Sequence record: OR062947.1
Reading direction: 5' to 3' (one strand)
Source: Escherichia phage 348Ecol098PP
DNA length: 64,000 nt
The notes beneath the pieces were generated by a model that saw only the letters and a list, made by a program, of their open reading frames with translations, did not search any database and was not told the DNA's origin. Of this stretch, positions 1 to 64,000 are shown one piece after another; within the stretch, counting starts at the first letter, position 1; every line of letters starts with the position of its first letter. A program made the translations under genes and the position numbers.

Positions 1-46
1 TAACTACGTCCAGTGTATTGAACGTTTAAACAAATTTAATTAATTG

Positions 47-77
47 GTTTACACCAAAGTTAAAACAAGATACTATA
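47..77 (+). promoter_or_regulatory. T4-type early promoter (GTTTAC box, TACTAT -10-like)
   Basis: ggtttacacc...tactataaac read directly upstream of the first ORF; spacing about 18 nt. Confidence 0.4.
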
Positions 78-104
78 AACATAACAAATCAAGAGGAAAT
101 TAAC

Positions 105-353
105 ATGGAATTATTCGTAGCTAGTTCAGTAGCAGTTTTAATCGCAGGTATTGGTTCAATCATCATTTACATGTTGCCTTGGGTAATCGCACTTATTCGT
201 GGCACAAAAAGCACAACAGCAATCTTCTTTGTATCTTTACTCTTTAACTGGACGATGGTTGGTTGGATTGGAACTTTAATTTGGTCTATCGTTGCCGAAA
301 AGAAATCTGCTCAGCAGCCTCAACAAGTAATTATTATTCGCGAAAAAGAATAA
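105..353 (+). CDS. small hydrophobic membrane protein (two predicted TM segments), function unknown
   Basis: ATG at 105 preceded by aagagga SD; 82 aa; hydrophobic stretches; lies in the 61.x small-gene block upstream of primase. Confidence 0.5.
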   Translation: MELFVASSVAVLIAGIGSIIIYMLPWVIALIRGTKSTTAIFFVSLLFNWTMVGWIGTLIWSIVAEKKSAQQPQQVIIIREKE

Positions 354-357
354 ACTT

Positions 358-392
358 GTTTACATTATAGATGGACTATAGTATAGTAGTCC
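358..392 (+). promoter_or_regulatory. early promoter with inverted repeat around -10 (PeSL-like cassette)
   Basis: gtttaca at 358, then palindrome ggactatagtatagtagtcc at 373-392 enclosing a tatagt -10-like hexamer. Confidence 0.5.
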
Positions 393-416
393 TATCAAAT
401 CAACTAAGGAGTTAAA

Positions 417-710
417 ATGAAAAAGTTATCATTGGCAGCAATCTTACTTGCAGTATCATGTGCACCGGCTCCAGTTACGGCAGGTTATGATAAAGACCTC
501 TGTGAGTGGTCAATGACTGCAAATCAAGAAGATGTTGAACAACAAATCTTCTCTGATATCATGAACATCACTAAACGAGACCGTCCTAATATGGTTAATA
601 AAGTTGTTGAACAACTTAAGTCTGGCGGTATCATGCAGTACAACTATGTTTTGTATTGTGACCCTAATTTCGATAACAAAGATATCGTAACCGAAATCAC
701 AGGTGAATAA
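417..710 (+). CDS. sp: spackle-like periplasmic protein (secreted, signal peptide)
   Basis: 97 aa; N-terminal signal peptide MKKLSLAAILLAVSCAPA; aaggag SD; size and position upstream of gene 61 match T4 sp (61.3) as I recall it. Confidence 0.5.
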   Translation: MKKLSLAAILLAVSCAPAPVTAGYDKDLCEWSMTANQEDVEQQIFSDIMNITKRDRPNMVNKVVEQLKSGGIMQYNYVLYCDPNFDNKDIVTEITGE

Positions 711-711
711 T

Positions 712-1362
712 ATGATTTATTATATGCACAAAAATGCGCCATTTAAATATGGTAAATTTCCTAATGCACAATGTTATAATATAACGCCGAATGAAAATAA
801 TAACGGATACCATCTCGGTGTAATTTTTGTAATTGTTAAAGATAACGAAATCGTTGCCTGGGCAGATTTTAAAGGTACAACATACGATGTTAATCCTGTG
901 CCTTTCACATATTACAATATAATGGATTTGGCATATGATTATAATTGGTTTAATCATGACACGTTGGCTCATATTGAAGGTGTAGGATTTGACATCTCTT
1001 ATTCTAGCTATTCATTATGTCCTATGAGCCGAGCTCACGGTAAAGATGTATCATATCTTTCAATTCGGAAACGTGTAAACTTCAAACGTAGTACAGAGTA
1101 TGTTGGTGGACTCTTTGTTAAAGATAATAAAATAACCCGTATTAGTTATCCTTTAAGTGTGGGCCAAAAAGATGTTGATGTTGATTTGGACTTAACTGAA
1201 AATAACATTAATCGTATTGCTTCTGTATATTTTGATATCGATGAAAAAATTGTAGTGTGTGGATACGAATTACCACCTGAAGAAAAGGCTGAAGCAATTG
1301 AAGTCGAATTAGAAATTTCTGTTGATGACCAAATATTTAATGCATTTATGAATCGAGGTTAA
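712..1362 (+). CDS. hypothetical protein (61.2 position)
   Basis: ATG at 712 after aggtga SD; the ORF-track start at 703 is GTG overlapping the sp stop; 216 aa. Confidence 0.5.
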   Translation: MIYYMHKNAPFKYGKFPNAQCYNITPNENNNGYHLGVIFVIVKDNEIVAWADFKGTTYDVNPVPFTYYNIMDLAYDYNWFNHDTLAHIEGVGFDISYSSYSLCPMSRAHGKDVSYLSIRKRVNFKRSTEYVGGLFVKDNKITRISYPLSVGQKDVDVDLDLTENNINRIASVYFDIDEKIVVCGYELPPEEKAEAIEVELEISVDDQIFNAFMNRG

Positions 1363-1363
1363 A

Positions 1364-1561
1364 ATGACTACTGCAATTTGCACTGGTTCTAAAATTAGTG
1401 TTTTTACAAGTTTTGAAGATTATGAAGTTGTTTCAAAACACCAATGTCATATTAGCGTAAAAGCTAATGATGGTGTAATTTGGAATATTCCACAGTATGA
1501 AGGCACCACATATGAAGTCACAAATATAAATGGTGACAAAGCAATCTTTGTAATTGATTAA
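1364..1561 (+). CDS. hypothetical protein
   Basis: 65 aa ORF, ATG at 1364 with cgaggt SD, tightly packed between neighbours. Confidence 0.4.
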   Translation: MTTAICTGSKISVFTSFEDYEVVSKHQCHISVKANDGVIWNIPQYEGTTYEVTNINGDKAIFVID

Positions 1562-1580
1562 ATATACTCAGGAGGTACCT

Positions 1581-2048
1581 ATGGGTATTATTAACACTGC
1601 AATAGATTCTGTTTACGCATATAAGTTTATTCGACTAATGCAAAAACCTTTTACCGAATGGAAAGCATACGAAGCCAAAATCATCGATGAACGTGGAAGT
1701 GTTCTTAAACGTCCTTCTACTCCCGAAGAAAAAGCGGCGTATACACCTTTTCATGCTTCAGTTCGTTCAATGAAGCGAATGATGAGCACTGTTCCAGGTC
1801 TTAATGGAATGGCCTCAATGATGTCTGCCTGGAGTGCTGTAGCTTCACGCTATAACATTACTGAAGAACAACAGAAAGAAATATTTAAAGAACTCCCTTT
1901 ATTTGAGGATATGGTTGCTGGTGATTCAGGCGGCAGTCCTCAAGCTATTGCATCAGGAACAACTACAGGTGCAGTCGTAAATAAAGGTCCAGAACAAATT
2001 CCTTCCAAGAAAAGAAAGCGAATTAAAGTAAATATTAATAAGTTGTGA
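1581..2048 (+). CDS. hypothetical protein (61.1 position)
   Basis: ATG at 1581 with caggaggt SD; the track start at 1554 is TTG; 155 aa. Confidence 0.5.
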   Translation: MGIINTAIDSVYAYKFIRLMQKPFTEWKAYEAKIIDERGSVLKRPSTPEEKAAYTPFHASVRSMKRMMSTVPGLNGMASMMSAWSAVASRYNITEEQQKEIFKELPLFEDMVAGDSGGSPQAIASGTTTGAVVNKGPEQIPSKKRKRIKVNINKL

Positions 2049-2087
2049 TATGATGGCCTTAAATTAATAAGGCCTCTGGAGAATACT

Positions 2088-3110
2088 ATGGCTGAATGGA
2101 TAGATAATGAATTTGCTTATCGTGCGTTTTCTCACCTCCCTCGTTTTAGACAAATCAATAATTCAAGCACATTTAAATTAACATTTCGATGTCCAGTTTG
2201 TGGCGACTCTCAGACAGATGCAATGAAAGCTCGCGGATGGTATTACGGTGGTACTCCTGGTAATGTACATTGCTATAACTGTCAATACCACAATACAATT
2301 TCCGGATACTTAAAAGAGTATGATGAAGAGCTTTATCGCGAATATCTAATGGAAGTTCGTAAAGAAAAAGCTAGAATGGAACCAAAGATTGAAAAGGTTC
2401 CTGAAGCTAAGCCTGAGCCAGAGAAAAAGACTATAAATTCTTTGCCGTCTTGTTCTCGTCTGGACAAGTTGCCTGAAGAGCATCCTATTGTGAAATATGT
2501 TAAGTCTCGGTGTATTCCTAAAGAATCATGGAACAGATTATGGTTCACATTAGAATGGCCCAAATTGGTCAACAAGATTCAACCTGGTACGTATAAGAAA
2601 GAGATTCCCGAACCACGGTTAGTGATTCCTATTTTTAATAAAGATGGGAAGGCCGAGTCATTCCAAGGACGTGCACTTCGTAAAGATGCTCCTCAGAAAT
2701 ATATCACTATTAAAGCGTTTGAGTCTGCAACAAAAATTTATGGTGTTGAACGTGTTAAGGAAGGAGACGTCTGGGTAATGGAAGGCCCTATTGATAGTTT
2801 ATTCATACCCAATGCAATCGCTATTACAGGCGGCTCAATAGATTTAGACGTGGTACCATTTAAAGAACGTCGGGTATGGGTAATGGATAATGAACCTAGG
2901 CATCCGGATACTATAGCTCGCATGAAGCGATTAGTTGATGCAGGCGAACGTGTCATGTTCTGGGACCGAGCTCCATGGAGATCAAAGGATGTGAATGATA
3001 TGGTAATGAAAGAAAATGCAACACCACAAGAAATTTTAGAATATATGAAACAGAATATTTCAAGTGGGTTGCATGCTAAAATGAGATTATCTCGTTATTC
3101 GAAGATTTAA
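2088..3110 (+). CDS. 61: DNA primase gp61
   Basis: 340 aa; N-terminus WIDNEFAYRA..FKL.FRCPVCGDS..ARGWYYG and zinc-ribbon CxxC..CxxC closely match remembered T4 gp61. Confidence 0.9.
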   Translation: MAEWIDNEFAYRAFSHLPRFRQINNSSTFKLTFRCPVCGDSQTDAMKARGWYYGGTPGNVHCYNCQYHNTISGYLKEYDEELYREYLMEVRKEKARMEPKIEKVPEAKPEPEKKTINSLPSCSRLDKLPEEHPIVKYVKSRCIPKESWNRLWFTLEWPKLVNKIQPGTYKKEIPEPRLVIPIFNKDGKAESFQGRALRKDAPQKYITIKAFESATKIYGVERVKEGDVWVMEGPIDSLFIPNAIAITGGSIDLDVVPFKERRVWVMDNEPRHPDTIARMKRLVDAGERVMFWDRAPWRSKDVNDMVMKENATPQEILEYMKQNISSGLHAKMRLSRYSKI

Positions 3111-3304
3111 ACAAGCCCTATAATAGCAAAGGCCAAATCAACTACAGTATCCAATGGAACAGAAGGAACCATAACACCATGGGCAACTAACAATGGTGCA
3201 ATCCCGAAGTTCCATGAAATAATGCCACCTACAACTATTGCAGCGATAGCAGTTTTCTTTTTATTGCCTTTAATAGCGTTGATTAACGATGGAAGTTTAA
3301 ACAT
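3107..3304 (-). CDS. small hydrophobic protein on opposite strand, function unknown
   Basis: 65 aa minus-strand ORF between 61 and 56; strong aaggag SD upstream of its ATG; hydrophobic. Confidence 0.35.
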   Translation of the reverse strand: MFKLPSLINAIKGNKKKTAIAAIVVGGIISWNFGIAPLLVAHGVMVPSVPLDTVVDLAFAIIGLV

Positions 3305-3393
3305 AATATCTCCTTAGTTACCTATTATTTATTACGCTTTATAAAATTAATGTTAGAATTAACTTCTCTTATACTGAATTGAAAGGAAAAATA

Positions 3394-3915
3394 ATGGCAC
3401 ACTTTAACGAATGTTCACAACTTATTTCTGGTGTTGATAAAGCAGAAGAAGCTTATTTTAATGCTCTGATTCACGAAGATAAAGACCCACTGCAGGTAAT
3501 GCTTGATATGCAGAAATCTTTACAGGTTCGTCTGGCAAATGACAAGCCTGAACATAACAAACATCCTGATGAATTGGCCACTGCTGGCGATGTTGTTGAT
3601 TGGCTGCGTAATCAGAAAGATTATATTGATGATGAATTCCGTGAACTGCTGACTTCACTTGGTGGTATGAGCAATGGTGAAAAAGCCGCCAGCAGTGTAT
3701 GGAAGCCGTGGAAGGCACAACATGCTGAATATCGAAATCGTCGTATCGATGAACTGTCTCCTGAAGACCAGCTTGAAATTAAATTCGAGATGATTGATAT
3801 CCTCCACTTTGTTCTGAATATGTTCCAAGGTCTGGGTCTTTCCGCTGAAGAAATCTTTAAACTTTACTACTTGAAAAACCAACACAACTTTGAACGTCAG
3901 GATAATGGTTACTGA
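3394..3915 (+). CDS. 56: dCTP pyrophosphatase (dCTPase/dUTPase) gp56
   Basis: ATG at 3394 (track start 3379 is TTG); MAHFNEC...DPLQVMLDMQ...FRELLTSLG...SPEDQLEIKFE..FHFVLNMF matches remembered T4 gp56. Confidence 0.85.
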   Translation: MAHFNECSQLISGVDKAEEAYFNALIHEDKDPLQVMLDMQKSLQVRLANDKPEHNKHPDELATAGDVVDWLRNQKDYIDDEFRELLTSLGGMSNGEKAASSVWKPWKAQHAEYRNRRIDELSPEDQLEIKFEMIDILHFVLNMFQGLGLSAEEIFKLYYLKNQHNFERQDNGY

Positions 3916-3921
3916 TTAAGT

Positions 3922-3929
3922 TATAAATA
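3922..3929 (+). promoter_or_regulatory. T4 late promoter TATAAATA upstream of soc
   Basis: exact TATAAATA about 30 nt upstream of the soc ATG. Confidence 0.6.
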
Positions 3930-3960
3930 CACCTGTAATTAAACAACAAAGGAGTTAATT

Positions 3961-4197
3961 ATGGGTGGTTACGTTAATATCAAAACCTTTACACGTCCGG
4001 CTGGTGAAGGTAAAGAAGTTAAAGGTATGGAAGTTTCTGTGCCGTTTGAGATTTATTCAAACGAACATCGGATTGCAGATTCTCATTACCAAATCTTTCC
4101 ATCAGAAAAGGCAGCTTATTCTACTGTAGTTTCTGATGCAGCTGACTGGAAAACTAAGAACGCTGCAATGTTTACCCCTACACCAGTAAGTGGTTAA
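3961..4197 (+). CDS. soc: small outer capsid protein Soc
   Basis: 78 aa; GYVNIKTF...HYQ.FPSEKAAYSTV matches remembered T4 Soc. Confidence 0.85.
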   Translation: MGGYVNIKTFTRPAGEGKEVKGMEVSVPFEIYSNEHRIADSHYQIFPSEKAAYSTVVSDAADWKTKNAAMFTPTPVSG

Positions 4198-4206
4198 ATA
4201 ATTTAA

Positions 4207-4230
4207 GGAATCCTTCGGGATTCCTTTTTT
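4207..4230 (+). terminator. rho-independent terminator
   Basis: ggaatccttcgggattcc hairpin (UUCG loop) followed by tttttt. Confidence 0.8.
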
Positions 4231-4239
4231 GTTTCTACA

Positions 4240-4270
4240 GTTTACAACCGCTAAAAACTGTGTTAAGATA
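4240..4270 (+). promoter_or_regulatory. T4-type early promoter
   Basis: gtttac at 4240, taagat -10-like about 18 nt downstream. Confidence 0.45.
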
Positions 4271-4297
4271 TTTTTACTTACTCAAGAGGAGAACAAT

Positions 4298-4525
4298 ATG
4301 TTAAATCGTTGGATTAAACCTAATAACACATTAGGTGCTTTGATTGCTCAAGAAGTTTCGTTGAAATACGGTCTTGGATATTACGATGATGTAGTCGTAC
4401 ACTCATTCATGATGGATGGTGAAGACGTCAAATTTAATGCCGAAATCCGTTGGGATGATGGTGGTGTTCGTTTTGTTCGAGGAACAATTAATGCTTACGA
4501 TGCTGAAGAAGTTGTTTGCTGTTAA
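4298..4525 (+). CDS. hypothetical protein
   Basis: ATG at 4298 with caagaggag SD; 75 aa. Confidence 0.5.
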   Translation: MLNRWIKPNNTLGALIAQEVSLKYGLGYYDDVVVHSFMMDGEDVKFNAEIRWDDGGVRFVRGTINAYDAEEVVCC

Positions 4526-4727
4526 ACCAGGCGAAGGTATGATGCCTATTCCTGATACACACGAAAAAAGTTGGGAATACATTGGTGACGGCATGATGGA
4601 AGAAGTTATTCGTCCTAAGTCTGCTTCAAGCTCTTCCGATTATAATCATTCATACGTATCGTCTTGGCCTGGTGATTCTGGGTCAAGTTATTCTGATTGT
4701 GGTTCAAGCTCAGGGAGCTGCGAATGA
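4500..4727 (+). CDS. hypothetical Ser-rich small protein (start uncertain)
   Basis: ORF in frame of track ORF 4416..4727; candidate starts at 4500 or 4539; C-terminal Ser/Gly/Asp-rich tail. Confidence 0.3.
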   Translation: MLKKLFAVKPGEGMMPIPDTHEKSWEYIGDGMMEEVIRPKSASSSSDYNHSYVSSWPGDSGSSYSDCGSSSGSCE

Positions 4728-4903
4728 ACAGATTGGTAAGATGGTTTAAAAGCTGGGACGATGGTGTCGGTCCAGAAGATTGGCTGGATGTTCTTGAAGA
4801 GAATATGGCTAAAGAATTCCAGAAACATGAAGAAAAGCTCGTCGAAGATGAAGGCGAACGTATTGTAAAACTTTATATGGGTGAACCATCGAGGAAATTA
4901 TAA
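4724..4903 (+). CDS. hypothetical protein
   Basis: ATG at 4724 overlapping upstream stop (ATGA); 59 aa. Confidence 0.4.
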   Translation: MNRLVRWFKSWDDGVGPEDWLDVLEENMAKEFQKHEEKLVEDEGERIVKLYMGEPSRKL

Positions 4904-5367
4904 TGGATGCTATGTTATTTAAAATGTATTTGCTTGAAGCCAAGTCGTTTAAACATATACCAGTAGAAGATAAGACTCCACTAGAAATAGCTATTCTCAT
5001 TAACAAAAGTCTAAATAATCCGCAATATATCGTAGAAGAATTCTGCAAATTGCAGATTCCTAAAGGTTACAAAATTCGTGTAGAGCGAGTTGGAGCTATT
5101 ACTCGTTCTAAAAATTCTCCGTTTAGTCTTGAAGAAGGCATAAAGGACTTAGGTTATGAATCTACGGAAAATGCAGTTTATGTGAATCCTGAAAAGCGTT
5201 TAGACTTGTTTGAAAAGCGAGACCATAAGTATTTTGCCAAAAAATACTTTATTACGTCATTAGCAGATTTAATCCATTTGCAACGAGCTATTTGGAAATT
5301 TTTTAAGACAAAAGGTGTAGCGCTAGAAACATTCTCCGAGCAGCCTAGTTTTTATTTAGGTGAATAA
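4903..5367 (+). CDS. hypothetical protein (mrh region)
   Basis: 154 aa ORF; ATG overlaps upstream stop (TAATG). Confidence 0.5.
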   Translation: MDAMLFKMYLLEAKSFKHIPVEDKTPLEIAILINKSLNNPQYIVEEFCKLQIPKGYKIRVERVGAITRSKNSPFSLEEGIKDLGYESTENAVYVNPEKRLDLFEKRDHKYFAKKYFITSLADLIHLQRAIWKFFKTKGVALETFSEQPSFYLGE

Positions 5368-5368
5368 T

Positions 5369-5548
5369 ATGGACATTATGAGTATGTTTGACGAGCCTGA
5401 AGTTGAGGCTCCTAAAGTGCATCGTAGTGAACTTGTTGATGAACTAGATAGTATTATACAACGGCATGGCTTTAGTTTACCTGTTGAAGCCCTGAAAGAC
5501 CTTGCCTCTTATTATGACGACCCTCCACCATGGAGTCCTTGGAAATGA
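5369..5548 (+). CDS. hypothetical protein
   Basis: ATG at 5369 after aggtga SD (track start 5360 is GTG); 59 aa. Confidence 0.4.
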   Translation: MDIMSMFDEPEVEAPKVHRSELVDELDSIIQRHGFSLPVEALKDLASYYDDPPPWSPWK

Positions 5549-5709
5549 AAGAGAAATTTAAAGAGAAATTCTTACTAGAAATCAAGGAAAAAGACTTTGA
5601 GACATGGTATCGAATGGTGAAAGGGTTGACATTGCTTTTTAAAGCATCGTTATTCATGTTAGAACAACCTGGCCCTGATGGACCTTTAGTAGGAAAGCTT
5701 AAAAAGTAG
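5545..5709 (+). CDS. hypothetical small protein
   Basis: 54 aa ORF below the track cutoff; ATGA overlap with upstream stop. Confidence 0.3.
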   Translation: MKEKFKEKFLLEIKEKDFETWYRMVKGLTLLFKASLFMLEQPGPDGPLVGKLKK

Positions 5710-5738
5710 TTTACATTCCCTCCTCTCGTGTTATGATA
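5709..5738 (+). promoter_or_regulatory. T4-type early promoter
   Basis: gtttac at 5709, tatgat -10-like at about 5732. Confidence 0.45.
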
Positions 5739-5764
5739 GGCTTATCTTTAAATGGAGGTCTATC

Positions 5765-6346
5765 ATGACATGTCAATCTGAACTTCAAGAACGTGAATAC
5801 CTAACAAATCTGATTGATAGCAAATTCACCCGCCAAGAACAAAACATTCTCTGGGCTTGCACCGATTCTAAGGAAGACCCGGATTTCCACTATGAATTAG
5901 ACCATCTTGTTCGTAAGCATATGACTTCTACAGTACCAGTAGAACTCTACCGTGGTGTAACTCCAGAAGAAGTAGAACGTCTTTCCCTTCTTTCTGTTGG
6001 ATGTCATTGGTCTCCTGGACGAGTAACATCGTTCACAACTGATTTCAGTACAGCTCGTCAATTCTCTGGGAGATGGGAATATCAGACGTACACTATTCTT
6101 AGTCTCAGGAATGCTCCATTCATTTTTGATTACTACCAAAACATGGTTAACATTGTACTTGCCGGGAAGAACCCTAAGCATGTTATGGAAGAAAAGCGTG
6201 TTGACGTCCTAGATATGATTGAATCTGAACAAGAGTACATGGTCTCAGGTATCTCTAGATTTGAGATTGTGGAAATTGAAGACTTAGAATATGACCCTTT
6301 ATCTCGATTATACAAAATCATTCATTTGAAAATGTTGAATTTTTAG
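5765..6346 (+). CDS. modB: ADP-ribosyltransferase, Mod family (ModB-like)
   Basis: 193 aa; R (LYRG), S-x-T (SFTTDFSTA) and E-x-E (EQEY) motifs in ART order; position between soc and srd as in T4. Confidence 0.6.
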   Translation: MTCQSELQEREYLTNLIDSKFTRQEQNILWACTDSKEDPDFHYELDHLVRKHMTSTVPVELYRGVTPEEVERLSLLSVGCHWSPGRVTSFTTDFSTARQFSGRWEYQTYTILSLRNAPFIFDYYQNMVNIVLAGKNPKHVMEEKRVDVLDMIESEQEYMVSGISRFEIVEIEDLEYDPLSRLYKIIHLKMLNF

Positions 6347-6376
6347 TGTACAAACTCTTCCGATGATGATACTATA
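6346..6376 (+). promoter_or_regulatory. early promoter (GTGTAC variant box)
   Basis: gtgtac at 6346, tactat about 18 nt downstream. Confidence 0.4.
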
Positions 6377-6403
6377 CCTTTATCAACCACAGGAGAAACC
6401 TAA

Positions 6404-7012
6404 ATGTTTATGCCGTATAACGAGTGTGAAATTGAAGAAATGGTTCGTCGTGCCCAAAACCCTGAATATCAAGATGTATTGCAGTACGAAATTGATAGTC
6501 AATTCAGCGACATTGAACAAAGCATCCTTTGGCAGTGTATGGAAAACAAGCCAGACTGTATTCAACAGGAGTTAAGTTCAATCGTTCGTAGAAATTGGAC
6601 GTCTTCTGTTCCTGAGACAATGTATCGTGGAATCTCTAAGAAAACTATGGCCACACTCGATGATAAAGGTATTGGTAGTATTATTAAATTTGACAGAGTA
6701 ATGAGCTTCAGCCCAGTGTTCGGTGTAGCACGTAACTTTGCTTCGTATAATTTTTACGGAACATTTAATATGTTCTGCATCAAAGATGCACCATTTGCTT
6801 TCAACTTCCGTGAACATATGCTTAATATGATTCTGGCTGCACCATCTTGTGAGTTCAATGGAGCTTTCCCTGAAGCGACAAGACGGTCTAATGCTAGACT
6901 TATATCTGACGAATGTGAATTTATGCTCCCTATAGGGACTACACTGCGTGTAGATTCTATTATTCAAGATGGACGTTATACAATCTGGAATCTGTCTATT
7001 GTCAGTTACTGA
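6404..7012 (+). CDS. modA: ADP-ribosyltransferase, Mod family (ModA-like)
   Basis: 202 aa; paralogous to the upstream ORF; MYRG, SFSP and ECEF (R-S-E triad) motifs. Confidence 0.6.
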   Translation: MFMPYNECEIEEMVRRAQNPEYQDVLQYEIDSQFSDIEQSILWQCMENKPDCIQQELSSIVRRNWTSSVPETMYRGISKKTMATLDDKGIGSIIKFDRVMSFSPVFGVARNFASYNFYGTFNMFCIKDAPFAFNFREHMLNMILAAPSCEFNGAFPEATRRSNARLISDECEFMLPIGTTLRVDSIIQDGRYTIWNLSIVSY

Positions 7013-7086
7013 CTGAATTGGAATAACCGGATGGAACTCAGAACCATTATAACACATAAAAAATTAAAGCATTTTATGAAAAAAGA

Positions 7087-7118
7087 GTGTACACTACCTG
7101 AGGGCATGATATTATAAG
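7087..7118 (+). promoter_or_regulatory. early promoter (GTGTAC variant box)
   Basis: gtgtacactacctgagggcatgatattata upstream of srd. Confidence 0.4.
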
Positions 7119-7164
7119 CTTATCAGCTAAATGACCTAACGTCCGTAAGACAGAGGAAAATATT

Positions 7165-7911
7165 ATGTTGTCAAATAATAAAATTAACAAAATCAATCGT
7201 CGTCTTGACCACACCAGAGCTTCTGCGAAGAGACGCTCTAAGGATTTTAACTTAGACTTTAATTACCTTAAAAACATTCTTGATCAAAAGGTCTGCGCTT
7301 ACTCAGGTGAATCTTTTAATAACTCTGTTGAAGGTGAGAAATTATCCTTAGAACGTTTTAATAATGATATCGGCTACATTAAAGGTAATGTTATCCCAGT
7401 TAAGAAAAAATATAACACGGCTCGTTCTGATTTAACATTAGAAGAACTTATTGAAAAACGTGATGCCATTGCAAGACGTATCGCTAATCCTTCTGCCCGT
7501 AAAGTAGAGAAACTTAATCTCGACGAGAAGAAATGGGCCCAAATTAAAAAGGTTTATGGTACTATTTTAAAAATCCGAGCAAAACGTGAAAATCGTGTTA
7601 AGCATATGGCGAACATGATGAAAAATCAACCTTTATCTAACGAATCTAAACTTAGAATTGTTGCTTTGAAAGCACGCATTAATGGCTCACATCAAGCAGA
7701 AGGCCATGAACTTACTAAACTCAACGTTCTTCTTAAAGGCTCTGACTGGAAAACTAAAACTAAATTAACTGACGCTGAATCGCTTTTCGATACATATGAT
7801 AAAGTTATCCAAGGTCTGCAACGTTTTGAAAAGATTGGTTTCATTGGTAAATTAAAATTGAAACGTGGCTTACCACTTAGCGCATCATTATTCCAACTGA
7901 TTAAAGGTTAA
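7165..7911 (+). CDS. srd: Srd-like protein (similarity to rpoD)
   Basis: 248 aa basic protein directly upstream of dda.1/dda; size and position match T4 srd. Confidence 0.6.
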   Translation: MLSNNKINKINRRLDHTRASAKRRSKDFNLDFNYLKNILDQKVCAYSGESFNNSVEGEKLSLERFNNDIGYIKGNVIPVKKKYNTARSDLTLEELIEKRDAIARRIANPSARKVEKLNLDEKKWAQIKKVYGTILKIRAKRENRVKHMANMMKNQPLSNESKLRIVALKARINGSHQAEGHELTKLNVLLKGSDWKTKTKLTDAESLFDTYDKVIQGLQRFEKIGFIGKLKLKRGLPLSASLFQLIKG

Positions 7912-7913
7912 TT

Positions 7914-8225
7914 ATGGTTTATGTATATGCAATAGTTTATCGAGATATGGAAGGATTTACTGTCCCGGTTCCACTTGATGAGCATCGTCCTGCAGTATTT
8001 TTTAGAAAGGATATTGCAGATAAAGTTTTCGATACTTTGAAAACACAGTATAAAACAGATTTAAAAATGGGAGTTCTAAGAATGGTCGAAACTCCGCGTA
8101 AGTTCTGGTTTAATAAGCTTGAAATGAAACACGTTAAACTAGATGCGGAGACGCAAAGATTGTATCAACGAATCCTGGACACAGGCCGTATTGTTAGTAT
8201 TCCAATTGCAGGGACTTTACGATGA
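7914..8225 (+). CDS. hypothetical protein (dda.1 position)
   Basis: 103 aa; stop overlaps the dda start. Confidence 0.5.
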   Translation: MVYVYAIVYRDMEGFTVPVPLDEHRPAVFFRKDIADKVFDTLKTQYKTDLKMGVLRMVETPRKFWFNKLEMKHVKLDAETQRLYQRILDTGRIVSIPIAGTLR

Positions 8226-9535
8226 CATTTGATGATTTGACTGAAGGCCAGAAAAACGCCTTCAACGTTGTTATGAACGCTATTAAAGAAAAGAAACATC
8301 ACGTAACTATTAATGGGCCTGCTGGTACAGGTAAAACAACCCTTACTAGATTCATCGTTGAAGCCCTTATTTCTTCTGGAGAATCAGGTATTATTTTAGC
8401 AGCCCCTACACACGCCGCTAAAAAGGTTCTAAGCAAACTTGCGGGTCAAGAAGCATCGACTATTCATAGCATTCTTAAAATCAACCCAACTACATACGAA
8501 GAAAACGTATTGTTTGAACAGAAAAAGGTTCCCGACTTAGCCTTGTGCCGTGTACTGTTATTTGACGAAGCGTCAATGTGCGACCGTTCTCTGTTTAAAA
8601 TAATGTTAGCTAGTATCCCTAAATGGTGTACAGTAATTGGAATCGGCGACCGATGCCAGATTCGTCCGGTAGACCCAGGCGAATCAACTGCGTATCTAAG
8701 TCCTTTCTTCACTCACAAAGACTTCGTGCAATGCAATCTTACAGAAGTTAAACGTAGCAATGCACCAATTATTGATGTTGCGACTGATATTCGTAATGGC
8801 AAATGGATTTACGATAAAGTAGTTGATGGACACGGTGTTCACGGATATACAGACCTTAAATCGTATATGATGAACTATTTTAACGTCGTTAAAACTCCTG
8901 AAGACCTTTTCGAAAATCGAATGATGGCATTCACAAATAAGTCGGTGGACAAGTTAAATTCAATTATTCGCCGAAAACTTCTTGAAACAGAAAAACCATT
9001 TATTAAAGACGAAGTCATTGTTCTACAAGAGCCGTTTACTAAGACATATAAGCTAGATGGTAAAAATATGACCGAAATGCTTTTCAATAACGGCCAATTC
9101 GTTCGTATTCGAGATGCTGTAGAAACGTCTACATTCGTTAAAGCACGTGGTGTTTCAGGCGAATATATGATACGATACTGGAATCTTACAGTAGAAACAT
9201 ATGGGGATGATGAAGAATACATCCGCGAAGATATAAAGGTTATTTCTTCTGAAGAAGAGCTTTATAAATTCAATTTGTTTTTGGCTAAGACCGCAGAAAC
9301 ATACAAATTTTGGAATAAAGGTGGTAAAGCTCCATGGAGCGAATTCTGGGATGCTAAACGTATGTTCACTAAGGTGAAGGCGCTACCAGTATCAACCTTC
9401 CATAAGGCCCAGGGTATGTCTGTTGACACTGCCTTTGTTTATACACCGTGTATCCATTATGCCGATTCAGAATTAGCTAAACAGTTATTGTATGTCGGCA
9501 CAACTCGCGGTCGGTTTGACGTCCATTTTATTTGA
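8222..9535 (+). CDS. dda: Dda DNA helicase (SF1B)
   Basis: 437 aa; MTFDDLTEGQKNAFN...INGPAGTGKTT (Walker A) matches remembered T4 Dda. Confidence 0.92.
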   Translation: MTFDDLTEGQKNAFNVVMNAIKEKKHHVTINGPAGTGKTTLTRFIVEALISSGESGIILAAPTHAAKKVLSKLAGQEASTIHSILKINPTTYEENVLFEQKKVPDLALCRVLLFDEASMCDRSLFKIMLASIPKWCTVIGIGDRCQIRPVDPGESTAYLSPFFTHKDFVQCNLTEVKRSNAPIIDVATDIRNGKWIYDKVVDGHGVHGYTDLKSYMMNYFNVVKTPEDLFENRMMAFTNKSVDKLNSIIRRKLLETEKPFIKDEVIVLQEPFTKTYKLDGKNMTEMLFNNGQFVRIRDAVETSTFVKARGVSGEYMIRYWNLTVETYGDDEEYIREDIKVISSEEELYKFNLFLAKTAETYKFWNKGGKAPWSEFWDAKRMFTKVKALPVSTFHKAQGMSVDTAFVYTPCIHYADSELAKQLLYVGTTRGRFDVHFI

Positions 9536-9544
9536 GAGAAAATT

Positions 9545-10222
9545 ATGAGCACTGATGTTATTATAGATTTTGAAACATTCGGCAATACATCAAAAGCGGC
9601 TGTTATTGACCTTGCGGTTATTGCATATAATTCCGACCCTGAAGTTGTTGAATCATTTGAAGAACTTGTTCAACGAGGTAAGCGAATTAAATTTAATTTA
9701 GCTTCTCAGAAAGGGAAGCGAGTTTTCGCTAAATCCACTATGAAATGGTGGAAAGAACAATCGGCTGACGCACGTAAAAACTTGACTCCGTCTGAAGACG
9801 ATGTCACTACGCTTGAAGGCATTAAAATCTTTTTAGACTATTGCCGAGCTAATAAAGTTGACCAATGGAAATCACAGATGTGGTGCCGTGGTATGAGCTT
9901 TGACTTCCCGATCTTAGTCGATTTGATTCGTGACCTTTATCGTGATGAAGGTGTTCTTGAACCAGATATTGATACTGATAAATTAGAACCGGTTAAATTC
10001 TGGGCTCAACGAGATATTCGTACTGCAATCGAAGCTTACTCGTTGACACGAGGATTAAGTATGTGTCCATTACCGATGGGTACGCTAAAAGGATTCGTTG
10101 CCCATGATAGTATTCATGATTGTGCTAAAGATATTTTGATGTTAAAATATGCTCAGCGTTATGCGCTTGGCCTTGAAGATGTCCCTGAGAATCCTGACCC
10201 GTTAAGTGTAAAACAGCGATAA
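9545..10222 (+). CDS. dexA: exonuclease A (DexA)
   Basis: 225 aa; IIDFETFG DEDD-type exonuclease start; adjacent to dda as in T4. Confidence 0.8.
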   Translation: MSTDVIIDFETFGNTSKAAVIDLAVIAYNSDPEVVESFEELVQRGKRIKFNLASQKGKRVFAKSTMKWWKEQSADARKNLTPSEDDVTTLEGIKIFLDYCRANKVDQWKSQMWCRGMSFDFPILVDLIRDLYRDEGVLEPDIDTDKLEPVKFWAQRDIRTAIEAYSLTRGLSMCPLPMGTLKGFVAHDSIHDCAKDILMLKYAQRYALGLEDVPENPDPLSVKQR

Positions 10223-10227
10223 AACCA

Positions 10228-10258
10228 GTTTACAACCAAGGATGGTTGGAGTATAATC
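10228..10258 (+). promoter_or_regulatory. early promoter cassette (family A)
   Basis: gtttacaaccaaggatggttggagtataat; near-identical copies at 10786 and 59673. Confidence 0.55.
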
Positions 10259-10288
10259 TTTCTATCTTAACCAAACAGGAAAAACATT

Positions 10289-10783
10289 ATGAATATCAAT
10301 ACTATGGCTACTTACATCCTGAAAGACGAAAAACAAATCAACTGGTACGGTGCTTCAGTGCGAGCTTATGAAAAGTTTTGTGAAATTTTAGGTGCCACTC
10401 AAGGTAATAGTTTCACTATTGTTAACTTCATCAAACAAGTTGAAGGCCCTTGGTTATTCTTAGAAATTAAAAATTCATACGGTACAATTTCTACTACTGC
10501 CATTCCAAGCACCGACTTTGAACTGTTGATTGAAGAAGCACCTGTTAAAGATGGTCTCCACTTTGATATGGATATCGTTTGTATGTACGGTACTCTGATT
10601 AAGCCTATTGAGCCTACTGATTTGTTGTGTAAATATGTTTCAATTCGACGCCCATTCGATGGTCCGGTAAATGGATGGGTAACTGACCAGTGGATTGAAG
10701 ATGGGGTTGAACTTCTGAACGTTGTTCATGCCGGTGATTTTAGTGTGGTTCCACGTAGTGCAGTAGTTAATATTCTAAATTAA
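10289..10783 (+). CDS. hypothetical protein, paralog 1 (shares C-terminal domain with next two ORFs; motB region)
   Basis: 164 aa; C-terminus GWVTDQWIEDGVELLNVVHAGDFSVVP. Confidence 0.55.
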   Translation: MNINTMATYILKDEKQINWYGASVRAYEKFCEILGATQGNSFTIVNFIKQVEGPWLFLEIKNSYGTISTTAIPSTDFELLIEEAPVKDGLHFDMDIVCMYGTLIKPIEPTDLLCKYVSIRRPFDGPVNGWVTDQWIEDGVELLNVVHAGDFSVVPRSAVVNILN

Positions 10784-10784
10784 T

Positions 10785-10816
10785 GTTGTACATCCAAGGA
10801 TGGATGGAGTATAATG
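10785..10816 (+). promoter_or_regulatory. early promoter cassette (family A)
   Basis: gttgtacatccaaggatggatggagtataat. Confidence 0.5.
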
Positions 10817-10845
10817 AATTCAACTTAAACAAAGAGAGAAAAAAT

Positions 10846-11376
10846 ATGATTACTATTGGTGAAATCCTTCGTGTATCTCCTGCTTCTCGTTCTAAAGCTG
10901 CAGGTCGTCTGGTTGAAGTAGCAGGGCTTCGTACTAACGGCATGGGACGTGTTAAAGAAGTTAAAGTTCGAATCATCCCCAGTTTTGGCGGACAAGATGC
11001 CCAGTATGCTTACGTAAGTCCTAAATTCCTGGAAAAACATATACGAGTCCAATTTGCTTCAAGCGAAGAAGTTGCACCTGCACACTTTGCTTCTGTTGAA
11101 GAAGTTGAATCACGTGATGGATACGTATGTGAATCCACTGAGCCTAATGTACAGTTCAAATGGGCCCTTTGCAAAGGCGTTGAATTTATAACCGATAAAG
11201 AATTTGATTACATCGACGAATACGGTTATCCAAGCAAAACTGATACTATGTGCGGCTTCATCAGCGACCAATGGGTTGAAGATGGTAAAAAGCTATACAA
11301 TATTGTATTCTTAGGTGACTTCCGAGTTGTTGAAGAATCTGAAATCACTCGCTATGTGTCTCCACGTAAAGCTTAA
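10846..11376 (+). CDS. hypothetical protein, paralog 2
   Basis: ATG at 10846 downstream of the promoter (the track start 10783 lies inside the promoter); C-terminus GFISDQWVEDGKKLYNIVFLGDFRVV. Confidence 0.55.
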   Translation: MITIGEILRVSPASRSKAAGRLVEVAGLRTNGMGRVKEVKVRIIPSFGGQDAQYAYVSPKFLEKHIRVQFASSEEVAPAHFASVEEVESRDGYVCESTEPNVQFKWALCKGVEFITDKEFDYIDEYGYPSKTDTMCGFISDQWVEDGKKLYNIVFLGDFRVVEESEITRYVSPRKA

Positions 11377-11385
11377 GGAATTATT

Positions 11386-11805
11386 ATGAATATTGCAAAT
11401 CTCTCTATTGGTGATTATGTACACGTATCGGATGCTTCTCGCTCTAAAGTTGCTGGTAAGTTGGTCGAAGTTCTTTCTGTGAGTGATCCGGTTTTTGGAC
11501 GTAACGAAGTTAAAGTTAGTGACGCCGATGGTAACATTGGTTACGTTAAAAGCCAGTTCATCGAGCCAGAAGAACGCGCGTTCAAATGGAAACTGGGCAG
11601 ATCAGTTTTAGTTGTAAAAGACTACGAGTTCACCATTGCCGCTGCGACAGATGGAACACCGTGGACAACGAATCAAGTTGCTGGTTTTATTTCGGACCAA
11701 TGGGTAGAAGATGGTGTTAAGCTTTATAACATCGTTTTCGCTGGACAGTTCATGGTAGTTCCTGAGTTCCAAATCAAAAAATATTGTCCAGCATCTTTTG
11801 CATAA
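11386..11805 (+). CDS. hypothetical protein, paralog 3
   Basis: 139 aa; N-terminus resembles paralog 2 (SxASRSKxAGxLVEV); C-terminus GFISDQWVEDGVKLYNIVFAGQFMVVP. Confidence 0.55.
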   Translation: MNIANLSIGDYVHVSDASRSKVAGKLVEVLSVSDPVFGRNEVKVSDADGNIGYVKSQFIEPEERAFKWKLGRSVLVVKDYEFTIAAATDGTPWTTNQVAGFISDQWVEDGVKLYNIVFAGQFMVVPEFQIKKYCPASFA

Positions 11806-11809
11806 AGTT

Positions 11810-11860
11810 GTTTACTTCTCCTCTGGATTTGGTATTATATCCATATCAACCAGAGGAGAA
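11810..11860 (+). promoter_or_regulatory. early promoter with 10-bp inverted repeat spanning -10 to SD
   Basis: gtttac at 11810; tctcctctgg (11817-11826) is the reverse complement of ccagaggaga (11850-11859); tattat -10 between them. Confidence 0.5.
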
Positions 11861-11864
11861 TAAT

Positions 11865-12389
11865 ATGTTAGTTTACCGCGTAGAACGTAGTTTTTGTACT
11901 CAACGTGAATCATTACCAGGAATTGCTATCAAAGACGGTAAAGCCGTCAGAATTTGGGAAACCTCTTGGAATAAAGAACCTCGTTCGCCATACGGTTGGT
12001 CGGGCACCGACAACTCTGAAGAAACATGGGAGTTCCTTGATAAGCATGGAATACTCTCAGGTAACTTCTACCATCATGGCGACAACTATAATGTCCCTAA
12101 TCGTCCTACAGTAAATGAAGACAAACTCCTTGAACAAAATATCTTAAGATACTATAGAATTGATCACTCATTTGAATTGAGTGAAGATTGGGCCCAAGGG
12201 TTCTATTTTGGATTTGAAAGTGTTGACGCGGTTTATGCATGGTTTGATGACCAGGTGGATGTTGAACTCTTGAAAGCTAAAGGATACTACATCGCGGTCT
12301 ATGAAGCGCCTGATTTCATCCTCGGAAGTTGTCAATTAATGTTCAGACGTTCATTGGCAGAACAAGTTGATTTTATTTTGCTAAAATGA
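11865..12389 (+). CDS. hypothetical protein
   Basis: ATG at 11865 after cagaggag SD; 174 aa. Confidence 0.5.
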   Translation: MLVYRVERSFCTQRESLPGIAIKDGKAVRIWETSWNKEPRSPYGWSGTDNSEETWEFLDKHGILSGNFYHHGDNYNVPNRPTVNEDKLLEQNILRYYRIDHSFELSEDWAQGFYFGFESVDAVYAWFDDQVDVELLKAKGYYIAVYEAPDFILGSCQLMFRRSLAEQVDFILLK

Positions 12390-12423
12390 TGTACAACAAC
12401 TATGGTCTATGATACTATAGACC
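12388..12423 (+). promoter_or_regulatory. early promoter cassette (family C, ...tatagacctatcaa)
   Basis: atgtac box, tactat -10, inverted repeat ggtcta/tagacc flanking the -10. Confidence 0.45.
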
Positions 12424-12446
12424 TATCAAAACAAGAGGAGAATATT

Positions 12447-12674
12447 ATGAAACGTCAAATCATTAAAAACGTAACTACTGATTCAAACATCGATGAGTTT
12501 GAAGATGTTCTGTTTAATCCTGATTTAGTTGTTGTACAGAAAAACTGGACTGAATTTTTATGCTACACTGAAGTGGTTTACGTTTACGAAAAACTAGGCG
12601 ATGAAATGCCTATCTATGGTATCTTCCGTGAAATCACTGAAAATGGTACAACTTATTGGAAGGAAACTTACTAA
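12447..12674 (+). CDS. hypothetical protein
   Basis: ATG at 12447 after aagaggag SD; 75 aa. Confidence 0.45.
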
Positions 12675-13087
12675 TGGCTAATAAATTCCGCGTTAACTCA
12701 TGGTACCAATTTATAGATAAACGTGCCCAAGAAGAGTTTATTAAAGACCACACTGATAATGGGATTTATGCACGACGTCTTGGCATGGAACCATTTAAAG
12801 TATTAGATGTTGACCATCTCGGACGTCCTACTAAAATTTTAACATCTACTGGCACGGTTGGATACGCAACAGGCGGTGATATCCTTGATGAAAACTTTAT
12901 CTGGCTCTCCACGAATGAAGCAGAGTTCTTTGACGAAGTTGAAAATCCATATCAAGCGTCCGAAGAGCAAGATTCTAGTGAACTTGACGAATTGTCTGAA
13001 TTTCCGGTGATGACGATTACTATCGAAAATAACGACCAGGCATGGTCTTTGTATCAAATGTTGAAAGCCCACTTTAAGGAACAATAA
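12674..13087 (+). CDS. hypothetical acidic protein
   Basis: ATG at 12674 (TAATG overlap; track start 12656 is TTG); 137 aa. Confidence 0.5.
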
Positions 13088-13266
13088 TGCCGTTATACGA
13101 CTATAAATGTCAATCTGAAGATTGTGGTCATGAATATGAAAAAATTAAAAGGATTTCTGAACGAGAAAACGATGTTTGCCCTGAATGTCATCGTCTGTCT
13201 ACTCGTCGGGTTTCTGCTCCTAAACATGTGAACGGTGGTTTTTACGACTTACTTAAGAAGGGTTAA
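13087..13266 (+). CDS. small zinc-ribbon protein (CxxC-x17-CxxC)
   Basis: 59 aa ORF below the track cutoff; YKCQSEDCGH...CPECH motif; TAATG coupling to the upstream ORF. Confidence 0.45.
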   Translation: MPLYDYKCQSEDCGHEYEKIKRISERENDVCPECHRLSTRRVSAPKHVNGGFYDLLKKG

Positions 13267-13268
13267 TT

Positions 13269-13694
13269 ATGGCTTTTAAAGGTTTTGAAGTTGGTAAGAA
13301 ATATCGTATTATCAAAGGACAGGAAGATAATTTCTTGAGAATTCTTAATACGACTGGTAAGCGTCTTAATACTAATCTGCATACTACTTTATTGTCCAAA
13401 GATTTTATTGTGGAAGAGATGATTGGTTACGGCGTTTCGGTTATTGCTGTAGAAGCCGTAGGCGATTATGGCCGAACTATTCATAGTATGCAAGGTGATA
13501 TTCTGCTTTATGGTGCAGAATTTAAATTCTTTGAAGAAGTTCCGGAACCAGATACAGCTGTCGATTTCAAAAAAGGCTCTATAGAATTTGTTGATGGTTC
13601 GGTGATCGTATCAGGCGATGTGGTCATTACAGTTAAAAGTGAACAAGGGCGTTTAGCTGCAATTGATGCACTTCAGAAAATTAAATTTAAATAA
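13269..13694 (+). CDS. hypothetical protein
   Basis: 141 aa ORF immediately upstream of gene 39, followed by a terminator. Confidence 0.5.
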   Translation: MAFKGFEVGKKYRIIKGQEDNFLRILNTTGKRLNTNLHTTLLSKDFIVEEMIGYGVSVIAVEAVGDYGRTIHSMQGDILLYGAEFKFFEEVPEPDTAVDFKKGSIEFVDGSVIVSGDVVITVKSEQGRLAAIDALQKIKFK

Positions 13695-13711
13695 GGGCTT
13701 CGGCCCTTTTT
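13695..13711 (+). terminator. rho-independent terminator
   Basis: gggcttcggccc hairpin followed by ttttt. Confidence 0.75.
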
Positions 13712-13735
13712 GCTTTAGATTTCGGATGATAGAAT
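13708..13735 (+). promoter_or_regulatory. MotA-dependent middle promoter (MotA box TTTGCTTTA plus -10 TAGAAT)
   Basis: tttgcttta at 13708-13716, about 12-13 nt spacer, tagaat at 13730-13735, upstream of gene 39. Confidence 0.5.
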
Positions 13736-13757
13736 ACCTTCATAACGAGGAGACAAC

Positions 13758-15575
13758 ATGATTAAAAATGAAATTAAGGTATTGTCAGATGTAGAACATA
13801 TTAAGAAACGTAGTGGTATGTATATTGGTTCTTCTGCTAAAGAAGCACATGAGCGTTTTTTGTTTGGTAAATATCAACAAGTTGAATATGTTCCTGGTCT
13901 GGTTAAATTAATCGATGAGATTATTGACAACTCGGTTGATGAAGCTATTCGTACATCATTTAAGTTTGCAAATAAAATTGATGTGCAAATTAAAAATAAT
14001 CAAGTTTCGGTGGAAGATAACGGACGTGGTATTCCTCAAGGTTTAGTTACCGACCAAACAGGTGAACAAATTCCTGGGCCTGTAGCAGCCTGGACTATTC
14101 CAAAGGCCGGTGGTAACTTTGGTGATGACTCTGAACGCAAGACTGGTGGTATGAACGGCGTCGGGAGTAGTTTAACTAATATCTTCTCTACGTTGTTTAC
14201 AGGCATCACGTCAGATGGCGAAAATGAAATCACTGTTAACTGTTCAAACGGAATGGAAAACAAATCATGGTCTTCTAAGAAATCTAAAGGTAAAGGCACT
14301 AAAGTAATCTTCACTCCTGATTTCACTTCATTTGAAGAGCATAATTTATCTCAAATTTATTTAGATATTACTTTAGACCGACTTCAAACATTGGCAGTCG
14401 TTTATCCTGATATCAAGTTCACATTTAATGGTAAAAAGGTTGATGGTAATTTTAAACGATTTGCTAAACAATTTGGTGAAGATAACATCATTCAAGAAAA
14501 TGATAAAGTCTCTATAGCATTCACAACATCACCAGATGGCTTCCGTCATTTAACTTATGTGAATAACATCCATACTAAAAATGGTGGCCATCATGTTGAA
14601 TGTGTAATGGATGATATCTGCGAACATCTTTTGCCCGGTATTAAAAAGAAATATAAGGGTATTGAAGTCACTAAAGCTCGTGTTAAAGAATGCCTCACAA
14701 TGTTGATGTTTATTAGAGACATGAGCAACATGCGTTTTGATTCTCAGACTAAAGAACGTTTAACGTCAACGTATGGTGATATTCGTAATCATATCCAATT
14801 AGATGCTAAGAAAATTGCTCAGGCACTTCTTAAAAACGAAGCCTTGATTATGCCTATTGTTGAAGCCGCATTAGCTCGTAAATTGGCGGCAGAAAAGGCT
14901 GCAGAAACTAAAGCAGCTAAAAAGGCAACTAAAGCTAAGGTTCATAAACATATTAAAGCTAACCAATGTGGTAAAGATGCAGATACGACATTGTTCTTAA
15001 CAGAAGGTGATTCTGCAATTGGTTATCTCATTGATGTTCGTGACCGTGAACTACACGGCGGATTCCCATTACGTGGTAAGGTGATGAATAGCTGGGGTAT
15101 GTCATATGCTGATATGATGAAGAACAAAGAGCTCTTTGATATCTGTGCTATCACGGGTCTTATTCTTGGTGAAAAGGCAGAGAATACGAACTATCGTAAT
15201 ATTGCAATTATGACCGATGCCGATCATGACGGTCTTGGAAGTATCTATCCGGCTTTGCTTGCTTTCTTTAGTAATTGGCCTGAATTGTTTGAACAAGGAC
15301 GTATTCGCTTTGTTAAAACACCTGTAATTATTGCACAAATTGGCAAAGCTCAAAAATGGTTTTATACTGTAGCTGAGTATGAAGAAGTTAAAGATACACT
15401 GCCTAAGCATAGTATTCGATACATCAAGGGATTAGGCTCCCTTGAAAAGTCAGAATATCGTGAAATGATTCAGAACCCTGTGTACGACGTAGTTAAACTT
15501 CCTGAAAATTGGAAAGAACTCTTTGAAATGTTGATGGGTGATGATTCAGAACTTCGTAAAGAATGGATGTCCTAA
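13758..15575 (+). CDS. 39: DNA topoisomerase II large subunit (GyrB-like), fused gp39/gp60
   Basis: 605 aa; GHKL ATPase motifs (IDEIIDNSVDEA, EDNGRGIP) and Toprim region; the length implies the T4 gene 60 part is fused with no bypass element. Confidence 0.9.
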   Translation: MIKNEIKVLSDVEHIKKRSGMYIGSSAKEAHERFLFGKYQQVEYVPGLVKLIDEIIDNSVDEAIRTSFKFANKIDVQIKNNQVSVEDNGRGIPQGLVTDQTGEQIPGPVAAWTIPKAGGNFGDDSERKTGGMNGVGSSLTNIFSTLFTGITSDGENEITVNCSNGMENKSWSSKKSKGKGTKVIFTPDFTSFEEHNLSQIYLDITLDRLQTLAVVYPDIKFTFNGKKVDGNFKRFAKQFGEDNIIQENDKVSIAFTTSPDGFRHLTYVNNIHTKNGGHHVECVMDDICEHLLPGIKKKYKGIEVTKARVKECLTMLMFIRDMSNMRFDSQTKERLTSTYGDIRNHIQLDAKKIAQALLKNEALIMPIVEAALARKLAAEKAAETKAAKKATKAKVHKHIKANQCGKDADTTLFLTEGDSAIGYLIDVRDRELHGGFPLRGKVMNSWGMSYADMMKNKELFDICAITGLILGEKAENTNYRNIAIMTDADHDGLGSIYPALLAFFSNWPELFEQGRIRFVKTPVIIAQIGKAQKWFYTVAEYEEVKDTLPKHSIRYIKGLGSLEKSEYREMIQNPVYDVVKLPENWKELFEMLMGDDSELRKEWMS

Positions 15576-15597
15576 GCTCCTTCGGGAGCTTCATTTT
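15575..15597 (+). terminator. rho-independent terminator
   Basis: agctccttcgggagct hairpin followed by tcatttt. Confidence 0.65.
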
Positions 15598-15617
15598 AAT
15601 TTTAATAAGGCTTAATT

Positions 15618-16718
15618 ATGAAAGTTATGTTTATCCCATCTCGTGCAGTCCCATTTAACCCAGAACGTGTACAAGGTGGTCTTGAAGCAGTACATTTAAA
15701 TGTGTTGAAATATCTTGTGTCCATCGGTGCTGATATTGATTATATCGGCTTTGATAATGACACATTTGGTGATTGGAAGGTTAATCATCATCCTGTTGGT
15801 CATCTGACTAAATTCAGTCTAGGTATGAGTTATACTATGGCTCGTAAGATTGTTGAACTGGCCGGCATCCATGAATACGATTTTGTTGTTACTATGGAAC
15901 CGACTAAACTAACCGTTCAGGCAATTAAAGACGCAGGTCTCTCTAAAGTTCATAAGAATTTTATGGCAACACCATTTGAACCTGTATCTCGTGGCATTGT
16001 TCAAATTTGGGACCAGACTATTCAAATTCATAAGAATGGCGGTAAGAGTTATGCTCCTACTAAAGCCTTCCGTGAATTTGAACGCAAATATTGTTATATG
16101 ACTTCAGGTCTGACTGACAAAATCGATTATGATTATTGGCGAGCAAATCCGTTGTTTGAAGCCGAAGATTATCCGGTTATTTGTTTGAATGAGAAACCTG
16201 AAGTTCTTCCGGCGACGGATCTGATTATTAGTGCACAACGTTATGACACTAAAATGCGTCGTACTGATGTTGCTCTTGAAGCGATTAAAGCACTAGGCGA
16301 AAATGGTGCAGGATACTGTCCAAGCAAATGGGCGCCACCAGCTAAATATCCTGTTATTATCGATGCTCCACACAGTGAAATCATGGAACGTCTTAAAACA
16401 GCTAAAGCACTTATTAATACGTGTCCTGACACAGGTACGGTAGAGAATAGTTCTATTGAAGCCATCTCTAAAGGTGTCCCTGTAATCCAGTTAGTTTTTA
16501 AGGATTATCCTCATGCGACATTCGAATACGACCCAGATACTGTGCGTGTAGAAATTGATTCCTCTACTCCTAAGAAAGAAGTAGTTGCGCTTTACACAAA
16601 AGCTGTATTAGAATTCACTGACACATACGAAGCTCGAGTTAAACGTGCTGAAGCAGTATGGAAGAAGTATAACCGAGATGCAGTTGTTGCGATGTGGGAT
16701 AAAATCTTCACAGCGTAA
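15618..16718 (+). CDS. putative GT-B fold glycosyltransferase (candidate DNA hydroxymethylcytosine sugar transferase)
   Basis: 366 aa; C-terminal ENSSIEAISKGVPVI resembles the E...EA(M/I)xxGxPV(I/V) donor-binding motif of GT4-like glycosyltransferases; occupies the gene 60 / mobA slot between 39 and rIIA.1. Confidence 0.45.
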   Translation: MKVMFIPSRAVPFNPERVQGGLEAVHLNVLKYLVSIGADIDYIGFDNDTFGDWKVNHHPVGHLTKFSLGMSYTMARKIVELAGIHEYDFVVTMEPTKLTVQAIKDAGLSKVHKNFMATPFEPVSRGIVQIWDQTIQIHKNGGKSYAPTKAFREFERKYCYMTSGLTDKIDYDYWRANPLFEAEDYPVICLNEKPEVLPATDLIISAQRYDTKMRRTDVALEAIKALGENGAGYCPSKWAPPAKYPVIIDAPHSEIMERLKTAKALINTCPDTGTVENSSIEAISKGVPVIQLVFKDYPHATFEYDPDTVRVEIDSSTPKKEVVALYTKAVLEFTDTYEARVKRAEAVWKKYNRDAVVAMWDKIFTA

Positions 16719-16727
16719 ATCCTGAAT

Positions 16728-16790
16728 AGCCTGAGGCACTATTACACATAAGATGATAGATTATATGGTCTTTAGTAATAGTGCCCTAGG
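16728..16790 (+). promoter_or_regulatory. long inverted repeat enclosing an AT-rich -10-like region upstream of the rIIA.1-like ORF
   Basis: aggcactattac ... gtaatagtgcc arms of about 11 bp separated by about 30 nt containing tagattata. Confidence 0.35.
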
Positions 16791-16810
16791 AATCTACTGA
16801 AGAGAATATT

Positions 16811-17011
16811 ATGAGAACATATAACGTGGACTTGGAACTTTTTGATAAAGCGGTGCTCCGGGAATTCCGGCTTATCCAAAGATTTTTTGATATCGAATCA
16901 GCAGAGTCCTTTAAAGAACGCTTTAAAGAAATTCGATATAAAATACAAACCGATACAGCTACTAAAGAAGAACTTCTCGAAGTAGCAGAAATTTTTAAAC
17001 GTAACTTGTGA
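16811..17011 (+). CDS. rIIA.1-like small protein
   Basis: 66 aa; ATG at 16811 with gaagag SD; directly upstream of rIIA. Confidence 0.45.
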   Translation: MRTYNVDLELFDKAVLREFRLIQRFFDIESAESFKERFKEIRYKIQTDTATKEELLEVAEIFKRNL

Positions 17012-17023
17012 TGAGAGAAAAAT

Positions 17024-19237
17024 ATGATTATTGAAACGGCTAAAGAAACGATTATTGGTTCAGGCGGTAAGAGCACAGCATTCACTATTCAAGGCAATAG
17101 CAAAGTTTATAAGATTTTGTCTAATGACCTTTATACAAACAAAGAATTGGCTTGTGTACGTGAATTAATCACAAACTGTATCGATGGACAAATTCTTAAC
17201 GGTTGCACTGATAAGTTTATTGTTCAGGCTCCAGGTCGTTTAGACCCACGTTTTGTAGTTCGAGACTTTGGTCCTGGTATGAGTGATTTCACCATTCGAG
17301 GTAATGACGAAGAGCCAGGAATCTATAACTCATATTTTGCTTCAACTAAAACATCGAGTAATGATTTCATTGGTGGATTCGGACTCGGCTCTAAAGCTCC
17401 ACTAGCATATACCGATACGTTTAACCTTACGTCTTATCACAACGGTGAAGTTCGTGGTTACGTAATCTACCAAGATGACACAGGTCCACAAATTAAGCCA
17501 ACCTTTGTAGATAAGATGGGTCCTGATGACCGTACGGGTGTAGAAGTAGTTGTACCGGTTAACCCAGAAGATTTTGAAAAGTTCGCATCTGAAATTGCAT
17601 ATGTTATGCGTCCTCTAGGTGATATTGCAGAAGTTCGCGGTGTTAAAGATATTAAATACTTTCCTGAATTTGACGATGTATATTTGGCCAAGGAAGCTCC
17701 ATGGGGTGAACGTGGTAATATCATGGCCGTTTATGGTGGTATTGTATATCCAATCGGAAGTGTTATTAAAGAACAAACATGGATGATGACACGATGCACT
17801 ACAGCTTATATTAAATTCCCAATGGGTGAACTAGATGTTGCTCCGTCTCGCGAAGCATTGTCATTTGATAAACGTACAGTAGCAAATATCCATAAACGCG
17901 TTGCAGAAATCGATGCTAAATTGTTCGCTGAAGATTCTAAGAAATGGATTGATTGTAAATACCCACGACATGTGTTCCGCGAAATTGATTCTCTTGGCTA
18001 TACCGCTCGTAAATACATGGAAAAGGCCGGGTCTAATATTGAATCACTGAAATACTCTAAAGAACAACTAACTTATTCTGAGTTGTACAAACGTTTTAAA
18101 ATGGGACCTGAGTGGTGTAATCTTGGTGTCGTATACGATATCGTTGAATCCCCTCGTCTTCGTCGTATTCGTGAAAGTGGTAGCTCATCATCAACCATTT
18201 CAATTAACAGCCTGATTGGCATTAACATTAAAAACGTTGAAATTGTTATTGACGATGTTAAGGGACGCGTTCCATTAATGCGAGCTCTTAATTCAATTGA
18301 AATGTCTAAAGACGAGGTTAAATTATCCGGTAAAGTTCCACGCGGTTTTGGTAAAAGCGTACTATTCGTTGACCCTACAGACGAAGATGCAATGAAACTT
18401 CTGGAACGCCTTAAAGTTATCTTTGATGGCGACAACATTAACATATACAAGACTTCAGAGCTTTTACAAATCGTTAAGCCATGGATTGAAGTCAGGAAAC
18501 GGACTAATGAGCCTCGTCCTAAATCCCCGAGTGCTCATCGATTCTTTAAGAATGAAAACGATGTTTGGGTATCAGAAGACCTCTTTATTCCGGCAAGTGA
18601 AGCAGATGAAATCCAAGGTTATGCTATAGTTCGTAATCGTTCTAATGCTGAATGTCTTGACGCAGATAAAGGTTGGTTGAACTATGACTCCAATTTCTTG
18701 ACCCGTATTGCTGATTTGTCAGGTATTAAAGAGTTCACTGTAGTTCGTCCACAGATTGCTAAGAAAGTTCGTAAACTTGGTGAAGTAGAATGCTTGTTCG
18801 AAAAATCAATTAATGACTATATTACGCTAATTGATAAAGTGGATTATGATGAGTATGTATCACCAAGTCGTAGAGCACAGCCTTATTTGAATCATATTAC
18901 TCGTAACGAAGAGCTTAACTTCCTTAGTAAGTATTTTAGCTCTAAGAACAAAGAAATCAGTAAAGACTTTGCAAAACTCTCAACAGTAAATAATCGTTGG
19001 GGATGGAATCGATTCGCAGGTGCTACTAATACAGACCTGAATAAGAAGTTAGAATTGTGTGCTAAAATTTTCGATAAGCTTAAAGATAATGCTTACGATA
19101 ATGATGATAAAATGGTTATTGAATTCGAAACCAATTATCATATTGTGTCAGAATACATGGGACGACGTGGTACTCTTTCCAAAGAACAGGTCGCTCAAAT
19201 CGTTAAATTCGTGAAGGCCGTGGAAGCGGCCAAATAA
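17024..19237 (+). CDS. rIIA: rIIA protein
   Basis: 737 aa; N-terminal KAFTI...YKILS.DLYTNK...VRELITN...PGRLDPRFV.RDFGPGMSDF matches remembered T4 rIIA (HATPase-like). Confidence 0.9.
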   Translation: MIIETAKETIIGSGGKSTAFTIQGNSKVYKILSNDLYTNKELACVRELITNCIDGQILNGCTDKFIVQAPGRLDPRFVVRDFGPGMSDFTIRGNDEEPGIYNSYFASTKTSSNDFIGGFGLGSKAPLAYTDTFNLTSYHNGEVRGYVIYQDDTGPQIKPTFVDKMGPDDRTGVEVVVPVNPEDFEKFASEIAYVMRPLGDIAEVRGVKDIKYFPEFDDVYLAKEAPWGERGNIMAVYGGIVYPIGSVIKEQTWMMTRCTTAYIKFPMGELDVAPSREALSFDKRTVANIHKRVAEIDAKLFAEDSKKWIDCKYPRHVFREIDSLGYTARKYMEKAGSNIESLKYSKEQLTYSELYKRFKMGPEWCNLGVVYDIVESPRLRRIRESGSSSSTISINSLIGINIKNVEIVIDDVKGRVPLMRALNSIEMSKDEVKLSGKVPRGFGKSVLFVDPTDEDAMKLLERLKVIFDGDNINIYKTSELLQIVKPWIEVRKRTNEPRPKSPSAHRFFKNENDVWVSEDLFIPASEADEIQGYAIVRNRSNAECLDADKGWLNYDSNFLTRIADLSGIKEFTVVRPQIAKKVRKLGEVECLFEKSINDYITLIDKVDYDEYVSPSRRAQPYLNHITRNEELNFLSKYFSSKNKEISKDFAKLSTVNNRWGWNRFAGATNTDLNKKLELCAKIFDKLKDNAYDNDDKMVIEFETNYHIVSEYMGRRGTLSKEQVAQIVKFVKAVEAAK

Positions 19238-19246
19238 GGAAACATT

Positions 19247-20194
19247 ATGTACAATATTAAATGCTTGTCCCAAGAAGAACAGTTAGAAGCTTATGGCCTG
19301 GTTGAATCAGGCAAATGGACTCGTAAAGAAATTGCCGATTACTTCGACATTTCAACAGATACTCTTCGTAAGATTGTTAAGAATTTTAAAGCAGAAGGCG
19401 TTGTCCCTGAAGCAAACGATGCCTCTTATGTAATCGAAGAAGTTCCAGAAAATGATGAACCTATTATCGGCGGACATCGTCCTGAAATCGTATGGAACGC
19501 GTCATCTAAATTTATTTCAATTATTGAAGGACGCGTAGCATACAATGCGACTCCATCAAGTCATGCAAATTTTGAAGAAATTAAAGCTAATCTGGTCGCA
19601 GGAAACCTTAATAAAGCTGTCGAACTTATTAACATCAAGAAAGCTATTAGTAAGTTTGTTGACGGTAATGTTGTTATTGAAGGTGGTAGTTTATTTTATC
19701 AAGGTATAGAGATTCGTTCTGGTCTGGTTAATCGTATTATTGATTCTATGGAAAAAGGCGAAGACTTTAAATTCTATCTACCGTTCCTTGAAAACCTGTT
19801 AGAAAACCCAAGCGAAAAAGCTGTACAACGTTTATTCGACTTCTTGGTTGCAAATGATATTGAAATCACTGAAGATGGGCATTTCTACGCGTGGAAAGTA
19901 GTTCGTAAAGATTATTTAGATTGCTATAGCGGTACATTTGATAACTCACCAGGTAAAGTTGTTTCAATGCCTCGTACTCGTGTTAACGATGATGATACAC
20001 AAACCTGCTCCCGTGGTCTACATGTTTGCGCTAAATCTTATATTCGCCACTTTGGTTCAAGCTCAGATAAAGTTGTGAAAGTTAAAGTTCATCCACGTGA
20101 TGTTGTATCCATCCCGGTTGACTATGGTGATGCTAAGATGCGCACATGTCGTTATGAAGTAATTTCAGACGTTACTGAATTGTTTGCAGAATAA
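19247..20194 (+). CDS. rIIB: rIIB protein
   Basis: 315 aa ORF immediately after rIIA; size and position as T4 rIIB. Confidence 0.85.
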   Translation: MYNIKCLSQEEQLEAYGLVESGKWTRKEIADYFDISTDTLRKIVKNFKAEGVVPEANDASYVIEEVPENDEPIIGGHRPEIVWNASSKFISIIEGRVAYNATPSSHANFEEIKANLVAGNLNKAVELINIKKAISKFVDGNVVIEGGSLFYQGIEIRSGLVNRIIDSMEKGEDFKFYLPFLENLLENPSEKAVQRLFDFLVANDIEITEDGHFYAWKVVRKDYLDCYSGTFDNSPGKVVSMPRTRVNDDDTQTCSRGLHVCAKSYIRHFGSSSDKVVKVKVHPRDVVSIPVDYGDAKMRTCRYEVISDVTELFAE

Positions 20195-20199
20195 TAATT

Positions 20200-20222
20200 G
20201 GGGACTTCGGTCCCCTTTTTTC
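20200..20222 (+). terminator. rho-independent terminator
   Basis: ggggacttcggtcccc hairpin followed by tttttt. Confidence 0.8.
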
Positions 20223-20235
20223 TTTAGGGGTAATT

Positions 20236-20523
20236 ATGATTCATCCATTTGACGTATCAGAATCCAAAATTGCTAATCTTCGTGGTCATCATAAGTGTAA
20301 ATCAGTTTATTGTGCTAAATTGGTAAAACATCCTGGCGATGCACACTACGGCTGGTTAGAATGCGACGAAGTTGTTATTGAAATTCCGCCTGTAGATGCA
20401 GAATATCTTGAAGAAGGTGACCGCATTTATTTTGGCGAACTACACATCAGAGGTATCTATGGTAAAGACGAACTTGGGGCTGTTGAGGCTGAAGAATCTT
20501 CCGACATTTATCCTGTCGAATGA
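20236..20523 (+). CDS. hypothetical protein
   Basis: 95 aa; ATG at 20236 with aggggt SD. Confidence 0.45.
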   Translation: MIHPFDVSESKIANLRGHHKCKSVYCAKLVKHPGDAHYGWLECDEVVIEIPPVDAEYLEEGDRIYFGELHIRGIYGKDELGAVEAEESSDIYPVE

Positions 20524-20539
20524 GTTTTTGACTAGTGAA

Positions 20540-21016
20540 ATGAAGGTGAAGATTGCTGACACTGCTCGGTATTCCCTGAGCCAAAATCCTGGCCAAAACA
20601 AAGAAGATGTAGTTCGACGTTGTAAGGTTGCGGTCTTTGCAGAGTATGTAGTAGCAAATTGGCTAGACGGATATGTTAATAAAGGTATTGAAGATGTAGA
20701 AGACCCGTACACGTATGCATGGGACGTGTTAGCTCATCCTAAATACTGCGGGTTGCGTGTAGAAGTCAAGACACACCAGATAGATTCTAAATGGATTTCG
20801 GTTACCACAGGATACAGCGGTGATTATCCAGGTGGTAATGGAATCAATATAGGGCCCTTCTTGAACCATCGAGTCGCAGATTGCATTATTATATTAGATG
20901 TCAAAGAAACCTCACCTGACGTCTTCTCTTATTCTATAAAGTTCGTGGGAGACCATGAAGACCTAAAGAAAATCGTCCGCAAGAGCAACTACAACGGGTG
21001 GTATCTTCAACTTTAA
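20540..21016 (+). CDS. hypothetical protein (start uncertain; denB region)
   Basis: ATG at 20540 just after the upstream stop; the track ORF extends to 20396 in an overlapping frame. Confidence 0.4.
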   Translation: MKVKIADTARYSLSQNPGQNKEDVVRRCKVAVFAEYVVANWLDGYVNKGIEDVEDPYTYAWDVLAHPKYCGLRVEVKTHQIDSKWISVTTGYSGDYPGGNGINIGPFLNHRVADCIIILDVKETSPDVFSYSIKFVGDHEDLKKIVRKSNYNGWYLQL

Positions 21017-21028
21017 TTTCATAAAAGT

Positions 21029-21064
21029 GTTTACAACTAAGTAGGACTATGATATAGTAGTCCT
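21029..21064 (+). promoter_or_regulatory. early promoter cassette (family B, aggacta...tagtcct palindrome)
   Basis: gtttacaactaagtaggactatgatatagtagtcctatc; 7-bp inverted repeat around the -10. Confidence 0.55.
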
Positions 21065-21084
21065 ATCTAAAAGAGGATAACATC

Positions 21085-21348
21085 ATGAAATTTAAATTTT
21101 TCTACGCAAAACATAAAGTAACAGGCGAATTTGTTTCAATGTACAACACTGCAGATGACGAAGGGATGATTTATACCCATTTGGGTCTATCTCATTGGGA
21201 CTCAGACGTGCCTTATATGTCATCTGAAGCCGAAATAACTCGTCTGGTTAATGGACATATGAACGACCATTTTAGTGTTATTCTTTCTAAAGACCTTAAA
21301 GAGGTTATCAACAAAGGATATATGGAACTCGCGGAAGTTGAGATATGA
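21085..21348 (+). CDS. hypothetical protein
   Basis: 87 aa; aaaagagga SD. Confidence 0.5.
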   Translation: MKFKFFYAKHKVTGEFVSMYNTADDEGMIYTHLGLSHWDSDVPYMSSEAEITRLVNGHMNDHFSVILSKDLKEVINKGYMELAEVEI

Positions 21349-21538
21349 GCTCTAAAATGTGGATCGGAATATGGTTGCTTAGTATCCCTATGATTTGTAT
21401 AGTATTTTCAATTGTATTGAGGTACTTATGAAAAATGCACTTATTATTGTACTAAGAACAATTTGTGATACGGGTTTTTACATCGCATGTTCGTTCACTG
21501 GATCATGGTTGGCTTTAACATATTTTAATGTAATTTAA
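21345..21538 (+). CDS. two tiny overlapping hydrophobic ORFs (28 aa at 21345-21431 and 36 aa at 21428-21538), tentative
   Basis: ATGA-coupled mini-ORFs encoding hydrophobic peptides; no independent support. Confidence 0.2.
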
Positions 21539-21540
21539 TT

Positions 21541-21578
21541 GTTTACAACAAGGTAGGATTATGGTATAGTAGTCCTAC
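21541..21578 (+). promoter_or_regulatory. early promoter cassette (family B)
   Basis: gtttacaacaaggtaggattatggtatagtagtcctac. Confidence 0.5.
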
Positions 21579-21598
21579 TGAAACATGAGGAACACAAA

Positions 21599-21799
21599 AT
21601 GGCTAAGCTTTTTAAAGATGTTGAAATTGGTGAAAAATTTGTCCTGAATAATGGTCAGCAGCTTATTCGTGTAGCTTCTATCGCCGGACAAACTCATAAC
21701 TGTATCGCCCCAACGTGTTGGACTCGATTCTTTATTGAAGATGACACTGAATGTTTAACTGTTGAAGAGCTTTTTGAACGTTCTGATATAGCCGAATAA
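21599..21799 (+). CDS. hypothetical protein
   Basis: 66 aa; catgaggaa SD. Confidence 0.5.
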   Translation: MAKLFKDVEIGEKFVLNNGQQLIRVASIAGQTHNCIAPTCWTRFFIEDDTECLTVEELFERSDIAE

Positions 21800-21801
21800 A
21801 A

Positions 21802-21837
21802 TTGTACAAACTCTTGAGAGCAGAGTATAATGCTCTC
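21802..21837 (+). promoter_or_regulatory. early promoter cassette (family D, gagagca-tataat-tgctctc)
   Basis: ttgtacaaactcttgagagcagagtataatgctctc; near-identical copy at 52535. Confidence 0.55.
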
Positions 21838-21875
21838 ATGGATTACAAAAACATTAATCAATTGAGGAAATTAGC

Positions 21876-22322
21876 ATGTCCAAATATTTAACTCGTAAAG
21901 ACCTTCTGGCAGTTGGCGGTGAAGTTGTTGCAGTAGTTCGTAATGGCGAATACGGTTCTGAAGTTTCTAAAGAGTTTCGTTCTCGTGAAGGTTTTTACTT
22001 CTTTGTTAAAGGTTCATCTGACTGGCGTCAAGTTGCAGCACGATTCTTTGTAGGACGTCAACGTTCTAAACAAGGGTTGGATGCAATTCTTTCTCACATT
22101 CGTCAAGGCCGTTCGCAACTAGCCCGTACTATGGGCACTAACAATATTGAATATGATGTAATCTTTGTTGCAGCTAAGAACATGAAACCCCTGACTACTG
22201 GTTATGGTAAAGGACAATTGGCTCTGGCATTCACTCGCAATCATACATCAGAATATCAAACACTCACTGAAATGAACCGTCTTCTGGCAGATAATTTCAA
22301 ATTCGTTCTGCAGAGTTACTAA
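21876..22322 (+). CDS. ndd: nucleoid disruption protein Ndd
   Basis: 148 aa; GFYFFVKGS...[27 protein letters not shown]...[42 protein letters not shown] matches remembered T4 Ndd. Confidence 0.8.
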
Positions 22323-22330
22323 TTTATACG

Positions 22331-22362
22331 GGCCTATTAAGTTAGGCCTTTAATTTATTTTT
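22331..22362 (+). terminator. possible terminator
   Basis: ggcct attaagtt aggcc hairpin followed by a T-rich run (tttaatttattttt). Confidence 0.4.
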
Positions 22363-22374
22363 GAGGTAATTAAA

Positions 22375-22524
22375 ATGGTAGCATGGATTATTGCATTGCT
22401 GTGTTGGTCGTTTTTATTCGTTAACACTTTAGTTACAGGCGAAACAACAGTATTTCAACAGGCTGTGTCACAAGGTACCTTAGCGGTCTTAGCTCTTCTT
22501 AACGTATTAAAAGGCGAGCAATGA
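22375..22524 (+). CDS. small membrane protein (ac-like position)
   Basis: 49 aa hydrophobic ORF below the track cutoff; gaggtaat SD. Confidence 0.35.
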   Translation: MVAWIIALLCWSFLFVNTLVTGETTVFQQAVSQGTLAVLALLNVLKGEQ

Positions 22525-22661
22525 TTAAGAAAATCTTAGCAGGAGCCTTCGGGCTCTTGTTTTTGCTTACGGTTCTGTACTACGGTGTGATGTTTGGGCT
22601 AATCCAAGTAGTGCTTTTCATTTCAGATGTTATAATGGTTATTCGTTCATTAATATGGTGA
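22521..22661 (+). CDS. small membrane protein
   Basis: 46 aa hydrophobic ORF, ATGA-coupled; contains the terminator-like hairpin gagccttcgggctc and the putative middle promoter for 52. Confidence 0.3.
   Translation: MIKKILAGAFGLLFLLTVLYYGVMFGLIQVVLFISDVIMVIRSLIW
22611..22636 (+). promoter_or_regulatory. putative MotA-box middle promoter upstream of gene 52
   Basis: agtgctttt (MotA-box-like) then about 12 nt then tataat at 22631-22636. Confidence 0.35.
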
Positions 22662-22665
22662 AAAT

Positions 22666-23991
22666 ATGCAATTGAATTCTCGTAATCTAAAAAGTATTAT
22701 TGATAACGAAGCCTTAGCATATGCGATGTACACCGTTGAAAACCGTGCAATCCCAAACATGATTGATGGATTTAAGCCGGTTCAACGTTTTGTGGTTCAT
22801 CGTGCGTTAGATTTGGCTCGTGGTAATAAAGAAAAATTTCATAAACTTGCGTCAATTGCAGGAGGTGTTGCAGATTTAGGTTATCATCATGGCGAATCTT
22901 CTGCACAAGATGCAGGTGCATTGATGGCTAACACATGGAACAACAACTATCCGTTGTTAGATGGCCAAGGCAACTTTGGTTCTAGAACAGTCCAAAAAGC
23001 TGCAGCATCTCGTTATATTTTTGCTCGTGTAAGTAAAAATTTCTATAACGTATATAAAGATACTGAATATGCTCCAGCTCATGAAGATAAAGAACACATT
23101 CCACCAAAATTCTATCTTCCTATTATTCCGACAGTTCTTTTGAATGGTGTCTCTGGTATTGCAACCGGTTACGCAACAAATATTCTGCCTCATAGTTTTA
23201 AATCAGTCAAAAAGGCTGTATTACAAGCTCTTCAAGGTAAAAATGTCACTAAGCCAAAAGTTGAATTCCCGGAATTCCGTGGTGAAGTACATGAAGTTGA
23301 TGGGCGTTATGAGATTCACGGAACATATAAGTTCACATCTCGCACTCAAATGCAGATAACTGAAATCCCATATAAATTCGACCGTGAAACGTATGTGAGT
23401 AAGGTTCTTGACCCGTTGGAAGACAAAGGTCTAATCTCATGGGAAGATGATTGTGGTGAACACGGCTTTGGGTTTAAGGTGAAGTTCCGTAAAGAGTACT
23501 CGCTTCCTGATGATGAAGAGCTACGTCATGAAAAAATCATGAAAGATTTTAGTCTCATCGAACGTCGTTCACAAAACATCACAGTGATTAATGAAAAGGG
23601 TAAATTAGCAGTCTATGATAACGTAGTGGACTTAATCAAAGATTTTGTTGAAGTCCGTAAGACTTACGTTCAGAAACGTATTGACAACAAAATCCTTGAA
23701 TCTGAAAAAGCATTTAAACTGGCTTTTGCTAAGGCACACTTCATCAAAAAAGTTATTACAGGTGAAATTGTGATTCAGGGCAAGACCCGTAAAGCTTTGA
23801 CTGAAGAGCTAACACAAATCGAAATGTATAAAGAACATGTCGATAAACTGGTAGGTCTTAACATCTTCCATATCACTTCCGACGAAGCACGTAAACTAGC
23901 AGAAGAAGCTAAAGCTAAGAAAGAAGAAAATGAGTATTGGAAGTCTACTGATGTGGTAACTGAGTATGTTAAAGATTTGGAGGCTCTATGA
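22666..23991 (+). CDS. 52: DNA topoisomerase II medium subunit (GyrA-like) gp52
   Basis: 441 aa; N-terminus ...AYAMYTVENRAIPN.IDGFKPVQR... (GyrA-like catalytic region). Confidence 0.9.
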   Translation: MQLNSRNLKSIIDNEALAYAMYTVENRAIPNMIDGFKPVQRFVVHRALDLARGNKEKFHKLASIAGGVADLGYHHGESSAQDAGALMANTWNNNYPLLDGQGNFGSRTVQKAAASRYIFARVSKNFYNVYKDTEYAPAHEDKEHIPPKFYLPIIPTVLLNGVSGIATGYATNILPHSFKSVKKAVLQALQGKNVTKPKVEFPEFRGEVHEVDGRYEIHGTYKFTSRTQMQITEIPYKFDRETYVSKVLDPLEDKGLISWEDDCGEHGFGFKVKFRKEYSLPDDEELRHEKIMKDFSLIERRSQNITVINEKGKLAVYDNVVDLIKDFVEVRKTYVQKRIDNKILESEKAFKLAFAKAHFIKKVITGEIVIQGKTRKALTEELTQIEMYKEHVDKLVGLNIFHITSDEARKLAEEAKAKKEENEYWKSTDVVTEYVKDLEAL

Positions 23992-24092
23992 GCCTTGGAG
24001 TCGAGTTCTTGTTACTATGTATCTTTGCTGTTATTCTAGGCCTGGCGACAGGCTTAGCTATAGGTTTAATAGCAGCCCACTTTAAAAAGTAA
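23988..24092 (+). CDS. small membrane protein, tentative
   Basis: 34 aa hydrophobic ORF, ATGA-coupled to the 52 stop, ending at the terminator. Confidence 0.3.
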   Translation: MSLGVEFLLLCIFAVILGLATGLAIGLIAAHFKK

Positions 24093-24113
24093 GGAACCTT
24101 CGGGTTCCTTTTT
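24092..24113 (+). terminator. rho-independent terminator
   Basis: aggaaccttcgggttcct hairpin followed by ttttt. Confidence 0.8.
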
Positions 24114-24134
24114 GTGCATTTTTCTCACAAAACA

Positions 24135-24168
24135 GTTTACATGTGCTTCAAACATGATATTATAGACC
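24135..24168 (+). promoter_or_regulatory. early promoter cassette (family C)
   Basis: gtttacatgtgcttcaaacatgatattatagacctatcaa. Confidence 0.5.
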
Positions 24169-24202
24169 TATCAAAACAAAACAACCGAATTGGAGAAATA
24201 AA

Positions 24203-24835
24203 ATGTCTAAAGTTGCTTACATCATCAAAGCTTCCGAAAACGCTCTTAATGAAAAAACTGCTGCAATAATGGTTTACATCATTAAGAACAACTTCACCAC
24301 TGCTGCCAATGTCCGTGAAGCTCTGGAAGCGGAATACAATGCATCGGTTGTTAACTCTAACATTGGTGTATTGATTAAGAAAGGTTTAGTCGAAAAATCT
24401 GGTGATGGACTTATAGCAACAGGCGAAGCAATGGATATTATCCAAAAAGCTGCAGACCTCTTTGCCCAAGAAAATGCTCCAGAACTTCTTCAGAAACGTA
24501 ACACTAGAAAAGCACGTGGAGTTACTCCTGAAATGCATGAATTAGCAAACTTTGTTTTTGAAAATATTAAAGATAAAGTTGAAGTTAAAGAAATCGGTGA
24601 AAACCGTAGTAACTTGGAAGTTCGATTTGCAAAACGAGTTCTAGGTATTCGTCAGATCGAAATTCGTCGAGATGGTTCTCTTAGAATCTTTGCATACAAC
24701 ATGTCAGAAACTGAATCAAAGCTGTTTACTTCTCTTGAAAATGATGTTAAGATTAAGATCGGTGGTAAATATACTTACATTGACTTCCCTAATGTGTCCA
24801 AAGAAATCATTACCCTTGTAACTAACGTACTGTGA
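24203..24835 (+). CDS. motA: middle-transcription activator MotA
   Basis: 210 aa; MSKV.YIIKAS...LNEKTA...NSNIGVLIKKGLVEKSGDGLI.TGEA matches remembered T4 MotA. Confidence 0.85.
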   Translation: MSKVAYIIKASENALNEKTAAIMVYIIKNNFTTAANVREALEAEYNASVVNSNIGVLIKKGLVEKSGDGLIATGEAMDIIQKAADLFAQENAPELLQKRNTRKARGVTPEMHELANFVFENIKDKVEVKEIGENRSNLEVRFAKRVLGIRQIEIRRDGSLRIFAYNMSETESKLFTSLENDVKIKIGGKYTYIDFPNVSKEIITLVTNVL

Positions 24836-24845
24836 GGAATACATA

Positions 24846-25175
24846 ATGAATAAGCTGAATATTATTAACGAACTTCGTAAATGTGCAGAACCTACTCAGG
24901 AAGGATGGGATATTTGGTACCACGGGGCTTATTTAGGGACAATTGTAAAGATTAAAGCAGGCCAATATATGGTTATTCGTGAAAATAATGACGCACCATT
25001 TGGCCTTCGTAAAAACTACATGGCAGCGATCAGTTCATTTGTTGATGCCGCTTACGAAATCTATAAAGAAGATTATAAAGAATATCAGCAGTCACAACCG
25101 GTTATTCGTTCGATCGGTGTAAATAAACAAGCACAAAAATCTATTTGGCAACGTATTAAGGAATGGTTTAAATGA
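24846..25175 (+). CDS. hypothetical protein
   Basis: 109 aa ORF between motA and asiA. Confidence 0.5.
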
Positions 25176-25633
25176 AATCATTTAAAGAACGTTTAGAGCT
25201 ATTAGATTTGGCCTTGTCTCGTGAGACTCCTGAAAGTCTAGCAGAAAAATTCCAGTCCTACGGTTATAATTATTCTGCTGATGATGTAATGAATGAAGTT
25301 CCTGAAATCTGTTGGCAAACGTGCTATTGGAATAATGACCAAAAAGTTCAACGTGTTATAGTATGTGCAGCTAATAGGTTTAAATTGAAGAGTGGTGGAA
25401 CTCTGGTTATTCCTGGAGTTCGTCATTACTCTAAAGATATGGCTGAAGTACTTGATATAGTTGGTCCTCAATTAGTCTCGCAACAAGTTTGTGGCGACGA
25501 CCAAGGCTTTATTGACCAATACTCTAATTACTGGACTCGTGAAGAAGCAATGATTATTGCAACGTATGCTGGACAGGTACGTATTGAACGTGGCGGAAGC
25601 GAGAAAGAACTTTATTCAGAGGACCTTTATTAA
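25172..25633 (+). CDS. hypothetical protein
   Basis: 153 aa ORF, ATGA-coupled. Confidence 0.5.
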
Positions 25634-25914
25634 TGAATATTAAACAACTCCAGAAAGATGCTATTGAATCACGTATCCAAGATATCAAACGTCTTAATCA
25701 TATGATGGAAGAAAACTATGGTATGTATGCTAATCAGCCTGGTTGGGACGCTTTAGACCATCCTTATTTGGTTAATTTATGTAAAGGTGATACGTTAGCA
25801 ATTATTCGTGATGGGTTAAAACCTTTCTTGCGTGACATGTATATTAAAATGAACGAAGAAATTATTAGCTCGTTGCAATATCAATTAAGGAAATTAGATG
25901 ATGAGAATAATTGA
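25633..25914 (+). CDS. hypothetical protein
   Basis: 93 aa ORF. Confidence 0.45.
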   Translation: MNIKQLQKDAIESRIQDIKRLNHMMEENYGMYANQPGWDALDHPYLVNLCKGDTLAIIRDGLKPFLRDMYIKMNEEIISSLQYQLRKLDDENN

Positions 25915-26116
25915 TTCTAAAGTAGATTATTTTAATTCTGTTAATGATAAGAATAAAGCTTTAATTCGCCACTTTATTACTGAGATGGGATATACAGACT
26001 CTAAAGATTTGAAAGAGCACATTATCGAATGTTCTGTGGCTAAAAAGTTTTCTTTTACCGATAAATGTTTAAATGAGGTTATAAATCATTATGAACAATC
26101 TTGTAGCAAAACATGA
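25898..26116 (+). CDS. hypothetical protein
   Basis: 72 aa ORF overlapping its neighbours. Confidence 0.4.
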   Translation: MMRIIDSKVDYFNSVNDKNKALIRHFITEMGYTDSKDLKEHIIECSVAKKFSFTDKCLNEVINHYEQSCSKT

Positions 26117-26199
26117 TTTCAATAAGGCTTCTGTTCATAAGGACAAGAAGAAATCAGAACTTCAATCTAAACGTAAACAAAAACATAAGGGTAAAGACT

Positions 26200-26499
26200 A
26201 TGCTTACTAAAATCAAAGAAAATCCTGCAACTGAACTTGTTATTCGATGCGAAGAACTTGCAGAGCTTTATCAGGTTAACCGAGAAGTATATCGTAGTGT
26301 TGTTGCAGATATGGCAGACGAAGTATGTTCTCGTATTCCTTTTAGTGTTGATTTCAATCAAATGAAGCCTGGTGAAATCACTATCGTCTTTGGTTCTGAC
26401 TATACTGAAGAACGGGCTCTTAATGTCCTAGAATATGAAATGTCATTCTTTGACATACAGGATTACATTGATAGTTATAAGGAACGATATGAGTCATAA
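26200..26499 (+). CDS. hypothetical acidic protein (Arn-like position; possible DNA mimic)
   Basis: ATG at 26200 with aagggtaaag SD; 99 aa rich in Asp/Glu; lies between motA and asiA where T4 carries arn. Confidence 0.4.
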   Translation: MLTKIKENPATELVIRCEELAELYQVNREVYRSVVADMADEVCSRIPFSVDFNQMKPGEITIVFGSDYTEERALNVLEYEMSFFDIQDYIDSYKERYES

Positions 26500-26650
26500 T
26501 CTTCAGAACGTAGTAGAGGCCGAACGTGAGCGTGAGGCTTTAGTCTATAATGAACTATTAGTTCCGTTCTTGGCCTTACACTCGTACGAACAGGAAGACT
26601 ATACCAATTACGTTAAAAGCGTAGAAAAAGCCGTTTACAATCAACACTGA
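26489..26650 (+). CDS. hypothetical small protein
   Basis: 53 aa; aaggaa SD. Confidence 0.3.
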   Translation: MSHNLQNVVEAEREREALVYNELLVPFLALHSYEQEDYTNYVKSVEKAVYNQH

Positions 26651-26696
26651 TAATGGTACTATACTCATATCAATTAAGTGGAATGAATAAAACGTT

Positions 26697-26969
26697 ATGA
26701 ATAAAGACATTGAAATCGTACGTGAAATTATTACTATTGCTTCTATTTTGATTAAATTCTCTAGGGAAGATATTGTTGAAGACCGAGCAAGTTTCATCGG
26801 ATTCTTGAATGAGATTGGAATTAAAAAAGATGGTCGGCAGCTAAATCAGAATTCTTTTAGAAAACTAATTACAAATTTAACTGCCGAAGAAAAGAAAACA
26901 CTGATTAGTGAATTCAATGAAGGTTTTGAAAATATTTATCGTCATTTAGCGATGTATTCTAACAACTAA
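26697..26969 (+). CDS. asiA: anti-sigma70 factor AsiA
   Basis: 90 aa; MNK.I..VREIIT.ASILIKFSREDIVE.RA.FI.FLNEIG...GR.LNQNSFRK...L...K.TLI.EFNEGFE matches remembered T4 AsiA. Confidence 0.85.
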   Translation: MNKDIEIVREIITIASILIKFSREDIVEDRASFIGFLNEIGIKKDGRQLNQNSFRKLITNLTAEEKKTLISEFNEGFENIYRHLAMYSNN

Positions 26970-27629
26970 TTATTTAGCCCTTCCTAGTATTCGGACCGCT
27001 TGGTTGCATATAGCCGCTAAGCGATCTTCCTCAAGTATATTATTCCCCTTATACCAATACATCGTCACAGTTCCAGCATAGATGTTATCCAAATTAAAGT
27101 ATGGACAACTATACATATAAGAAAGTTCGGCAGTTTTAGATTTTGTAGGCAAAAATGCAAATTCTGATTTAGACGAGAAATGACGGCCACTTAAATGAAT
27201 TATATATTCATTGGCCGTTTTATCCACCGGGAACCCCCCAAGGGACTTTTCAGAAATTGTGCTAGGCAGTTTGCCTTCATAAGCTATAAGGTCGACGAAA
27301 TAATTTAAGTTTTTAGGTCTGAAAGAATACACAGCACTAAAATCTGCACCAGATGAGATATGAACTATTTGCAGTTGTTCTAGAGCCGCAGATTCAAAAC
27401 GTAAAGCTCGTTCTTTTTGGATTATTTCAGTATAAGTATCATACTTAGATCTTACATAATAATCCAGCAAAATACTTCCTTTGTACCATATTAGTGCCAT
27501 TAGGAACAAAAGAATAATTACCGCTACTCGGGACATTAAAACCTTTCCAGTAGCGTTATCTTTGAAAATACGATCTAGCAACCCAAATAGAATATCACTA
27601 GGCGAAAATGACACTTTTGGTGTTGCCAT
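26970..27629 (-). CDS. t: holin T
   Basis: 219 aa; ...SFSPSDILFG.LDR.FKDNATGKVL.SRVAV.ILLF...KNLNYFVD.IAYEGKLPSTISEKSLGG.PVDKT matches remembered T4 holin. Confidence 0.9.
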   Translation of the reverse strand: MATPKVSFSPSDILFGLLDRIFKDNATGKVLMSRVAVIILLFLMALIWYKGSILLDYYVRSKYDTYTEIIQKERALRFESAALEQLQIVHISSGADFSAVYSFRPKNLNYFVDLIAYEGKLPSTISEKSLGGFPVDKTANEYIIHLSGRHFSSKSEFAFLPTKSKTAELSYMYSCPYFNLDNIYAGTVTMYWYKGNNILEEDRLAAICNQAVRILGRAK

Positions 27630-27638
27630 AATACCTCC

Positions 27639-28190
27639 TTACTTAAAGATATTTATAATTCGTTTAACAAGTGATTTGCTTTCAAGGTCAGGGAATTTAG
27701 GGAATTCGCCGCCAAGATGTTCATGTTTTTCTAAAAGGGCAAAGAATTTTTTGAGCTCTTTAAATTTTCGTTTTTCTTCTCTATTAGCAACCTCTGCATC
27801 AATAAGAGAACTTAAAACGCTGAATAATTTATAGAGTTCATGAATTTTCTTATCACGTTGAACTACGCGTTTATATGCTTCATCTTCCTTCCACCCGTCG
27901 TCGGTCCAAATGTCAAATTCGCCAGGTTCTTCTGTAGTAACATTTTGAAGAGCACCTGGAGTGTCAATAACAATTTTTTGCTTATCATAAGTCCATACTG
28001 TTTTTCCACGATGGTCTTCAACGTATACCCATTCTTGTTCGCGTTCATCAAATACAACAGCATAGCCTTCTTTAGGGTCTAAAGGTTTTTTTGGTGTCGA
28101 ATGAGCCGGAAATCCTACGCCTTTTAATGGTTTATAATTTTCTTCTTTGTAAAATTCTTTTGTATCGAAATAAAAGTGATAAATTTTCAT
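27639..28190 (-). CDS. 38: tail fibre assembly/adhesin protein gp38 (T4 type)
   Basis: 183 aa; MKIYH.YFDTKEFYKEENYKP.KG.G.PAHST.KKPL.PKEGYAVVFDER...FALLEKHEHLGGEFP matches remembered T4 gp38. Confidence 0.9.
   Translation of the reverse strand: MKIYHFYFDTKEFYKEENYKPLKGVGFPAHSTPKKPLDPKEGYAVVFDEREQEWVYVEDHRGKTVWTYDKQKIVIDTPGALQNVTTEEPGEFDIWTDDGWKEDEAYKRVVQRDKKIHELYKLFSVLSSLIDAEVANREEKRKFKELKKFFALLEKHEHLGGEFPKFPDLESKSLVKRIINIFK
27650..27657 (-). promoter_or_regulatory. T4 late promoter TATAAATA (minus strand) upstream of t
   Basis: tatttata on the + strand is TATAAATA on the - strand, about 20 nt upstream of the t start, inside the 3' end of gene 38. Confidence 0.55.
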
Positions 28191-28198
28191 ATTCAGAA

Positions 28199-28214
28199 GG
28201 GGCCGAAGCCCCTC
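28199..28214 (-). other. intercistronic RNA hairpin between genes 37 and 38
   Basis: aggggccgaagcccct palindrome; no T-run on the transcribed strand, so an RNA structure rather than a terminator. Confidence 0.4.
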
Positions 28215-28217
28215 TCC

Positions 28218-31200
28218 TTATGCTAAACGAACGATATAGTTAAAAGCAATGTTTTTAACTGTGTTTTCTGTATTACCTGTACTATTTACAGTGATAGTAT
28301 GACCGTGCGAACCAATTGCTACCGAGTGGGTATGAGCACCAATACCTACAGTATGTGTATGGGCACCAATACCTACAGTATGCGCGTGGTTACCTGTGGT
28401 ATTTGTAGTTCCAGACCAAGAGTGCGTATGGTTACCTTCTGTCGATGACTTTGCAATATATTGGCCTATACCAGGCACGATTTTGTCGCTCGTGGCAAAA
28501 GAAAGAACCTGGGTTCCGCTAATTGCAGTAGCTCCATTAGGATATATTCCTGTTGGTTGATTATTAGGACCCCTTGGACCGGTCTGTGAGTGTTGGTGGT
28601 TCCCTGCTGCGCCAGTAGTACCACTAACGCTATGGTTATGGTTACCTGTTGTGTTGCTGGTTTTAGTACCATAATCGAATGATGAGGTGGTTTTAGTACC
28701 ATAATCGAATGATGAGGTGGTTTTAGTACCCAAATCTGTGCTTGATGCACTTGCACTATGGCTATGAGACTTAATACCATCAGCTTCTGTACTTAATACA
28801 GCACGCCCGGATGGTTTACCCTTGATAGTTTGACCACGCATATCAGGCAGAGCGCCGGAAGGATACACCGCAGCTAACTTAGGATACAAGTCAGTATCAA
28901 ACGTCTGGCCTTCCATGATGGCATAACCTTCAGGAGGTGTATCAGTAGGCCAAGGAATCGGAGCACCAATTGGGTAACTCGAGACAATATCCGTCTTAAG
29001 GTTATTTATTGTGGTATTCAAGTTAGCAAAATTACCAGTGCCGCCAGTGATGTTACCATCAGTACCGAATTGAGCATTACCAACTTTTAATGGTTTTGAA
29101 AAAAGAACATCGTCGGTTCTAAATGCAACCCCATGACCTAATGCATTATTATATAAGTTAAGTTCATCTGAACTACCACTCCCATTACCAACGTACCATT
29201 TAACCGTATTAGCTTTTTTACCCTGAATATAAACAGCGTTGGTCAATGAAGCCGAGTTAATAATAAGCGCGGCGTTATTAGCGTTAATTGTGATAGCTTG
29301 CCCTGATGTTGTTCCACTAGTTTCTACTTTAAATCTTCCACCACCGATATCAACATCATGATCCATGGAAACTTTACCAGTACTTAATGTAATATAGAAC
29401 GGACGTAAATTAGAAATACCACCTGATTCACCAGCATTCTGCGGGGTTGGAATAATATAAAGCTTATCTTCAGAACGACGGAAAATAGCACCGTATTCGG
29501 CATTCCAAATTCTTAATGCATCAGCAGTTCCGCCAATTTTAACTTGTCCAGTAATAGAAGAACCACCTTGGACAAACAAACCATTAGACATGGTAACATT
29601 ACCACCAAAAGAACCTGTACCAGAGGCACTTATATTTCCGAGCCCGACAATATGTCCAGTTTCTACAGTACCATTAAATTTAAAGTTAACCGGACCTACT
29701 GTTTGACCTGATGCAGGAGCAGTGCGTTGTGCATAAAAATAATATCCATGCCCGTCAGCTAATTCAAAAACTGTTTCACGAGTACGAGCGCCAGATGCGT
29801 TAAATGAATTACCCCACGCTTTAATAGATACATAACTTTTATTCTGACCTGCACGAGTACCACCAGCCCACAGTATAGTTTTAGTACCATCTACTGCTGT
29901 AGGAGCGTCAAGTTGAATACCATCGGGTCTAGCGCCAGTAAGAACTAATCCGTTATCAAATTTAATTCTTTGTATTGAAGATACTGTTCCGTCCGCTCTA
30001 ATAGCAACGCTATTGGAACCGGTTTTAATATCTAAAATTCCTGGGTCAACAATAAGCCCTTCGGCCATACTAACGGACATACGACCTGTACCACGGAAAT
30101 AGTGATACATTTTAGAATTACTGTTATAACCGATATGAGTTTGTCCATCACCGTTATTATTTCCATCAACATCAGTACGCGCAGTAAACATTGCTTGGTT
30201 GTTATTTGGGTAATCCCAAGTAGTACCAGAATTGCGGCTATAACCGACCATCAATTTCTTAGTGCTGTTAATACCGTTATTCAAAATGGTAGCGGATGAA
30301 ATACCGTTAGCCATGAAATCAATAACACCGTCGCGGACCCATTTAATACCTGTATCGTTATCACCAATGGCAATACCAATAGAAATAGCTGAATCCAAAG
30401 GATAACGTCCATTTGTACCATTATCAGGAAGACCTACTGAAATAGATTTACCTGCAGTAATACGCCCACTAGTATCAAACGCCCATTGGAAAGATTCCGG
30501 ACCTATACCAGTCCACCAAGAAATTTCTTGTGGCTTTCCTGAACGACAATCAGCTATTTCATGGAAAATACTAGAAGTATTCGAAGCCCGCATCTTACGG
30601 AGGTAGTTAAGACCATTTGTATTACGGTCAGAGCCATCTGCCGGTGGATTATAAATCCACATAGGTAAAGAAACCCAATCGTATCCAATGTTAGCATTAG
30701 CTACAAATGTTTTTGTACTAAAATTAATATTTTTAGTAACAATTTCAGGACCGGTGATAATACCATTAGCAGAGTTTATATTGCCTGAAGCAGAAATATT
30801 ACCGGTACGAACTTCAATACTACCAGAATCTACGATGAAATTACCATTTCGATTAAAAGTCCAATATTTCGAATCACCAGCTTCATTAATATAGTGAAAT
30901 TTAAAACTACCTTCGTTTACTAATGTACCAGCAGAAAAAGTACCGTCTTTATAACGCTGCTTAATCAGAGGATGGTATTCTGATACTGAGGTAGCAGAGC
31001 TCAAATCCGTAAAGATAGGAGCTTTATTTAGGTGTTGATTTGCCCACGCGCCATTTCCAGCAGTTTTTGGCAAGAATTCAATATACTTTCCTGCATAAAC
31101 AAACTGGTTTCCATTAAGATTATATGTACCGTTTTGTAAATAATCACCATTTTGAGTTACATTACCGTTAATATCCCCGCCCTTAGCAAAGCCTAGGCTA

Positions 31201-31343
31201 ATAATATTACCGAGGTCATCTTTAGTAAAAAGAGTTCGATCTTTTAAGTTTATCGCTAATTCGCCTTCGGCTAATTGTGCTGCAGTAGGATTAACTCCTG
31301 CCACTTTGCTTCTTTTAAATTGTATCTGTTTTAATGTAGCCAT
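28218..31343 (-). CDS. 37: long tail fibre distal subunit gp37 (receptor-recognising)
   Basis: 1041 aa; N-terminus [16 protein letters not shown]....[11 protein letters not shown]; C-terminal His-box repeats (GxHxHxV) and position between 36 and 38. Confidence 0.9.
28335..28382 (-). repeat. coding tandem repeat (27-nt period) encoding gp37 His-box motifs
   Basis: gcaccaatacctacagtatg repeated; encodes [21 protein letters not shown]. Confidence 0.7.
28659..28731 (-). repeat. coding tandem repeat, 30-nt unit, about 2.4 copies, inside gp37
   Basis: ggttttagtaccataatcgaatgatgaggt repeated head-to-tail; encodes [10 protein letters not shown] x2 plus a partial copy. Confidence 0.85.
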
Positions 31344-31351
31344 AAGTCCTC

Positions 31352-32017
31352 TTAATAATAGCCGAAATCTTGAACAGAATCCTTAATTACGATTTGGTCG
31401 AAACGAGGAACATGATTAGCCTCAGACGCCGGATTCTGTGAGAAAAAGTTTGGTGCTGTTAAAGTACCAGTCATGGTATCGCCAGAACGCAATACACGGG
31501 AATTTGCGTTATCCGTAACAATATTTATTCGTCCATCAACATAATCTTTTCTTGTGAGATCATTTGCTGCAACTGGAGCAGTCATATCGCTTCTTACTTG
31601 TCCTGAAGCAGATACAACGCCTTTTGTATTAATATCACCATTACGTGTATTGATTACTACAGTTCTACCCGCTGTTCCTTGTGATGATTTAAAACCAATA
31701 CCATACCATGAAACAATATCAATATTTGCTGTAACAAAAGTAGCTGCATCACCGTTACCAGGAAAAATACCGCTTTGGTTTGTATTGTTTATAGCATATG
31801 GTATTTGCACGCCACTGTTAAATGTTACCTTTGAAGCGTAAGTACCACCATTAGCTTTAGAAACGAAATCATTATCAGCAGCTTGCGGTTTATTATATTC
31901 TGAATAGAGTTTAAACGTTTTATACAGGACGTCATCACCTGCTGGCATTAAAGGGAAATTACCTTGATGCCATATAACAGCACCGCCAGTTGTACTACCA
32001 GCTTTTAAATCGGCCAT
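31352..32017 (-). CDS. 36: long tail fibre hinge protein gp36
   Basis: 221 aa ORF between 35 and 37; size as T4 gp36. Confidence 0.8.
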
Positions 32018-32041
32018 AGTTGTCTCCTTATATGTATACCA

Positions 32042-32049
32042 TATTTATA
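32042..32049 (-). promoter_or_regulatory. T4 late promoter TATAAATA (minus strand) upstream of gene 36
   Basis: tatttata on the + strand about 25 nt upstream of the gene 36 start. Confidence 0.55.
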
Positions 32050-32056
32050 CAAAAAT

Positions 32057-32074
32057 GGGAGACCGAAGTCTCCC
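32057..32074 (-). terminator. hairpin, possible weak terminator/attenuator between genes 35 and 36
   Basis: gggagaccgaagtctccc; on the - strand it reads gggagacttcggtctccc followed by atttttg; the same hairpin recurs at 41057 and 58090. Confidence 0.45.
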
Positions 32075-32079
32075 TAAAT

Positions 32080-33207
32080 TTATTCTGATGCTTCTTTAAA
32101 TTCTTGTCCAAATACCTTACCAGTATCAGTTGAAGATTGAGTAGGTAATGTCATTATGTCTGGGGCACTTAAAGACTCTGAAACATAATTTACACGAATA
32201 CCATTTATACCAAACTCGGCAGGTTTTGAAACGCTTCCATTACATGATACTTCAGTGAATATAACGTTTCTTAATCCACCTTGCCCGACTGGAGCTGTAC
32301 GATAACAATAAATCGTGAACCCGTCGGCATCAGCAGGAATTTCTATGTAGTCTTCATATATCTTCCATTCACCTGCAGTCCCATCAAAGTTTATATCCTT
32401 AAATGAAATAGGTGAAGTAGAAGGAGATTTAAAGAAACGAATAGAAAGTCGTGTCGTCCCTTGTGCTAACAAATCGGCATTGGCCATTAGTTGGAATTTC
32501 ATATAAAGGAAATCTCCAGGCTTCAATTTATACCCAGCGAGAGGTGTAATAATGGATGTTGTAGGCATCCTTTTAATTTCATTATTAGTACCTCCAATGG
32601 CAGATAAAAATGTGTCTGACGATTCATACGTACGACTAGGGAAGCCGGTAGCACCAATATCATCGATCGTGTCGTACACAACATCAAGTGGTGTACTATA
32701 GTCGGTTGAAGTTTTCTTATTACTATACTTAATATGTTCTAGTGCTATAGCATTCTTACCAGAAATATAAAATGCCGAATAAGAAATGTCCACTATATTT
32801 AAAACTTGTTGAGCTAATGGAATAGCAGAACTCCCAGCTTTAGTAAACCATGCGAGAACTTCAGGAGGAAAGTTTGTTTTAGCGTTAGTAACAAGAGCAA
32901 ATATAAAATTTGAAGCATATGTGTCCATGAAAGTAACAAATGCACTTGACGTGGCGTCGTTTTCAGTAGAGAAATTATATGACTTAGATTCAACTACTGC
33001 ACCTGTTGTAGGATTTATTACACGAACGTTTAATCCAACGGAAAAAACCTGGGACCCAAGTGGATTATCTTGGAACTTAATATAAGTAGGAGATGTTGAT
33101 AGCGGACAAGATCCCGCTATACTTAATTTAAATCGTACTGAATTGCTTTCCGATAAAAATGGCGTTTGGACGTATCCTTGTCCAAACTTAGCCATAAATT
33201 TTTCCAT
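32080..33207 (-). CDS. 35: long tail fibre hinge/connector gp35
   Basis: 375 aa ORF between 34 and 36. Confidence 0.8.
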   Translation of the reverse strand: MEKFMAKFGQGYVQTPFLSESNSVRFKLSIAGSCPLSTSPTYIKFQDNPLGSQVFSVGLNVRVINPTTGAVVESKSYNFSTENDATSSAFVTFMDTYASNFIFALVTNAKTNFPPEVLAWFTKAGSSAIPLAQQVLNIVDISYSAFYISGKNAIALEHIKYSNKKTSTDYSTPLDVVYDTIDDIGATGFPSRTYESSDTFLSAIGGTNNEIKRMPTTSIITPLAGYKLKPGDFLYMKFQLMANADLLAQGTTRLSIRFFKSPSTSPISFKDINFDGTAGEWKIYEDYIEIPADADGFTIYCYRTAPVGQGGLRNVIFTEVSCNGSVSKPAEFGINGIRVNYVSESLSAPDIMTLPTQSSTDTGKVFGQEFKEASE

Positions 33208-33215
33208 AATACCTC

Positions 33216-36200
33216 TTATTCAATCCACTCGAATTTAACAGATTTATTCACAGGGTCTGGAATAATGCGGACATTACCAATCCTTAAGAAATCCCTTATT
33301 GTCAAGTTTCCGATTGTTGCATTATCAGAAGGTAAAGCACCAATATCAGAAGGTTGAGGAGGGTTTCCACCATCAAATACCTGAACAAAACTTGACCAAG
33401 AATTTTTAGTTTTCTGCCATGTACGTGTCCAACGGGTTGTACGTGCTTCTGGAGTTGTTGGATAAGTAATCCAATCTTGGTAAAGTGAATCAAGTGTATT
33501 ACCAAACTGAGTCAATGTACCAGGAGATTTAACTTCTTCGCCACGTTCTAAGTATGGAAGCCCGGTCACTTCATTAGTTTTTTCAACCATTTTAAAATAA
33601 CCTGGGAACTGGTTATAAGTAGCTGAATCGTTAATATCGATTGACCAGAATCCTACAGTATCAGATGTTGGCGCACGAGTATATAAATCAGATGTTTTAA
33701 TACCCTGAGAACGAATTCTCGAGTTAACTGTTAAACCACCTGAATTTATAGTAGCACCTTTGGCAATGATTAAGCCTTCAGCAATCGTTACTTGGCCAGA
33801 TACATTATTAATAGCTAAAGGACGTAATCCACTAAATCCACCAGTCTGGCCTCCTGGATGGGTTAGCAAAAAATAGGTATTAGTGCCATCATTGCGAATA
33901 AGGAATCCGTAATCACCACTAATTGCTCTGAAAGCATTTGCAGACTTGCTAATGAATTCACCATTGGCTGTAACTGAACTACCAAATGTTGCAACGCCAT
34001 TCGCATTTAAAGAACCTGAAGCGTTAACATTTATCGGCATCACAGTACCGTTAACGCTAAACGTTATATTCCCAGCTTTATTACGTTGAGAATAAAAGTG
34101 ATTAGACGTTTCATCGCCAACTTCAAATATCGTAGAACGACTTGTATCAGAACCACCAGCGAATTGGTTACCCCATACTCTGATATTCATAGTTTGAAAC
34201 GGGTTATTTCCAGTTTGTGGTCCTTTTTCAAATATCAAACGAGTTGAAGCACCTGTATTACGAATAGTAAATGTGCTATTAGCAGCTAAAGAACCACCAA
34301 ATTCACCAGTACTAGATGATACAAGAGGGGCACTCAGATTCGTTTGTTGGGTTAAGGTTAGTGAACCATTAACTGTCTGGGCGATGTCCCTACGAATGAA
34401 CTGAGATGAATCTAGACCATCCAATAAATTACTATCTACAGCTTTTGCTTTTAATGGCAGATAATTTGCTAATACACGGTTTAATTCATATGGTGATACT
34501 GCATAGCTATTTTTCTCATATGATTCTAATGGCTGTGTTGAACCTACCGTATCATTACCAATGAACGTAATTGAACCAGATGAAGTTTTAACAAAACCTC
34601 TTATCGCAGTAGTAGCAGCCCATGTTGGTTCGTTCTGGACAATCCATTTTAAATTCTTAGGAGATACAGCAGTATTAGCAGAAGTTCCTGTTATAGTTTC
34701 AGCCTGAGTAGCAACCTTAATTACGCCTTCAGACGTTTCAGTGGACTTAGTCCCTAAAAGCTTTTTAGGAGTAATAAGAACATCATCTAAAGTTCCTGCA
34801 TTAGATTCTGCCTGGGTCGCTACGCGAAGTGTACCACGTTGTGTTTCATTTGCTTTAGAAATATCAAGAGTATAATGGTTCCACAAGGTTCCTTCTTCAA
34901 TAAGTCCGGAATCAGAATTAACACTGGTACGGTCAGAAGAATCAAAATGAGTTTTAATTTTCAGTGGAGTCGAGATACGAGTATCATCAGTTCCAGTATC
35001 AAATTCAACTTGCGTAGCAAGTTCGGCTATGCCGGATAATCCTTCCGTAGCTTTCCTATCATTTAACGTCTTAGGCGTTACTGCACGTGTATAATCAGTC
35101 CCAGCATTAGTTTCTGCTTGCGTAGCAATTTCAATTAAACCAATACGTCCATCAGTAGAAGTTTTCTTATGTAGTGTTTCAGGAGTTACTACAGCGTGAG
35201 AATAACCTGCTTGTGATTGGCCAGCAATTACTTCACTATCGACAGCTAAAATTACTGCACCTTGTTGAGCATAAGTTGCTTTATATTGGTCAAGGGCTTT
35301 AGGAGAAATAGTTAAATTATTTACGGTTTTATTATAAACGTTAGTGCCTGCAGCCCCACGAGTTTCAGCAGGAGTGGCAGAAGTAGTTGATACATATTTA
35401 ACTATACCCGATAGTGTTTCGGAACCCTGACGTGCCTGTAATTTCTTAGGTGTAATAATCGTTGTGTCATCAAGACCAGCATCGGTTTCAGCCTGAGTAG
35501 CAATTTCAGCAAGACCGCGACGAGTTTCAGTTGCTGTACGCTCATTTAGTTTTTTAGGCGTAACAATAGTATCGTCCACAAATGCTGCTGTGGAATTCTG
35601 GTTAACTTGTGCTGTTGTAGCAATTTTAGCGATACCACGTCGAGCTTCAGTTGCTGTACGATTTGCCAACGTTTCAGGAGTAATAGCCACTTCTTTAGCT
35701 GGAGTATTCTCTAAATCAACATTTGCTTGCGCTTGAGTAGCAAGAGCAATAACACCTAAACGAGCTCGTGTAGCATCAGTTCCAGCATCAACACGTTCTA
35801 CCGTAGGGACATTCTGTTGCACAACCCAATAACGTGTACCAGCAACGGTGTCTTCGATATACGCTAATTCTAATACAGGAACATATGAAGTAGTGCCATT
35901 GAATTCTAGTTCAGTAACAGAGACCCATTGAGCATCAGGTGGATATTCAGAACGTTTAGGGAACTGAAGCAATGCAACAGAAGAAGCAATTGTATCACCT
36001 TCGGCAGCTTTAATTTTTACTGTTTGGCCTTTACGCATGTAGTTCATTGAAATTTTAACAGTGTCACCACTCAAAATTCCGGAAGGCAGCGTAAGATTAA
36101 TAGTTCCGGCTGTAGCGTTATTTGTGCCAAAAATAAGAACTTCTTCATTTGGACGAATATTTGAATCCGCACGGATAATACGAAGACGCGATTTCTGGTC

Positions 36201-37091
36201 GCCTTCCCATATACGCCATAAACTATTTGCAGCATCAAAAACAAAAAACGCGTCAGAGTCATTTCTGCCTTCGGCAATATGAGTCCCGACTTCACCAATA
36301 GACGTTGTATCATCAAATGTTTTAACAATTGTATGATACAGTGGGTTTAATTTATCTAAATCAACTAGGTGGATTATATCACCATTGTTAGCATTACGTG
36401 GAAGTGTAATGTTGATTGGCGCTGCACTAGTAAAACGACGAACGATAAAATCATTTGCTTGTGCTTGATATGGTGCCGCAGGTGTAACAGTGATTGATTC
36501 TTTACCATAATCTATAATATACATCTGCCACAAACGATTACTAAACACAAACAATAGTTGTGAACGCGGACGCGTCATTAAAACTGTACGAACCTGTTCA
36601 CCTCTAAAGTTTAAAATACTCTGCACAGACGCGTTAATCTGTACTTTAACTGTCCCGGTTCTTCCACCAATATCAGCCAAAACAATAGTGTCACCATCAA
36701 CCGGCGCATTTGGCAACGTGAAAACCATATCATTGCCGGCACCAGTGTTAACCGAAATAGATTCACCTGAAGAAAGTTGATAAGTCCCAGAAGCGACAGT
36801 TATCCATTGTGCATCAGTACGAACTGCACGCCATTGTAAAAGGTTAAATGCCCCGGAAGGAGACACGATATCATTTATTGCTTGATATAAACGGTTGTCA
36901 TAAAGAACAACAAATCCTTTGTTATATCCACGCGTAGAATCATATACTTGAACGGTGTTTTCTTGTACCAGGAAGTCAACGTTTACGCCATCAGTACCTA
37001 CTGTACGGTCGGCTAATGCTACGTTAACAATCTTGTCGCCACCGGCGTCCAGACCGTCTTCGGCTCTGAACTTACGTTTGATGTCGGCCAT
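33216..37091 (-). CDS. 34: long tail fibre proximal subunit gp34
   Basis: 1291 aa (T4 gp34 is about 1289 aa); first gene of the late fibre operon; late promoter immediately upstream. Confidence 0.9.
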   Translation of the reverse strand: MADIKRKFRAEDGLDAGGDKIVNVALADRTVGTDGVNVDFLVQENTVQVYDSTRGYNKGFVVLYDNRLYQAINDIVSPSGAFNLLQWRAVRTDAQWITVASGTYQLSSGESISVNTGAGNDMVFTLPNAPVDGDTIVLADIGGRTGTVKVQINASVQSILNFRGEQVRTVLMTRPRSQLLFVFSNRLWQMYIIDYGKESITVTPAAPYQAQANDFIVRRFTSAAPINITLPRNANNGDIIHLVDLDKLNPLYHTIVKTFDDTTSIGEVGTHIAEGRNDSDAFFVFDAANSLWRIWEGDQKSRLRIIRADSNIRPNEEVLIFGTNNATAGTINLTLPSGILSGDTVKISMNYMRKGQTVKIKAAEGDTIASSVALLQFPKRSEYPPDAQWVSVTELEFNGTTSYVPVLELAYIEDTVAGTRYWVVQQNVPTVERVDAGTDATRARLGVIALATQAQANVDLENTPAKEVAITPETLANRTATEARRGIAKIATTAQVNQNSTAAFVDDTIVTPKKLNERTATETRRGLAEIATQAETDAGLDDTTIITPKKLQARQGSETLSGIVKYVSTTSATPAETRGAAGTNVYNKTVNNLTISPKALDQYKATYAQQGAVILAVDSEVIAGQSQAGYSHAVVTPETLHKKTSTDGRIGLIEIATQAETNAGTDYTRAVTPKTLNDRKATEGLSGIAELATQVEFDTGTDDTRISTPLKIKTHFDSSDRTSVNSDSGLIEEGTLWNHYTLDISKANETQRGTLRVATQAESNAGTLDDVLITPKKLLGTKSTETSEGVIKVATQAETITGTSANTAVSPKNLKWIVQNEPTWAATTAIRGFVKTSSGSITFIGNDTVGSTQPLESYEKNSYAVSPYELNRVLANYLPLKAKAVDSNLLDGLDSSQFIRRDIAQTVNGSLTLTQQTNLSAPLVSSSTGEFGGSLAANSTFTIRNTGASTRLIFEKGPQTGNNPFQTMNIRVWGNQFAGGSDTSRSTIFEVGDETSNHFYSQRNKAGNITFSVNGTVMPINVNASGSLNANGVATFGSSVTANGEFISKSANAFRAISGDYGFLIRNDGTNTYFLLTHPGGQTGGFSGLRPLAINNVSGQVTIAEGLIIAKGATINSGGLTVNSRIRSQGIKTSDLYTRAPTSDTVGFWSIDINDSATYNQFPGYFKMVEKTNEVTGLPYLERGEEVKSPGTLTQFGNTLDSLYQDWITYPTTPEARTTRWTRTWQKTKNSWSSFVQVFDGGNPPQPSDIGALPSDNATIGNLTIRDFLRIGNVRIIPDPVNKSVKFEWIE

Positions 37092-37121
37092 TCGTTTTTC
37101 CTTTATTGTTTCAATAATACT

Positions 37122-37129
37122 TATTTATA
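37122..37129 (-). promoter_or_regulatory. T4 late promoter TATAAATA (minus strand) upstream of gene 34
   Basis: tatttata on the + strand about 30 nt upstream of the gene 34 start. Confidence 0.6.
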
Positions 37130-37132
37130 CCA

Positions 37133-37175
37133 GTTTACGCTTTCAAATGAGTGTGTTACTATAGTCAAGTTGACT
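37133..37175 (+). promoter_or_regulatory. early promoter for rnh with palindrome at the start region
   Basis: gtttac at 37133, tactat -10, then agtcaa-g-ttgact palindrome. Confidence 0.45.
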
Positions 37176-37194
37176 AACTGAACAAGAGGTTCAT

Positions 37195-38112
37195 ATGGAT
37201 TTAGAAATGATGTTGGATGAAGATTACAAAGAAGGTATTGCACTTGCTGACTTTAGTAACATTGCATTAGCAGCCGCGTTAAACAACTTTGAAGACGGTG
37301 ATAAAATTACTGTTCCAATGGTTCGACATGTAATCTTGAATTCAATTCGTAAAAACGTAGTGATGTTCCGTAAGCAAGGCTATACAAAATTTGTATTGTG
37401 TATGGATAATGCTACTTCAGGTTATTGGCGTCGTGACTTTGCTTACTATTACAAGAAAAATCGTAAAACCGATCGTGAAGCTTCAAAGTGGGATTGGGAA
37501 GGATATTTTACTGCACTCCATCAAGTTGTTGATGAGATTAAGAAATACATGCCATACGTTGTAATGGATATTGACAAGTATGAAGCGGATGACCATATTG
37601 GTGTATTAACTAAATATTTGTCATTAGCTGGTCATAAGGTATGTATTGTTGCATCAGATGGTGACTTTACACAATTACACAAATATCCTAACGTTAAACA
37701 GTGGTCGCCACCACAGAAAAAATGGGTTAAAATTAAGAACGGTTCTGCTGAAATTGATTGCATGACTAAAATTCTTAAAGGTGACCGTAAGGATGGTGTC
37801 GCATCGGTTCGAGTTCGTGGCGACTTCTGGTTTACCAGAGTTGAAGGTGAACGAACTCCAAGCATGAAAACATCAATTATTGAAGCAATTGCTAACGACC
37901 GTTCTCAAGCTGAAGTATTATTAAGTGCAGAAGAATATAAACGGTATCAAGAAAATTTGGTTCTCATTGATTTTGATTATATCCCTGATAATATTGCTTC
38001 AACCATTATAGAGTATTATAACTCATATAAACCACAACCTAAAGGCAAGATTTATTCATACTTTGTAAAATCTGGTCTTTCTAAATTAACAAGTGTAATT
38101 AATGAATTCTGA
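37195..38112 (+). CDS. rnh: RNase H (5'-3' exonuclease, FEN-1 family)
   Basis: 305 aa; MDLEMMLDEDYKEGI...SGYWRRDFAYYYKKNR...YEADDHI..L...SDGDFTQLHKYPNVKQWSP..KKWVKIK.GSAEIDCMTKILKGD matches remembered T4 RNase H. Confidence 0.9.
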   Translation: MDLEMMLDEDYKEGIALADFSNIALAAALNNFEDGDKITVPMVRHVILNSIRKNVVMFRKQGYTKFVLCMDNATSGYWRRDFAYYYKKNRKTDREASKWDWEGYFTALHQVVDEIKKYMPYVVMDIDKYEADDHIGVLTKYLSLAGHKVCIVASDGDFTQLHKYPNVKQWSPPQKKWVKIKNGSAEIDCMTKILKGDRKDGVASVRVRGDFWFTRVEGERTPSMKTSIIEAIANDRSQAEVLLSAEEYKRYQENLVLIDFDYIPDNIASTIIEYYNSYKPQPKGKIYSYFVKSGLSKLTSVINEF

Positions 38113-38119
38113 GGTAAAC

Positions 38120-38389
38120 ATGGCTAAGAAAGAAGCAGTTGAATTTAATCAAGATGTGCATGGTGAAGAACTGGCTAAACTAGTCAAGGAAGCTTCCGAT
38201 AACAAACTTAAAATTTCTGGTTATAATGAACTGATTAAAGACATTCGTACTCGTGCTAAAGAAGAGCTTGGTGTCGATGGAAAAATGTTTAATCGTTTGT
38301 TAGCTCTTTATCATAAAGACGCTCGTGACCAATTTGAAGCTGAAAATGAAGAGGTAGTCGAGCTTTATGACACAGTTTTCACTAAGTGA
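38120..38389 (+). CDS. dsbA: dsDNA-binding protein DsbA (late transcription enhancer)
   Basis: ATG at 38120 with gaggt SD; 89 aa; MAKKE.VEF...KLKISGYNELIKDIR.RAK.ELGVDGKMFNRLLALYHKD matches remembered T4 DsbA. Confidence 0.8.
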   Translation: MAKKEAVEFNQDVHGEELAKLVKEASDNKLKISGYNELIKDIRTRAKEELGVDGKMFNRLLALYHKDARDQFEAENEEVVELYDTVFTK

Positions 38390-38705
38390 TATTAAACCGG
38401 TTGATGAGGCCGGTTTATCTGAACAAGAATTAGCAGTAAAACACGATAAAGATGATATCGCTAAATTGCTTGACCGACAAGAAAACGGATTCATTATAGA
38501 ATCCATGGTTGAACAATTTGGTATGTCTTATTTAGAAGCAACAACTGCGTTCTTGGAAGAAAATTCTATTCCAGAAACACAATTTGCTAAATTTATTCCT
38601 ACAGGAATTGTTGAAAAAATTACAAGCGAAGCAATTGACGAAAACATGCTTCGCCCGTCAGTTGCTCGTGGTGAAAAAACTAATACGTTAGATTTCTTAT
38701 TATGA
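38367..38705 (+). CDS. 33: late transcription co-activator gp33
   Basis: 112 aa ORF between dsbA and the 59/32 region. Confidence 0.75.
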   Translation: MTQFSLSDIKPVDEAGLSEQELAVKHDKDDIAKLLDRQENGFIIESMVEQFGMSYLEATTAFLEENSIPETQFAKFIPTGIVEKITSEAIDENMLRPSVARGEKTNTLDFLL

Positions 38706-39385
38706 AATACGTTGTGTATAAAACTACCAATAAAATAAATGGTAAAATTTATATAGGCGTACACAAAAAACATAAAGAGAAAGATTGGTATATTGGATCA
38801 GGCCGCGCTATATTAGCGGCCAAAGCTAAATATGGACTAAAAAATTTTTATACCGAAATTCTTTATGAATATGATAATGACAAGGACGCCTATAAAAAAG
38901 AAGCAGAATTGGTTAATGAAGATTTTGTTTTGCGAACTGATACTTATAACTTAGTTCCCGGTGGTAAAGGTGGCCCTGGTAAAAAACAAAGTGATGAAGC
39001 TAAAAGGGCTATTTCACTTTCTAAATTAGGTAAACCTAGATCTGAAGAGACTAAGGCTAAAGTATCTAAAACCAGATTAGAAAGAAAAATACCATCCCCT
39101 AATAAGGGTAAGAAACTATCTGAAGCTCATAAATTAGCTTTGAGTAAAGTCCGAAAAGGGCGAAAAACGAATAAGCCGATGCCTGATTCAACCAAAGAAG
39201 CTCTTAGAATAGCAAATTCAAAGCCGCATTCTAAAGAAAGAACTATTAAAAAACAAAAACCTATAATTATTGATGGTATAAAATACTCATCATGCACAGA
39301 AGTTTCGGATGTTTTTAATATTTCTGCATCTCTAGTTACGTATAGACTTAAATCTTCAAAATGGCCTGGATGGAACTATGATTAA
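38702..39385 (+). CDS. free-standing GIY-YIG homing endonuclease (Seg-like)
   Basis: 227 aa; N-terminal YKTTNKINGKIYIGV GIY-YIG module; basic C-terminal DNA-binding tail; inserted between 33 and 59. Confidence 0.75.
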   Translation: MKYVVYKTTNKINGKIYIGVHKKHKEKDWYIGSGRAILAAKAKYGLKNFYTEILYEYDNDKDAYKKEAELVNEDFVLRTDTYNLVPGGKGGPGKKQSDEAKRAISLSKLGKPRSEETKAKVSKTRLERKIPSPNKGKKLSEAHKLALSKVRKGRKTNKPMPDSTKEALRIANSKPHSKERTIKKQKPIIIDGIKYSSCTEVSDVFNISASLVTYRLKSSKWPGWNYD

Positions 39386-40031
39386 AATACGCATGCCTCC
39401 TGACGGAGAACGTTATATTAACGGTAAATCAGTATATAAACTATACTTGATGTGCAAAAACCACTTTGGTGGTCGGTATGACGTAATCAAATATAACTGG
39501 TGCATGCGTGTTTCGGATAATGCGTATCAAAAACGTCGAGATAAATATTTCTTTGAAAAACTAGCAGAGAAATATAAATTGAAGGAACTCACCTTGATAT
39601 TCATAAGCAACTTAGTTGCTAACCAAGACGCATGGATTGGTGAGATATCAGACGCTGATGCATTAGTTTTCTATAGGGAATATATTGGACGACTAAAACA
39701 AGCTAAAGAGACGTTTGCTGAAGACGTACGTAACATCTACTATTTCAGTAAGAAAGTTGAAGTTAGTGCGCTTCAAGAGATATTTGATTATAATAATAAA
39801 GTTCAGTCGAGCTACATATTTAAATTGCTACAAAGCAATATAATTTCATTTGAAACTTTCTTATTGTTGGACTCGTTTTTGAATATTATAGATAAGCACG
39901 ACGAACTCACCGATAACTTAGTCTGGCAAAATTATTCTACCAAATTAAAGGCATATCGAAAAATACTTCAAATCGATAGAAATGCTGCTAAGAAATTGTT
40001 CATAGAAACAATCAAATCATGTAAGTATTAA
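39378..40031 (+). CDS. 59: helicase loader gp59
   Basis: 217 aa; MIK.RMP..GERYI.GKSVYKLYLM.K.H..G.YDVIKYNWCMRVSD.AYQKRRDKYFF.KL.EKYKLKEL matches remembered T4 gp59. Confidence 0.9.
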   Translation: MIKIRMPPDGERYINGKSVYKLYLMCKNHFGGRYDVIKYNWCMRVSDNAYQKRRDKYFFEKLAEKYKLKELTLIFISNLVANQDAWIGEISDADALVFYREYIGRLKQAKETFAEDVRNIYYFSKKVEVSALQEIFDYNNKVQSSYIFKLLQSNIISFETFLLLDSFLNIIDKHDELTDNLVWQNYSTKLKAYRKILQIDRNAAKKLFIETIKSCKY

Positions 40032-40060
40032 GCTTTATTTCTTGTGTGTTAAAATTACTT

Positions 40061-40068
40061 TATAAATA
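40061..40068 (+). promoter_or_regulatory. T4 late promoter TATAAATA upstream of gene 32
   Basis: exact TATAAATA at 40061-40068. Confidence 0.5.
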
Positions 40069-40078
40069 AAACATACCA

Positions 40079-40147
40079 GCTACGAGGTATAAGTGTCGTA
40101 GCAACCAACTGTAAATAAATTAAATAATCTAAATAAAGGTAAATATA
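40079..40147 (+). promoter_or_regulatory. gene 32 mRNA leader: hairpin plus A/U-rich unstructured tract (candidate gp32 translational operator)
   Basis: gctacga...tcgtagc stem (40079-40102) followed by an about 45-nt A/U-rich tract up to the AUG. Confidence 0.55.
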
Positions 40148-41050
40148 ATGTTTAAACGTAAATCTACTGCTGACCTCGCTGCTCAAATGGCTAAACTGAA
40201 TGGTAACAAAGGTTTCTCTTCAGAAGATAAAGGCGAATGGAAGCTGAAGCTAGATGCATCCGGTAATGGTCAAGCGGTAATTCGTTTCTTGCCAGCAAAA
40301 ACTGATGATGCACTACCATTTGCAATTCTTGTTAACCACGGTTTCAAGAAAAATGGTAAATGGTATATTGAAAATTGCTCTTCTACACACGGTGATTATG
40401 ACTCTTGTCCTGTATGTCAGTACATTAGTAAAAATGACCTGTACAATACTAACAAAAATGAATATTCTCAACTGAAACGTAAAACTTCTTATTGGGCTAA
40501 TATTCTGGTTGTTAAAGACCCTCAAGCTCCAGATAACGAAGGTAAAGTATTTAAATATCGTTTCGGTAAAAAGATTTGGGACAAAATCAATGCAATGATT
40601 GCTGTTGATACCGAAATGGGTGAAACTCCAGTTGATGTTACTTGTCCGTTTGAAGGTGCCAACTTCGTTCTGAAAGCTAAGCAGGTTTCTGGTTTTAGCA
40701 ACTATGACGAATCTAAATTCTTGGGTCAATCTGAAATTCCTCGTATTAATGACGAAGCATTCCAGAAAGAACTATATGACCAGATGGTAGATCTTACTAC
40801 TTTGACGGCTAAAGACCAGTTCAAATCCTTTGAAAAATTAAATGAATCTTTCGCTAAGGTTCTTGGTACTGCCGCTCTTGGTGGTGCAGCAGCCGCAGCA
40901 GCTTCTGTTGCAGATAAAGTTGCTTCTGACCTTGACGATTTTGATAAAGACATGGAAGCCTTTAGTTCTGCAAAAACTGAAGATGACTTCATGAGCTCTA
41001 CCTCATCCTCTGATGATGGTGACCTCGATGACCTGTTAGCTGGTCTATAA
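40148..41050 (+). CDS. 32: single-stranded DNA-binding protein gp32
   Basis: 300 aa; [16 protein letters not shown]...FLP; acidic C-terminal tail. Confidence 0.92.
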
Positions 41051-41056
41051 TAAATT

Positions 41057-41078
41057 GGGAGACTTCGGTCTCCCTTTT
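41057..41078 (+). terminator. rho-independent terminator
   Basis: gggagacttcggtctccc hairpin followed by tttt. Confidence 0.8.
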
Positions 41079-41105
41079 GAGTATCTGTAAATTGCCGAAA
41101 AAGTT

Positions 41106-41136
41106 GTTTACTTCTTCCCTGGATGTGTTAGTATAG
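41106..41136 (+). promoter_or_regulatory. early promoter cassette (family C)
   Basis: gtttacttcttccctggatgtgttagtatagacctatcaa. Confidence 0.5.
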
Positions 41137-41163
41137 ACCTATCAACAACATGAGGAAATCAAA

Positions 41164-41568
41164 ATGGAAATCGGAAAATCTTATATCATTAACCCTTTAT
41201 TTAAAGATGACTTTGTTCAAGAAGCACCACACAATAACGCTAAGATGTTAAAATTGATTGAACTCCACGGGCCTAGTTTTGTTGTAAACGGAATGGAACC
41301 TGATTATGATAGCGATACGTCAAACGTAGTAAGTGTAACTATGGAAGATGGTACTGTATGTTCTGCCGGTGGTGAAATTGAAACTTATTTTGAGATTTAT
41401 CCTGACGAGTTCAAATACTTTATTGAGTACTTTACTGAGGTAACTTTAGAAAAGCCTCAACCTACTAACGAAGGTATAACTTTAGGTGTAACAAAAATCC
41501 ATTGTATCGTAGATGAAACCAACGTCGACGAAATCATCAAACTTTTGCAAAAAACTTTTAAAAAGTAG
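41164..41568 (+). CDS. hypothetical protein
   Basis: 134 aa; catgaggaa SD. Confidence 0.5.
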   Translation: MEIGKSYIINPLFKDDFVQEAPHNNAKMLKLIELHGPSFVVNGMEPDYDSDTSNVVSVTMEDGTVCSAGGEIETYFEIYPDEFKYFIEYFTEVTLEKPQPTNEGITLGVTKIHCIVDETNVDEIIKLLQKTFKK

Positions 41569-41604
41569 TGTACAATCAGATAGGGTTATGTTATAGTAGC
41601 CCTA
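41568..41604 (+). promoter_or_regulatory. early promoter cassette (family B)
   Basis: gtgtacaatcagatagggttatgttatagtagccctatcaa. Confidence 0.5.
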
Positions 41605-41632
41605 TCAAATCAAAAGTGAAGCGGAGAATAAA

Positions 41633-41881
41633 ATGAGATTGCAACGCCAGAGCATCAAAGATTCGGAAGTTAGAGGTAAATGGTACTTCAACATCGTCGG
41701 TAAAGACGCTGAACTCCTTGAACAAGCTGAAGAAGCTTTACGAGAAATGGGTTGGAACGAAGAATGTGATGGATGTCCACTCTACGAAGATGGTGAAAGT
41801 GCAGGATTCTGGATTTATCATTCTGACGTCGATCAGTTTAAAGCTGATTGGAAAGTTGTTAAGAAAAATCTGAGGAAATAA
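41633..41881 (+). CDS. hypothetical protein
   Basis: 82 aa; gcggagaa SD. Confidence 0.5.
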   Translation: MRLQRQSIKDSEVRGKWYFNIVGKDAELLEQAEEALREMGWNEECDGCPLYEDGESAGFWIYHSDVDQFKADWKVVKKNLRK

Positions 41882-41883
41882 TT

Positions 41884-42132
41884 ATGAATGTTGTTGTTGA
41901 ATACTCTCAAGGCGCTGATGTCGGATATGAAGTTTATACTTCAGTTAATTTAGACCATCCGGATTTGGCCGAATTCATTGGCGACGCATTTGATTTGTCT
42001 GGGCGATACACAACAAAACCTCGCGTTTGTGTTATAACATTTGACCCGACCGACGGCTGTCAAATCCAGACTGATTTGGTTTCTTCTAAATCACAAATCC
42101 AAAAAGTTATTAAAGGACTTAAAAATGCTTAA
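41884..42132 (+). CDS. hypothetical protein
   Basis: 82 aa; stop overlaps the frd start. Confidence 0.5.
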   Translation: MNVVVEYSQGADVGYEVYTSVNLDHPDLAEFIGDAFDLSGRYTTKPRVCVITFDPTDGCQIQTDLVSSKSQIQKVIKGLKNA

Positions 42133-42712
42133 ATTAGTATTCGCATGTGCTCCGACTAAAACAGTTGATGATAAGCTGGAATATGCTTTTGGATTAGGTG
42201 ATGGACTTCCATGGAAGCATATCAAACAAGATATGAGTAACTTTGTTGCTCGCACTAAAAACACTGTAATGGTTATGGGTGCTAAGACTTTTGCATCATT
42301 ACCTCGTCTACTCCAAGACCGTACTCATGTGGTTGTCACTGATATGGCCAGAAAACTGCCTAGGACTAAAACCAACGAACTTGCACGGTTCTATATCACC
42401 CAATCTGAATTTATTACCTTGGTAACAGGTGGTGAAATTAACCTGTTTAGCCCTGCAACTGATGTACCGTTTAAACTTTCTACTGAACATGTTGATGTAT
42501 CTGTTATCGGCGGTCCTGCTTTATTAAAACAAGCACTGCCTTATGCCGATGAAATCGTGATGACTAAAATCATTAAGAAATGTCGTGTTAATTCCGATGT
42601 TCAACTTGATAAAGATTTCGTCCAAGATATTATGCTTCAACGTTCTATGGTAGAATCTCATTACTACAGAATCGATGAACTCACCGAAATTACTGAGAGC
42701 GTGTATAAATGA
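42125..42712 (+). CDS. frd: dihydrofolate reductase
   Basis: ATG at 42125 (track ORF extended upstream to 42041); MLKLVFA... DHFR-like; directly upstream of td as in T4. Confidence 0.8.
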   Translation: MLKLVFACAPTKTVDDKLEYAFGLGDGLPWKHIKQDMSNFVARTKNTVMVMGAKTFASLPRLLQDRTHVVVTDMARKLPRTKTNELARFYITQSEFITLVTGGEINLFSPATDVPFKLSTEHVDVSVIGGPALLKQALPYADEIVMTKIIKKCRVNSDVQLDKDFVQDIMLQRSMVESHYYRIDELTEITESVYK

Positions 42713-43257
42713 AACAATACCAATACCTGATTAATGATATCCTAGAAAATGGTTATGAAACAGACGACCGTACAGGTACCGGCACTATTGCCCTGTTCGG
42801 AACTAAATTGCGATGGGATCTGACTAAAGGATTCCCTGCGGTAACAACTAAGAAATTAGCATGGAAAGCTTGTATTGCCGAGCTATTATGGTTCATGTCT
42901 GGTTCTACCAATGTTAATGATTTGCGTATTCGTACTCATGGTAGTCTTATTCAAGGTAAAACTATTTGGGACGACAACTATGAAAATCAGGCAAAAGACC
43001 TTGGATATCATAGCGGCGAACTTGGTCCTATTTATGGTAAGCAATGGCGTGATTTCGGCGGTGTAGACCAATTGGTCAAAACTATCGACCGTATTAAAGC
43101 TCTTCCTAATGATCGTCGTCAAATAGTTTCTGCATGGAACCCGGCCGAAATTGACCAAATGGCTCTTCCTCCTTGTCATATGTTCTATCAATTTAATGTG
43201 CGTAATGGTCATCTTGATTTACAATGGTACCAACGAAGTGTTGATGTTTTCTTAGGT
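42709..43257 (+). CDS. td: thymidylate synthase, exon 1
   Basis: N-terminal TS sequence ...QYL.LI.DIL.NG....DRTGTGT...FG...R.DL...FP..TTKKL; exon ends ...VDVFLG at ttaggt, where the intron begins. Confidence 0.85.
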
Positions 43258-44273
43258 TAATTTAGGCCTAGGTATAAGGCGACTTATACTTGTAATCTAT
43301 CTAAACGGGGAACCTCTCTAGTAGACAATCCCGTGCTAAATTGTAGGACTACCCTTTAATAAATACTTCTATATAAAAAGAGGTGTTTATGAAAAGCGGA
43401 ATTTATCAGATTAAAAACACTTTAAACGGTAAAGTGTATGTTGGAAGTGCTAAAGATTTTGAGAAAAGATGGAAGAGACATTTTAAAGACCTTGAAAACG
43501 GTGTTCACTCTTCTATAAAATTTCAAAGGTCTTTTAATAAACATGGTAATGTTTTTGAATGCTCTGTACTGGAAGAAATTCCATATGAGAAAGATTTGAT
43601 TATTGAACGAGAAAATTTTTGGATTAAAGAGCTAAATTCTAAAATTAATGGATATAATATTGCTGATGCGTCTTTTGGCGATGTGCTTTCAAATCATCCA
43701 TTAAAAGAAGAAATTGCTAAGAAACGAGCTGAAACTGTTAAAGCTAAGATGCTTAAGCTTGGTCCTGATGGTCGGAAAGCTCTTTATGGTAAACACGGAA
43801 GTAAAAATGGCCGATGGAATCCAGAAAACCACAAGTTTTGTAAATGCGGTGTTCGCATACCATCTTCGGCCGATACTTGTGGAAAGTGCCGAAAACGTTC
43901 AGGTGAAAATAACCCGTTCTTTAATCACAAACATTCAGAAAAAACTAAAACTAAACTATCTGAAAAGATGAAAGGCAAAAAGCCAGCTAACATCAAAAAG
44001 ATTTCATGCGATGGGATTATTTTTGAATGTGCAGCCGATGCGGCTAGACATTTTGAAATTTCATCAGGATTAGTTACTTACCGTGTAAAATCTGATAAGT
44101 GGAATTGGTTCTACATAAATGCCTAACGACTATCCCTTTAGGGAGTAGGGTCAAGTGACTCGAAACGATAGACAACTTGCTTTAACAAGTTGGAGATATA
44201 GTCTGCTCTGCATGGTGACATGCAGCTGGATATAATTCCGGGATAAGATTAACGACCTTATCTGAACATAATG
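43258..44273 (+). mobile_element. group I self-splicing intron in td (1016 nt) carrying I-TevI
   Basis: starts taatttaggcctaggtataaggcgacttatacttgtaatctatctaaacggggaacc (matches remembered T4 td intron 5' end) and ends ...aacataatg before the exon 2 ctaccg; 5' splice site follows U. Confidence 0.85.
43389..44126 (+). CDS. I-TevI: intron-encoded GIY-YIG homing endonuclease I-TevI
   Basis: 245 aa from ATG 43389 (track start 43383 is GTG); MKSGIYQIKNTLNGKVYVGSAKDFEKRWKRHFKDLE...SSGLVTYRVKSDKWNWFYINA matches remembered I-TevI. Confidence 0.9.
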   Translation: MKSGIYQIKNTLNGKVYVGSAKDFEKRWKRHFKDLENGVHSSIKFQRSFNKHGNVFECSVLEEIPYEKDLIIERENFWIKELNSKINGYNIADASFGDVLSNHPLKEEIAKKRAETVKAKMLKLGPDGRKALYGKHGSKNGRWNPENHKFCKCGVRIPSSADTCGKCRKRSGENNPFFNHKHSEKTKTKLSEKMKGKKPANIKKISCDGIIFECAADAARHFEISSGLVTYRVKSDKWNWFYINA

Positions 44274-44585
44274 CTACCGTTCAACATTGCCTCGTACGCT
44301 GCCTTGACGCATATTGTAGCGAAGATGTGTAACCTTATCCCAGGTGATTTAGTGTTCTCAGGCGGCAACACGCATATCTACAGCAATCATGTAGAACAAT
44401 GCAAAGAAGTTCTTCGTCGTGAACCTAAAGAGTTATGTTCTCTTGAAATTAATTGGCCTAGTAATTTTGAGAATTGGCCTACAAAAATCCAAATGGACTG
44501 GGTTACTGGAACGATGACATATTCTGATTTCGTTCTTAAAAATTACGAATCACATCCAGCTATCAAAGCTAAAATGGCGGTATAA
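44274..44585 (+). CDS. td: thymidylate synthase, exon 2
   Basis: continues LPFNIASYA...; exon 1 plus exon 2 give 286 aa, the T4 TS length. Confidence 0.85.
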   Translation, partial: LPFNIASYAALTHIVAKMCNLIPGDLVFSGGNTHIYSNHVEQCKEVLRREPKELCSLEINWPSNFENWPTKIQMDWVTGTMTYSDFVLKNYESHPAIKAKMAV

Positions 44586-44586
44586 A

Positions 44587-44841
44587 ATGATTTTACGTTT
44601 TATTAATTCATATGGCACCACAATTTTTGAAATGAAAAATCCTACCGAACTAGATATCCCTTCACCGAATAGTGAAATCACAGTCAAAGGTGAACGATTC
44701 ATTTGCTATTCACATGAACGAATTTATGAATATCGTGAATTTTGTGGTGGTTACGGTATGGAAAAAGAACCATTGGTTTATTTCGATATCACGGTCTTGA
44801 CACCTAAAGAATACGAAGAAATTATTGCTGAGGATAATTAA
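44587..44841 (+). CDS. hypothetical protein
   Basis: 84 aa ORF between td and nrdA. Confidence 0.45.
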   Translation: MILRFINSYGTTIFEMKNPTELDIPSPNSEITVKGERFICYSHERIYEYREFCGGYGMEKEPLVYFDITVLTPKEYEEIIAEDN

Positions 44842-44928
44842 CGCTTCAGTTTAAAAGTGTATAATAAATTAACGGGATAAATACTATCCCGTTTGGAGTA
44901 ATGTCTATCAACCTATACTGAGGACTAT

Positions 44929-47184
44929 ATGCAAGTAACTAAGAGCAGTGGTGTATCCCAAAATTTTGATGCACAGAAAATTATTCAAGTCTTAACTTGG
45001 CAATGTGAAGGAACACAAATTGACCCATATGAATTGTACGAAGAAATTAAGACCCATCTTGTTGACGGGATGAGCACCAAAGATATCCAGAAGATTTGTA
45101 TTAAAGTTGCAGCTAACTCGATTTCTGTCGAAGAACCTGATTATCAGTATGTCGCCGCCAAAGGGCTAATGTTTGCACTTCGTAAAGATGTATATGGGCA
45201 GTTTGAACCGCCTGCTTTTATCGACCATATTTCTTATTGTGTTAATGAAGGCAAATATGACCCTGAGCTGTTGTCTCAATATTCAGCAGAAGAAATCATT
45301 TATCTCGATTCACAGATTAAACATGAGCGAGATTTTGACCTGACTTATGCTGGTGCTATGCAGCTTAAAGAAAAATACCTGGTTAAAGATAAAACAACTG
45401 GGAAGATTTATGAAACTCCCCAGTTTGCTATCATGGCCATTGGCATGGCCTTACACCAAGACGAAACTCATGACCGTTTGAAACATATTATTCGTTTTTA
45501 TGATGCCGTTTCTACTCATCAAGTTTCATTGCCTACCCCAATTATGGCAGGTGCTCGTACTCCAACTCGCCAGTTCTCTAGTTGTGTAGTTATTGAAGCA
45601 GGTGATTCGTTAAAATCTATTAACAAAACTTCAGCATCAATTATTGAATATATTTCTAAACGAGCTGGTATCGGTATCAACGTTGGTATGCTTCGTGCAG
45701 AAGGTTCTAAGATCGGTATGGGTGAAGTTCGACATACAGGTGTTATTCCATTCTGGAAACATTTCCAAACTGCAGTAAAATCTTGTTCTCAAGGTGGTAT
45801 TCGTGGTGGTGCTGCTACAGCGTATTATCCGATGTGGCACTTAGAAGTAGAGAACCTATTAGTTCTGAAAAATAACAAAGGCGTGGATGAAAACCGTATT
45901 CGTCATATGGACTACGGAATTCAGATTAATGACCTTATGATGGAACGCCTTGGTAAAAATGATTATATTACTTTATTTAGCCCTCACGAAATGTCAGGCG
46001 AACTATACTACTCGTTCTTTGAAGATCAAGATAAATTCCGTGAGCTTTATGAGAAAGCTGAAAAAGACCCGTCAATCAGAAAGAAAAGAATCAAAGCACT
46101 AGAACTCTTTGAATTGTTCATGACTGAACGTTCTGGCACTGCTCGAATTTATCCACAGTTTGTTGATAACACGAATAACTACACTCCATTTATTCGTGAA
46201 AAAGCTCCAATTCGTCAGAGTAACTTATGTTGTGAAATCGCTATTCCAACTAATGATGTGAATGGTCCTGATGCTGAAATTGGTTTATGCACATTATCTG
46301 CTTTTGTATTAGATAAATTTGATTGGCAAGACCAAGATAAAATTAATGAACTTGCTGAAGTACAAGTACGTGCACTTGATAACCTGTTAGACTATCAAGA
46401 TTATCCGGTTCCAGAAGCTTTAAAAGCTAAAAAGCGTCGAAACCTCGGTGTTGGTGTTACGAACTATGCCGCATGGTTAGCTTCCAACTTTGCTTCATAT
46501 GAAGACGCTAACGATTTGACTCATGAATTGTTTGAGAGATTGCAATATGGCCTTATCAAAGCATCAATCAAACTCGCCAAAGAAAAAGGATGTTGCGAGT
46601 ATTATTCAGACACTAAATGGTCTAGAGGCGAATTACCTATCGACTGGTACAATAAAAAGATTGACCAAATCGCAGCCCCGAACTACGTCTGTGACTGGGA
46701 AGAACTTCGAGCTGAACTCAAAGAACATGGAATTCGTAACTCAACGTTGTCTGCACTCATGCCTTGTGAGTCAAGCAGTCAAGTATCGAACTCTACAAAT
46801 GGGATTGAGCCACCACGCGGTCCAGTAAGTATTAAAGAATCTAAAGAAGGCAACTTCCGACAGGTTGTTCCTAATATCGAACATAACATGAGTCTTTACG
46901 ACTATGCGTGGAAACTTGCTAAGAAAGGTAATAAACCTTATTTGACCCAAGTTGCTATCATGTTGAAATGGGTGTGCCAATCTGCTTCTGCTAATACTTA
47001 CTATGACCCTGCAGTATTTGAGAAAGGTAAAGTGCCAATGTCAGTAATGCTTGACGATCTGCTTTACTTCTGGTACTTTGGCGGAAAAAACCTCTACTAT
47101 CATAACACTCGTGATGGGTCTGGTACAGACGACTATGAATTAGAAACACCTAAAGCAGAAGATTGTTCTGCTTGTAAGCTTTAA
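44929..47184 (+). CDS. nrdA: aerobic ribonucleotide reductase large subunit NrdA
   Basis: 751 aa; class Ia RNR catalytic motifs (e.g. NLCCEI active-site region, C-terminal redox cysteines ...CSACKL). Confidence 0.92.
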   Translation: MQVTKSSGVSQNFDAQKIIQVLTWQCEGTQIDPYELYEEIKTHLVDGMSTKDIQKICIKVAANSISVEEPDYQYVAAKGLMFALRKDVYGQFEPPAFIDHISYCVNEGKYDPELLSQYSAEEIIYLDSQIKHERDFDLTYAGAMQLKEKYLVKDKTTGKIYETPQFAIMAIGMALHQDETHDRLKHIIRFYDAVSTHQVSLPTPIMAGARTPTRQFSSCVVIEAGDSLKSINKTSASIIEYISKRAGIGINVGMLRAEGSKIGMGEVRHTGVIPFWKHFQTAVKSCSQGGIRGGAATAYYPMWHLEVENLLVLKNNKGVDENRIRHMDYGIQINDLMMERLGKNDYITLFSPHEMSGELYYSFFEDQDKFRELYEKAEKDPSIRKKRIKALELFELFMTERSGTARIYPQFVDNTNNYTPFIREKAPIRQSNLCCEIAIPTNDVNGPDAEIGLCTLSAFVLDKFDWQDQDKINELAEVQVRALDNLLDYQDYPVPEALKAKKRRNLGVGVTNYAAWLASNFASYEDANDLTHELFERLQYGLIKASIKLAKEKGCCEYYSDTKWSRGELPIDWYNKKIDQIAAPNYVCDWEELRAELKEHGIRNSTLSALMPCESSSQVSNSTNGIEPPRGPVSIKESKEGNFRQVVPNIEHNMSLYDYAWKLAKKGNKPYLTQVAIMLKWVCQSASANTYYDPAVFEKGKVPMSVMLDDLLYFWYFGGKNLYYHNTRDGSGTDDYELETPKAEDCSACKL

Positions 47185-47238
47185 GACTTTTTATTATAAT
47201 TTACTCATGGATGAGTTAATAACTAAGTGAGAAATATA

Positions 47239-47914
47239 ATGAGTACAGTTTTTAACACACAACAAGTCGATGTTTTGAATGAACCGATGTTCTTTGGTTC
47301 TGGTCTTGGCCTTGCACGTTACGATATTCAACGACATAAAGTTTTTGAAGAGCTTATCGAAAAGCAGCTCTCGTTCTTTTGGCGTCCCGAGGAAGTAAAC
47401 TTGATGTTGGATTCGGCCCAGTTTAATAAGCTTCCACAGTTCCAACAGGACATCTTTACCAACAACCTTAAGTATCAATCATTATTAGATTCTATCCAAG
47501 GTAGAGCACCATCTGCGGTACTTATGTCATTGCTTTCAGACCCTTCATTAGATACATGGGTTGCTACATGGACTTTCAGTGAAACTATTCACTCTCGTTC
47601 ATATACTCATATTATGCGAAATCTTTATACAGATCCATCGAAGGTGTTTGATGAGATTGTATTAGATGAAGCTATTATGAAGCGTGCCGAATCTATCGGA
47701 CGATATTATGATGATGTTCTGGTTAAAGCTCGTTATTGGGAAAACGCTAAAGCTGATATCGAATACCAAAAAGAAATTAATGCAGACGAAGACGTTATTG
47801 AAGATGCTATTGAGCATGAGACATATTGGAAGCGTGAGCTAATGAAATCTCTTTACCTTTGCCTCCATGTAATCAACGCATTGGAAGCTATTCGTTTTTA
47901 TGTATCTTTTGCGT
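47239..47914 (+). CDS. nrdB: ribonucleotide reductase small subunit NrdB, exon 1
   Basis: ATG at 47239 (MSTVFNT...; track start 47227 is GTG); exon ends ...RFYVSFA plus the first base of the Cys codon. Confidence 0.85.
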
Positions 47915-48024
47915 AAAATGCGCCTTTAAACGGTAACGTTTATCGAAAACTCCTTTAATTGCTGGAAAGTCCTTTATAGGAAAACTAGCAGCCAAGGTTT
48001 TGCTTGCACCTTTAATTAGTATAA

Positions 48025-48032
48025 TATAAATA
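48025..48032 (+). promoter_or_regulatory. late promoter TATAAATA inside the intron upstream of the endonuclease ORF
   Basis: tataaata about 28 nt upstream of the endonuclease start. Confidence 0.45.
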
Positions 48033-48059
48033 TGATTATACTTTTAAGAGGATGCACAA

Positions 48060-48869
48060 TTGAACTATAGAAAAATTTGGATAGATGCTAACGGACCTAT
48101 ACCTAAAGATTCTGATGGAAGAACATACGAAATCCATCATAAAGACGGTAACCGTGAAAATAATGATTTAGATAATTTGATGTGCCTTTCTATACAGGAA
48201 CATTATGATATACATTTAGCTCAAAAAGATTACCAGGCTTGTCATGCTATAAAGCTTAGAATGAAATATTCTCCTGAAGAAATTTCTGAATTAGCTTCTA
48301 AAGCCGCAAAATCTAGAGAAATCCAGATTTTTAATATCCCTGAAGTACGAGCTAAAAATATTGCCTCTATTAAATCTAAGATAGAAAATGGTACATTTCA
48401 TCTTTTAGGTGGTGAAATACAACGTAAATCTAATTTAAATAGAGTTGCATTAGGTATACATAATTTTCAACAAGCTGAGCATGTTGCAAAAGTCAAAGAA
48501 CGTAATATTGCAGCTATAAAAGAAGGTACTCATGTATTTTGCGGTGGTAAAATGCAGTCAGAAACTCAATCAAAACGGGTAAATGACGGTTCACATCATT
48601 TCTTATCAGAAGACCATAAGAAAAGAACATCAGCAAAAACATTAGAAATGGTTAAGAACGGGACCCATCCTGCACAAAAAGAAATCACATGTGATTTCTG
48701 CGGTCACATTGGTAAAGGTCCTGGATTTTATCTAAAACATAATGACAGATGTAAATTAAATCCAAATAGAATTCAATTGAATTGTCCATATTGTGATAAG
48801 AAAGATTTATCACCATCAACATATAAACGATGGCACGGCGACAATTGCAAAGCAAGGTTCAACGACTAG
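48060..48869 (+). CDS. I-TevIII: intron-encoded HNH homing endonuclease (I-TevIII-like, full length)
   Basis: 269 aa; HNH motif EIHHKDGNRENNDLDNLMCLSIQEHYDIH; C-terminal Zn-finger-like CDFCGH...CPYCDKK; apparent TTG start at 48060 after aagagga SD (no in-frame ATG upstream). Confidence 0.7.
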   Translation: MNYRKIWIDANGPIPKDSDGRTYEIHHKDGNRENNDLDNLMCLSIQEHYDIHLAQKDYQACHAIKLRMKYSPEEISELASKAAKSREIQIFNIPEVRAKNIASIKSKIENGTFHLLGGEIQRKSNLNRVALGIHNFQQAEHVAKVKERNIAAIKEGTHVFCGGKMQSETQSKRVNDGSHHFLSEDHKKRTSAKTLEMVKNGTHPAQKEITCDFCGHIGKGPGFYLKHNDRCKLNPNRIQLNCPYCDKKDLSPSTYKRWHGDNCKARFND

Positions 48870-49005
48870 TCTTCGGACGTAGGGTCAAGCGACTCGAAAT
48901 GGGGAGAATCCCTCTGGGATTGTGATATAGTCTGGTCTGCATAGTAATATGTAGCAGTTCATAAGAGAACGGGTTGAGAATTAGCGAGCTCAATCGAACA
49001 TAACG

Positions 49006-49508
49006 GTACCTTTAACTTCCATAAGAACATGGAAATCATGGAAGGTAATGCCAAGATTATGAAGTTCATTGCTCGTGATGAACAGCTCCACCTCAAGGGC
49101 ACTCAATATATTATTCGTGCTTTACAAGATGGCGAAGACGGTGATGAATGGGTCAAAATTGCTCAAGAGTGTGAACAAGAAGCAGTTGATATTTTCATGG
49201 AAGTTAACGCTCAAGAAAAAGAATGGGCTGAACACTTGTTTAAAGATGGTGCTCTTCCAGGTCTAAATGTTAAAATCCTAAGTGAATTTGTGGATTATCT
49301 TACCGTGTCTCGTATGCGTAGTTGTGGTCTGCCATGTCCTCTTAAAGACGTATCAACTCGTCATCCTATTCCATGGATTCGTGAGTATTTGAACTCTGAT
49401 TTGGTTCAAGCAGCTCCTCAGGAAGTTGAAATCAGTTCTTATCTTGTCGCACAAATTGATAATGATGTAGACCAAAATGTAATCAATTCATACAAAAAAT
49501 ATTTCTAA
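49006..49508 (+). CDS. nrdB: ribonucleotide reductase small subunit NrdB, exon 2
   Basis: (C)TFNFHKNMEIMEGNAKIMKFIARDEQLHLKGTQYII... in frame with exon 1 after intron removal. Confidence 0.85.
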
Positions 49509-49512
49509 GGAC

Positions 49513-49533
49513 GGGACTTCGGTCCCACTTTAT
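49513..49533 (+). terminator. probable terminator
   Basis: gggacttcggtccc hairpin followed by actttatt. Confidence 0.55.
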
Positions 49534-49534
49534 T

Positions 49535-49945
49535 ATGAAAGATATTGCCGCCGAATATTCCTTTATTAAATATACAGAATTGGAGCTATTAGAAGATGCA
49601 ACAATTAAAACAGTTGATGTCCCTAATAAGAAAAATGTCATATACGCTATTGCTATAGATGACGAACTTGTGTATATTGGTAAAACCAAGAATTTAAAGA
49701 AACGCATTAACTATTATCGAACAGCCATAAATCGAAAAGACCAGACTTCAGATTCAAGAAAATCACTTATGATTTTGGATGCCTTAATGCAAGGCAAAAA
49801 GGTTGAATTCTGGGCCCGCCAATGTTTTGACCTTTCAGTCACCAACGAACTTGGTTCAATGACCATCGCAACAATGGACCTTGAAGAACCGCTTTTTATC
49901 AAAAAGTTCAACCCGCCTTGGAATATCCAACATAAGAAAAAGTAG
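49535..49945 (+). CDS. denA: endonuclease II DenA
   Basis: 136 aa; MK.IA.EYSFIKYTELEL...NVIYAIAI.DELVYIGKTKNL.KRINYYRTAINRKD.TSDS...EEPLFIK.FNPPWNIQHKKK matches remembered T4 DenA. Confidence 0.8.
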   Translation: MKDIAAEYSFIKYTELELLEDATIKTVDVPNKKNVIYAIAIDDELVYIGKTKNLKKRINYYRTAINRKDQTSDSRKSLMILDALMQGKKVEFWARQCFDLSVTNELGSMTIATMDLEEPLFIKKFNPPWNIQHKKK

Positions 49946-49974
49946 TTTACATACCACAAGGATTGTGGTACAAT
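49945..49974 (+). promoter_or_regulatory. early promoter with spacer palindrome
   Basis: gtttac at 49945; ccacaa-gga-ttgtgg palindrome; extended -10 tggtacaat. Confidence 0.5.
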
Positions 49975-49992
49975 TTAAAAAAAACTAACTGA

Positions 49993-51126
<1,134 letters not shown>

Positions 51127-51188
51127 TGGTTTACAAACACCAAGGAAGGTGTTACTATGGCTTTTATCAACAACACGAGGAGAAAATT

Positions 51189-51689
51189 ATGAATATGCAA
51201 TTGATTACTAACGATATGGTCGTAACCGCTTTTGGAGACACAACTGACGGAATCCGGGTCTTTAAGAAAGGACGTCCAGTTGGTTATCTTACGGACCTAC
51301 GTGTTACACTAGCGAAAAATGCTAAAAAGAAGTTAAAGCAAAAGGAATATTCAACACGTTACACCGAAGAGAAACGTGAAGCGATGCCGGAAGCAGTTAA
51401 TGCCATGGTAGAATTTCTTCAAAACAATTTGACTAAATATGACGCTAATGTGTTCATTAATATTAGTCAACCAAACGTACATATCGCAGGTATAAAATTC
51501 TACATTATTTGCGACCCTCTTACCGACAAATTCAACCGTCTCGGAATCTCAAGTCCATATCATACAGCAGAAGAGTTGTGTGTATTGTTTGAATCGTACA
51601 AAATCCAGTGTGATGGTTTGAAAACCGTTCTTATCAATGGATTGTCCCGAGATGAAATCATTGAGATTATTAAAACATGCTTAAAGTAA
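51189..51689 (+). CDS. alc: Alc (transcription termination on cytosine-containing DNA)
   Basis: ATG at 51189 with cgaggag SD; 166 aa; position between 63 and the spanins as in T4. Confidence 0.65.
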   Translation: MNMQLITNDMVVTAFGDTTDGIRVFKKGRPVGYLTDLRVTLAKNAKKKLKQKEYSTRYTEEKREAMPEAVNAMVEFLQNNLTKYDANVFINISQPNVHIAGIKFYIICDPLTDKFNRLGISSPYHTAEELCVLFESYKIQCDGLKTVLINGLSRDEIIEIIKTCLK

Positions 51690-52033
51690 ATCCTATTTAC
51701 GCTATAGTAGCAGCTTTTGCTCTAGTTTCTACGGTAACAATAGTTGTCTTAAACAACAAAGTTGATTCGTTGAATACTGAATTAGCTTCTGTCAAAGAGA
51801 CCGCTAAAAACAATGCTAAAGTATTAGACGACTTCAAGGTTCAATATCAGTCAATCGAAGAAATGACTTATAAGAACCGTGTTTTAGTTGACCAACTTAA
51901 GGCCGAAAATGAAAAGCTCCGTAAGGATTCGAAGAAGAAGAACGTGGTGGCAAGTAAACCAGGATTGGTCGAAAAACAAATCAACAGGTCCTTCGATTCC
52001 TTTGCAGAAGACCTCAGGAAGCTCTCAGAATGA
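51677..52033 (+). CDS. i-spanin (inner-membrane spanin, PseT.3-like)
   Basis: 118 aa; N-terminal TM helix then a charged coiled-coil-like periplasmic domain; immediately followed by the lipoprotein ORF. Confidence 0.6.
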   Translation: MLKVNPIYAIVAAFALVSTVTIVVLNNKVDSLNTELASVKETAKNNAKVLDDFKVQYQSIEEMTYKNRVLVDQLKAENEKLRKDSKKKNVVASKPGLVEKQINRSFDSFAEDLRKLSE

Positions 52034-52320
52034 TTAAATTAACCGCAGTTGTATTATCTATTGGCATTTTGGCTGGATGTGCCCAGGATGTGCCCTTAAG
52101 CCCTAAAGAAACTTTACATCCGCCATGGCCAGAATCTATTGTTGAATATAACCAGAAATGGCAAGTAAAGGTTATTGATGGTAATCCGTGGGTTGGAATG
52201 CCATTTGAAGACTCTCAAGAATTTCGTATCTGGTTAAACGACGTAAAAAGATATGTACATGACCAGAAGACTATGTTATGTTATTATCGTAGTGGTTTAA
52301 AAGAGGAAAAATGTCAATGA
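52030..52320 (+). CDS. o-spanin (outer-membrane lipoprotein, PseT.2-like)
   Basis: 96 aa; signal peptide with lipobox LAGC; ATGA-coupled to the i-spanin. Confidence 0.6.
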   Translation: MIKLTAVVLSIGILAGCAQDVPLSPKETLHPPWPESIVEYNQKWQVKVIDGNPWVGMPFEDSQEFRIWLNDVKRYVHDQKTMLCYYRSGLKEEKCQ

Positions 52321-52535
52321 CTAAAGAACAGCATGAATACATTAAAGGGCTTATCTATGAATCTGAAATGGCGGCTATGATTTATGGACGCCAGATTCAA
52401 CGATTAGAATCTTTGCCTCCGACTAATGACCGCTTGTTAGTTCAGTCTCGTGCTAATCTGAAAAATGAATATCAGAATAAGTGGGCAGTAGCGACTAAAG
52501 CTCTTCATGAGTATATTGAATCTTTAGTAAAATAG
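52311..52535 (+). CDS. hypothetical protein
   Basis: 74 aa ORF. Confidence 0.45.
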   Translation: MSMTKEQHEYIKGLIYESEMAAMIYGRQIQRLESLPPTNDRLLVQSRANLKNEYQNKWAVATKALHEYIESLVK

Positions 52536-52569
52536 TTTACAAACTCTCGGGAGCAGAGTATAATGCTCC
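52535..52569 (+). promoter_or_regulatory. early promoter cassette (family D)
   Basis: gtttacaaactctcgggagcagagtataatgctcc; palindrome ggagca/tgctcc around tataat. Confidence 0.55.
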
Positions 52570-52592
52570 TATGGATAATTGAGGAAATCTAA

Positions 52593-52891
52593 ATGAAAAC
52601 ATTACTAGAGAATTACATCAAACGGTCTGATGAGTATATTGATATCTGCCGTGGAATGTCACTTGTCGATTATGACAAAGATGCAGCAAAGGCACTAGAT
52701 GAAGCAGGTAAAGCTCTTCGTAAAGCTGCTAAAGAAAAAGGGTTGGATTTGCAACAACTCAAAAGTCATATGATTAAATTTATTTCTTCAAACGTTAGAA
52801 GTACGTCAATTAATAAAAACGTTGCTGAAATTAATAAAGACCGGCGCGAGCATAACATTCGTATTCTTGAAACTTTCTTAGGAATAAAATA

Positions 52892-52892
<1 letters not shown>
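52593..52892 (+). CDS. hypothetical protein
   Basis: 99 aa ORF. Confidence 0.5.
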
Positions 52893-53978
<1,086 letters not shown>

Positions 53979-53979
<1 letters not shown>

Positions 53980-54170
53980 TGAAACGATTATATGAAGTGA
54001 TTGAGGCCATCGAACGGCATAAAGAATATTTGTTTGTAGCCTGGCCTTTAGTAAATGGACAGTTCGGTATTGATGTGCTGGACTATGAGCATGAAGAACG
54101 TTTGGACGGTGGTATATTTGATAACGTCGACCAGGCAATTGAATGGTTAAATGAAAACTATGTACGATAA
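53979..54170 (+). CDS. hypothetical protein
   Basis: 63 aa ORF. Confidence 0.4.
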
Positions 54171-54375
54171 ACATCATGAAATCGAAGATGAAGCATACAA
54201 AATGCTTCGTAAACTAGTGGGACTTAATATGAGTCCTACATTAATCAACAAACTCGCAGGAATTCGTAATGATCTGAATACTCGTTACAAAGGCGAATAT
54301 CATGTAGAGTTTGTTCCTGTAGGTGAACCGACCGAGCGATTTGTTGTTCGAGTTAAAGTAAATACTGTACACTGA
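54151..54375 (+). CDS. hypothetical protein
   Basis: 74 aa ORF. Confidence 0.4.
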   Translation: MKTMYDKHHEIEDEAYKMLRKLVGLNMSPTLINKLAGIRNDLNTRYKGEYHVEFVPVGEPTERFVVRVKVNTVH

Positions 54376-54382
54376 GGTAATT

Positions 54383-54658
54383 ATGTTCCCAACTTATTCT
54401 GAAATTGTAAAGGTAGTCTTCAGTCAGATTATTGCTAATAATATGTTTGAAGTGCTTGATAATGCAGCCGAACTCAGAGTTCATGCTCAACTAACTCATG
54501 TACTCAATGCTTTGCTCCCAGACCAAGTAGATTCTATTGCTATTACTCTTCTCCCTGGGTCTGCACACGTCATAGTGGTATTTGATCTTGACGGCGATTT
54601 AGTTATCCAATGTGATATCAATTTCGGTACACAAAAAATTGAATGCAAAGCAATTTAA
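54383..54658 (+). CDS. hypothetical protein
   Basis: 91 aa ORF; gaggtaat SD. Confidence 0.45.
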   Translation: MFPTYSEIVKVVFSQIIANNMFEVLDNAAELRVHAQLTHVLNALLPDQVDSIAITLLPGSAHVIVVFDLDGDLVIQCDINFGTQKIECKAI

Positions 54659-54660
54659 TG

Positions 54661-54699
54661 GTTTACAACATGGTGGAGTTGTGATACTATAACTCTACC
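54661..54699 (+). promoter_or_regulatory. early promoter with imperfect 9-bp inverted repeat around -10
   Basis: gtttac at 54661; ggtggagtt ... aactctacc flanking tactat. Confidence 0.5.
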
Positions 54700-54718
54700 A
54701 ACAAATGAGGAAATAGAA

Positions 54719-54955
54719 ATGCTAAGTGAAAACCCAATTACAGTACACGAATTTCAGATTAAAGTAAAAGAATTTGCTCAAGCACTCATCAATAAAGTGT
54801 CTGAACGTTTCCAAGATGCAACATTACGAGTTATTCAAGAATCTCCACGTTCTTTTCTCATAATCGTTAATCCTAAAGATGGTGACCAAATTACTAATCT
54901 TAAATTAGGCAGTGATGGTCTTGTTGAAGCAACTCGAGTATATGGAACACTATAA
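54719..54955 (+). CDS. hypothetical protein
   Basis: 78 aa; gaggaaat SD. Confidence 0.45.
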   Translation: MLSENPITVHEFQIKVKEFAQALINKVSERFQDATLRVIQESPRSFLIIVNPKDGDQITNLKLGSDGLVEATRVYGTL

Positions 54956-55075
54956 TGAGAGCTATCTCATTACTATCGAGAATGGTCATAAATCTGAGCA
55001 CTACCAACTTAGCCTGTCTAATCCGGTTAAAGGTATTGTTGAATCAGAATCTGTTTATATCTCCTAAGGATTGTT

Positions 55076-56068
55076 ATGTTACCTGTCGTCAGAAAACTTA
55101 TTTCTCCAAAAGAACTGGCTGAGATTATTCCTTTGTCGGAAGCTTACGCATCACAAGTGGCTTCTCATCGTGAACAAGTTAATTCGATTATGAACGGTGA
55201 AGACCCACGCAAACTTATTGTTGTAGGTCCTTGTTCAATTCATGACCCTATTGCTGCTGTTGAATACGGCAAACGTCTGGCTGAACTTCAAACTCGTCTT
55301 CCTAATGTTCTGTTAGTGATGCGCGTTTATTTTGAAAAGCCTCGAACTACCGTAGGTTGGAAAGGTCTTGTAAATGATCCATATCTTGACGGAAGTTTTG
55401 ATATGAACCACGGTCTTATAGTTGCACGAACATTGTGTCGTAAACTTCTACGTATGGGACTTCCATTAGCAACTGAAGTATTAGACCCATTCACGATTAA
55501 GTATCTTTCTGGTATTTTCTCATGGGTTGCTATTGGCGCCCGTACGACTGAAAGTCAGACACATCGTGAAATTGCTTCAGGTCTACCGATGTGCGTAGGC
55601 TTCAAGAACGCAACCAGTGGTTCTATTAAAGTAGCTACAGACGCGATGTATAGTGCCGCCTGGCCTCATCGGTATATGGGTATGGACGTCGATGGTACTG
55701 TAGGCATTGTTGAAGCTGAAGGTAATCAGAATACGCATATCATATTGCGTGGCGGGACCAACGGCCCGAACTATCATTCTTCTGATATTCAAGAAGCTTC
55801 TAACAAAGCAAGTGCAGTAGGTCTGAATCATTATGTAATGGTTGACTGTAGCCATGCAAACGCTGCTGGGCATTATAGCAATCAAATTGGTATTGGTAAA
55901 AATTTAGCAGCTAATGATTTGGTCAAAGGAATTATGATAGAATCATTCCTACATGAAGGAAATCAAAAAATTTCTGATAATATGTCCTATGGCGTTTCCA
56001 TTACCGATGCGTGCATCAGTTGGGAACAAACTAAAGAGCTGTTAACTTATATTAATAAGGTTCAATAA
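55076..56068 (+). CDS. 3-deoxy-D-arabino-heptulosonate-7-phosphate (DAHP) synthase, AroG/AroF-like class I
   Basis: 330 aa; VVGPCSIHDP, LLVMRVYFEKPRTTVGWKGLVNDP, WVAIGARTTESQTHREIASGL, VGFKN, HIILRGG, SITDACI align by eye with E. coli AroG. Confidence 0.8.
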   Translation: MLPVVRKLISPKELAEIIPLSEAYASQVASHREQVNSIMNGEDPRKLIVVGPCSIHDPIAAVEYGKRLAELQTRLPNVLLVMRVYFEKPRTTVGWKGLVNDPYLDGSFDMNHGLIVARTLCRKLLRMGLPLATEVLDPFTIKYLSGIFSWVAIGARTTESQTHREIASGLPMCVGFKNATSGSIKVATDAMYSAAWPHRYMGMDVDGTVGIVEAEGNQNTHIILRGGTNGPNYHSSDIQEASNKASAVGLNHYVMVDCSHANAAGHYSNQIGIGKNLAANDLVKGIMIESFLHEGNQKISDNMSYGVSITDACISWEQTKELLTYINKVQ

Positions 56069-56649
56069 TGAAAGCTAGCACATATCTTCAAATTGCTTAT
56101 TTGATTTCTCAAGAATCAAAATGTTGTTCATGGAAAGTTGGTGCCGTCATTGAAAAAGATGGACGCATTATTTCTACAGGTTATAATGGCTCTCCTTCAG
56201 GTGGTACAAACTGTTGCGAACATGCGTCCGAAAACGGCTGGTTGAAGAATAAACCAAGCCCGGTCATCGTTGCTGGGCATAAAGAAGGCACTACAGCATT
56301 TGGACGGGCAGATAATTTTGTTTTGGCTAAAGAACATCGGGCTGCTCATAGTGCATGGTCTGCTAATAACGAAATCCATGCAGAATTGAATGCAATTTTG
56401 TTCGCAGCTCGTAAAGGTAATTCTATTGAAGGTGCTACGTTATATACTACGCTTTCTCCGTGTCCTGATTGCACTAAAGCTATCACACAATCAGGCATTA
56501 AAAAGGTCGTATATGCAGAATTATATGACCGGTCTCCTGAAAATTGGGCAGACATTCTAAAACAAGCTGGTATTGAAGTAATTCAGTACTCTCGTAATAA
56601 TCTTCGTTCTCTGAATTGGGAACAAATCCGAAACTTTTGTGGTGAATAA
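56068..56649 (+). CDS. cd: dCMP deaminase
   Basis: 193 aa; ...LQIAYL.SQESKCCSWKVGAVIEK.GRIISTGYNGSP...HAELNAILFAAR.G.SIEGAT.Y.TLSPCPDC.KAI.QSGIKK matches remembered T4 Cd. Confidence 0.88.
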   Translation: MKASTYLQIAYLISQESKCCSWKVGAVIEKDGRIISTGYNGSPSGGTNCCEHASENGWLKNKPSPVIVAGHKEGTTAFGRADNFVLAKEHRAAHSAWSANNEIHAELNAILFAARKGNSIEGATLYTTLSPCPDCTKAITQSGIKKVVYAELYDRSPENWADILKQAGIEVIQYSRNNLRSLNWEQIRNFCGE

Positions 56650-56650
56650 T

Positions 56651-56947
56651 ATGATTTTAACTGAACAAGAAACTATGGTTCTTCGTGAACGTATTAAAAC
56701 TATTCTGTCTGTAGGCGTTCATCGTGTTGTATTTGAAAAGGCTAATGGTGATGTTCGTACGATGTTTGCTTCTCGTGATGAACTTGAAGTCAAATATGAA
56801 AATAGAAATCCAGCAACAGAAGTTCGTTCTGAACCTCGTGAATCAGTTCGAGCATTCGATACCGAGTTAGGTCAGTGGCGTTCTTTCCGCCTTGATAAAG
56901 TAATTTCGGTTGATGGTACTCCGGTAGAACGTTTGCTTCTTATGTAA
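56651..56947 (+). CDS. hypothetical protein
   Basis: ATG at 56651 after ggtga SD (track start 56639 is GTG); 98 aa. Confidence 0.5.
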   Translation: MILTEQETMVLRERIKTILSVGVHRVVFEKANGDVRTMFASRDELEVKYENRNPATEVRSEPRESVRAFDTELGQWRSFRLDKVISVDGTPVERLLLM

Positions 56948-56949
56948 TA

Positions 56950-56974
56950 TGCTTTACGAATAGTATGGTATTAT
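56950..56974 (+). promoter_or_regulatory. MotA-dependent middle promoter upstream of gene 31
   Basis: MotA box tgcttta at 56950-56956, 12 nt spacer, tattat at 56969-56974. Confidence 0.5.
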
Positions 56975-57004
56975 TAATCTATCGTCAAACAACAAGGAAA
57001 TAAG

Positions 57005-57337
57005 ATGTCTGAAGTACAACTCCCAATTCGTGCTGTTGGTGAATATGTCATTCTGGTTTCTGAACCCGCTCAAGCAGGTGATGAAGAAGTTACCGAATCA
57101 GGACTTGTGATTGGTAAACGTGTTCAAGGTGAAGTTCCTGAACTATGTGTAGTTCATTCTGTAGGTCCTGATGTTCCTGAAGGTTTTGTTGAAGTTGGTG
57201 ATTTGACTCCACTACCAGTTGGACAAATTCGAAATGTTCCACATCCATTTGTGGCTTTGGGACTTAAACAACCTAAAGAAATTAAACAGAAATTCGTAAC
57301 ATGCCACTATAAAGCTATTCCGTGTCTTTATAAGTGA
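57005..57337 (+). CDS. 31: co-chaperonin gp31 (GroES analogue)
   Basis: 110 aa ORF; position between cd and rIII as in T4. Confidence 0.8.
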
Positions 57338-57345
57338 TATAAATA
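57338..57345 (+). promoter_or_regulatory. late promoter TATAAATA downstream of gene 31
   Basis: exact tataaata immediately after the gene 31 stop, followed by a gaagag-aaca-ctcttc hairpin. Confidence 0.4.
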
Positions 57346-57461
57346 ACTATATGAAGAGAACACTCTTCTAAGCGGTAGCCTACAACTGAGAGACTTGTCG
57401 AAAGAAGGTGAAATTCAGACGAACGTGGCTACTAAATATTATCTCGAATTGAGAATTTAAA

Positions 57462-57710
57462 ATGATTAAACAATTACAACACGCTCTTGAACTGCAACGA
57501 AACGCATGGAATAATGGTCATGAAAACTACGGCGCATCTATTGATGTTGAAGCCGAAGCTCTTGAAATCCTTCGTTATTTCAAACATCTGAACCCGGTCC
57601 AGGCAGCTTTGGCTTCTGAACTTGAAGCAAAAGATGAACTGAAATATGCTAAGCCTTTGGCTTCTGCAGCTCGTAAAGCAGTACGTCATTTTGTTATTAC
57701 CCTGAAATAA
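57462..57710 (+). CDS. rIII: rIII lysis-inhibition accessory protein
   Basis: 82 aa (T4 RIII is 82 aa); position after gene 31. Confidence 0.75.
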   Translation: MIKQLQHALELQRNAWNNGHENYGASIDVEAEALEILRYFKHLNPVQAALASELEAKDELKYAKPLASAARKAVRHFVITLK

Positions 57711-57904
57711 GTGTTAGGTGAGTCACTACCTTAGTGCGAAGTTAAAATCGAGGAGCCGTCGAACTATGTTTTACGGTGTACCTCTTGAATGTTGACGAGG
57801 TTTATGGTTATCCTGTCGTTAAATATCCAAAACCTATGTTCCCTTCGAGGGCTTGCGCAGGCAATGTCAATAAGTCCTGCATTTTCATTTAAAGAGAATT
57901 TATA

Positions 57905-58084
57905 ATGGCAAAACAAGCTAAAGCAAAGAAAGCAGTTGAAAAGAAAGTTGATGGTACCTCTAAACGCGCTGGATACAAGCGTGGGTCGAACTATCGTATT
58001 AATCAAACAGTTGAGAAGATCATGCGCAGAGCACGTGCAGTTCTTCGAGATGATGCTTCTCGTTTTGGAAAGGTTATTGCATAA
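57905..58084 (+). CDS. small basic protein, tentative
   Basis: 59 aa Lys/Arg-rich ORF below the track cutoff, ending at a terminator. Confidence 0.35.
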   Translation: MAKQAKAKKAVEKKVDGTSKRAGYKRGSNYRINQTVEKIMRRARAVLRDDASRFGKVIA

Positions 58085-58089
58085 TTTTA

Positions 58090-58111
58090 GGGAGACTTCG
58101 GTCTCCCTTTT
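58090..58111 (+). terminator. rho-independent terminator
   Basis: gggagacttcggtctccc hairpin followed by tttt. Confidence 0.8.
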
Positions 58112-58143
58112 GTGCGTTTAGGGCAGAAAAAGTTTAAAAAGAT

Positions 58144-58175
58144 GTTTACTCTCCTGTAGGATGTGTTACTATAGA
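58144..58175 (+). promoter_or_regulatory. T4-type early promoter
   Basis: gtttac at 58144, tactat -10 at 58167 (17 nt spacer). Confidence 0.5.
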
Positions 58176-58214
58176 CTTGTACCACCTAATCGATAAAACA
58201 AACCGGAGAACAAA

Positions 58215-58583
58215 ATGAAAATCAATCTGAACTCATACATCAAATGTAAAGACCACGACGGTTATAAAGCTATCGAAATTAAAGAATTCCAGTGGATGTT
58301 ATACAAAGAGCAATTTGAGTTCGTAGGTTGTATGACCCCTGAAGGACCTTCAGATGATTTCTCTTGGAAAATTGTGTTAGCAAACTTTTTCACAGGTGAC
58401 ACATACGAATTAAAAACTATTATTACCGGTAAAATTCGTTCAGAAACATATGTTGACGAAGAAACTGGTTACTCTGAAGATGTTACATGGTATCAAAATG
58501 GACGCATTACAGCAGATAACCTGATCGAAAAAATGAAAGCCAAAGGTGTTTTAAATTTAGACAATTGGATTAAAGTTGCATAA
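58215..58583 (+). CDS. hypothetical protein
   Basis: 122 aa; ccggagaa SD. Confidence 0.5.
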   Translation: MKINLNSYIKCKDHDGYKAIEIKEFQWMLYKEQFEFVGCMTPEGPSDDFSWKIVLANFFTGDTYELKTIITGKIRSETYVDEETGYSEDVTWYQNGRITADNLIEKMKAKGVLNLDNWIKVA

Positions 58584-58587
58584 AACA

Positions 58588-58627
58588 GTTTACTTTGGTA
58601 CAGGTTATGTTATTATAGACCTGTACC
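58588..58627 (+). promoter_or_regulatory. early promoter with 8-bp inverted repeat flanking -10
   Basis: gtttac at 58588; ggtacagg ... cctgtacc flanking tattat. Confidence 0.5.
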
Positions 58628-58657
58628 AACAAACAACTTAAACATCTGGAGAATAAA

Positions 58658-59023
58658 ATGAACTACATCAACTTCGAACGTAAATATGTTTCTAACGGTA
58701 TCGCTGGTTCTTCTGAAGTTATTTGCTTATGGAAACACGAAAACGGTACAGTTTGTGAAATCGAACAGTGCATGACTCCTAATTACGTTTATATGCGATT
58801 TGAAAACGGCATCACGGTTTCAATCACGATGGAAGGTTCAAATTTTAAAATTGCATTAGATGATGATTTCCGTCAGCGTGATTTAGGTACTCATCCTTGC
58901 TGGAACGGTGTTAATCGTAAACTTCTGGTTAAAACTTGGATTCGTCATATCCTGAGTAACCGAGCTAAACCTGAACATCTCGAAGCAATCTTTGATGTAG
59001 TTCTTAATGAATTCGATATCTAA
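58658..59023 (+). CDS. hypothetical protein
   Basis: 121 aa; ctggagaa SD. Confidence 0.5.
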   Translation: MNYINFERKYVSNGIAGSSEVICLWKHENGTVCEIEQCMTPNYVYMRFENGITVSITMEGSNFKIALDDDFRQRDLGTHPCWNGVNRKLLVKTWIRHILSNRAKPEHLEAIFDVVLNEFDI

Positions 59024-59030
59024 TTTAACT

Positions 59031-59046
59031 GGGAGCCGAAGCTCCC
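59031..59046 (+). other. RNA hairpin (CGAA loop) in the intercistronic region
   Basis: gggagccgaagctccc; no T-run follows. Confidence 0.35.
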
Positions 59047-59058
59047 ACTGAGGAAATT

Positions 59059-59673
59059 ATGTTTAAAGTTAATACTTTTTATAAAATGAATTTTAAAAAT
59101 GGGGATATTACTCCACGCCTTAAAAACATGTTCTCATATGACCTTATCGAGCCTTTTGAAGTTTTAGAAGTTACTGATGCCGGCTCGGTTTGTGAAATTA
59201 GAACTTCTGAAGGTAAAATTTATCAGGCAGGTGTTGGTAAATTCAGTAATTGTTTTTCTTTAATATTCTCGACCGATTTAGATGAGCATTTTATTGAATG
59301 TCCTAACCCTAAGGTCTATGAAGTTCCACAACAAGAAACTAAGAAAAATGGTCCGCACGAATATACGAAGGTTGAAACTCCTCATGGCGTGATGTGGCGT
59401 CATAACTCTCCTTTTGGAAGTAAAGGAACATTTGCTCAACCGTCTAAACCGTATGACGATGAAAAATACGTCGTCGTCTTTTTATCTGAACAGGGCACTC
59501 AAGACCGTGGATGCCAACGAAGTGGTTTACTAAGTGAACTTGAAGCTCATAACCAAGCACGTGAATTCGTTGAGAAAAATCCTGGTTCTGAAGCTCTAGT
59601 CATGAAAGCAATTACTCAATATATCACTGCTCAACCTGTTGTTCATCCGGTAGAAATTAATTTCGTTAAGTAG
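59059..59673 (+). CDS. hypothetical protein
   Basis: 204 aa ORF. Confidence 0.5.
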   Translation: MFKVNTFYKMNFKNGDITPRLKNMFSYDLIEPFEVLEVTDAGSVCEIRTSEGKIYQAGVGKFSNCFSLIFSTDLDEHFIECPNPKVYEVPQQETKKNGPHEYTKVETPHGVMWRHNSPFGSKGTFAQPSKPYDDEKYVVVFLSEQGTQDRGCQRSGLLSELEAHNQAREFVEKNPGSEALVMKAITQYITAQPVVHPVEINFVK

Positions 59674-59703
59674 TTTACATCCAAGGACGGATTAGAGTAT
59701 AAT
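59673..59703 (+). promoter_or_regulatory. early promoter cassette (family A)
   Basis: gtttacatccaaggacggattagagtataat. Confidence 0.55.
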
Positions 59704-59727
59704 GATTTCTTTAGTAAGTGGAAAAAT

Positions 59728-59925
59728 ATGAAATTTTTAATAGCACAAACGGTCCAATTAAAAGGTGTTGGAATCCCTGGGATGATTTTTAAAGTTCTCC
59801 ATGAATTTAAAACCGCCGCTGTAATTATCAATGAAGCGTATGCTGTTCAATGGGTTGATGGGACTTCTGACATACGTATGGGTAAAGAGTTATCTCCTAT
59901 TAAAGGGTTGAAACATGTTGAATAA
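59728..59925 (+). CDS. hypothetical protein
   Basis: 65 aa ORF. Confidence 0.4.
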   Translation: MKFLIAQTVQLKGVGIPGMIFKVLHEFKTAAVIINEAYAVQWVDGTSDIRMGKELSPIKGLKHVE

Positions 59926-60127
59926 ATTAATCCAGAAATTGTTAGGCACGGAAATGGTCGAAGTTACTTATCGTGTGACTGACTGCTCGCCTATTCATCC
60001 ACAGGATGAACCGTATATCAAGACAATTAAAATGCTTAAAAATGACGGTGGTTTATCCATTGAAGACCGTCTGCCTAGTTACGGTCATTGGGCAGATGTT
60101 GAAATTATAAGTGTTAAAGATGCCTGA
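59915..60127 (+). CDS. hypothetical protein
   Basis: 70 aa ORF. Confidence 0.4.
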   Translation: MLNKLIQKLLGTEMVEVTYRVTDCSPIHPQDEPYIKTIKMLKNDGGLSIEDRLPSYGHWADVEIISVKDA

Positions 60128-60578
60128 ATTAGAAATAAGAAGTAATTTCAAGTGGCCGTCATGCGCATTAAGTAACTTTGCTCAATGGCCTTTTGTTATG
60201 GATGGTATTCAATTCGGAGGTCTTGAAGGATTTCTCCAAGGATGTAAGGTGAAAAATGTTGAACAACAAAGACGTATATTTGGGTTGTCTGGATTGGCTG
60301 CACAGCAAGCTGGAAGGTCTTATGCAAGAGCTCAGGACCGTGGGACCCTCTTCTGGTTAGGAGTTCCATTTTCAAGATACTCTGAAGCGTGGAAAGAATT
60401 ATACACAAATGCATATTTTGAAGCCGCGATCCAAAACAAGGGGTTTCGTGATGCCTTACAAGCCTCTAAAGGAAAAATTTTGAAGCACAGCATGGCCAGC
60501 CACCTAACAAAAGATGATACAATACTAACCGAAGCTGAATTTATTGATGTGTTAAACCTATTAAGAGACTCTTTATGA
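60120..60578 (+). CDS. NADAR (YbiA-like) domain protein
   Basis: ATG at 60120 (track start 60111 is GTG); LSNFAQWPFVMDGIQFGGLEGFLQGCK resembles the FSNFAAWP...HYFQAQK core of E. coli YbiA. Confidence 0.5.
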   Translation: MPELEIRSNFKWPSCALSNFAQWPFVMDGIQFGGLEGFLQGCKVKNVEQQRRIFGLSGLAAQQAGRSYARAQDRGTLFWLGVPFSRYSEAWKELYTNAYFEAAIQNKGFRDALQASKGKILKHSMASHLTKDDTILTEAEFIDVLNLLRDSL

Positions 60579-61399
60579 AGCCTACTATTTTGACTGATAT
60601 TGATGGTGTATGTTTAAGCTGGCAATCTGGACTTCCTTATTTTGCCCAAAAATATAATCTTCCATTAGAACATATTTTAAAAATGATTCAGGACGAAAAA
60701 TTTATTTCTCCTGGTAAACTATTCAATACCGACGATAACCTTGGTAAACAATTAATAGAAAAATATAATCGCTCTGATTTTATTCGTTACTTAGCGCCTT
60801 ATTCGGATGCTCTTCGAGTTATCAATAAACTAAAAGAAGACTATAATTTTGTAGCCGTGACGGCGCTAGGTGATTCAATTGATGCTCGATTGAATAGACA
60901 ATTTAACTTGAATGCTTTGTTCCCAGGCGCTTTCTCTGAAGTAATGATGTGTGGTCATGATTCTTCAAAGGAACAATTATTTGAACTAGCTAAAACAAAA
61001 TATAACGTGATTTGTTACGTTGACGATTTAGCTCATCATTGTGACCATGCGGCAGAAATTCTTAATGTACCGATTTATTGGTTGGCTCGTGGTGAACGTG
61101 ATGCCATTCCTCGTACTGCACAACGTGTACACACGTGGGATGATATTGAATCTCGTTTGGTTCCACCTGAGCATAATTCAGATTCAGATCGTGAAGACCT
61201 TTTAAAACGATTGGCGGATTTGCTTAAAGAATCTGGTGCAACAAGTCCAGGCGCATGGCCTAATCAAATTGGTGGCCCCTCGACAACACGTACTCCATAT
61301 ACCTGGCGAACCCCAGGACCAACCGATATGCAGCCATGGTGGACGATTCAAAACTTTCCTTTAGATTCGTCCAAATGGACTTGGTCTACAAATTGTTAA
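60575..61399 (+). CDS. HAD-superfamily hydrolase-like protein
   Basis: 274 aa; N-terminal ILTDIDGV (DxDG, HAD motif I) and a later CYVDD motif. Confidence 0.45.
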   Translation: MKPTILTDIDGVCLSWQSGLPYFAQKYNLPLEHILKMIQDEKFISPGKLFNTDDNLGKQLIEKYNRSDFIRYLAPYSDALRVINKLKEDYNFVAVTALGDSIDARLNRQFNLNALFPGAFSEVMMCGHDSSKEQLFELAKTKYNVICYVDDLAHHCDHAAEILNVPIYWLARGERDAIPRTAQRVHTWDDIESRLVPPEHNSDSDREDLLKRLADLLKESGATSPGAWPNQIGGPSTTRTPYTWRTPGPTDMQPWWTIQNFPLDSSKWTWSTNC

Positions 61400-61408
61400 G
61401 GGTTAATT

Positions 61409-61678
61409 ATGTTTGTAGTTCATGATATTACAGATGGCAAAAACACAACGCGTGACTACGGTCACGTTAACATGTTCTTTCGAGACTGGCCAATGTTTCG
61501 TTCAGTAAAAGACGCAGAAATATTTAAAGAGTGTGTTGAACAAGGGTTCATCTACATTTCAGAATATTATGTTGAAGGTCTCGGTAAATGGATTACCACT
61601 TATCAGAAAACGCTGAAATCGCTTCTAGATGAAGTGGCTTATAATAGAACCGTAACCAAAATCGAGGACATCAAATGA
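61409..61678 (+). CDS. hypothetical protein
   Basis: 89 aa ORF upstream of ligase. Confidence 0.45.
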   Translation: MFVVHDITDGKNTTRDYGHVNMFFRDWPMFRSVKDAEIFKECVEQGFIYISEYYVEGLGKWITTYQKTLKSLLDEVAYNRTVTKIEDIK

Positions 61679-63168
61679 TTTTAGATATTTTAAACCAAAT
61701 AGCTGCGATCGGTTCTACTAAAACAAAACAAGAAATCCTTAAGAAAAATAAGGACAACAAATTACTTGAACGTGTGTATCGTTTAACATATGCACGTGGT
61801 ATCCAGTATTATATTAAGAAATGGCCAGGACCGGGTGAAAGGTCTCAAGCATATGGTCTTCTTGAATTAGATGACATGTTGGATTTTATTGAGTTCACAT
61901 TAGCCACTCGTAAACTCACCGGTAATGCTGCAATTAAAGAGCTCATGGGTTATATCGCTGATGGTAAACCTGATGATGTAGAAGTCCTTCGTCGTGTAAT
62001 GATGCGCGACCTTGAAGTAGGTGCTTCAGTGTCTATCGCGAATAAGGTGTGGCCTGGACTTATTCAATTGCAACCACAGATGTTAGCATCTGCATATGAT
62101 GAGAAATTGATTACTAAAAATATTAAATGGCCCGCATTTGCCCAATTAAAAGCAGATGGTGCTCGTTGTTTCGCTGAAGTTCGCGATGATGGTGTTCAAT
62201 TCTTTTCTCGTGCTGGTAACGAATACCATGGTCTTACTCTATTAGCGGATGAACTAATGGAAATGACTAAAGAAGCTCGTGAAAGACACCCTAATGGGGT
62301 TTTAATCGACGGTGAATTAGTTTATCATTCATTCGATATTAAAAAGGCTGTGAGCTCAGGAAATGACCTGTCGTTCTTATTTGGTGATAATGAAGAATCC
62401 GAAGAAGTACAAGTTGCAGACCGTAGCACTTCAAATGGTTTAGCAAATAAATCTCTTCAAGGGACTATTTCTCCTAAAGAAGCGGAAGGTATGGTTCTTC
62501 AAGCCTGGGACTATGTTCCTTTAGATGAAGTCTATTCTGACGGCAAAATTAAAGGTCAGAAATACGATGTTCGTTTTGCTGCTCTTGAAAATATGGCTGA
62601 AGGCTTTAAGCGAATTGAGCCAATTGAAAATCAGTTAGTTCGTAATCTTGACGAAGCTAAAGTAGTTTATAAAAAATATGTTGACCAAGGTCTTGAAGGT
62701 ATTATCCTTAAAAACCGTGATTCATATTGGGAAAACAAACGCTCTAAGAACCTAATTAAATTTAAAGAAGTTATTGATATCGCTTTAGAAGTTGTAGGAT
62801 ACTATGAACACTCTAAAGACCCTAACAAATTAGGTGGTGTCGAACTCGTATCACGTTGTCGTCGTATTACAACCGATTGTGGTTCAGGGTTTAAAGATAC
62901 AACTCATAAAACAGTTGACGGTGTAAAGGTTCTTATTCCTTTAGACGAGCGTCATGATTTAGACCGTGAACGATTAATGACCGAAGCTCGTGAAGGTAAA
63001 TTAATTGGACGTATCGCTGATTGTGAATGTAATGGTTGGGTTCATTCTAAAGGCCGTGAAGGTACTGTAGGTATTTTCCTTCCAATTATTAAAGGGTTCC
63101 GTTTTGATAAAACAGAAGCGGATTCGTTTGAAGACGTATTTGGACCGTGGTCCCAGACAGGTTTATAA
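61675..63168 (+). CDS. 30: ATP-dependent DNA ligase gp30
   Basis: 497 aa; adenylation motif KADGAR (motif I) and OB-fold region; N-terminus MILDILNQIA... as remembered for T4 ligase. Confidence 0.9.
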   Translation: MILDILNQIAAIGSTKTKQEILKKNKDNKLLERVYRLTYARGIQYYIKKWPGPGERSQAYGLLELDDMLDFIEFTLATRKLTGNAAIKELMGYIADGKPDDVEVLRRVMMRDLEVGASVSIANKVWPGLIQLQPQMLASAYDEKLITKNIKWPAFAQLKADGARCFAEVRDDGVQFFSRAGNEYHGLTLLADELMEMTKEARERHPNGVLIDGELVYHSFDIKKAVSSGNDLSFLFGDNEESEEVQVADRSTSNGLANKSLQGTISPKEAEGMVLQAWDYVPLDEVYSDGKIKGQKYDVRFAALENMAEGFKRIEPIENQLVRNLDEAKVVYKKYVDQGLEGIILKNRDSYWENKRSKNLIKFKEVIDIALEVVGYYEHSKDPNKLGGVELVSRCRRITTDCGSGFKDTTHKTVDGVKVLIPLDERHDLDRERLMTEAREGKLIGRIADCECNGWVHSKGREGTVGIFLPIIKGFRFDKTEADSFEDVFGPWSQTGL

Positions 63169-63356
63169 TGAAAGCTTATTTAGAAACAGTTATTGTAGCT
63201 AAGAAGGATGGTGGAGATGTTTCCACCTCTTGCTCTCAGATTATATTAGATTTTCCTAATAACGATTCCTATCATATTTTTATGGACAATTTCGATAAGT
63301 ACGAAAAAGGCTCTAATTTTGAAGTTTATCGTACTTTGCTTCCGATTGTGGATTAA
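63168..63356 (+). CDS. hypothetical protein
   Basis: ATG at 63168 (TAATG coupling to ligase); 62 aa. Confidence 0.4.
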   Translation: MKAYLETVIVAKKDGGDVSTSCSQIILDFPNNDSYHIFMDNFDKYEKGSNFEVYRTLLPIVD

Positions 63357-63375
63357 GAGCCTTCGGGCTCTTTTT
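63357..63375 (+). terminator. rho-independent terminator
   Basis: gagccttcgggctc hairpin followed by ttttt. Confidence 0.8.
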
Positions 63376-63383
63376 GGCATAAA

Positions 63384-63391
63384 TATAAATT
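63384..63391 (+). promoter_or_regulatory. late-promoter-like TATAAATT upstream of alt
   Basis: one mismatch to TATAAATA, about 20 nt upstream of the alt start. Confidence 0.35.
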
Positions 63392-63411
63392 ATTACTAAA
63401 AGGAAAACACT

Positions 63412-64000
63412 ATGTCTGAACAATTAAATGAAGTGTTTGAATCTGAAGGCAGTCTTCCTGTCGTCAATTTGAACCCTAAAGCTAAAGTTCCACAAGTCTG
63501 GAAAATTGGTGATATCGATACAAATATTGTAGTTCGTTTATTCTCTTACCTTTCCGAAGGCGACGCTGTAAAACAAGTTAAACTTGGCGACAAATACGCT
63601 CATGTTGTTATTATGAGTCTGTCTGAAAAGGGTAATCTCGCTGAATTGAAAAATGGCCTTGGTCCTGCTCCTATTGATGCAATCAACACCATTTTCAATA
63701 CAGTATATGAACAAGTTAAAGCTCTTCGTATGGATGCAGTTCTGTTCCGATTCCCTACCAAGAAATTGAAAGGACGTGGACAACAGCTTCAAACTCTTCT
63801 TGCTCGTTTAGTTTCTACTAAAACCGGTGGTCGTTTTAAAGTATTGTCGGCAATGTATCAATTCACAGGTAAACACACCTATGTGATGATGGTTCGTAAA
63901 AATGCCAACATTGAAGATATTAAAGGCGTCCCTAACATTAATACAGAGTTATACACGAAAGTAGATTCTGATGTTGGCGAAGTTTATGTGAGTAAAAAGA
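63412..64000 (+). CDS. alt: Alt ADP-ribosyltransferase (packaged virion protein), N-terminal part; continues beyond window
   Basis: ORF open to the window end; ...LGPAPIDAINTIF...RFPTKK...LVSTKTGGRF.VL resembles the remembered T4 Alt N-terminus; position after ligase. Confidence 0.6.
   Translation, partial: MSEQLNEVFESEGSLPVVNLNPKAKVPQVWKIGDIDTNIVVRLFSYLSEGDAVKQVKLGDKYAHVVIMSLSEKGNLAELKNGLGPAPIDAINTIFNTVYEQVKALRMDAVLFRFPTKKLKGRGQQLQTLLARLVSTKTGGRFKVLSAMYQFTGKHTYVMMVRKNANIEDIKGVPNINTELYTKVDSDVGEVYVSKK

Follow-up and report, generated by a model that had tools for sequence, protein, structure and literature searches.

The gene 32 leader of an RB69-like Escherichia phage: a pseudoknot and A/U-rich tract identical to the RB69 translational operator

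Positions 40073-40147 of the 64,000-nt stretch of Escherichia phage 348Ecol098PP DNA analysed here (the window) very probably represent the translational operator of gene 32 mRNA, composed of a pseudoknot and an A/U-rich tract and serving autorepression by gp32. The assignment is based on what was established in this work: the anatomy of the element and its uniqueness in statistical terms, the covariation seen in its two helices, and its identity with the RB69 operator. An autoregulatory operator for gp32 had been proposed at this site in a preliminary description of the sequence. The proposal is upheld by the gp32 ORF located downstream, by the covarying helices and by a leader identical to the RB69 operator. 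The element as such is already known: it is the gene 32 autoregulatory pseudoknot operator characterised in RB69, and since it is base-for-base identical to that experimentally characterised version, it is an ordinary one. The result matters for annotation only. The 116-nt region between genes 59 and 32 should be labelled as gene 32 translational operator plus promoters, with the operator starting at 40073 and not at 40079.

Locus and anatomy of the leader

The source phage is an RB69-like, T4-type phage (Mosigvirus). Its 59-32 segment displays 98-99% identity to phages ECO26.1 3-1 and JK45, 92% to RB69 and about 78% to T4-type phages. The ORF upstream of the leader (39378-40031) encodes helicase loader gp59 and the ORF downstream (40148-41050) encodes gp32 (Pfam PF08804, E 4.5e-61; best PDB matches 8GME, 2ATQ and 1GPC), hence the element sits in the 116-nt 59-32 intergenic region. 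According to BLASTP, this gp32 is 92% identical to RB69 gp32 and 83% identical to T4 gp32, and its residues 1-60 do not differ from RB69. The cognate gp32 conserves KRKST (residues 3-7) and H64/C77/C87/C90, in T4 gp32 the N-terminal segment for cooperativity and the Zn ligands, respectively, and so retains both that segment and the Zn-binding core. In total, 21 of 278 aligned residues differ from RB69 gp32, clustered at 190-240, and the C-terminal tail differs further. The C-terminal domain has been implicated in modulation of gp32 RNA specificity (PMC535899).

The leader and gene 32 comprise the following features, numbered within the window:

40073-40077, + strand: 5' strand of stem 1 (S1), AUACC, complementary to 40086-90; three of its five pairs covary
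40078, + strand: loop 1, a single A crossing stem 2, invariant in 8/8 distinct compact pseudoknots
40079-40085, + strand: 5' strand of stem 2 (S2), GCUACGA, the hairpin arm of the preliminary description; four of its seven pairs covary and 100% of cells pair
40086-40090, + strand: 3' strand of stem 1, GGUAU, abutting stem 2 with zero junction nucleotides
40091-40095, + strand: loop 2, AAGUG, 5 nt here and 3-7 nt long across lineages
40096-40102, + strand: 3' strand of stem 2, UCGUAGC, ending at -46
40103-40147, + strand: unstructured A/U-rich tract that contains the Shine-Dalgarno (SD) sequence; 84% A+U, six UAAA (one of them UUAAA)
40107-40112, + strand: AACUGU motif, 3-4 nt 3' of the pseudoknot, within a 41-nt Mosigvirus-invariant block
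40127-40140, + strand: small hairpin AUCU-AAAUAA-AGGU that sequesters the SD GG (40138-39), present in MFE and centroid folds
40148-41050, + strand: gene 32 (gp32, 300 aa); PF08804, PDB matches 8GME/1GPC

The site was originally described as a 7-bp stem with a 10-nt loop, placed about 45-70 nt upstream of the AUG. The stem is perfect (GCTACGA 40079-40085 and TCGTAGC 40096-40102, 10 nt between them; GGTATAAGTG) and lies at -69 to -46 with respect to the gene 32 ATG at 40148, as claimed. The loop is not a true loop: its 5' half, GGTAT at 40086-90, is complementary to ATACC at 40073-77, and the element is therefore an H-type pseudoknot spanning 40073-40102 (-75 to -46), with an S1 of 5 bp and an S2 of 7 bp, rather than a plain hairpin. 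Accordingly, the reported range was correct for stem 2 and wrong in starting at 40079, as the element begins at 40073, outside it. The function assigned to a leader pseudoknot was likewise right, and the anatomy was incomplete because stem 2 alone was described and the second helix was not located.

The full pseudoknot architecture occurs just once when both strands of the 64-kb window are searched (0.11 expected). Evaluated separately, the helices have energies of -8.6 (S2) and -4.1 kcal/mol (S1), comparable to those of T4 (-7.3/-3.1) and T2 (-7.0/-6.1). Statistically, nothing sets the 7-bp hairpin apart when taken by itself; perfect 7-bp stems closing loops of 3-12 nt number 97 in the window, compared with 60 +/- 9 expected from Markov-1 simulations. 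Nor is the leader singled out by nested-structure thermodynamics alone. The MFE of the 101-nt leader is no better than that of shuffled sequences (z = -1.17), and the nested MFE fold recovers stem 2 and the SD mini-hairpin without reaching significance. A long-range AAACAU/AUGUUU pairing from the same fold was discarded, as it is broken in RB69 by an A-to-T difference at 40071. Scanning of 39000-41500 with Rfam 15 (E up to 10) yielded noise (snoRNA and CRISPR models) and nothing over 40032-40147. Rfam apparently has no model of this element, and the absent match therefore says nothing against the operator assignment.

The long unstructured A/U-rich stretch claimed downstream of the stem was confirmed at 40103-40147, where mean P(unpaired) is 0.75. 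The A+T content of this 45-nt tract (84%, compared with 62% as the window background) is attained in just 48 of 63,955 45-nt segments, and the tract is the sole + strand occurrence in the window of at least six TAAA per 45 nt. The UAAA/UUAAA repeats adjoin the pseudoknot on its 3' side and reach over SD and AUG. The mini-hairpin at 40127-40140 matches the RB69 U(-8)..A(-21) hairpin, which was proposed from DEPC/T1 insensitivity (PMC535899); T4 is devoid of such a hairpin. Some variation was observed in this part of the leader: in NRG-P0074 and VIPECOMC06 an additional A immediately precedes the SD GG and there are several changes between GG and AUG, and AV112 has changes at GGU and further upstream in the A/U tract.

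Conservation and covariation in related phages

Loci of gp32 were collected from IMG/VR and GenBank phages, and 31 leaders were aligned with MAFFT, blind to structure. Compact pseudoknot geometry was found in 14 of the 31 leaders as opposed to 4.8% of shuffled ones, and in these 14 the pseudoknot ends 34-47 nt before the AUG. Its carriers are T4-like and T2-like phages, RB69, Klebsiella phage Marfa, Serratia phage CHI14, Escherichia phage EcS1 and Erwinia phage Cronus. Comparison of gene 32 leaders, recommended in the preliminary description, revealed that pairing of both helices is kept by compensatory changes with respect to T4, T2 and four other lineages.

To quantify covariation, eight distinct pseudoknot sequences were aligned without flanks (alignment A3). 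Standard pairs are formed by 96.8% of cells in this alignment, whose sequences were picked by a pairing rule and had already been put in matching columns by the unbiased MAFFT alignment; with partners slid by 1-3 columns the value falls to 23-50%. Double-sided changes occur in 7 of 12 pairs (4/7 in S2, 3/5 in S1), and the observed covariation score was reached by 0/500 shuffles. Variants include G·U pairs, namely in S1 of T4 and in S2 of Marfa and CHI14. Since each of these would be an A·C mismatch on the other strand, the structure is one of sense-strand RNA, not of DNA.

A covariance model built from A3 has a single match in the window, 40073-40105 (42 bits, E 2.7e-8). Over 281 kb of gp32 loci it gave 12 matches, all 12 immediately upstream of gp32, and on the distant gp32 loci L033-L082 (about 40% identity) it gave none. 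At closer range, the 41 nt at 40072-40112 are invariant in six Mosigviruses and the intergenic flanks on both sides vary, which shows purifying selection on the leader element.

A relaxed search retrieved an expanded pseudoknot in Acinetobacter phage Lazarus (L088, about 110-161), and in Yersinia phage phiR1-RT (L091) and locus L030, ending at -43. It has an S1 of 8 bp, an L1 of 5 nt, an S2 of 7 bp, a 4-nt junction and an L2 of 9-13 nt. S2 starts with GGUGUA (GGUGUAC/GUACAUC or GGUGUAG/CUACAUC) and its closing pair covaries, and the S1 sequences are unrelated to one another. The score of this pseudoknot was matched by 2-3 of 150 shuffles. These findings suggest a second structural class of operator, and they suggest a greater age and plasticity of the operator fold than would be gathered from T4, T2 and RB69 alone.

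Among the 6-mers of gene 32 leaders, the AACUGU motif is the most widespread, occurring in 26 of the 28 distinct ones. The window as a whole shows no enrichment of it (43 found, 45 expected). Non-coding copies are located at -13 to -45 in many Straboviridae genera, in leaders with or without the pseudoknot, including Acinetobacter phage Lazarus and Aeromonas phages Aes012 and Aeh1. In T4, T2, RB69, Cronus and Lazarus the motif directly follows 'ACC' 3' of the pseudoknot. Besides the window, leaders containing it are L002, L013, L017, L021-L028, L088, L090 and L093. It is absent from Krischvirus, Pseudotevenvirus, KVP40-like, Pseudomonas and Ac42 leaders and from distant marine loci; none of the distant gp32 loci L033-L082 has a leader copy, and the Ac42 leader has neither pseudoknot nor AACUGU. 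No description of AACUGU in connection with gene 32 was found in the searchable literature, older subscription papers lying outside this search.

An arrangement of 3-4 tandem AACUGU repeats as an operator replacing the pseudoknot was rejected, as the copies belong to the conserved 3'-terminal part of gene 59 (…QLFIKTVKNCKY, then stop). In Karam-, Moon- and Gelderlandvirus-type phages, 10-20 nt separate the end of gene 59 from gene 32, and the extra copies are thus conserved codons of the gp59 C-terminus, confounded by coding. For the same reason the raw count of 54 vs 1 is inflated. On the other hand, non-coding copies persist where leaders are otherwise unalignable, with or without the pseudoknot. 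On this ground we tentatively propose, while regarding it as rather doubtful, that AACUGU may be an undescribed sequence-specific determinant of gene 32 post-transcriptional control, beyond 'pseudoknot plus UAAA tract'. It could be a nucleation contact for gp32, or a site for another factor or a nuclease.

Autocontrol of gp32 in diverse T4-related phages was considered in a 2010 review to need more thorough study (PMC3014915). In our survey, the compact pseudoknot with rich covariation is present in at least six genus-level lineages and the expanded variant in two more, the pseudoknot is absent in many others, and the AACUGU motif is conserved. These comparative by-products are of modest value and together offer concrete targets for studying how gp32 recognises its own message.

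Transcription signals, neighbouring genes and alternative explanations

Three further elements bear on transcription of gene 32:

40031-40055, + strand: putative MotA-type middle promoter; aGCTTTA at 40031-37, 12-nt spacer, TAAAAT -10 element at 40050-55
40061-40068, + strand: T4-type late promoter box TATAAATA, exact match, invariant in six Mosigviruses
41057-41074, + strand: intrinsic terminator GGGAGAC-UUCG-GUCUCCC followed by UUUU, found by terminator scan, ending the gene 32 transcript

The short segment from the gene 59 stop to the pseudoknot apparently accommodates two promoters (40031-40068). The MotA-like box overlaps the gene 59 stop codon and has one mismatch to the MotA-box consensus TGCTTtA. 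The box and a TAnnnT -10 element are kept in the six Mosigviruses with a spacer of varying length, and 40031-55 is a probable MotA-type middle promoter feeding gene 32, from which transcripts would start at about 40062. The late box TATAAATA is no more frequent in the window than expected (7 vs 7.45) and was dropped as statistical evidence; its conserved position alone supports a promoter. It also occurs 5' of the pseudoknot in T2-like, Marfa, CHI14, EcS1 and Cronus leaders. The spacing between box and pseudoknot is tight in CHI14, EcS1 and Cronus and amounts to 17-22 nt in T2-like phages and Marfa.

With the box numbered -13 to -6 (PMC2988020), late transcripts are predicted to start at about 40074, the 5' edge of the pseudoknot. 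Owing to this tight spacing, late mRNAs would begin at the pseudoknot itself, resembling the T4 species that arises from RNase E processing at -71 (PMC3014915). If they do start at 40074, S1 would lose its first pair and be left with 4 bp, as in T4. The 5' flank AUAAAAC, A/U-rich and single-stranded, is at most suggestive of cleavage by RNase E here.

The 18-nt terminator hairpin with its UUCG tetraloop is present twice in the window in opposite orientations, at 41057-41074 (+), just past the gene 32 stop, and at 32057-32074 (-). The minus-strand copy (about 32.06 kb) adjoins a minus-strand TATAAATA at 32042-49. Past the gene 32 terminator, 41100-41140 contains GTTTAC … TAGTAT/TATAGA, which resembles a T4-type early promoter and precedes an ORF at 41164-41568.

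Upstream, a 227-aa GIY-YIG / I-TevI-like homing endonuclease ORF (38702-39385, +; PF20987, PF19835, NUMOD3) sits tightly between gene 33 and gene 59 and overlaps each of them by a few bases. This ORF is present in phage vB_VIPECOMC06 and absent from RB69, NRG-P0074, O157 typing phage 6 and AV112, in which gene 33 overlaps gene 59 directly. Its location differs from that of T4 segG, which sits between genes 59 and 32. In the window and in other Mosigvirus records gp59 has 217 aa (654 nt), read from the ATGA overlap with gene 33, whereas RefSeq gene 59 of RB69 (NC_004928, locus L001, 501-1154) is annotated from an internal start, with 528 nt and 175 aa. The length difference is probably an annotation start-site discrepancy.

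Explanations other than an operator have to be weighed against these data. The structure might mainly be a stabiliser at the mRNA 5' terminus, or a processing barrier against 5'-end-dependent decay, and not primarily a repressor site. In favour of this, T4 gene 32 mRNAs are unusually stable, and RNase E cleaves all of them at -71, which is 4 nt 5' of the pseudoknot (PMC3014915). Besides, the predicted late +1 at about 40074, set by TATAAATA, falls on the first bases of S1, and the tight spacing is shared by CHI14, EcS1 and Cronus. However, deletion of leader elements in RB69 raised gp32 synthesis about 4-fold, the opposite of what loss of a stabiliser would cause, and gp32 footprints cover the structure (PMC535899). 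As deletion increases expression, a 5'-protective role cannot replace the repressor role, and we regard the stabiliser as the primary function as unlikely. A protective effect is plausible as an added function, compatible with the operator model.

Lying 48 nt after the gene 59 stop, the element could be imagined to end transcription of gene 59 as an intrinsic terminator or attenuator, yet no U-run follows the stem (AACCAACUGUAAAU is found instead), and the scan that detected the real terminator at 41057 reported none at 40079-40110. Termination is thereby excluded. Moreover, T4 gene 32 needs read-through from upstream promoters (PMC3014915). A DNA palindrome acting as homing-endonuclease or recombination target could be imagined, given that seg-type endonuclease genes insert nearby (T4 segG between genes 59 and 32, the GIY-YIG ORF upstream of gene 59 here). 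It is excluded by the G·U pairs, which, like the strand-specific covariation, are meaningless for duplex DNA. Terminator and palindrome together have a very slight probability. Still smaller, practically negligible, is that of a functionless chance hairpin in an AT-rich intergenic region, even though 7-bp hairpins are common (97 vs about 60 expected), the MFE z-score is -1.17 and no Rfam family matches. Both helices covary across eight distinct sequences and the 41-nt block is invariant amid variable flanks, which excludes chance. Further against it, the architecture is unique in the window and the sequence is identical to an RNA that was experimentally probed.

Proposed mechanism and comparison with known operators

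According to the operator model, gp32 would be both the repressor and the product of the regulated gene. As long as ssDNA is available, gp32 would be titrated onto DNA and gene 32 would be translated. When free gp32 rises, it would nucleate at the pseudoknot, with S2 presumably stacked on S1, and at its 3' edge. It would then spread cooperatively in 3' direction along the unstructured tract, which would serve as a lattice for cooperative binding. About six gp32 monomers, each occupying about 7 nt, may coat the 45-nt tract. The coated tract would occlude the ribosome-binding site and initiation would be blocked.

Experimental data are available for an RNA identical to the window leader, and they comprise single-strandedness of -1 to -45, structure in the segment of the pseudoknot, footprints of gp32 and derepression by about 4-fold upon leader deletion (PMC535899). 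Specific binding and repression at the window leader may be assumed by analogy with this sequence-identical RB69 RNA, for which they were shown with RB69 and T4 gp32 (PMC535899). The gp32 of the window phage, 92% identical to that of RB69, probably acts on the leader in an equivalent manner.

Ribosomal protein S15 is not described as acting by cooperative coating of an unstructured tract, unlike gp32 in the above model. Its E. coli mRNA, rpsO, is nevertheless a functional analogue, being autogenously repressed through a translational operator with a pseudoknot (noted in PMC3014915), and is unrelated in sequence to the gene 32 operator.

Operators of T4, T2 and RB69 are reviewed in PMC3014915. 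As far as it is presented in PMC535899 and PMC3014915, the T4 operator (-67 to -40; McPheeters 1988 and Shamoo 1993, cited in both) consists of a pseudoknot of about 28 nt beginning at -67 and more than 40 unstructured nt with UUAAA/UAAA repeats, and from nucleation at the pseudoknot gp32 extends cooperatively across the ribosome-binding site. The window element shares with it the topology, single-A loop 1, 7-bp S2, zero junction, AAGUG loop 2, ACC-AACUGU after the pseudoknot and UAAA/UUAAA repeats up to the SD. The T4 pseudoknot differs in having a 4-bp S1 with a G·U pair (UGCC/GGUA), whose 5' strand overlaps the segG coding region, whereas the window phage has five Watson-Crick pairs. In S2, one compensatory pair is U-A in T4 and C-G in the window phage. 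The T4 element is 28 nt long and ends at -40, that of the window phage is 30 nt long and ends at -46.

Stems of the T2/T6 pseudoknot are coaxially stacked in the NMR structure 2TPK (Holland et al. 1999, as cited in PMC3014915). This pseudoknot and that of the window have in common a 5-bp S1, a 1-nt loop 1 and a 7-bp S2. They differ in S1 sequence (UGACC/GGUCA in T2/T6, AUACC/GGUAU in the window phage) and in loop 2, which has 7 and 5 nt, respectively.

The closest relative is the RB69 operator, characterised by Borjac-Natour, Petrov & Karam in 2004 (PMC535899), to which the window is identical from -76 to +12. Pseudoknot, AACC-AACUGU, A/U tract, SD mini-hairpin, start codon and 59-32 context are all shared, and four substitutions are found further upstream (40041-44 and 40071). 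In the RB69 leader, A(-1) to A(-45) are hypersensitive to DMS/DEPC and insensitive to RNase V1, and the putative pseudoknot segment behaves in the opposite way. The strong footprint extends from U(-14) to G(-61) with RB69 gp32 and from C(-42) to G(-61) with T4 gp32; purified gp32 represses translation in vitro from this leader, and deletion of leader elements increases gp32 synthesis about 4-fold (PMC535899). The landmarks of that study can be located in the window: A-45 is A40103, C-42 is C40106, U-20 is U40128, G-10 is G40138 and U-8 is U40140. G-61, at which the strong gp32 footprint on the identical RNA of RB69 ends on the 5' side, is G40087 in the 3' strand of stem 1. Given the identity to RB69 and the presence of every landmark on the expected base, the element is a sequence-identical copy of the characterised operator.

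Follow-up and report, generated by a model that had tools for sequence, protein, structure and literature searches.

nrdB of a Mosigvirus-like phage is very probably interrupted by a full-length RB3-type group I intron with an intact I-TevIII gene

The nrdB locus of this phage raises the question of whether the gene is interrupted by an intron that is removed from the transcript or is genuinely divided between two proteins. The reading frame that begins at the nrdB ATG at 47239, separated by a 54-nt spacer from nrdA (44929-47184), reaches a stop codon just past 47914, and the C-terminal part of NrdB is picked up again downstream, ahead of denA (49535-49945) and rnlA (50002-51126). In many automated GenBank annotations the same locus appears as two NrdB CDSs accompanied by a product named 'hypothetical protein' or 'homing endonuclease'. 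This would fit a truly split nrdB that yields two separate polypeptides, with no intron and with a free-standing HNH gene in the gap, comparable to the nrdA of phage Aeh1, which is split by mobE. We propose instead, with a probability of roughly 0.95, that 47915-49005 is a full-length group I self-splicing intron of the RB3 type, with an intact I-TevIII gene in the terminal loop of P6a. Four kinds of evidence were obtained in this analysis: sequence identity, anatomy, colinearity with intronless alleles and a match to a covariance model. For splicing, use of the promoter, cleavage and homing we draw by analogy on published work with the RB3 and T4 elements, which are 99% identical, and expect the same here. 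The feature is already known, since the RB3 intron was described in 1991 (Eddy & Gold), the biochemistry of I-TevIII followed in 2007, and dozens of sequenced phages have the element.

Joining 47914 to 49006 produced a continuous 1179-nt frame encoding a 392-aa NrdB. Exon 1 (47239..47914; 676 nt, with T as its last base), the intron (47915..49005; 1091 nt, ending in G) and exon 2 (49006..49508) all lie on the + strand, and the junction in the spliced protein reads ...RFYVSFACTFNFHK... (RFYVSFA-C-TFNFHK). The spliced product gave a single unbroken match to Pfam Ribonuc_red_sm (residues 33-335, E = 9e-36) that runs across the junction codon, 226. When a 500-nt query that took 250 nt from either side of the spliced junction was compared with intronless nrdB alleles, it gave one ungapped alignment; at least 80% of the query was covered at one place in 441 phage records, and the intronless nrdB of APCEc01 matched it with 97.2% identity over positions 1-500. 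The earlier note had placed the break in the NrdB frame exactly where the T4 nrdB intron sits, and the boundaries 47914/49006 proved exact, with T4 nrdB broken at the same nucleotide. An in-frame ATG at 49029, within exon 2, could serve a separate C-terminal polypeptide, as a split gene would require, but exon 1 stops in the middle of a codon after 676 nt and the conserved NrdB residues F-A-C-T-F straddle the junction, which argues against two independent products.

A second line of evidence against a split gene comes from the parts of the interruption that do not encode protein, which make up a complete group I core. The earlier note had asked that the intron be folded from P1 to P9, and a hand mapping on coordinates of the window, the whole 64-kb stretch of DNA analysed, showed that every helix from P1 to P9.2 forms standard pairs. 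In the P1 hairpin (47911..47923, + strand), exon bases GCGU (47911-14) pair with the internal guide GCGC (47920-23), so that three G-C pairs follow on a U47914.G47920 wobble that marks the 5' splice site. The last base of the intron is the terminal G, 49005. The 5' half of the core (47915..48007, + strand), whose pairings were checked and which was aligned to Rfam through the related intron of phage PD112, contains P2 (47928-32/47937-41), the 5' strand of P3 (47950-53), P4 (47960-65/47985-90), P5 (47970-73/47978-81) and the 5' strands of P6 (47991-93) and P6a (48000-07). The 3' half (48847..49005, + strand) supplies the 3' strands of P6a and P6 (48847-58), P7 (48864-68/48928-32), P7.1 (48869-78), P7.2 (48882-95), the 3' strand of P3 (48903-06), P8 (48908-20), P9 (48937-54), P9.1 (48957-70) and P9.2 (48972-95). 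The two functions of the element share sequence at this end, where the last eight codons of the ORF (48846-48869) coincide with P6a', P6', J6/7 and the 5' strand of P7. Comparison with T4 revealed a compensatory G-C to A-U change in the P9 stem, and the 3' core also matched group I introns of Staphylococcus, T7-like Yersinia, Bacillus and Vibrio phages, among many unrelated ones. Guanosine-dependent self-splicing has been reported for the T4 and RB3 introns. We assign the intron to subgroup IA on the basis of the T4 record, which carries the note 'group 1A intron', and it has both the P3/P7 pseudoknot and the P7.1/P7.2 insertion typical of that subgroup.

The covariance-model searches at first sight favored a split gene, in that Rfam gave no match at the gathering threshold over the whole window. 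A permissive scan, by comparison, located RF00028 on the 3' core, at 48714-48954, with 33.9 bits (E = 1e-6; gathering score 50), and the experimentally proven T4 intron, with 35.7 bits on the same model, was likewise below threshold. We attribute the low score here to the ORF region of about 850 nt that splits the core, as is the case for the proven T4 intron. The ORF-less PD112 intron, a natural variant, reached 68.6 bits on RF00028 (E = 2e-17). Its alignment covered all of the model (1-253) and placed the extra sequence in the loop of P6, and by way of this variant, with its identical core segments, the interruption can itself be counted among group I cores. Since P1 with its U.G wobble, P7 and the terminal G are all present, and the ribozyme parts are identical to those of the RB3 intron and nearly so to those of the T4 intron, we consider it extremely improbable that nrdB is split without an intron.

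The closeness of this intron to known elements extends over its entire length. From end to end it shared 99.3% identity with its counterpart in RB3 nrdB (X59078; NC_025419), both introns being 1091 nt, and all 8 nucleotide differences fell inside the ORF. Identity to the intron of phage AV111 was higher still (99.8%). In total, 128 phage records matched the intron, at least 84 of them with at least 80% of it covered at one place.

The ORF within the intron (48060..48869, + strand) starts with TTG, ends with TAG and encodes 269 aa, of which 266 are identical to RB3 I-TevIII (CAA41802.1); the three differences are Y23 for D, G117 for D and V142 for I. The earlier note had described a full-length protein with an intact HNH motif and a zinc-finger-like tail, and had held that an undetected frameshift would count against it; the frame was uninterrupted, and both domains were recovered. 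PHROG 12324, 'intron-like DNA endonuclease', matched residues 1-269 of 269 (E = 1.7e-192), and with the same length, the same intron position and a nearly identical sequence the product is the orthologue of RB3 I-TevIII. The HNH catalytic domain (48069..48203, + strand; residues 4-48) was identified as Pfam HNH_3 (E = 6e-13) and retains H26, H27, N39 and H48, each of which was found by mutation to be needed for catalysis in RB3 I-TevIII (Robbins et al. 2007, PMC1865063). Both C-terminal zinc fingers, of the form CX2CX12-13HX3C, are also intact: the first, CDFCGHIGKGPGFYLKHNDRC, spans residues 211-231 (48690..48752, + strand) with C211/C214, and the second, CPYCDKKDLSPSTYKRWHGDNC, residues 242-263 (48783..48848, + strand) with C242/C245. 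In the RB3 protein these four cysteines were needed for zinc and DNA binding (PMC1865063), and mobility, cleavage and dimerisation were demonstrated (Robbins et al. 2007, PMC1865063). A search of the sequences of solved structures found no significant relative (best E = 0.14). Pfam also reported FlgM at residues 74-117, at 26.5 bits against a cut-off of 25, probably a chance match to a helical, lysine-rich linker.

The three substitutions bear on whether the intron could splice yet carry a dead or weakened I-TevIII, as a stagnant passenger like that of T4. D23Y, D117G and I142V are changes from the sole biochemically tested protein and the first of them lies just three residues before the catalytic H26, but the ORF is unbroken and retains every residue known to be required for catalysis or for zinc binding. 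The same variant is carried by AV111, since the two nucleotides at which its intron differs miss the three variant codons. Furthermore, copies of the intron from different genera share about 99% identity where the exons share only 73-88%, implying recent successful spread. We therefore consider an impaired endonuclease unlikely and favor a functional one.

A further question is where translation of I-TevIII begins. The earlier note had suggested a TTG preceded by a good Shine-Dalgarno sequence, and this start, at 48060, is the accepted annotation, corresponding to the TTG at which the I-TevIII CDS begins in the GenBank record of Eddy & Gold (X59078). The Shine-Dalgarno sequence AAGAGGA (48046..48052, + strand) is strong, with 8 nt separating GAGG from the TTG. 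An in-frame TAA at 48045 lies four codons upstream, with no ATG, GTG or TTG between the two, and the next in-frame ATG, at 48180, is codon 41, past H26, H27 and N39. Initiation at that internal ATG, or lack of expression altogether, would leave no active HNH enzyme, and some considerations point in this direction: TTG is weak and rare as a start codon, a review (PMC2988022) speaks generically of an 'AUG initiation codon', and our literature search found no direct N-terminal evidence of UUG initiation in I-TevIII. The Robbins paper (PMC1865063) makes no mention of the start codon of I-TevIII. It does number the mutated residues (H26, H27, N39, H48), and those numbers fit no start other than the TTG, which thereby gains support; the Pfam HNH_3 match, moreover, already begins at residue 4, whereas a start at codon 41 would lose three of the four catalytic residues. 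In view of these points we hold an internal start or a silent ORF to be very improbable, and retain the TTG. A mini-ORF that overlaps it (ATG 48052-TGA 48063, MHN*) was set aside, its ATG lying only 0-1 nt past the Shine-Dalgarno core.

Analysis of the region upstream of the TTG revealed three candidate elements that could limit I-TevIII expression. The earlier note had pointed to a late-promoter-like TATAAATA, and this T4 late-promoter motif is present at 48025..48032 (+ strand) in a form identical to that of T4. The motif occurs 7 times in the 64-kb window against 7.45 expected, showing no enrichment, and since motif statistics are thus at chance level the promoter call is founded on context and on identity with T4. 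It sits in the apical part of a predicted RNA hairpin over the Shine-Dalgarno region (48005..48056, + strand), in which 48047-51 pair with 48009-13 and 48053-56 with 48005-08. The predicted stability of this hairpin is -14.9 kcal/mol (z = -4.73), with 0 of 200 shuffled sequences equally stable, and RNA starting at 48039 was predicted to be unstructured (z = +0.44). In this model the promoter motif is placed such that late transcripts would miss the 5' arm of the hairpin. Just upstream of TATAAATA, at 47998..48021 (+ strand), is an operator-like copy of the homing site, identical at 18 of 24 positions to the reconstituted site (TTTTGCGT joined to GTACCTTTAACTTCCA) and the sole match that strong on both strands of the window; T4 has this copy in identical form.

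This arrangement resembles what has been described for T4. Middle and late promoters of all three T4 intron endonuclease genes were located by primer extension (PMC2988022), and on early and middle transcripts a stable structure hides the ribosome binding site, with late transcripts beginning within that structure (PMC2988022, citing Gott et al. 1988). I-TevII and I-TevIII, in addition, have promoters that are overlapped by operator-like versions of their homing sites (PMC2988022).

We propose the following life cycle for the intron. On nrdA-nrdB transcripts of the early and middle periods, the ribozyme, to judge from its sequence identity with the known elements, would fold and excise itself; U47914.G47920 would set the 5' splice site and ligation of TTTTGCGT to GTACC would restore the 392-aa NrdB. 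Work on I-TevI by Gibb and Edgell (2010, in the reference list of PMC3984707) is reportedly what lies behind the idea that late-only translation of the ORF protects splicing. In the same early and middle transcripts the I-TevIII ribosome binding site would be buried in the hairpin, so that no ribosomes would travel along an ORF that overlaps P6a', P6 and P7; given the I-TevI work and this overlap of ORF and core, keeping ribosomes off the ORF until late should protect splicing. Late transcription from TATAAATA would start near 48038-40, inside the hairpin, freeing the Shine-Dalgarno sequence and presumably allowing weak initiation at UUG 48060. The endonuclease would then promote homing, in which repair off the intron-containing allele copies the intron together with a short flanking stretch of exon, as shown for the RB3 protein. 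Finally, I-TevIII may repress its own transcription through the 18/24 homing-site copy beside the promoter, as has been suggested.

Comparison of the intron with its surroundings revealed different affinities for the two. The surrounding 6.3 kb was closest to Mosigvirus phages (G2469 and AV111, 98.7%; JK45, 98.2%). Relative to RB3, however, the final 250 nt of exon 1 were 73% identical and the initial 250 nt of exon 2 were 88% identical, as opposed to 99.3% for the intron. Similarly, comparison with the Tequatrovirus phage F1 showed differences at 94 of 676 nt in exon 1 versus 12 of 1091 nt in the intron. APCEc01, which belongs to the same species as G2469, has an nrdB without the intron, and its allele is distinguished from those with the intron by synonymous changes at -5, -2, +2, +17 and +23 around the insertion site. 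In addition, 10-11 synonymous changes are clustered at 47859-47889, in part common to the intron-containing phage F1. The discordance between intron and exon identity is a hallmark of introns that have lately moved between phages by homing with short co-conversion tracts, and we read it in this way here. Recent spread of T-even introns by homing has been discussed for a long time, judging by titles cited in PMC2988022.

A more speculative reading, which we put forward tentatively and consider possible without favoring it, would combine these observations. An intron of the Tequatrovirus type would recently have homed into a Mosigvirus nrdB with a very short co-conversion tract, leaving the cluster at 47859-47889 as a gene-conversion scar or a target-site variant. 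This homing would have been driven by I-TevIII itself, because no mobE gene lies nearby. The UUG would then constitute a third, functionally required brake beside the hairpin and the operator, sparing the P6a-P7 core from being unfolded by ribosomes.

In practical terms, the correct annotation of the locus is a spliced nrdB CDS, join 47239..47914, 49006..49508, with I-TevIII starting at the TTG, in place of the two NrdB fragments plus a hypothetical protein given in many deposited genomes. The locus also provides one more example of a full-length, presumably mobile nrdB intron, an element nearly identical in Tequatrovirus and Mosigvirus even though the nrdB exons have diverged by 12-27%, which is consistent with recent spread by homing. 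Beyond correct annotation the finding is of limited value, the modest extra being its Mosigvirus-like host genome.

Among known systems, the closest counterpart is the RB3 intron, which occupies the same insertion nucleotide of the same gene and has an identical promoter motif, hairpin, Shine-Dalgarno sequence and TTG start. RB3 differs in that it is, like T4, a Tequatrovirus, in contrast to the Mosigvirus-like genome studied here, and in that mobE, absent from this genome, is present between nrdA and nrdB in both RB3 and T4. T4 nrdB (NC_000866, T4p231) is also interrupted at the identical nucleotide, by the same ribozyme, and the segment comprising promoter, hairpin, Shine-Dalgarno sequence and TTG is identical to that of this phage. 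As the earlier note had stated, however, the T4 endonuclease gene is truncated: the T4 intron corresponds to the present one minus two single bases and a 491-nt segment (48124..48614, + strand), leaving 598 nt, and the large deletion takes out the HNH motif and shifts the frame. What is left in T4 is a 97-aa remnant that starts at another ATG, labelled in the T4 record as 'defective DNA endonuclease ... deletion in proximal half; H-N-H family', and the T4 intron is mobile only in trans, via MobE. The intron of phage PD112 (MH837626.1) occupies the same insertion site and matches the present one exactly in both core segments, 5' (47915-48007) and 3' (48848-49005), but it is only 304 nt long, the whole ORF (window 48063-48847) being gone between 7-nt direct repeats, ACAATTG, together with 2 nt beside the promoter motif.

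A fourth comparison lies within this genome itself, where the earlier note had recognized a second intron/endonuclease pair. The td intron does carry a full-length I-TevI ORF (43389..44126, + strand; 245 aa, 89% identical to T4 I-TevI), and the integrity of their sequences suggests that both pairs may be active, as the earlier note had stated. The two introns are alike in several respects: both are group I and interrupt genes of nucleotide metabolism, both loop the endonuclease ORF out of the ribozyme core, both follow the same logic of late promoter and sequestering hairpin at the ribosome binding site, and both endonucleases cut away from the insertion site. The enzymes themselves differ, I-TevI being a GIY-YIG endonuclease that acts as a monomer and I-TevIII an HNH endonuclease that dimerises, and autorepression, which has been demonstrated for I-TevI alone, is so far a proposal for I-TevIII (PMC2988022).

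The nrdB intron of phage PD112 (MH837626.1) is a natural 304-nt version that lacks an open reading frame (positions 801-1104 of the PD112 nrdB locus) and is equivalent to window 47915-48062 joined to 48848-49005. The 785 nt missing from it (window 48063-48847) correspond to the entire I-TevIII ORF, and the deletion is bounded by 7-nt direct repeats, ACAATTG, whose window copies lie at 48056-48062 and 48841-48847. The ORF-less PD112 intron is a third state of the nrdB element, besides the full-length and T4-deleted forms.

In I-TevIII itself, a module of about 23 aa is repeated in tandem four to five times at residues about 108-205 (window 48381-48680), after the HNH domain and before the zinc fingers. 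The modules share the core G-(T/S)-H-x-F, with copies NGTFHLL, LGIHNF, EGTHVF, DGSHHF and NGTHPA; this region had no match in Pfam, and none of the solved structures is related to it by sequence. A Pfam match to FlgM, the anti-sigma-28 factor, covered residues 74-117 (window 48279-48410) with a score of 26.5 bits (E = 7.6e-6), barely exceeding the 25-bit cut-off for this family, and is probably a chance similarity to a helical linker. Endonucleases of the I-TevI type also act as late promoter repressors, and the FlgM match is curious solely in light of that role.

Comparison with the otherwise near-identical G2469 and AV111 identified 10-11 clustered substitutions, all synonymous, at window 47859-47889 in nrdB exon 1, 26-56 nt 5' of the intron; for the eleventh (47889), the comparison covered AV111 and F1 only. 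The substitutions at 47868-47889 are common to the intron-containing Tequatrovirus F1, and those at 47859-47865 are absent from both F1 and AV111. The patch resembles a short mosaic segment or gene-conversion tract adjoining the I-TevIII cleavage region.

The td gene (window 42709-44585) is also broken by its own group I intron, which, like the nrdB intron, was undetected by Rfam at the gathering threshold and which contains a full-length, 245-aa I-TevI (43389-44126). Whereas I-TevIII is 99% identical to its RB3 counterpart, I-TevI is far more diverged, with only 89% identity to that of T4.

In many deposited genomes the nrdB locus is annotated with two independent NrdB CDSs and a 'hypothetical protein' instead of spliced nrdB and I-TevIII (for example, L006, 2525-3202 and 4315-4794, and likewise L005, from AV111, and L008). 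This two-CDS annotation is a systematic error for intron-containing T-even genes.

Finally, the nrdA-nrdB spacer is just 54 nt (window 47185-47238) and contains neither mobE nor nrdB.1. In contrast, T4 and RB3 carry mobE, a free-standing HNH endonuclease gene, in this gap, and in the close relative AV111 nrdA is instead split by a homing endonuclease gene (L005, 780-1490).

Follow-up and report, generated by a model that had tools for sequence, protein, structure and literature searches.

Our analysis suggests that the 330-amino-acid protein encoded next to cd in Escherichia phage 348Ecol098PP is probably an active type Iα 3-deoxy-7-phosphoheptulonate synthase (DAHPS), the product of an auxiliary metabolic gene of T4-like phages, which would be insensitive to Phe, Tyr and Trp and would open the entry to the shikimate pathway early in infection. 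We infer enzymatic activity, loss of inhibition and early expression from comparative analyses and structure prediction; that the protein is active, and that it has escaped inhibition by Phe, Tyr and Trp, each appears most likely. The gene was known before: about 212 phage records annotate it as DAHPS or 'aroF', and it belongs to PHROG 5045. In Kanagawavirus KLB31 it was listed as an auxiliary metabolic gene under the name 'phospho-2-dehydro-3-deoxyheptonate aldolase' (PMC11845039), and a paper on one phage genome describes the domain as 'LPS and aromatic amino acid biosynthesis' (PMC8022965). Our literature search turned up no work on the function of a phage DAHPS, and the searchable literature, in which the gene is merely listed, does not describe its pocket. 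What our work adds is the remodelling of the allosteric pocket in the phage clade.

The coding sequence occupies exactly positions 55076–56068 (+ strand) of the window, by which we mean the whole stretch of 64,000 nucleotides analysed (OR062947.1), from a Mosigvirus (RB69-like) genome. In the mechanism that we propose, the metal-dependent enzyme would carry out the committed first reaction of the shikimate pathway, the conversion of PEP and erythrose-4-phosphate (E4P) to DAHP. A promoter in the gap between cd.3 and cd.2 would drive early transcription of its gene, whose translation would be coupled to that of the dCMP deaminase gene. Aromatic feedback would have been lost through rebuilding of the inhibitor pocket and removal of about eight N-terminal residues, with the regulatory architecture retained. 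Infected cells would then feed carbon to DAHP and chorismate despite their aromatic amino-acid pools and the shut-off of host expression, and PEP and E4P could be redirected during infection.

Remodelling of the allosteric pocket

The phage proteins form a monophyletic clade (neighbour-joining bootstrap 200/200) restricted to T4-like phages (Straboviridae) of Enterobacterales. When 24 members of this clade were compared with 31 cellular proteins, seven of the 321 aligned columns were at least 90% conserved in each group with different residues, and five of these seven fell within the 14 allosteric columns (hypergeometric P = 1.5e-6). Alignment to AroG, AroF and AroH with mapping of the feedback-site residues, as the sequence-only reading had proposed, identifies the five changes that separate the phage clade from its nearest cellular relatives as P150I, Q151K, D155G, S180P and F209Y (AroG numbering). 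The other two clade-defining columns are L156I, which adjoins D155, and T223A, two positions from V221. A further pocket residue, P182, is replaced by C, T or A in the phage clade.

In the window protein, these changes lie in three segments. The first, VLDPFTIKYLSGI (residues 135–147; 55478–55516, + strand), was placed by alignment, by PMC9529685 and by the yeast Aro4 chain, and carries I141 (AroG P150), K142 (Q151) and G146 (D155). The second, IASGLPMC (residues 166–173; 55571–55594, + strand), was placed by alignment and carries P171 (AroG S180) and C173 (P182). The third is the regulatory β-hairpin (residues 198–214; 55667–55717, + strand), which is retained according to the AF2 model and the residue mapping, with Y200 (AroG F209) and, at the equivalent of AroG S211, the Gly that marks Tyr-type enzymes (G202). 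The canonical inhibitor pocket of AroG, AroF and AroH is thus not found; I141, K142, G146, P171 and Y200 are present instead, and the equivalents of AroG residues 2–9 are missing.

Several of these positions have a known history. In AroG, P150L and S180F confer resistance to feedback, Q151 and S180 contact the main chain of the inhibitor, and D155 stabilizes the site (PMC9529685); the residue that the review pairs with D155 in a salt bridge, 'K127', mismatches the numbering used here, in which the clade has an invariant R127 and a relaxed K128. At P150 the phage clade has an aliphatic Ile, and at S180 a Pro in place of Ser. The yeast allele ARO4 Q166K is likewise feedback-resistant (PMC7513737, PMC5879953), and in the alignment with the yeast Aro4 chain Q166 corresponds to AroG Q151 and to phage K142, so that the phage clade carries the identical Gln to Lys change. 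In contrast to the engineered or selected alleles, the phage changes are natural, combined and fixed across the clade, and they are accompanied by D155G, F209Y and an N-terminal truncation.

The shortened N-terminus, MLPVVRKLISPK (55076–55111, + strand), lacks the equivalents of AroG residues 2–9, including D6 and D7. The nearest in-frame stop 5′ of the ATG is a TGA at 55040 and there are no alternative starts between the two, which indicates that the short N-terminus is real at the DNA level. The sequence-only reading had put the shortening at about 12 residues relative to AroG; the shortening stands, but its size is eight residues (52 residues precede the catalytic Cys vs 60 in AroG). The segment is nine residues shorter than in AroF and seven shorter than in AroH. 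Across the phage clade 48–52 residues precede this Cys, compared with 59–61 in AroF, AroG and AroH and 58–95 in 28 other cellular relatives. The Phe site is built from the N-terminal extension and the β-hairpin (PMC4735112). Our literature search returned nothing on the extreme N-terminus (AroG D6/D7; AroF N8K and ΔIle11). We take these residues and alleles to have specific roles in feedback. At the other end of the protein, the C-terminal tail is five residues shorter than that of AroG, and we found no evidence that it belongs to the allosteric machinery, as had been supposed from the sequence. The rebuilt pocket and the shortened N-terminus together make loss of inhibition by Phe, Tyr and Trp the most likely outcome. 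The feedback insensitivity proposed by the sequence-only reading is therefore well supported in silico, although its reasons were only partly right, the pocket substitutions being decisive.

Alternatively, the phage protein could be an ordinary feedback-regulated isozyme, AroF-like and sensitive to Tyr, that supplies extra DAHPS capacity after host shut-off and whose pocket has changed by neutral drift. Its best solved match is indeed AroF, its specificity position is occupied by the Tyr-type Gly, its N-terminal helices and β-hairpin are present, and D146, L179, V221 and G202 are all kept in the alignment, so that some sensitivity to Tyr may remain. We nevertheless regard this explanation as unlikely. 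Drift would not be expected to cluster the clade-defining substitutions in the pocket, nor to produce replacement residues that are nearly invariant. Moreover, three of the changes affect positions (P150, S180 and Q151, the site of yeast Q166K) at which single mutations abolish inhibition, and Q151 and S180, which hydrogen-bond the main chain of the inhibitor, have both been replaced, in addition to the loss of N-terminal residues.

Divergence of the pocket is not confined to phages. In the set of the 150 best cluster representatives at 50% identity, 72 of the 148 single-domain proteins deviate at two or more of the five key positions, and some of them have short N-termini too; the canonical pocket is typical of the near relatives of the phage proteins and not of the DAHPS family as a whole. 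When 1.84 billion representatives were searched with a profile of the clade, none of the cellular proteins showed the I-K-G-P-x-Y signature. The two best matches of this search (P0121 and P0122) were rejected as donors, being tandem double-DAHPS fusions whose score is the sum of two canonical domains. Other representatives that combine a short N-terminus with a divergent pocket, such as P0152 and P0177, share only 37–48% identity with the phage DAHPS and show no specific relationship to it.

The constancy of the new residues allows a further explanation, in which the pocket has been re-tuned to a different effector, for instance a phage-relevant metabolite or nucleotide, tying shikimate entry to the infection programme. 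I141, K142, G146, P171 and Y200 are near-invariant in the clade from 98% down to 56% identity, and the mean entropy of the substituted pocket columns is 0.32 bit vs 0.97 bit over all columns of the protein. The ratio dN/dS between phage genera is 0.15–0.25, with dS saturated (the comparison of the window gene with that of UKE1 was set aside, its substitutions being too few to be meaningful), which indicates purifying selection on the phage DAHPS, the whole regulatory scaffold included. The new residues also bring one cationic and one hydroxyl side chain to the pocket, and the product of the adjoining, probably translationally coupled cd gene is annotated as an allosteric enzyme in T4. Near-invariant pocket residues within a conserved architecture fit a re-tuned functional site as well as they fit an occluded one. 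However, the regulatory scaffold of type Iα enzymes also forms the tight-dimer interface, and the allosteric site spans the dimer (PMC4735112); this dimer role alone can account for retention of the scaffold. In addition, the corresponding change to Lys in yeast is known simply to abolish inhibition, and none of our results points to a candidate ligand. We therefore consider re-tuning improbable, slightly more so than an ordinary isozyme. The same low probability attaches to its bolder form, a phage-owned allosteric gate to the shikimate pathway that would sense a phage-relevant metabolite and be coupled to the transcription and translation of dCMP deaminase.

Type Iβ 'bare-barrel' DAHPS, such as that of Pyrococcus furiosus, are unregulated and have no regulatory appendages. 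A lack of feedback is presumably common to these enzymes and the phage DAHPS, but the latter keeps the appendages and alters the lining of the pocket.

Catalytic site, fold and family

The proposal that the gene encodes a full-length class I DAHPS was borne out: the protein is of type Iα, 330 residues long and intact at every catalytic position. It matches Pfam DAHP_synth_1 (PF00793; E = 1.1e-75), the NCBIfam equivalog model TIGR00034 for aroFGH (427.7 bits, cutoff 173.2) and the subfamily model NF009395 (456.2, cutoff 343), and the PHROG 5045 profile covers residues 1–330 (E = 1.5e-181); the window protein is a member of this PHROG, from which it shows no family-level difference. 'AroG-like', the term used by the sequence-only reading, is imprecise: the protein scores below the cutoff of the AroG-specific model NF006723 (365 vs 568), its best solved match is AroF and it has the Tyr-type Gly. 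It also falls below the cutoff of the AroH-specific model NF009396 (385.1 vs 463), and no AroF-specific model is among its NCBIfam matches. AroF is the top match in the PDB (6agm, E = 1.5e-104), and AroF, NmeDAH7PS and AroG are the closest solved relatives (E = 1e-104 to 1e-92). Identity is 51% to AroF, 48% to AroG and 45% to AroH.

Loss of metal- or PEP-binding residues, singled out beforehand as telling against a DAHPS, is not seen; the alignment shows all metal, PEP and E4P residues present. The metal ligands, each an invariant alignment column, are Cys53 (AroG C61; 55232–55234), H260 (55853–55855), E289 (55940–55942) and D311 (56006–56008), all on the + strand. The KPRTT motif, which binds PEP and E4P, spans K88–T92 (55337–55351, + strand), and the PEP and E4P residues R83, K88, P89, R90, T91, G154-A155-R156, K177 and R225 are all kept. 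The entropy of the catalytic columns, KPRTT included, is zero over the 24 phage-clade members, at identities down to 56%.

The AF2 model (pLDDT 93.2, pTM 0.92) has the type Iα fold, a (β/α)8 barrel with an N-terminal extension (helices 11–17 and 22–39) and an internal β-hairpin (strands 198–203 and 209–214), and Foldseek superimposes it on the type Iα structures of NmeDAH7PS and AroG with a TM-score of 0.96 and an rmsd of 1.3–1.5 Å. Family, fold and catalytic residues are thus common to the phage protein and the E. coli enzymes AroF (PDB 6AGM/6AGL), AroG and AroH, and the Tyr-type Gly is a particular likeness to AroF. The phage protein differs from all three in being 18–26 residues shorter overall, 7–9 of them at the N-terminus, in the replacement of P150, Q151, D155, S180, P182 and F209, and in a phage-like base composition.

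It is very unlikely that the protein acts in vivo as something other than a DAHPS (a KDO8P-synthase-like enzyme, a neofunctionalized member of PF00793 or a non-catalytic hetero-oligomer partner of host DAHPS): PF00793 does include KDO8P synthases, the domain gloss in PMC8022965 leans that way, and an allosteric site that spans the dimer could in principle allow a heterodimer to deregulate the host enzyme (PMC4735112), but the aroFGH equivalog model is passed widely, the NCBIfam matches are to DAHPS models only, the structural neighbours are all DAH7PS, KPRTT and an invariant Cys/His/Glu/Asp metal site argue against a non-catalytic role, and hetero-oligomerization is speculative at 45–51% identity to the host isozymes.

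Locus, expression and distribution

The gene lies between pseT (53080–53979) and cd (dCMP deaminase, Pfam dCMP_cyt_deam_1; 56068–56649), both identified by Pfam search. Five small ORFs occupy the gap between pseT and the DAHPS gene, which directly abuts cd. As the sequence-only reading had stated, T4 has only small cd.x ORFs here (cd.5–cd.1), and the region is plastic; the slot of the DAHPS gene is that of T4 cd.1 and is empty in RB69. An imperfect direct repeat brackets the module, with a left copy that is a degenerate version of the cd start (ATAATGAGAGCTATCTCAT; 54952–54970, + strand) and a right copy that is the true cd start (ATAATGAAAGCTAGCACAT; 56065–56083, + strand), and RB69, which lacks the 1.1-kb module, has a single copy at the empty site. 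The module also contains a 41-amino-acid ORF (54942–55067, + strand), an annotated CDS in MZ234025 that matches phrog_15876 (E = 1.9e-32) and, over profile positions 44–76, phrog_1504 of the cd.2 family (E = 1.8e-5); judged from these matches and an alignment, it corresponds to the C-terminal half of a foreign-type cd.2, either as its remnant or as its paralogue.

A Shine–Dalgarno sequence, AAGGA (55066–55070, + strand), is located 5 nt upstream of the ATG, and at the other end the stop codon overlaps the cd start as TAATG (56066–56070, + strand), probably coupling translation of the two genes. In the gap between cd.3 and cd.2, we noted a candidate promoter of T4 early type, (G)TTTACA-17 nt-TG-n-TACTAT (54662–54690, + strand), as a consensus match only; T4 has an annotated early promoter in the equivalent place, and the candidate is the likely source of a transcript running from cd.2 through the 41-residue ORF and the DAHPS gene to cd. 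A scan of the region for σ70 consensus sites gave 13, against 13.9 expected from shuffled sequences, that is, no enrichment, and this site alone was retained, on positional grounds. The late promoter TATAAATA does not occur on the + strand within 52900–56200, and a search for MotA boxes 5′ of the DAHPS gene returned nothing convincing.

Homologues in 139 Mosigvirus records share 98–99% identity with the window protein, and those of Kanagawavirus, Marfavirus, Bragavirus and others share 57–77%. In the four named genera and in two metagenomic T4-like contigs, pseT precedes the gene; in P0022 the upstream gene is a pseT-like kinase instead of pseT. The cd gene follows immediately in four contexts, two small ORFs come first in Bragavirus PM2, and cd was not called on the short contigs of P0022. 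The nearest cellular proteins found in a word-indexed search share only 50–55% identity with the window protein, so that this search gave no close cellular donor, and GC3 is 0.29 in the phage gene vs 0.50–0.57 in the host aroFGH genes.

Of the approximately 212 phage records, a handful (about five, inspected or noted) consist of bacterial sequence deposited under a phage name. We rejected 'Pseudomonas phage Y13' (OQ572414) and the gut 'Bacteriophage sp.' MT836486 as independent phage acquisitions, as high-GC bacterial chromosome surrounds their DAHPS genes; the neighbourhoods encode a CobN-like protein, a thiolase, CstA, a LacI-type regulator and MFS transporters, and the DAHPS pocket is largely canonical. 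The DAHPS records of Acinetobacter 'MD-2021a' and of Salmonella have the appearance of similar contamination.

Benefit to the phage and significance

The gene is absent from RB69 and T4, which thrive nonetheless, and is thus dispensable in at least some settings; RB69, without the 1.1-kb module, provides a natural, isogenic-like comparator. Standard tools for such phages and enzymes exist as well, namely T4-type phage genetics, aroFGH mutants and simple enzyme assays. If the phage enzyme is deregulated, its benefit should go beyond topping up scarce aromatic amino acids, since a feedback-sensitive enzyme would suffice for that, and deregulation points to a flux that persists when aromatic amino acids are plentiful. 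By our rough estimates, an overshoot of aromatic amino acids for the burst of phage protein synthesis is the foremost candidate, held tentatively. A supply of chorismate-derived cofactors, for example quinones or the folate on which td, frd and hm-dC chemistry draw, is conceivable and ranks next, while a drain on E4P and PEP that pulls central carbon metabolism seems rather doubtful. In a variant of the improbable reading of a phage-owned allosteric gate, the enzyme would serve in reality as a deregulated E4P/PEP sink, pulling non-oxidative pentose-phosphate flux toward nucleotide precursors.

The significance of these observations is limited in that the gene is widely annotated, auxiliary metabolic genes for rate-limiting enzymes are a known theme and no long-standing question hinges on a phage DAHPS. 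If our interpretation is correct, several genera of T4-like Enterobacterales phages carry, as a fixed trait, a naturally evolved, feedback-resistant DAHPS that combines at three pocket positions changes like those that metabolic engineers made singly. The clade would then offer a ready panel of feedback-resistant enzymes for making aromatic compounds. It would also mean that lytic coliphages deregulate the entry to aromatic and chorismate metabolism besides boosting nucleotide supply, and would provide a testable example of the capture of a pathway gate beyond the marine cyanophage paradigm.

The gene, its neighbourhood and its prior record

The source phage is a Mosigvirus, an RB69-like T4-type coliphage, and the 4.4-kb neighbourhood of the DAHP synthase (DAHPS) gene shares 98-99% identity with many phages of Escherichia and Shigella. 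Along the + strand of the window, which is the direction of early transcription, the gene order is frd, td, nrdA, nrdB, denA, rnlA, alc, spanins, pseT (53080..53979), cd.4, an ORF227c-like gene, cd.3 (54383..54658), cd.2 (54719..54955), a 41-aa ORF (orf41, 54942..55067), DAHPS, cd (56068..56649), 31.1, 31 and rIII. The DAHPS coding sequence (55076..56068, +) has an ATG start and 330 codons; the nearest in-frame stop on its 5' side is a TGA at 55040, with no alternative start between this TGA and the ATG. A Shine-Dalgarno sequence (AAGGA) lies 5 nt before the ATG, and the TAA stop overlaps the ATG of cd in a TAATG junction.

The product matches Pfam DAHP_synth_1 (E=1.1e-75) and passes the NCBIfam equivalog TIGR00034 'aroFGH' (427.7 bits, cutoff 173.2), whereas it scores below the cutoffs of both the AroG-specific (365 vs 568) and AroH-specific (385 vs 463) models. 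Its best solved relative is Escherichia coli AroF (6agm, E=1.5e-104), followed by Neisseria DAH7PS and AroG, and its identity to the E. coli isozymes is 51% for AroF, 48% for AroG and 45% for AroH. An AlphaFold2 model based on 55 homologues (mean pLDDT 93.2, pTM 0.92) superposes on type Iα DAH7PS structures with a TM score of 0.96 at 1.3-1.5 A. The ORF, family models, solved relatives and predicted fold therefore confirm the DAHPS that the sequence-only reading had placed between pseT and cd.

The region is fully covered in 139 of the 145 records that match at ≥95% identity, and a protein at least 95% identical is likewise encoded in 139 records. Neighbouring genes are inconsistently annotated in public near-identical records: pseT appears as 'zeta toxin', 'AAA family ATPase' or 'kinase', cd as 'ribD', 'tRNA-specific adenosine deaminase' or 'ComEB', and the 31.1 protein (56639..56947; WYL_2/SH3-like) as 'tail fiber protein'. 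In MZ234025, pseT starts 120 nt downstream of the GTG start of the 299-aa ORF in the window.

By tblastn, 212 phage records carry the gene, a handful of these being in fact bacterial DNA. It is labelled 'phospho-2-dehydro-3-deoxyheptonate aldolase', 'DAHP synthetase I alpha' or 'aroF', and belongs to PHROG 5045, which is classed under 'moron, auxiliary metabolic gene and host takeover'. Phage DAHPS is mentioned in passing in a Kanagawavirus AMG list (PMC11845039), and the domain is likewise listed for phage phiC120 (PMC8022965). Our full-text literature search returned only such passing mentions and no enzymology, genetics or expression of phage DAHPS. The gene is already catalogued as annotation, not as biology, and the pocket remodelling of the phage enzyme appears undescribed in the literature that could be searched.

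We rejected the DAHPS of Pseudomonas phage Y13 (OQ572414.1) and of the gut record MT836486.1 as phage genes; both records are bacterial chromosomal DNA that was filed as phage. These two and CAKLQH020000056, OR851216 and AGRM01000002, all within the phage collection, are either marked 'UNVERIFIED' or are clearly bacterial chromosomal DNA of high GC content, and the neighbours of DAHPS in such bacterial-type records include CobN, a thiolase, CstA, LacI and MFS transporters. These misfiled records inflate 'phage' DAHPS counts and should not be taken as independent acquisitions.

Catalytic residues and the inhibitor pocket

The catalytic motifs had been read as conserved, and the alignment bears this out, with no loss of metal- or PEP-binding residues. 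The AroG metal ligands C61, H268, E302 and D326 are identical in the phage enzyme (C53, H260, E289, D311), as are the PEP ligands R92, K97, G163-A164-R165, K186 and R234 (R83, K88, G154-A155-R156, K177, R225), and the KPRT E4P/PEP motif is kept as K88-P89-R90-T91. Catalytic columns have zero entropy within the phage clade, that is, the DAHPS of T4-like phages.

The Phe site is formed across the tight dimer by the N-terminal extension and a β-hairpin (PMC4735112). In AroG, Q151 and S180 bond the inhibitor main chain and a salt bridge of D155 stabilises the site; D146N and P150L are fully feedback-resistant alleles, M147I and A202T are partly resistant, and S180F, L175D, L179A, F209A/S and V221A are also listed as resistant (reviewed in PMC9529685). 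The phage enzyme has I141 at P150, K142 at Q151, G146 at D155, P171 at S180, C173 at P182, S193 at A202, Y200 at F209 and a Tyr-type G202 at S211. The yeast Aro4 segment (1hfb) LDTISP165-Q166-YLADL is colinear with LDMITP150-Q151-YLADL of AroG and LDPFTI141-K142-YLSGI of the phage, and feedback resistance is established for the allele ARO4 Q166K (PMC7513737, PMC5879953), so that the phage clade carries this exact substitution naturally.

Within the phage clade, the pocket Ile, Lys and Gly are each present in 23/24 sequences and Pro and Tyr in 24/24, and the corresponding P, Q, D, S and F are kept in 30-31 of the 31 nearest cellular sequences. When, as an unbiased test, we screened 321 well-aligned columns for those at least 90% conserved in each group (24 phage, 31 cellular) with differing residues, seven separated the groups: P150I, Q151K, D155G, L156I, S180P, F209Y and T223A. 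Five of these fall among 14 pocket columns (hypergeometric P=1.5e-6), and the other two (L156I, T223A) lie at or no more than two positions from pocket columns. Eleven pocket columns were confirmed from the literature and three are further positions taken to belong to the pocket; since all five separating columns are among the 11, the enrichment is independent of the other three. The substituted residues are conserved in their own right: pocket columns average 0.32 bit of entropy in the phage clade, compared with 0.97 bit for all columns.

The N-terminus is also short, with 48-52 residues before the catalytic Cys in the phage clade compared with 59-61 in AroF/G/H and 58-95 in other relatives, which amounts to loss of the equivalents of AroG residues 2-9. 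Bound Phe is contacted in AroG by D6 and D7 of the partner subunit, and Tyr inhibition is abolished by AroF N8K or ΔIle11. The inhibitor-bound chain 1kfl_A has 350 modelled residues versus 339 in the unliganded 1qr7_D and 1gg1_A, a difference consistent with, and only suggestive of, an N-terminal role in inhibitor binding. The N-terminal helices and hairpin are kept in the AlphaFold2 model, as expected if they are needed for the dimer interface; this equally allows a re-tuned pocket. The phage C-terminus is five residues shorter than that of AroG, and we found nothing linking the C-terminus to regulation. The predicted feedback insensitivity is strengthened by the comparative pocket evidence, and the interpretation as a whole is partly supported.

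When 1.84 billion representatives of 50%-identity clusters were searched with a profile, 148 of the best 150 hits were single-domain proteins. Of these 148, 72 deviate at ≥2 of five key pocket positions, and a few combine a non-canonical pocket with a short N-terminus (P0177, L-K-D-I; P0152, Y-K-D-S), at only 37-48% identity to phage DAHPS; none shows the phage combination. Non-canonical pockets are common in the wider family, and the phage clade is thus one lineage among several whose pocket is remodelled. It stands out by its residence in phages and its match to characterised resistance alleles.

Eleven representatives from other type Iα lineages (P0148, P0152, P0177, P0199, P0220, P0230, P0246, P0258, P0263, P0269 and P0270) combine a short N-terminus (47-53 residues ahead of the catalytic Cys) and a non-canonical inhibitor pocket with catalytic residues that are intact. 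They, too, may be enzymes deregulated or re-tuned in nature. P0121 (799 aa) and P0122 (730 aa), which scored highest in the profile search, were set aside as tandem double-domain DAHPS fusions, eukaryote-like in look, with two type Iα domains per polypeptide. The P0122 domains have degenerate catalytic motifs (e.g. PVSAHD for PCSIHD and DEPTGG for EKPRTT), which suggests pseudo-enzyme domains.

Age of the phage clade and proposed import of the module

A search of 5.8 billion proteins gave 24 cluster representatives, 319-343 aa long and sharing 56-98% identity with the query, whose named members are all T4-like phages; cellular proteins, every one of 341-398 aa, plateau at 50-55% identity. The phage group forms a bipartition in 200/200 NJ bootstraps. 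DAHPS lies 3' of pseT in Kanagawavirus Entb_45, Marfavirus F48, Bragavirus PM2 and a metagenomic T4-like contig encoding the homologue P0020; in the short contigs of another homologue, P0022, the gene upstream is one for a pseT-like kinase. In the contexts examined cd follows directly, apart from PM2, which has two small ORFs in between, and the P0022 contigs, on which no cd was called. The GC3 of the gene (0.29) is like that of its phage neighbours, versus 0.50-0.57 for host aroF/G/H, and comparisons between genera give dN/dS values of 0.15-0.25, dS being saturated. DAHPS is therefore an old phage gene maintained by selection, not a recent capture from E. coli.

In T4, the pseT-cd interval holds cd.5-cd.1 without DAHPS, and in RB69, the type species of the same genus, DAHPS is likewise absent and cd.2 adjoins cd directly. 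Relative to RB69, blastn places the indel at about 54971..56064, with both flanks 96-97% identical. It is bracketed by an imperfect 19-bp direct repeat on the + strand, ATAATGAGAGCTATCTCAT at 54952-54970 and ATAATGAAAGCTAGCACAT at 56065-56083, the latter being the cd start; RB69 has a single copy (locus L005, ~8237-8255). The 41-aa ORF, which lies within the module, has a match in the cd.2 family, to its C-terminal half (phrog_1504, E=1.8e-5), and is closer to Kanagawavirus/Marfavirus-type cd.2 (SYLITIE...VES.SVY) than to the resident Mosigvirus cd.2. The direct repeat and this foreign-type cd.2 remnant point to a 'cd.2-DAHPS-cd' block having entered an RB69-like backbone laterally from a different T4-like genus, and RB69 would preserve the natural empty site.

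Expression and possible role

A candidate T4-early-type promoter, (G)TTTACA-17 nt-TG-n-TACTAT with n = a, matches the consensus at 54662-54690 (+) in the cd.3/cd.2 gap, and the T4 annotation also places an early promoter between cd.3 and cd.2. No TATAAATA late promoter was found on the + strand in 52900-56200, and sigma-70-like sites are not enriched in the DAHPS region. With the candidate promoter, the Shine-Dalgarno sequence and the TAATG junction, the simplest reading of these consensus matches is that cd.2, orf41, DAHPS and cd would be transcribed together as an early unit, DAHPS being translationally coupled to cd. Inside DAHPS, the - strand carries a terminator-like hairpin (55733..55750) and the region's best-scoring sigma-70-like site (55872..55900), most likely chance matches given shuffle expectations.

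The best-supported account, predicted from sequence, is that this type Iα DAHPS is active and that its feedback site for aromatic amino acids is disabled. Expressed early in infection, such an enzyme would keep up carbon flow into DAHP and chorismate regardless of aromatic amino-acid pools and host shut-off. A deregulated enzyme implies a benefit, in the form of flux, in conditions where host DAHPS is inhibited or repressed; candidate benefits include aromatic amino-acid overshoot, a supply of cofactors made from chorismate (folate, quinones) and the using up of E4P and PEP. The gene adjoins cd and lies 7-10 kb from frd, td and nrdAB, a position suggestive of a nucleotide or folate link. Alternatively, the position near cd may only reflect a permissive insertion site, since pseT-cd is a known variable region. 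The central prediction, a feedback-resistant phage DAHPS, is of moderate interest and readily testable.
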